A DNA stretch of 11,631 bases from Promethearchaeota archaeon (GTDB lineage: Archaea; Asgardarchaeota; Lokiarchaeia; Sigyniarchaeales; SOKP01): the NCBI GenBank assembly GCA_016839585.1, contig JAEOTZ010000063.1, forward strand, positions 1 through 11,631, read 5' to 3'. A program made the position numbers and the translations under genes. Below the pieces are notes generated by a model. That model worked only from the letters and a program-made list of their open reading frames with translations. It did no database searches and was not told the origin of the DNA. Positions within the stretch are counted from its first letter, which is position 1. The number at the start of each line of letters is the position of its first letter. Positions 1 to 11,631 of this stretch are shown here, piece after piece.

Positions 1-1858
1 CATCTATTTTACCTCTAACTTTTTTCATGACTTCTCCCATTAGAGGTCCTATTGCTCTCATTTCTCTTTTTTTTAATAAATCTATATTTTTATTTACAAT
101 CTCTTCAATGACTTTCTTCAAGTCATCGATAGAAATACTTTCAATGCTTAATTTTTCTTTAATCTGTTCAATAGTAAGATCTGGAAAATCTGCCTTTATA
201 ATCATTATGTCCTCAATTGCTTCTTTTCCAATTTTTTTATTTTTTAGATCTTTAAAAATTTCTTTATAATCTTTATCAGTAATATTTTCTACTTCTTTAT
301 CATCTCGTCTAAGTGCCGTTGTTGTTTCTAATAATGTTGTTAAAATTATTGAAGGATTATCTGGAAATATTTCAATCAATTCATTGAAAAGAGATAATTT
401 CGCATTAAAGATTAGATCTTTTATCATGCGATCTTCTACTTCATATTTTTTTGAATATTCCTTAATAATTTCCCATGGATACTTCGGCAGATTTTTTCTA
501 ATTTGATCGATTTCTTTTTCTGTGTTTATTATAGCTGGTGAATCTGTGTCAGGATATAACCGTGCTCCACCATGTAATTCCCTTAAGAATTCTGTATTTC
601 CATTTTCAAGAGCTCTTCGTGTCTCAGGAGGCACTCCTTTGAATGCGTGTTTTACTCGATTTATTATAACATCTATAGCTTTCTCAATTTCTTGTTTGGA
701 GCCTAATAAAAGTACAAAACTATCATTTTCTTCAATTTTCAACCTTTTTTTAATATTTTTGATACTCTCTTCAGAGAATTTGTAATTTTTCAAATCTTCA
801 TCTGAATGAATTAGTCCTTTTAAACCTGCTATAGATTTTACCTTACTACTTACTTCTGTTCCAAATCTATAATCCTCCATTAATTCTTTTCCAAAAATTC
901 CTTTAAATCCTTTAAAGTTAACACCAAACAATTTCTTCCCAGATTTTATACCCTTATCTATAAAATTCGATTTCAAATCCCCCATCATTTTAGTTAAATC
1001 AACAAGCTTTTCAGATACATCTTTTTCAGTTAAATTTCTATTTGCTAATTCTTCTTTTATTTCCAATAACTTAATTTGACGAGAGATTTCATGATTAATC
1101 AAGAGAGGGATCCAACCTAATTTTTGTACCCCTTTTATTTCAATCCGGGTTCCTTCTTTAATACTTACATTGATATCTTGTCTAATAGAGCCAAGTACTT
1201 TTTTTACATTGGTTGACCATAATAATAATCCAATTCGTTCAGCACATTCTCTACATTCATAAGGATTATTTATATCAGGTTTAGTTGTAACTTCTACCAG
1301 CGGAATTCCTAAACGATCTAGTCTAAAATAGTTATTTTTATTCTCAGTTTTCATTTTTCTTGCTGCTTCTTCTTCTAAACTTAAGATATCTATTCTAATT
1401 TTTTTACCATTTTCAAGAGGTATAAATCCATCAGTCCCAAGTATCATAGTACGTTGAAAGCCACAAGGAACACTACCATCTAAATAATTTTTGCGGCATA
1501 CGTGCATCTCTTCAATAATATTCGCATTAAGAAGTAGGGCAAGTTGTAATGCAATGCTTTTTGCTTCTTCATTACAAAAAAAGGGTGGATTTTCATCAAG
1601 CTCATAAGTACATATTACATCATCATAACCTTCATATATGATTCCCATACCTTTTTCATATTCAGTTAACATCGCCTTATCGTAGACTCCCATCTCCCCC
1701 AATACGGGTCTTTGAGTGCGTTTTATTGTAAAATCTGGTTTTCGAGTCCCTTGCAATTCAGTGGGACACCGGCAAAAGAGTTTTGTCTTTGTGTCTAATT
1801 GTTGATGGATCTCAAGTCCACATTTAAGACCAAGCTTCTCATAATCAAACTCTTGCAT
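1..1858 (-). CDS. gatE: Glutamyl-tRNA(Gln) amidotransferase subunit E (3' end beyond window edge)
   Basis: Manual translation from ATG 1858: MQEFDYEKLGLKCGLEIHQQLDTKTKLFCRCP...DGSVPCGFQRT...LEEEAARK...RLDRLGIPLVEVTTKPDI...GSIRQDINVSIKEGTRIEIKGVQ...GLIHSDE (GAD insertion)...GVPPETRR...GARLYPDTD...GPLMGEVMKKVRGKID at base 2. Start and end are in one frame (619 codons). Absent from the ORF track because the stop lies outside the window. Confidence 0.97.
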   Translation of the reverse strand, partial: MQEFDYEKLGLKCGLEIHQQLDTKTKLFCRCPTELQGTRKPDFTIKRTQRPVLGEMGVYDKAMLTEYEKGMGIIYEGYDDVICTYELDENPPFFCNEEAKSIALQLALLLNANIIEEMHVCRKNYLDGSVPCGFQRTMILGTDGFIPLENGKKIRIDILSLEEEAARKMKTENKNNYFRLDRLGIPLVEVTTKPDINNPYECRECAERIGLLLWSTNVKKVLGSIRQDINVSIKEGTRIEIKGVQKLGWIPLLINHEISRQIKLLEIKEELANRNLTEKDVSEKLVDLTKMMGDLKSNFIDKGIKSGKKLFGVNFKGFKGIFGKELMEDYRFGTEVSSKVKSIAGLKGLIHSDEDLKNYKFSEESIKNIKKRLKIEENDSFVLLLGSKQEIEKAIDVIINRVKHAFKGVPPETRRALENGNTEFLRELHGGARLYPDTDSPAIINTEKEIDQIRKNLPKYPWEIIKEYSKKYEVEDRMIKDLIFNAKLSLFNELIEIFPDNPSIILTTLLETTTALRRDDKEVENITDKDYKEIFKDLKNKKIGKEAIEDIMIIKADFPDLTIEQIKEKLSIESISIDDLKKVIEEIVNKNIDLLKKREMRAIGPLMGEVMKKVRGKID

Positions 1859-1906
1859 ATTAATTCAAATTTTCTTTATTAAAATTATTGCTATAAGGAA
1901 ATTATT

Positions 1907-1956
1907 TTATTACAGAATTTTAATGTAATGTATTTCATATTTCATTACTGTAATAA
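1907..1956. repeat. Inverted repeat upstream of gatE (possible operator or RNA hairpin)
   Basis: TTATTACAG (1907-1915) and CTGTAATAA (1948-1956) are exact reverse complements. Inner TAATG (1921-1925) and CATTA (1943-1947) also pair. Confidence 0.5.
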
Positions 1957-2010
1957 GATTTAAATTTATTTTCAATATTAAATTAAATTCTTAAATCCTA
2001 ATCTTTTTTA

Positions 2011-3093
2011 TTATTTAAATTCCTTCAAATATAATCTGTCATTATCTTGAGAAATTTTTGAATAATTAGAGAGGAAATCTAACATGAATTTTCTTTCAGA
2101 CTCATTCTGGGTTTTTGATAATCTAATTTGAAATTCAAGGTCTTTTTCATTTTCAATAGAAATCCAGTGCAATTTTTCAAAAAATCTTAAAATACATAAA
2201 AGAAACTCTTCTTGAGTACCAAAATTTTTAATTTCATTTTGTATTAAATTTATCCATTTTTCTCCGACATTTTTATTACTAAAGTTTATGATAATATCTT
2301 TATCTTCAGCCATTTTCATCCAAAAATAATAAGTCCTGTCATTAAGAATTCTATAATAATTTGTAAGGAAAGAGAGATTATGCTCGATAAGTTTAAACCT
2401 TTCTTTTTTAGCAATATCTTTTCTAAAAAGTAAATCTGTTTCTTTTAAATCAAATCTACAATATAATTCCGTATCTGAAAATGTAACGTCTGTGATTTTT
2501 GCACCTAATATACCAAACACAGCGGCATTTAATTTGCAATTTTCGAGAAAGAGATTTTTGTAAGTCCCAATAAATTCGAAAATACCGCTAGCATAGTGCG
2601 AATTTTTAGTTGCGAAAATATCTAGTTTCATTTCTTTTGTTAAATTGTTAGCTAAAAAAAAAGTTTTTATCCTATTAAACATATTTTTTAGTTCCTCATA
2701 ATCTTTTGGCCTTACACCTGTTATAAACATCCTTCTTATTGCAAATAAAAAACGAGGTACTTGTTTAAATCTGAATGTAGTATATCTATTTGCTCTAACA
2801 GCCATCTCATGAAATGGGATAATACCTCTAAATGTGAATTGATCGAAGAAGTTCATTGTTTGACTATCGACAAATCTTTCAAAATCATCGAGAGTCTTTC
2901 CTTTCTCAAAGCAATCCATTGATTTTTCCATGACATAATTGTAAAATGATGAAATACTAGTAAATCTCTTATCTTCAGGATCTTTTCGATGATTTACATT
3001 TACATACCTTTCAATCCAGTCTTTAAGGGCAGGGGATATTGATATTGTTTGTTGAGCTGTCTTTTTATTCGATAAATATTTTCTTGAAGTCAT
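2011..3093 (-). CDS. Hypothetical protein, 360 aa, possible N-terminal ribbon-helix-helix-like DNA-binding domain
   Basis: Long ORF with ATG start in AT-rich DNA. N-terminal QQTISISPALKDWIERYV...FTSISSFYNYVMEKSM has the strand-helix-helix pattern of RHH proteins. The remainder is not recognised. Confidence 0.85.
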   Translation of the reverse strand: MTSRKYLSNKKTAQQTISISPALKDWIERYVNVNHRKDPEDKRFTSISSFYNYVMEKSMDCFEKGKTLDDFERFVDSQTMNFFDQFTFRGIIPFHEMAVRANRYTTFRFKQVPRFLFAIRRMFITGVRPKDYEELKNMFNRIKTFFLANNLTKEMKLDIFATKNSHYASGIFEFIGTYKNLFLENCKLNAAVFGILGAKITDVTFSDTELYCRFDLKETDLLFRKDIAKKERFKLIEHNLSFLTNYYRILNDRTYYFWMKMAEDKDIIINFSNKNVGEKWINLIQNEIKNFGTQEEFLLCILRFFEKLHWISIENEKDLEFQIRLSKTQNESERKFMLDFLSNYSKISQDNDRLYLKEFK

Positions 3094-3433
3094 GGTTTAT
3101 CATAATATGATTTTTTCAAAAATAGAATTATAAATCTAATATATATTTAATTATAATAAGTAAGAGTTTTTTAAATTTTCGTAAAAAATACTAACAGATT
3201 TTTCTTTTTAAAAGTACAATTTTATTTTGGATATATTTTTATGAAATATATTTTTATAATTGTTAAATGCAATTAAATTTTTGTTGTTTTGAAACTAATT
3301 TTTCCTAATTGTATAGTTTAAATATGATTTGATGCTACTTATTATTGTTTAAATTTTTACACTTAAATAAATGCTCCTGTCAAGAAGACCATATTTTGAA
3401 TAAAACAGGGGAGTAGGGTAATTCCAGGGATAA

Positions 3434-3460
3434 AAACAAAATTACAAAGAAAAAAAAATT
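3434..3460 (-). terminator. Probable oligo-U terminator of elp3
   Basis: On the - strand a T9 run (3458-3450) and further T tracts begin about 10 nt after the elp3 stop codon, as in archaeal intrinsic terminators. Confidence 0.5.
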
Positions 3461-3467
3461 AACTAAC

Positions 3468-5099
3468 TTAATTTAATCGTTTTGAAACATAAGATCCGTC
3501 AAGTTTATATCCCATTTCATAAAACCAATCCCTTGCTCCGATACCACTTATCACAGCTAATTTTTTTATATCAAATTCTTGAAAAGCTATTTTTTCAGCA
3601 TTTTTCATTAATAACTTACCAAATCCTCGATGTTGAATTTGAGTATATCGATTTGGTTTCAAATCTTTTGGAACGAGTTCTCCAACTACTTTGATTTCTC
3701 TTACTATCATTGTTTTTCCATCATTCAATTCAGGTCTATGAGCAAATTCGGAAGGTTTTCTTAAGCGAAGGTATCCTATTAAATAATTATCTTTTTTGTT
3801 TTCATAAGATAAAAATATCTCATTACTTTGAGATGCTTCATAGTCAAAGCGATAAAGTTTTATATCTTCAAAGGAACTTTCATCATTTATTTCTTTTCTC
3901 TTACTAATGCCAATTTCACGGCATCGAATACAATTACAATTAGCATCTAATTCTTTTAGCCTTTCTTGGACAAGTTGTCTTAAATTACTTTTTTTGCAAC
4001 CAGCTTCTATTAATGAAGCTGGTATATCACGCATGATTCGTTGGATTCGTACATATGGAGGGAGATTGCTTTTCACATTTGCTATTAAATTAATTAGTTC
4101 ATGATTAGAATAGGGTGTATAACTTCCTTGTTTCCACCAGTTGTATAATTCTGTGCCTTTTACTACCACTGTGGGATATATTTTTAACATATCTGGACGA
4201 TAATTTGAGTCTGAGAATAAAATATCAAACATTTCTAAATCTTTGGAATAATTAGAAGAAGGTAAATTCGGCATCATGTGGGCATTGACTTTTAGACCCG
4301 CATCTTTAGCAACCCGTATTGCTTCAATACTATCGGCAGTGGTGTGGCCTCTCTTTACAAATTCATAAATTTCATCGTAGATCGTCTGAATGCCAATTTC
4401 AACCCTTGTCGTTCCATAGTTTAGCATTAGGTCAATTTCTTTCTCTTTGCAGTAGTCGGGTCGCGTCTCGATAGTTATTCCAATTACTCTTCGTTTAGAT
4501 TGTTCGGCTAGCTTTTTGGCTTCCTCCAGACTCTCTACTTTTTGATCGATAATTCCTTCTAAAGCTCCTTTGACGAATTCTTCTTGATATTGAGTGTCTG
4601 TCGATAAAAAAGTACCTCCCATAATAATCAATTCTATCTTGTCTATTTTATGACCTATAGCTTCTAAATCTCTTATCCTACTCTGAACTTGAAGGCAAGG
4701 ATCATAATTATTATGAATAGAACGCATGGCTGCTGGTTCTTGACCGGTGTATGATTGAGCAACTTTTTCTCCCGGTTGAGAGTCTTGCCCGGGACAATAT
4801 ATACAAGTACCAGGACAAGGAAGTGGTTTAGTCATAATGGCTATTACAGACACTCCTGATAAAGTTCTAGTTCGCCTTCTTTTAAGAATTTGAGTTACAA
4901 TTTCTTGTTCTTCAGGAGTTGCATAATGGAGTATGGTTGCATTTTTGATTACTTTTTTAAAATGATATTTCTTACCTATTCTTCCTTTAATGTTTGTGAT
5001 TTTTTCGCGAGACACTTGAGGATTTTCCATTAAATATTCAATGATTTCTCTTGAAATTTTCTTAACTATTTCAAAGCTCTTAATTTCTGATGGAATCAT
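3468..5099 (-). CDS. elp3: tRNA uridine(34) acetyltransferase Elp3 (radical SAM + GNAT domains)
   Basis: RTLSGVSVIAIMTKPLPCPGTCIYCPG, QSYTGQEPAAMR, ELIIMGGTF, ITIETRPD, RVEIGIQ, RGHT, LKIYPTVV, RIQRIMRDIP, CIRCREI, QHRGFGKLL, ISGIG. Start placed at ATG 5099 (543 aa) rather than TTG 5153 because a TATA box lies between them. Confidence 0.96.
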   Translation of the reverse strand: MIPSEIKSFEIVKKISREIIEYLMENPQVSREKITNIKGRIGKKYHFKKVIKNATILHYATPEEQEIVTQILKRRRTRTLSGVSVIAIMTKPLPCPGTCIYCPGQDSQPGEKVAQSYTGQEPAAMRSIHNNYDPCLQVQSRIRDLEAIGHKIDKIELIIMGGTFLSTDTQYQEEFVKGALEGIIDQKVESLEEAKKLAEQSKRRVIGITIETRPDYCKEKEIDLMLNYGTTRVEIGIQTIYDEIYEFVKRGHTTADSIEAIRVAKDAGLKVNAHMMPNLPSSNYSKDLEMFDILFSDSNYRPDMLKIYPTVVVKGTELYNWWKQGSYTPYSNHELINLIANVKSNLPPYVRIQRIMRDIPASLIEAGCKKSNLRQLVQERLKELDANCNCIRCREIGISKRKEINDESSFEDIKLYRFDYEASQSNEIFLSYENKKDNYLIGYLRLRKPSEFAHRPELNDGKTMIVREIKVVGELVPKDLKPNRYTQIQHRGFGKLLMKNAEKIAFQEFDIKKLAVISGIGARDWFYEMGYKLDGSYVSKRLN

Positions 5100-5130
5100 C
5101 TTATTTAAATGTAAAGTAGAGTTTAGCTTT

Positions 5131-5138
5131 TTTATAAA
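5131..5138 (-). promoter_or_regulatory. Putative TATA box for elp3
   Basis: TTTATAAA ending about 32 nt upstream of ATG 5099. Confidence 0.45.
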
Positions 5139-5248
5139 TTTAATATATCTCAAGTTAGATATTAAGCCGTGAAGTTAATACTTTACGATATACCTATTAT
5201 CTTAATAAAAACTTGGAACTATTTTTAGGTTTGATGTTTATATAGATC

Positions 5249-6100
5249 TTATTCTAAATCAATTTTCTTACCTGTAAAATCTCTTTGATATTTTCCAAAA
5301 TCTTTTATTTTCTTTAGAGTTTCCAGACCAAAAATTGGTCCATCTTTACACACTAATAAACCTAATGGATCTAATGTGCATAATCCACATAAGCCACAAC
5401 CACACCTCATAATTCGTTCAAGACTGGCATAGAACTCAATAGAATGTTTCTCACATATTTGAAATAATCTGTATAACATAATTTCTGGACCACATGAATA
5501 CACAATTAGATTTGATAACTCTTCTTTAGTATAGTTTTTTATCAAATCCTCAAAAACATCAGAAGCAATTCCTTTTACTCCATAACTACCATCATCTGTA
5601 CAAAAATGAAATTCTGAAAAAGCTTGATTATATAATTGGAAATTATCAATAAAAATCAGTTCTTTATTAATTTTAGCTCCTTCAATGACAATAAAGTTAT
5701 AGTTCATTCTTATTAATTCAGATGAGAGCCATTTTAAGGGTGCCATACCAATCCCCCCTCCAATTAAAAGACATTTTTTTGATTTATTAGTTGGGATTTG
5801 AAAATGATTACCTAAGGGTCCTCTTACGCCAATATAATCGCCTATATTTAAATTTTGTAATGCGTTTGTACATTCTCCAACATCTTTTACTGTAATGGCA
5901 CAATTACCATTATCATCATAGCCAGAAATTGACATAGGGACCTCATCTACTCCTGGAACCCAGACCATTACGAATTGTCCTGGTTTTGGAGCAATATAAT
6001 CTTTATTCTCCTTTTTCAGGTTAAAAAATAAGGTTTTAACACCTTTACATTCATTAATAACTCTCTCAATTTTTACAGTTCTTATCATATTCTCAGTCAA
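5249..6100 (-). CDS. pyrK: Dihydroorotate dehydrogenase B electron transfer subunit
   Basis: PKPGQFVMVW, GVRGPLGN, IGGGIGMAP, TDDGSYG, SCGPEIM and the 2Fe-2S motif MRCGCGLCGLC...VCKDGPIF. TTG start overlaps the pyrD stop, with SD GAGGTG (6113-6108) 7 nt upstream. Confidence 0.95.
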   Translation of the reverse strand: MTENMIRTVKIERVINECKGVKTLFFNLKKENKDYIAPKPGQFVMVWVPGVDEVPMSISGYDDNGNCAITVKDVGECTNALQNLNIGDYIGVRGPLGNHFQIPTNKSKKCLLIGGGIGMAPLKWLSSELIRMNYNFIVIEGAKINKELIFIDNFQLYNQAFSEFHFCTDDGSYGVKGIASDVFEDLIKNYTKEELSNLIVYSCGPEIMLYRLFQICEKHSIEFYASLERIMRCGCGLCGLCTLDPLGLLVCKDGPIFGLETLKKIKDFGKYQRDFTGKKIDLE

Positions 6101-7019
6101 AATCTGGCACCTCTTGTATTTTGAACTTATGAGCTAAACCTTTTATGTCATTTATTGATTTATATTGGTGTTCCTTGAGGTATTGAATTATTCCTTTATT
6201 AATTTCCTTAATAATTTCAATTTCTCTATATAAAGCAGTACCTATTTGTACTGCTGAAGCTCCAGCTAAGAAAAATTCAATAACATCCTCCCAAGAATCA
6301 ATTCCTCCACAGCCAATTATAGGAATGTTTAAAATTTTATATAAATCATACACTTTTTTTATGGCTATTGGATGTATTGCTTTCCCTGATAGTCCACCAC
6401 TTCCATGAGATAAAATAGGTCTTTTTGTATTCACATCTATTTTTAATGCTGTTAAAGTGTTTATTGCAACTACTCCATCAGCACCTCCCTTTTCAGCAGC
6501 TAAAGCAATATCTCCTAAAAATGTTACATTAGGGTTTAATTTCACAAAAAGTGGTACTGATAAATGTTCTTTTAGATATTTCACTACTTTATAAGTTAAA
6601 TCTTTATCAATTCCAATTGAGGCAACTTCTGCATGAGGGCAAGAAATATTAATTTCAATAGCATTAGCTCCAGCTTTTTCAGCTTTAGTTGCTACTTCAA
6701 GATAAACGTCTTTTGTATCTCCAAACACACTCACAATTAACGGAATATTATTTTCTTTTATCTCTTTAATCTCTAGTATAAATTCATCGATTCCAGGATT
6801 CCCCAGTCCAACACTATTCATAAAAGTTCCCGGATAGATCTCAATTATTGAGGGGTTTTTATATCCTTTTCTTGATTTTGGTCCTATAGATTTAGTAGTT
6901 ACAGCACCAGCTCCAGCATTAATGACTCGTTTCATCGAAGAAAAAGATACTCCTAAAACTCCTGAAGCTAAAATTATAGGAGATTTTAGTTTTAACCCAG
7001 ATAGATTTATTTCTAGCAT
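6093..7019 (-). CDS. pyrD: Dihydroorotate dehydrogenase family 1B, catalytic subunit
   Basis: PIILASG, GAVTTKS, NSVGLGNPG, EINISCPH (catalytic Cys), VKLNPN, INTL, GGLSG, IIGCGGI, AGASAVQIGTA. Coupled to pyrK. Confidence 0.97.
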   Translation of the reverse strand: MLEINLSGLKLKSPIILASGVLGVSFSSMKRVINAGAGAVTTKSIGPKSRKGYKNPSIIEIYPGTFMNSVGLGNPGIDEFILEIKEIKENNIPLIVSVFGDTKDVYLEVATKAEKAGANAIEINISCPHAEVASIGIDKDLTYKVVKYLKEHLSVPLFVKLNPNVTFLGDIALAAEKGGADGVVAINTLTALKIDVNTKRPILSHGSGGLSGKAIHPIAIKKVYDLYKILNIPIIGCGGIDSWEDVIEFFLAGASAVQIGTALYREIEIIKEINKGIIQYLKEHQYKSINDIKGLAHKFKIQEVPDFD

Positions 7020-7096
7020 TTTTTAAAAGAAAATAATGATTATAATTTTATAATAATTATTAATGAAGATAAAACAAGATAGATTAAAAAAGAAAA
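7020..7096. promoter_or_regulatory. Divergent promoter region between pyrD and nop5
   Basis: 77-nt gap between divergent ATGs, containing TTATAA boxes (7040-7045, 7048-7053) within a near-perfect palindrome at 7032-7061. Confidence 0.55.
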
Positions 7097-8308
7097 ATGA
7101 AATCTTATATCGCAGATACATTAATAGGAATTTTTGCGTTTGATGAGACCGGAAATATTTTGAATTTTATTGATTTTGATGGTGATAATGCAAAAATTAT
7201 TGAATTTTATAATGCCATCGAAAAAAATGTGATTTTGAAAATATATGAAGATTTCCTACTCGAATTAACTAATTCCGGTTTTAGTGAATTCATTTTCGAT
7301 AATAAAAAGTTAGAAATATTAACTTCAACCAATTTAGGATACAATACAATATTTAAAAATTTGTCAATGGAGCTAAAGAATTTTCGTTTAACGTTGGAAC
7401 ACCAATTAAAAAAAGTAGGGATATATAAAACTCAAACTGAAATACTTAGACAATATAAAGAGATAAGTGAGCAATTAACAAAAATAAAAGTAAGTCAAGC
7501 AGGAGGAAAAGCTGATATAATTATAATACAAATAATTACCACATTAGATATTATTAAGAAATCACTAAATTTATTTTCTGCCCGGCTGAGGGAGTGGTAT
7601 GGTCTACATTTTCCAGAATTAACAGATAAAATAATTGATGATGATATTATATTAGCAAGTTTAGTATCAACTTTAGGTTATAGAAATAAATTTACTTTAG
7701 AAAATTTAAAGGAGAATTTTGATCTTAAAGAAAGAACAATTGAAATGTTAACACAACAAGCTTCAGAATCTATGGGTGCAGATATTGATCTTACAATTAT
7801 ACAAAATTATGCTCAACAAATTATTGCTTTAGATCGATATAAACAAGAATTAGAAATATATTTAGAAGACTTAGTTGAAAAAACAGCTCCAAATATTAAT
7901 GCCATCATAGGGTCTTTAATAGGAGCAAAATTGATTGCAAAAGCTGGTAGTTTAAGAAAGTTGGCTTTTATGCCAGCATCTAGAATTCAACTACTAGGAG
8001 CTGAAAAAGCGTTATATCGCTTCCTTAAAACAGGGGAAAAAAGACCTAAACATGGTTTGATTTTTCAGTGGAATCAAATTAGATCCTCAAAACCTTGGTG
8101 TAGGGGTAAAATAGCTCGTCTTGTTGCAGGAAAAATTGGACTTGGGGCAAAAGTTGATTTTTTCTCTGGCGAATTTATTGGTGACATTTTATCTAAAGAA
8201 GTTGAGGAGAAAATAAAAGAAATTGAAGATAAATATCCTAATCCTCCTAAAAAAACTAAATCACAAAAAGTAAAGCAAAAAACAAAAAGTAAAAAGAAAA
8301 AAAATTGA
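7097..8308 (+). CDS. nop5: C/D box methylation guide RNP protein Nop5 (Nop56/58 homologue)
   Basis: RLREWYGLHFPEL, SMGADI, TAPNINAIIGSLIGAKLIAKAGSL, PASRIQLLGAEKALYRFL, PKHGLIF, RGKIARLVAGK, and a Lys-rich tail. Directly upstream of fibrillarin. Confidence 0.97.
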   Translation: MKSYIADTLIGIFAFDETGNILNFIDFDGDNAKIIEFYNAIEKNVILKIYEDFLLELTNSGFSEFIFDNKKLEILTSTNLGYNTIFKNLSMELKNFRLTLEHQLKKVGIYKTQTEILRQYKEISEQLTKIKVSQAGGKADIIIIQIITTLDIIKKSLNLFSARLREWYGLHFPELTDKIIDDDIILASLVSTLGYRNKFTLENLKENFDLKERTIEMLTQQASESMGADIDLTIIQNYAQQIIALDRYKQELEIYLEDLVEKTAPNINAIIGSLIGAKLIAKAGSLRKLAFMPASRIQLLGAEKALYRFLKTGEKRPKHGLIFQWNQIRSSKPWCRGKIARLVAGKIGLGAKVDFFSGEFIGDILSKEVEEKIKEIEDKYPNPPKKTKSQKVKQKTKSKKKKN

Positions 8309-8325
8309 GGGATTTTATTTTAAAA

Positions 8326-9027
8326 ATGATAAATATTGAAATTCGAAATCATCCAAAATTTTATAATGTCTATATATCAGGACCTCAAGAAAACTTAAAA
8401 CTCTATACTAAAAATTTAACTTTAGGGAATAGAGTGTATGGGGAGCGATTAATTAATTATAAGGGGATTGAATACCGAGAATGGGATCCCTTTAGGAGTA
8501 AGCTGGCAGCTATATTATTAGAAAAACCTATTACTAGCTTTTTAAATAGTAACTTAAAATGTTTGTATTTAGGAGCATCATCAGGAACAACAATTTCTCA
8601 TCTTTCAGATATTATTCATGACGGAATAATTTATGGCATAGAATTTGCGGAACGAAGTATGAGACAACTAATTCAAAATACGACTATAAGAGCAAATATT
8701 GTACCGATATTAGGAGATGCTCGGTATCCAGAGTCTTACTCAAATTCAATATTTACCGATATAGATCTAATTTATCAAGATGTTTCTCAACCAAATCAAG
8801 CTGAGATTGCTATTTTTAATTCAAATTATTATTTAAATGATGAAGGTACAATCATAGTAGCTATAAAATCTCAATCAATAGATAGTATTACTAAATCAGA
8901 AAAAATTTATAGACGTGAGAGAGATATTTTTGAAAAATCTGGTTATAAGATAATAGAAAGTATAAATATTCATAGATATGCTGCTAATCACATAGTTTTA
9001 ATAGTGAAGAAAAAGGGAATTAGTTAA
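8326..9027 (+). CDS. flpA: Fibrillarin-like rRNA/tRNA 2'-O-methyltransferase
   Basis: VYGERL, YREWDPFRSKLAA, LYLGASSGTTISHLSDI, YGIEFA, NIVPILGDAR, IYQDVSQPNQ. ATG 8326 preferred; TTG 8305, overlapping the nop5 stop, is the alternative. Confidence 0.97.
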   Translation: MINIEIRNHPKFYNVYISGPQENLKLYTKNLTLGNRVYGERLINYKGIEYREWDPFRSKLAAILLEKPITSFLNSNLKCLYLGASSGTTISHLSDIIHDGIIYGIEFAERSMRQLIQNTTIRANIVPILGDARYPESYSNSIFTDIDLIYQDVSQPNQAEIAIFNSNYYLNDEGTIIVAIKSQSIDSITKSEKIYRRERDIFEKSGYKIIESINIHRYAANHIVLIVKKKGIS

Positions 9028-9748
9028 AATATTCAGTAATTTTTCTATTCTCTACTTCTTCATTTAAGATTTTTTTTGTTGTATTCCATGATTTCCTGGC
9101 AAACTGAGGGGGTTTTTTATTTTTTTTAATCCAATCTCTGAGGAAATCTGTCGTTTTTATATCAGAAGGATAACCAGAGCCAAAATCACCAAACTTTTCT
9201 TTCAATTCTTCTATTAAATTATCTCTTATATCCTTTGCAATTATTGAACTTGCCGAAACTATAGGATAGGTATCATCAGCTTTATGTTTAGAAATAATTT
9301 GCCTTGGCATATATTCCAATAACTTTCTAATTGATTCTCCGAATCTTTCTTCATTGACATCCGCAGCATCGATATATATACTATCTGGTTTTAAATCATT
9401 TATAATCTCAGCAAATTTTAATTCTTCAAGTCTGTTCATAGAAATATTTCTCTCTTTTCTCTGATCGATCTCCTTAGCACTAATTACTATAACTTTATAA
9501 GAATGACAACTGTCTTTTATTGCTTTAGCTAATTCACTTCTTCTTTTAGTGGATAATTTTTTAGAATCCTTAACACCAATTTTAGATAAAAAATCTAATT
9601 TTGACCCATTAAAACAAACACCACATAAAACCATTGGACCTAAGACGGGCCCTTTTCGCATATAATTCGAATTGAACTATATTCTACCAGCCTCGTCTAT
9701 ACCACAAACTATATCTAATTCTTTATTATGATTCTTGGATGAGTTCAA
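9020..9748 (-). CDS. rnhB: Ribonuclease HII, interrupted by a 30-nt putative intron: complement(join(9020..9653,9684..9748))
   Basis: Exon 1 reads MNSSKNHNKELDIVCGIDEAG(R), from TTG 9748 with GAGGA 5 nt upstream (in-frame ATG 9766 is the alternative). Exon 2 reads GPVLGPMV...GVKDSKKLS...YIDAADV...HKADDTYPIVSASSIIAKDIRD...GSGYPSD...RKSW. The joined product is 232 aa with all catalytic carboxylate motifs. The ORF-track version from ATG 9661 lacks DEAG. Confidence 0.93.
9654..9683 (-). other. Putative bulge-helix-bulge (BHB-like) mRNA intron in rnhB
   Basis: - strand: GAC GAG GCT GGT AG|AATATAGTTCAATTCGAATTATATGCGAAA|A GGG CCC GTC. In-frame TAG at 9679-9677, a 9-bp internal stem, and two 3-nt bulges offset by a 4-nt helix. 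Removal restores DEAGRGPV. Confidence 0.8.
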
Positions 9749-10730
9749 TGAATTCCTCTTCGTCATCAATTTCTTCTAAATTTTTAATTCTAACAATAGG
9801 AACTTTATTTTTCAAGAAAGTATCTGGGATTTTAATATTGTTATTTACTATGAAGAGCGCAATTTTATGAAATAAGTCAGTAAACATTTTTAAACATATA
9901 GGATTTAGCTGTTTAATCTTGTTTTGATCTTCGCTAATTCCTGAAAAAAGAGGATAAAAACCTTCTATTTTAGACCTGTCAGTTTTGGAATATAAGGATA
10001 ATTTAAACGGGATAGAGCCTTTTTTATACCAATAAGAAGAAATTCCAATATCTTCGAATATTGATTGAACATGAGATTCAAAATCACTTAATTCGCTCTC
10101 CTCCATAAAAGCACATTGATCTATTTCATATTTGAATTTCCAGTCAAAAATATTGATTTTTTTAAAAACTTCACTATCTTCTAAAATGCTTTTAATATTT
10201 TCAGCTACTTTTTCAGAAGGATGCATACTTTCATTTTCATAAGCACATACAGTTCTTTTTGTGACTCCAAGTTTTTCTGATAATTCTTTTCTCGATATTG
10301 ATTGCTTTTCTCGCAGGGTTTTCATCAAATTACCATTTACAAATACAATCCCTCCCCCTCTCTTAGCAAGTATATAAGGATATATATTTTCCTCTAAGAT
10401 CTTTTCTAAAGTATTAAAAGTTATAAACGGCAATCCATTTCTAATATAAATAGTGTCATCTTCTAGTTTTTGATATCGATTCCTAATTCCAATTAATAGT
10501 GGCTTCGATTTTAGTATTAAGGATAAAGATTTAATATCATTAATTGTGTCGGGATTTATATTATCAATATTCGAGACAATTTTTAAGCTAAAAATTAAAT
10601 CATTCTTTTTGACTAATATATCAAAACAGAATTTGTTTTTTTTTGAGGAAAAATTGTCTAAAGCAAATGTCTCGAAATTTTCCTTCTTAAATAAAATATT
10701 AATTTTCTGAAGAATCTGATCGATCATCAA
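9726..10730 (-). CDS. Archaeal Xre-HTH transcriptional regulator (COG1395-like)
   Basis: N-terminal CFDILVKK...LKIVSNID...PLLIG...LEDDTIYIRNGLP, then AKRGGGIVFVNG and the HTH LREKQSISRKELSEKLGVTKRTVCAYEN. Start is TTG 10730 or ATG 10727. Confidence 0.88.
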   Translation of the reverse strand: MMIDQILQKINILFKKENFETFALDNFSSKKNKFCFDILVKKNDLIFSLKIVSNIDNINPDTINDIKSLSLILKSKPLLIGIRNRYQKLEDDTIYIRNGLPFITFNTLEKILEENIYPYILAKRGGGIVFVNGNLMKTLREKQSISRKELSEKLGVTKRTVCAYENESMHPSEKVAENIKSILEDSEVFKKINIFDWKFKYEIDQCAFMEESELSDFESHVQSIFEDIGISSYWYKKGSIPFKLSLYSKTDRSKIEGFYPLFSGISEDQNKIKQLNPICLKMFTDLFHKIALFIVNNNIKIPDTFLKNKVPIVRIKNLEEIDDEEEFIELIQES

Positions 10731-10828
10731 ATCTATTTACTCTAAAGACTGAATGCTATTAAAAAATTATTCTTTTATATATTAAATATTAAATTATCAA
10801 TAAATACTTTCTATTTAATATTATTATA

Positions 10829-11398
10829 TTATTTATTGGTTATTTTAAGTAAATCTGAATCTGTAATAATTCCTATAAATCTATGATTAATATCTTTTAC
10901 TAATACTGCAGGGTATTTAATAAGTAAATTCGAGATATCTTTAATATTCCATTTTTTATCAACTTCTGGAAAAGGGAGCTCTTTTATAATAGATACATCT
11001 GTATTTATAAGCTGTGGATTATCAGTAAGGGTTTTTTGTATTTTTTTAGATGTTAAACTACCCATATTTTGTCCATTTTCTATTATAGGGAGTTGAGAAA
11101 TTTCATTGTTATTCATTAGATCTACTGCTTCTCTTATAGTCGAACTAGAATTGATGGATATAATCTTTTTTGTCATAATATCTTCAGCATGCTTTTTTAA
11201 TTTTTCTCTCTCTGATCGTTTTTTCTCTAAATGCTCAAATATCGTTTCAACTTTAGAATATGGCGGGTCTATCGTATTATTTTCAATTCTAGAGATTGTA
11301 GATTGTGGAATACTACAAAGAACTCCCAGTTCTTTTTGAGTTATATTTAATTTCTTTCTTAAAAGCTTAATTTCACTCAAAGAAGGTAATTTTTTCAT
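10829..11398 (-). CDS. Transcriptional regulator with Xre-HTH and C-terminal CBS pair (COG3620-like)
   Basis: LRKKLNITQKELGVLCSIPQSTISRIENNTIDP (HTH). AEDIMTKKIISI...EAVDLM...ISQLPII and AVLV...IGIITDSDLL (CBS domains). Confidence 0.92.
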   Translation of the reverse strand: MKKLPSLSEIKLLRKKLNITQKELGVLCSIPQSTISRIENNTIDPPYSKVETIFEHLEKKRSEREKLKKHAEDIMTKKIISINSSSTIREAVDLMNNNEISQLPIIENGQNMGSLTSKKIQKTLTDNPQLINTDVSIIKELPFPEVDKKWNIKDISNLLIKYPAVLVKDINHRFIGIITDSDLLKITNK

Positions 11399-11415
11399 AT
11401 TTTCCAGAAATTAAC

Positions 11416-11458
11416 ATTATGCTTCTTATGCATAATATAATTACAAAATATTTATAAA
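11416..11458 (-). promoter_or_regulatory. Putative TATA box and palindromic operator of the HTH-CBS gene
   Basis: TTTATAAA at 11451-11458. ATTATGC-N7-GCATAAT at 11416-11436 with a nested TTATGCATAA palindrome at 11426-11435. Confidence 0.45.
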
Positions 11459-11588
11459 AATTATTAATTATAAATGTATATAAAATGAATTTATTCCATT
11501 TTTCGTTTAATAATGATTTTAACTGATAATTAATTTAAAAACATACTTAAACCAAATATTTATTTAATTAAGAAGATGGTTAAATGAA

Positions 11589-11631
11589 ATGTTAAAAATT
11601 GAACATTTAGACTCAAAGTTCGCTGTTGAAC
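11589..11631 (+). CDS. Possible 5' end of a divergent gene (MLKIEHLDSKFAVE...)
   Basis: ATG at 11589 with an open frame to the window edge, following an AT-rich intergenic region. Only 14 codons are visible. Confidence 0.3.
   Translation, partial: MLKIEHLDSKFAVE

What the first reader, a model, noticed from the sequence alone, without database searches (positions are those of the whole stretch)
9654..9683. Candidate BHB-type intron splitting the catalytic motif of RNase HII
Seen: on the - strand the frame reads ...VCGIDEAGR-[I*FNSNYMRK]-GPVLGPMV..., so 30 extra nt with an in-frame UAG sit inside the conserved DEAGRGP motif, while the rest of the gene is intact. The RNA can fold as UGGU (9689-9686), bulge AGA (9685-9683), stem AUAUAGUUC (9682-9674), loop AAUUC, stem GAAUUAUAU (9668-9660; 9 bp with one G-U), GCGA (9659-9656), bulge AAA (9655-9653). 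The central helix UGGU/GCGA gives U-A, a G-G mismatch, G-C and U-G, so the motif is relaxed rather than perfect. Established: archaeal EndA cuts after the second nucleotide of each 3-nt bulge and RtcB ligates the exons; the classic archaeal mRNA intron of this type is in crenarchaeal cbf5. Applying that rule (AG|A and AA|A) removes exactly 30 nt and gives GGU AGA GGG CCC = G-R-G-P. Inference: rnhB mRNA is spliced by the tRNA splicing machinery. I know of no described rnhB intron, and gene callers would hide it by starting at ATG 9661.
Basis: partly seen in the sequence, partly recalled or inferred. Interest (0 to 1): 0.95.

Follow-up and report, generated by a model that had tools for sequence, protein, structure and literature searches.

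The report
tRNA-type intron in Asgard RNase HII
The only RNase HII gene of this Loki-type Asgard archaeon is interrupted by a 30-base hairpin of the kind archaea cut out of tRNAs; 78 genomes of its family carry an insert at the same spot and one RNA-library contig lacks exactly those 30 bases, so the mRNA is very probably spliced, which the papers I could search document for the coding part of only one other archaeal gene.

Summary
Confirmed. rnhB (minus strand, single copy) of a Promethearchaeota genome carries a 30-nt insert (9683-9654) with an in-frame UAG, inside the Arg codon of DEAGRGP. A same-site insert is in 78 of 121 family genomes (8 genera; 28-31 nt). Every insert has a stop; four also shift the frame. 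The stem and exon-intron helix covary. Only the EndA rule (cut after the second bulge base) restores the motif in all 78. Exon 2 is under purifying selection; two EndA paralogues and RtcB are present. One contig of a metatranscriptome-labelled run (98% identical, depth 3; the tool flags the run 'probably DNA') lacks exactly these 30 nt while keeping intron-type flanks. All intronless DNA alleles of close relatives have recoded flanks, and 28 of 28 DNA contigs with these flanks keep the insert. The motif is relaxed here (one G-G pair; 3.4 kcal/mol above the minimum fold). EndA cleavage is untested. In print I found only cbf5 and a Haloferax 5'-UTR intron. This scan noted the same rnhB intron before on other DNA; new here are the junction contig, the fixed cut register and a short-patch allele swap.

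The parts
9654..9683 (-). 30-nt BHB-type intron, between bases 2 and 3 of the Arg codon of DEAGRGP
   Evidence: (30 nt left out in run X19)
9684..9766 (-). rnhB exon 1 (from ATG 9766; TTG 9748 is an alternative start); encodes ...CGIDEAG plus AG of Arg, including the first two catalytic acidic residues; its first 41 nt overlap the end of the upstream HTH gene
   Evidence: the intronless relative P0132 is called from the equivalent ATG
9020..9653 (-). rnhB exon 2 (third base of Arg, then GPVLGP... to the stop); rest of the RNase HII domain
   Evidence: PF01351 E 4e-45; dN/dS 0.06-0.25 against 32 intron-bearing relatives
9686..9689 (-). Central helix, exon strand (UGGU: third base of Ala plus the Gly codon)
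9683..9685 (-). 5' bulge AGA; predicted cut AG|A between 9684 and 9683
   Evidence: three relatives have AG|T here, which fixes the cut
9660..9682 (-). Intron hairpin: 9-bp stem 9682-9674/9668-9660 with a 5-nt loop; holds the in-frame TAG (9679-9677)
   Evidence: (8 of 9 pairs with changes on both sides)
9656..9659 (-). Central helix, intron strand (GCGA; G-G mismatch at 9688/9657 in this strain)
   Evidence: 58 of 78 inserts have 4 of 4 pairs, 20 have 3 of 4
9653..9655 (-). 3' bulge AAA; predicted cut AA|A between 9654 and 9653
   Evidence: middle base free (A, C, T, G), last base always A or G so that the Arg codon is kept
9643..9698 (-). Imperfect exon-exon outer helix (9698-9690 with 9652-9643)
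   Evidence: minimum-energy fold and alignment fold, columns 4-11 with 51-58
9659..9661 (-). Intron-internal ATG at which gene callers start a 213-aa product lacking the catalytic Asp-Glu

Best explanation
The 30 nt are an intron in the rnhB messenger RNA. The pre-mRNA folds an intron hairpin plus a 4-bp exon-intron helix between two 3-nt bulges (a relaxed bulge-helix-bulge). The cell's two-subunit tRNA splicing endonuclease EndA cuts after the second base of each bulge, and RtcB joins the exons, rebuilding the Arg codon (AG + A) and a full RNase HII of about 232-238 aa. Unspliced message stops two codons into the insert. Shown: insert, conservation, covariation, cut register, enzymes present, one joined contig. 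Inferred: that the joined contig comes from RNA, that EndA and RtcB do the work, and the fate of the excised piece.
For: 78 of 121 family genomes have an insert at exactly this site: 74 of 30 nt, two of 29, one of 28, one of 31; all contain a stop. First stop of the 30-mers is TAA 60, TAG 8, TGA 3. BHB structure on 67 distinct sequences: 90.4% of cells paired, 10 of 14 pairs with changes on both sides; slid controls 28-40%. Exon-intron pair 4 is U-G, C-G, G-C or U-A in 77 of 78. Only the cut after bulge base 2 gives A-G-R/K-G in 78 of 78; the next register gives Ser in three genomes. Single rnhB in a 99%-complete genome; exon 2 dN/dS 0.06-0.25. Two EndA paralogues and RtcB. Run X19: contig over 9611-9890 with 4 other letters and exactly 30 nt left out at 9653; none such in DNA runs X5 and X7 at depth 44 and 54. 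Joined form with these flanks: 0 hits in metagenome assemblies; with the insert: 28 of 28. Intronless DNA alleles of close relatives differ at 12-18 of 60 flank bases, the X19 contig at no more than 1. GAPDH in the same genome has a similar 30-nt insert.
Against: The RNA evidence is one contig at depth 3 from a run that the tool marks 'RNA? (probably DNA)'; contigs give no strand or level. In this strain the central helix has a G-G mismatch and the BHB form is 3.4 kcal/mol above the minimum fold (median 5.5 across relatives); the alignment fold does not recover the central helix by itself. Genomes are related, so the covariation counts are not independent events. No cleavage assay. Intronless alleles exist in close relatives (L246, about 96% identical), so an unseen intronless DNA allele cannot be excluded.
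Confidence: 0.93

Rival explanations
1. The insert stays in the mRNA and the ribosome passes it, by stop read-through or by a hop of the T4 gene 60 type.
For: A stop sits at the second codon of the insert in 64 of 71 30-mers, inside a hairpin, loosely like a bypass signal (own knowledge); 74 of 78 inserts keep the frame.
Against: All three stop codons occur and some inserts have two; four inserts shift the frame. Take-off and landing codons do not match (AGA or AGT against AAA, ACA, ATA). Exon-intron helix covariation and the fixed cut register fit EndA geometry. The joined contig lacks the 30 nt.
Confidence: 0.02
2. The real product is the 213-aa protein from the intron-internal ATG 9661, as annotated, with a non-catalytic role; the upstream motif is a relic.
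For: Gene callers and NCBI give this product; an in-frame ATG, GTG or TTG lies in 49 of 74 inserts.
Against: 25 of 74 inserts have no such start. It lacks the residues aligned to Asp7 and Glu8 of PDB 1io2 (catalytic role from own knowledge). DEAG is kept upstream of the stop in 78 of 78, and the genome has no other RNase HII. The UG of the ATG is part of the paired region.
Confidence: 0.02
3. The insert is removed at the DNA level in some cells or strains (a tiny mobile or unstable element), and the X19 contig is such DNA; carriers have no RNase HII until it is lost.
For: X19 is flagged 'probably DNA'; presence is patchy, with at least 6 changes on the tree.
Against: No precise DNA-level loss was seen: intronless alleles of close relatives have recoded flanks and 0 of 28 DNA contigs with intron-type flanks lack the insert. 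No target duplication beyond one base. Carriers keep exon 2 under selection at dS above 1.
Confidence: 0.02
4. Pseudogene or assembly artefact.
For: In-frame stop in a metagenome-assembled genome.
Against: Same insert in independent DNA runs and in 78 genomes; dN/dS 0.06-0.25; single copy.
Confidence: 0.005

Closest known systems
cbf5 pre-mRNA intron of Desulfurococcales and Sulfolobales (Watanabe 2002; Yokobori 2009, PMC2738675)
   Same: Short intron in a coding sequence with a BHB-like, often relaxed motif; predicted cuts between bulge bases 2 and 3; host with a two-subunit EndA; placed in a catalytic motif so that splicing is needed; lost in some lineages; mis-annotated by gene callers.
   Different: Different gene (rnhB, an RNA-DNA hybrid and ribonucleotide-repair nuclease) and lineage (Asgard). 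It sits in a conserved Arg codon (phase 2), not in the codon of the catalytic Asp (phase 1). cbf5 splicing was shown by cDNA and in vitro cleavage; this one rests on comparison and one contig. The same genome has at least one more such insert (GAPDH).
BHB intron in the 5' UTR of Haloferax volcanii HVO_1309 (PMC7714728)
   Same: mRNA cut by the tRNA splicing endonuclease at a BHB; similar size (46 nt).
   Different: Untranslated region, so it does not interrupt a reading frame; cleavage shown in vitro.
Archaeal tRNA introns, abundant in Asgard archaea (bioRxiv 10.64898/2026.10.13.758758)
   Same: Same motif, size range and enzymes; two EndA paralogues as in 44 of 60 Asgard genomes there; repeated gains.
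   Different: That paper treats tRNA genes only ('mRNA' and 'cbf5' do not occur in its text); here the substrate is an mRNA and the exon half of the motif is held by codon choice.

Membership tests
Archaeal BHB (EndA-type) intron | 4-bp central helix formed by the 5' exon and the intron's 3' end | tested here: met
   3 of 4 pairs in this strain (relaxed); 4 of 4 in 58 and 3 of 4 in 20 of 78 inserts; compensatory changes at pairs 1 and 4
Archaeal BHB (EndA-type) intron | Two 3-nt bulges on opposite strands flanking the central helix | tested here: met
   AGA and AAA spacing is kept in all 78 regardless of insert length; slid pairings fall to 28-40%. Structure inferred from sequence, not probed
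Archaeal BHB (EndA-type) intron | Splice sites after the second nucleotide of each bulge | tested here: met
   Only this register restores A-G-R/K-G in 78 of 78; the X19 gap is compatible with it
Archaeal BHB (EndA-type) intron | Flanking helices: intron stem and exon-exon helix | tested here: met
   9-bp stem 88% paired; exon-exon helix present but imperfect: first pair C-G in all, second G-G
Archaeal BHB (EndA-type) intron | Host encodes the splicing endonuclease and RtcB | tested here: met
   PF01974 twice, PF01139 once; one paralogue shows the Tyr, His, Lys motifs and the other lacks the His, read by eye
Archaeal BHB (EndA-type) intron | Exons joined in RNA but not in DNA | tested here: inconclusive
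   One joined contig in a metatranscriptome-labelled run flagged 'probably DNA'; none in DNA runs or assemblies
Archaeal BHB (EndA-type) intron | Cleavage by EndA in vitro or dependence on EndA in vivo | not testable with these tools
   Needs an assay
RNase HII (PF01351) | Family profile match and the acidic motifs DEAG, DAAD-like and KAD | tested here: met
   the intronless near relative P0132 aligns end to end with PDB 1io2 and 2dfh; exon 2 motifs read
Group I or group II self-splicing intron | Catalytic RNA core of well over 100 nt | tested here: not met
   28-31 nt only; no Rfam match in the window

The most novel reading that the evidence does not exclude
In these Asgard archaea tRNA-type splicing of protein-coding mRNAs is routine (rnhB, GAPDH and further genes noted by the scan). 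The marginally stable, relaxed BHB makes RNase HII output depend on EndA/RtcB activity as a regulatory gate, and the intron is gained or lost between close relatives by recombination of a 40-60-nt patch, not by reverse transcription of spliced mRNA.
Probability: 0.3. Interest if true: 0.9.

Novelty: new member of a known kind. Interest (0 to 1): 0.76.

Why it matters
Published work that I could search documents endonuclease splicing of an archaeal coding sequence only for cbf5. An rnhB intron across a whole Asgard family, with a second one in GAPDH of the same genome, suggests that mRNA splicing by the tRNA machinery is an ordinary part of gene expression in the closest prokaryotic relatives of eukaryotes. 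It parallels the RtcB-dependent XBP1/HAC1 splicing of eukaryotes (own knowledge). It gives a small, defined substrate that can be tested in vitro. In practice, public databases hold these RNase HII proteins truncated and without two catalytic residues, so Asgard gene inventories are affected.

Tried and rejected
1) Alternative register (helix GGUA/UGCG, bulge GAA): would remove 28 nt and not restore the frame; all registers from -6 to +4 were tested and only -1 fits every insert. 2) Run X20 (RNA on record) did not cover the junction: no information. 3) The search of 5.8 billion proteins found no full-length protein with the family's G-S variant (68 full-length, all G-P); the closest full-length hits proved to be intronless alleles with recoded flanks, not spliced forms. 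4) A de novo genome-wide scan for BHB inserts in coding frames gave no excess over shifted controls (37 against 31-45; two earlier versions timed out), so I give no count of mRNA introns in this genome. 5) cbf5-like gene (PF01509) in this genome: open frame of 337 aa without stops, so no sign of the classic intron. 6) Asgard phylum sample: stops inside the match only in family f1 among the listed matches (27 not listed; inserts without a stop not examined); 54 non-Asgard loci had no insert. I did not test the scan's notes on DPANN. 7) Literature searches for an rnhB intron or Asgard mRNA introns found none; most subscription journals are not covered. No paper for the RNase HII catalytic residues was retrieved, so that point rests on own knowledge. 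8) Promoter and Rfam scans were uninformative. 9) Direction of the patch swap (gain in this lineage or loss in L246) could not be fixed from the tree (L070 and the short regions were left out).

Full report
Observation. On the minus strand the RNase HII frame reads GIDEAGR, then 30 extra bases with TAG at 9679-9677, then GPVLGP. Removing 9683-9654 gives one open frame of 238 codons from ATG 9766 to 9020. The 9-bp hairpin is in the minimum-energy fold (z -2.68). The ORF caller starts at ATG 9661. The neighbours are ordinary: HTH and HTH-CBS genes upstream, fibrillarin and Nop5 converging from the other strand. The closest named records are Promethearchaeota (Loki-type Asgard) MAGs, and the DNA occurs in marine sediment runs. 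This is the only PF01351 match in a 99%-complete genome.

Not an artefact, not a dead gene. DNA contigs from two other studies span the site with the insert, at depth 44 and 54, none without it. Of 121 family genomes whose junction I read, 78 have an insert at this site (8 of 13 genera) and 43 have none. Lengths are 30 (74), 29 (2), 28 (1) and 31 (1). Every insert contains a stop, and the first stop of the 30-mers is TAA, TAG or TGA in different genomes. Exon 2 has dN/dS 0.06-0.25 against 32 carriers, most at dS above 1. DEAG is kept upstream of the stop in all carriers. Other families of the order and class had no insert in the 18 loci read, and a phylum sample showed stops only in this family among listed matches.

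Structure. Related genomes inflate the shuffle test, so the pattern matters more than the counts. The pair between the third base of the Gly codon and the intron is U-G, C-G, G-C or U-A in 77 of 78. The central helix has four pairs in 58 and three in 20 inserts; this strain's G-G mismatch is a shared minority state. Codon choice in the exons is narrowed in carriers: Glu GAG 73 of 74 against 27 of 43, Gly GGA 0 of 74 against 18 of 43. The motif is relaxed: the BHB form lies 3.4 kcal/mol above the minimum fold here, median 5.5 in relatives, and the alignment fold recovers the hairpin and exon-exon helix but not the central helix.

Cut sites. In this window two registers give the same product. 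Across the family they do not. Three genomes have AGT in the 5' bulge, and the middle base of the 3' bulge is free while its last base is always A or G. Only a cut after the second base of each bulge restores A-G-R/K-G in 78 of 78. That is the rule reported for EndA on cbf5 (PMC2738675). The genome has two EndA paralogues and RtcB, and ARAGORN finds only 18 tRNAs, 11 called with introns, in line with intron-rich Asgard tRNAs.

RNA evidence. Run X19 (labelled metatranscriptomic, flagged 'probably DNA' by the tool) has one contig over 9611-9890, depth 3, with four other letters and exactly 30 bases left out at 9653, equivalent to 9654-9683. I tested whether this could be an intronless DNA allele. 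Such alleles exist close by: L246 (GCA_019057915.1) is about 96% identical over 2.5 kb yet differs at 17 of the 60 exon bases round the junction; L059 differs at 18 and L213 at 12. Three of X19's four differences lie at 9803, 9837 and 9876, so its flanks are of the intron type. The joined form with intron-type flanks has no hit in metagenome assemblies, whereas 28 of 28 hits with these flanks carry the 30 bases. The contig is therefore best read as cDNA of spliced mRNA, but it is a single low-depth contig.

Mechanism. Shown: insert, conservation, covariation, register, enzymes. Inferred: EndA captures the relaxed BHB, cuts at 9684/9683 and 9654/9653, and RtcB ligates to rebuild AGA. Exon 1 carries the residues aligned to Asp7 and Glu8 of PDB 1io2 (catalytic role from own knowledge), so neither the 29-residue unspliced peptide nor the annotated 213-aa product should be active. 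Whether splicing is regulated is unknown. Read-through, hopping, the truncated product, DNA-level excision and pseudogene are each 2% or less, for the reasons listed under rivals.

History. The exon 2 tree needs at least 6 changes, and this strain's clade mixes carriers and non-carriers. The short recoded patch in L246 points to exchange by recombination; loss through reverse-transcribed mRNA would leave the flanks unchanged. Direction is unresolved, and an assembly chimera in L246 is not excluded.

Comparison and novelty. It works like the cbf5 intron and meets every sequence-testable feature of EndA-type introns; joining in RNA is inconclusive by a strict standard and cleavage is untested. 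In print I found only cbf5 and the Haloferax HVO_1309 5'-UTR intron, and no rnhB or Asgard mRNA intron. Earlier notes of this scan report the same rnhB intron in other genomes and BHB inserts in other genes of this genome; these are unchecked AI notes and not independent support. I confirmed one in the sequence: a 30-nt insert with stops in GAPDH. My own genome-wide scan was uninformative. Verdict: a real BHB-type mRNA intron, confidence 0.93; new member of a known but very rare kind; interest 0.76.

Noticed in passing
L246 (GCA_019057915.1, JAHLWM010000097.1) against window 9641-9730: A near-identical relative (about 96%) lacks the intron and differs at 17 of 60 exon bases only round the junction: a 40-60-nt recombination patch. 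Direction (gain here or loss there) unresolved.
   Followed up: partly
   Followed up: partly
L003-L035, first codons of exon 2: Most carriers in this genus have G-S instead of G-P after the intron (35 of 74 carriers against 1 of 43 intronless); the Ser codon improves exon-exon pairing, so the RNA structure may have changed a conserved residue.
   Followed up: partly
window 9679-9677 and relatives: The stop falls on the second codon of the insert in 64 of 71 30-mers although the codon varies; may reflect selection for early termination of unspliced message or just the AU-rich stem.
   Followed up: no
window 9726-9766: The probable rnhB start (ATG 9766) overlaps the last 41 nt of the upstream HTH gene; some relatives have a stop in this stretch and start a few codons before DEAG. 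The X19 contig runs across both genes.
   Followed up: partly
P0002, P0012, P0039 and others: NCBI annotates 212-213-aa 'ribonuclease HII' proteins that start inside the intron and lack the catalytic Asp-Glu.
   Followed up: yes
whole genome G000: ARAGORN finds only 18 tRNAs in a 99%-complete genome, 11 called with introns; many multi-intron tRNAs are probably missed.
   Followed up: no
window 2011-3093, minus strand: 360-aa ORF without a Pfam match, between a GatE-like gene (2-1858, identified by eye) and ELP3.
   Followed up: no
G239, G245, G251 (family f26): The RNase HII N-terminal match spans about 12 nt more than expected, without a stop; probably a small protein insertion.
   Followed up: no

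Follow-up and report, generated by a model that had tools for sequence, protein, structure and literature searches.

The rnhB locus

The window, by which we mean the whole 11,631-nt stretch of Promethearchaeota DNA analysed here, has the nop5-fibrillarin genes on its plus strand; the HTH-rnhB pair lies on the minus strand. Read through, 9766–9023 encodes an RNase HII (PF01351, E 2e-46) whose closest rnhB relatives, at 93–94% identity, are from Promethearchaeota. It has ten additional codons, one of them TAG, that separate DEAGR from GPVLGP. The gene is the only RNase HII match in this 99% complete genome. We describe it as two exons flanking a 30-nt BHB-type intron that interrupts the DEAGR-GP catalytic motif. 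Exon 1 (9684–9766, minus strand, with a putative start ATG at 9766) ends with ...DEAG and the first two bases of an Arg codon. The intron occupies 9654–9683 in the EndA cut register, although the alignment alone allows 9653–9682 as well, and exon 2 (9020–9653) supplies the last base of Arg, then GPVLGP, and continues through the stop codon.

The upstream HTH gene ends at 9726 and shares its last 41 bases with the putative rnhB start (9726–9766) in a different frame, and at 9020–9027 the 3' end of rnhB overlaps the stop of the convergent fibrillarin gene. Elsewhere in the window, a 360-aa ORF without a Pfam match (2011–3093) is flanked by gatE-like and elp3 genes; judged by eye only, its N-terminus resembles a ribbon-helix-helix segment.

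The insert as a BHB-type intron

A pattern search of 135 family genomes, together with fetched loci, yielded 81 complete intron-bearing alleles, 42 intron-less alleles of the same family and 21 alleles of other families, all intron-less. Family inserts are found at a single site and are 28–31 nt long. In the window (all on the minus strand), an outer, exon-exon helix joins 9690–9698 (the third base of Ile, Asp, Glu and bases 1–2 of Ala) to 9643–9650 (the third base of Gly, Pro, Val and base 1 of Leu). The 4-bp central helix pairs exonic 9686–9689, in which the third bases of the Ala and Gly codons are silent, with intronic 9656–9659, and has one G.G mismatch in this allele. The 5' splice-site bulge, AGA (9683–9685), would be cut after its second base, and the 3' splice-site bulge or loop (9651–9655) between 9654 and 9653; the latter measures 3 nt in the strict register (9655–9653) and 5 nt in the register of lowest energy. 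Between them lies an intron hairpin (9660–9682) of 9 bp (9682–9674 with 9660–9668) and a 5-nt loop, with the in-frame TAG at 9679–9677 inside it.

These elements are conserved as structure. The central helix has all four pairs in 60 of the 81 alleles and three in the other 21, which include the window allele. Among the 72 distinct 30-nt alleles it is 92.7% paired, with two-sided changes in two of its four pairs (1 and 4); eight of the nine pairs of the intron helix show two-sided changes, and pairing falls to 29–46% when the partners are slid. The 3-nt 5' bulge is AGA, AGT or AGG and is closed by the 9-bp intron helix, which is the arrangement of an EndA-spliced intron. A cut after the second bulge base restores Arg in 81/81 alleles. 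The three alleles with an AGT bulge give this invariant Arg only in that register, and Ser otherwise, so that the intron is fixed at 9683–9654.

All 78 frame-preserving 30-nt inserts contain an in-frame stop, compared with 44 inserts in one of the alternative frames and 10 in the other, and this stop shifts among codons 1, 2, 5, 6 and 7 across genera. A stop that moves but is always present suggests selection for termination of the unspliced mRNA. Because TAA, TAG and TGA are all found, lengths of 28, 29 and 31 nt also occur, and in 30 of the 78 inserts the stop is not followed by a start codon, recoding and re-initiation are excluded as conserved functions. We accordingly rejected one-stop recoding (Pyl, Sec or readthrough), which three stop types at shifting positions and inserts that are not multiples of three do not fit, and an internal-ATG isoform as a conserved feature, which the 30 inserts lacking a later start codon do not allow. 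A strict canonical hBHBh' assignment also failed: it needs two or more contiguous exon-exon pairs next to a 3' bulge of 3 nt, and the strict register offers a lone C-G pair followed by an invariant G.G (−6.2 kcal/mol in the window allele, vs −16.4 for the 5-nt register). As judged from sequence, the rnhB insert falls within the EndA-spliced class in a relaxed, HBh'/BHL-like form.

The exon-exon stem and its 3' register

A preliminary description of this DNA had proposed that codons on either side of the insert are chosen to pair with each other, and had placed the stem exactly: 9698–9694 pair with 9643–9647 and 9692–9690 with 9648–9650 on the minus strand, with A9693 bulged and 9655–9651 unpaired in this register. 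The stem is present in the ViennaRNA minimum-energy fold (−19.8 kcal/mol, z −3.6), and its pair probabilities are 0.89–1.00 at 37 C in contexts of up to 120 nt on each side. The central helix of the window allele, with its G.G mismatch, is predicted to be open in the free RNA. The flanking codons, noted earlier to end in G/C where window codons mostly end in A/T, are little used in the window (usage 0.16 for GAC, 0.22 for GAG, 0.12 for GGG, 0.12 for CCC and 0.13 for GTC), which has a GC3 of 0.19. The exon-exon duplex has an energy of −11.2 kcal/mol, close to the best possible value of −11.4; the mean of synonymous recodings, weighted by window codon usage, is −2.0, and exact enumeration of the 4608 synonymous recodings of both flanks gives P = 2.9e-5. 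This test is post hoc, and the weight therefore rests on the comparative tests below. Two of the eight stem pairs are fixed by amino acids on both sides and six have one silent position; the C9690-G9650 pair is formed in 7/72 distinct alleles.

The 5-nt AAAGG register that had been assigned to the 3' side is right for the window but does not hold generally: it is best only in GGG-CCC alleles (7/77), a 4-nt loop is best in GGY-CCN alleles, and most Ser (TCT) alleles do best with the strict 3-nt bulge, which a lone C-G pair closes. What is conserved is the distal stem, Asp-Glu with Pro/Ser-Val; the proximal register slides. GSVLGP replaces GPVLGP in 35 of 50 intron-bearing congeners (genus g1, L003–L033 and others) and is also found in L079–L080 (genus g23). 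The change from Pro to Ser may or may not be RNA-driven: with a TCT codon the outer helix takes up the strict 3-nt register, which gains 4.7 kcal/mol, but overall stability does not improve; Ser occupies the same position in 36/55 intron-less archaeal RNase HII.

Covariation, to which the preliminary description had looked for support of the outer stem, was found on both sides of pairs in the central and intron helices and not in the outer stem. There it is nearly impossible because the protein fixes one partner of nearly every pair; in the outer stem, pairs instead change on one side only (G-C to G-U) and purines are avoided. The silent sites with true covariation are Ala3 and Gly3 of the central helix. 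The outermost pair, 9698/9643, is A-U in 41 alleles and U-A in 8, a switch that combines a silent Ile change with a Leu-to-Ile replacement and probably arose in few events.

Silent sites with and without the intron

The mean outer-helix energy was −7.7 in intron-bearing alleles (n=81), −4.1 in intron-less alleles of the family (n=42) and −1.9 in other families (n=21), the synonymous null being near −2.1. At p<0.05 the null was beaten by 98% of intron-bearing alleles, 29% of intron-less family alleles and none (0%) of those from other families, for which the mean z was 0.13. We then drew 14 non-overlapping group pairs from a FastTree protein tree of rnhB and three neighbours, in which some internal branches are weakly supported and most of the 14 pairs are well-supported sisters. 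The duplex was stronger with the intron in 14/14 of these independent pairs (sign test p 1.2e-4).

The codon set is not retained in relatives that lack the intron. GAG is used in 80/81 intron-bearing vs 27/42 intron-less alleles, the third base of Gly2 is G or C in 63/81 vs 14/42, and that of Pro/Ser is a pyrimidine in 79/81 vs 28/42. Counted over pairs, the trend is 9:0 for G at Glu, 11:0 for G/C at Gly2, 9:1 for a pyrimidine at Pro and 8:0 for a base other than A at the central-helix Gly. The earlier claim about codons ending in G or C thus stands for the GAG, Gly and Pro sites and falls short for GAC (9:2, p 0.065) and GTC (8:2, p 0.11). Intron-bearing alleles of the g28 group mostly have GAT for Asp, and GAC is retained in 17/25 intron-less g28 alleles. 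Since the latter keep GAC together with partial pairing (mean −4.7, 40% with p<0.05), GAC alone is not diagnostic; some G/C bias is present there without an intron, and we read it as a remnant. Four nearby control codons showed no intron-linked trend.

In intron-bearing lineages the motif's five four-fold sites underwent 10–14 parsimony changes, compared with a minimum of 16 and a mean of 20.6 at 21 background sites; in intron-less lineages they underwent 11–16, against a background mean of 10.9. The Glu site changed once in intron-bearing and ten times in intron-less lineages. The silent sites of the motif are therefore slower than every background four-fold site, and this is so in intron-bearing lineages only. 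Intron-bearing genomes from other genera have ~40% silent divergence from the window in the rest of rnhB and differ from it at only 0–2 of the 8 motif codons; the intron-less sister G106, at 25%, differs at all 8. The four-fold-site constraint and the 14/14 pairs support the proposal that synonymous sites are under selection for the outer helix.

Two alleles that group with g28 deserve separate mention. An intron-less metagenome allele (L060:687-727) has a near full-strength outer stem of −10.3 and represents either a recent intron loss or an assembled spliced transcript. A second, intron-less rnhB of G100 (L096, G100:C7) lies on a short contig and was probably mis-binned.

Splicing enzymes, RNA-run data and genome scans

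The relaxed motif had led to the prediction of a tolerant endonuclease, and the genome encodes two EndA paralogues that agree with it. The nearest match of EndA alpha is the A. pernix catalytic subunit (E 7e-36); the catalytic His motif is kept, and K58 and R60 align with K44 and R46 of the Crenarchaea-specific loop (CSL/L1) of the A. pernix protein. The second paralogue is beta-like and its His motif is missing, as expected of a structural subunit. A broad-specificity, two-subunit (alpha-beta)2 EndA is thus predicted from the sequences. Cleavage of BHL substrates is conferred by the CSL loop and its Lys (PMC3241643), and an Asgard (alpha-beta)2 EndA with the CSL loop has already been described (PMC5829648), so that a tolerant EndA is a known property of the group. 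RtcB is also encoded in the genome. ARAGORN found only 29 tRNA genes, 18 of them with introns, in agreement with the heavily interrupted tRNAs of Asgard archaea.

RNA evidence comes from a single possible RNA run, X20, which is labelled metatranscriptomic and flagged as probably DNA. One X20 contig (depth 3, 98% identical) covers 9611–9890; its 250 letters include 4 mismatches, and the alignment has 30 gap letters. The only contiguous gap that agrees with the four depth bins is 9653–9682, a position obtained by depth arithmetic rather than listed, and no such gap occurs among the listed DNA-run pieces that span the site. The contig is either spliced rnhB or an intron-less DNA allele of a 98%-identical strain, and we take it as support, not proof. 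Among metagenome contigs, a search for the spliced junction gave eight intron-less genes of at most 88% protein identity to any family member; as these are not close to the window, none is a spliced transcript of its lineage.

A de novo genome-wide scan recovered rnhB among 796 candidates, which are mostly false and do not yield an intron number; the rnhB outer helix is the most extreme of them. The scan also recovered two further inserts. Removal of a 30-nt insert at G000:C62:43149-43178 (minus strand) restores a phosphofructokinase-like GGDDTLG motif, and removal of a 32-nt insert at G000:C5:68318-68349 (minus strand) restores a ubiquitin-E2-like FPENYPF motif. The likely pfk intron has a modest outer stem (p 0.03). 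The likely E2 intron has four central pairs and no extended outer stem, which indicates that such a stem is not a general requirement.

Mechanism, alternatives and history

We consider it very probable that the tRNA-splicing machinery splices the rnhB pre-mRNA and that purifying selection acts on its exon codons at the RNA level. We suggest that the central helix, which is weak and rich in G-U pairs, has its strands kept opposite each other until EndA binds, by the exon-exon stem on one side and the intron hairpin on the other. The enzyme would then cleave both bulges behind their second base, the 5' one being a strict 3-nt bulge and the 3' one a 3–5-nt, HBh'/BHL-like loop, and RtcB would join AG to A, so that Arg and DEAGRGP are restored. 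Compensation between outer-stem and central-helix strength is not supported across alleles (rho 0.08).

The codons could in principle have preceded the intron: self-complementary, G/C-rich DEAGRGPV codons would be ancestral, the intron would have landed there, and the codons would merely have been inherited. The protein does fix six to eight of the paired bases, the basal intron-less g18 has exon-1 codons typical of intron-bearing alleles, and intron-less genes of high GC pair strongly too (L061 −10.6, L067 −11.7). Simple inheritance is nevertheless hard to reconcile with 0–2 changes in eight motif codons despite the silent divergence of the rest of intron-bearing rnhB, or with motif sites that fall below every background site in intron-bearing lineages only. 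Such pre-adaptation may account for the site of the gain, not for the persistence of the codons; in a form without ongoing selection it is already largely refuted, and overall we think it very unlikely.

We hold a similarly low opinion of the idea that selection on the stem serves a purpose other than splicing, such as control of translation near the rnhB start or a DNA constraint imposed by a site-specific nuclease. The constraint follows the intron in all 14 pairs and lies exactly where a BHB outer helix is required, and other families are without it; these observations outweigh, in our view, the position of the stem 23 codons from the start, where rnhB overlaps the upstream gene, the residual pairing in some intron-less alleles, and the codon changes in G106 (below), which are apparently faster than drift. 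It is hardly credible that the insert stays unspliced, whether in a pseudogene, by recoding read-through or with translation from an ATG within it. A 30-nt insert does preserve the frame, and the window allele has an in-frame ATG at 9661, but the three stop types at moving positions, the lengths of 28, 29 and 31 nt and the many inserts without a restart codon speak against these readings. Moreover, truncation would leave the genome's only RNase HII without its catalytic Asp/Glu, and in ~80 genomes the gene is otherwise intact.

As for the history of the splicing signal, the intron state changes 14 times on a tree from the neighbours alone and likewise on one from rnhB alone, and a single gain would need 13–14 precise losses. 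We favour a gain that happened once, close to the root of the family, followed by ~13 precise losses, after which codons would have drifted back towards A/T, because position, length and sequence are shared and residual pairing is seen in intron-less members; repeated gain by homing or transfer could instead have given this pattern. In G106 (L103), 8/8 motif codons changed vs 3.0 expected from the rest of the gene, including AGA to CGT, and most other pairs show little excess of motif-codon change. The stem of G106 was possibly erased actively or lost with a short replaced tract, for which we found no donor among the alleles compared. Erasure after loss might reflect harm done by a leftover stem or by the restored site. 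A parallel with eukaryotic introns, in which codons form a splicing signal, introns are selected to keep a stop and the signal is sometimes erased after loss, is one we draw only tentatively.

Comparison with known introns and significance

The closest precedent is the BHB intron in the cbf5 pre-mRNA of Crenarchaeota (Yokobori et al. 2009, PMC2738675). It too is short, lies at a catalytic-motif codon of a protein gene, often has a relaxed motif, is cut between the second and third bulge bases in organisms with a hetero-oligomeric EndA, and is present in some relatives and not in others. The present case differs in the gene, rnhB, in the phylum, Promethearchaeota, and in that alleles with and without the intron alternate inside single genera, which permits a test of silent-site selection; the word 'synonymous' is absent from the cbf5 paper (PMC2738675). 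Non-canonical archaeal tRNA introns (HBh', BHL) resemble the rnhB intron in geometry, size class, enzymes and an exonic part of the motif (PMC3241643, PMC5829648), but the rnhB outer helix is built from codons of a conserved enzyme rather than from a tRNA arm. A census preprint on Asgard archaea (10.64898/2026.10.13.758758) treats tRNA introns and does not mention mRNA. The BHB intron in the 5' UTR of Haloferax HVO_1309 likewise makes an mRNA a substrate of the splicing endonuclease, but it lies in an untranslated region without coding constraint and is served by a euryarchaeal enzyme (PMC7714728). A literature search covering few subscription journals turned up no report of an intron in rnhB or in any Asgard mRNA. 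Within the searched literature cbf5 is the one documented archaeal gene with an intron in its coding sequence, and rnhB is the second.

Splicing also restricts synonymous choice near the junction in eukaryotic exonic splicing constraint and in the exon pairings of group I and II introns. The rnhB signal is unlike these: a protein endonuclease reads a helix that the two exons form in the RNA, and neither a spliceosome nor a ribozyme core is involved. Constraint on the exons is to be expected from BHB splicing; its comparative demonstration here is unusually clean.

Gene callers annotate the RNase HII of this genome as a truncated protein without catalytic residues, and the silent-site constraint is independent evidence that the inserts are functional introns rather than assembly errors or marks of pseudogenes. 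The case also lends itself to simple recoding experiments on the requirements of a relaxed EndA substrate. With ~80 intron-bearing and ~40 intron-less alleles interleaved on the tree, the family offers a natural experiment in the archaea closest to eukaryotes, which indicates that splicing by the tRNA endonuclease is strong enough to constrain silent sites.
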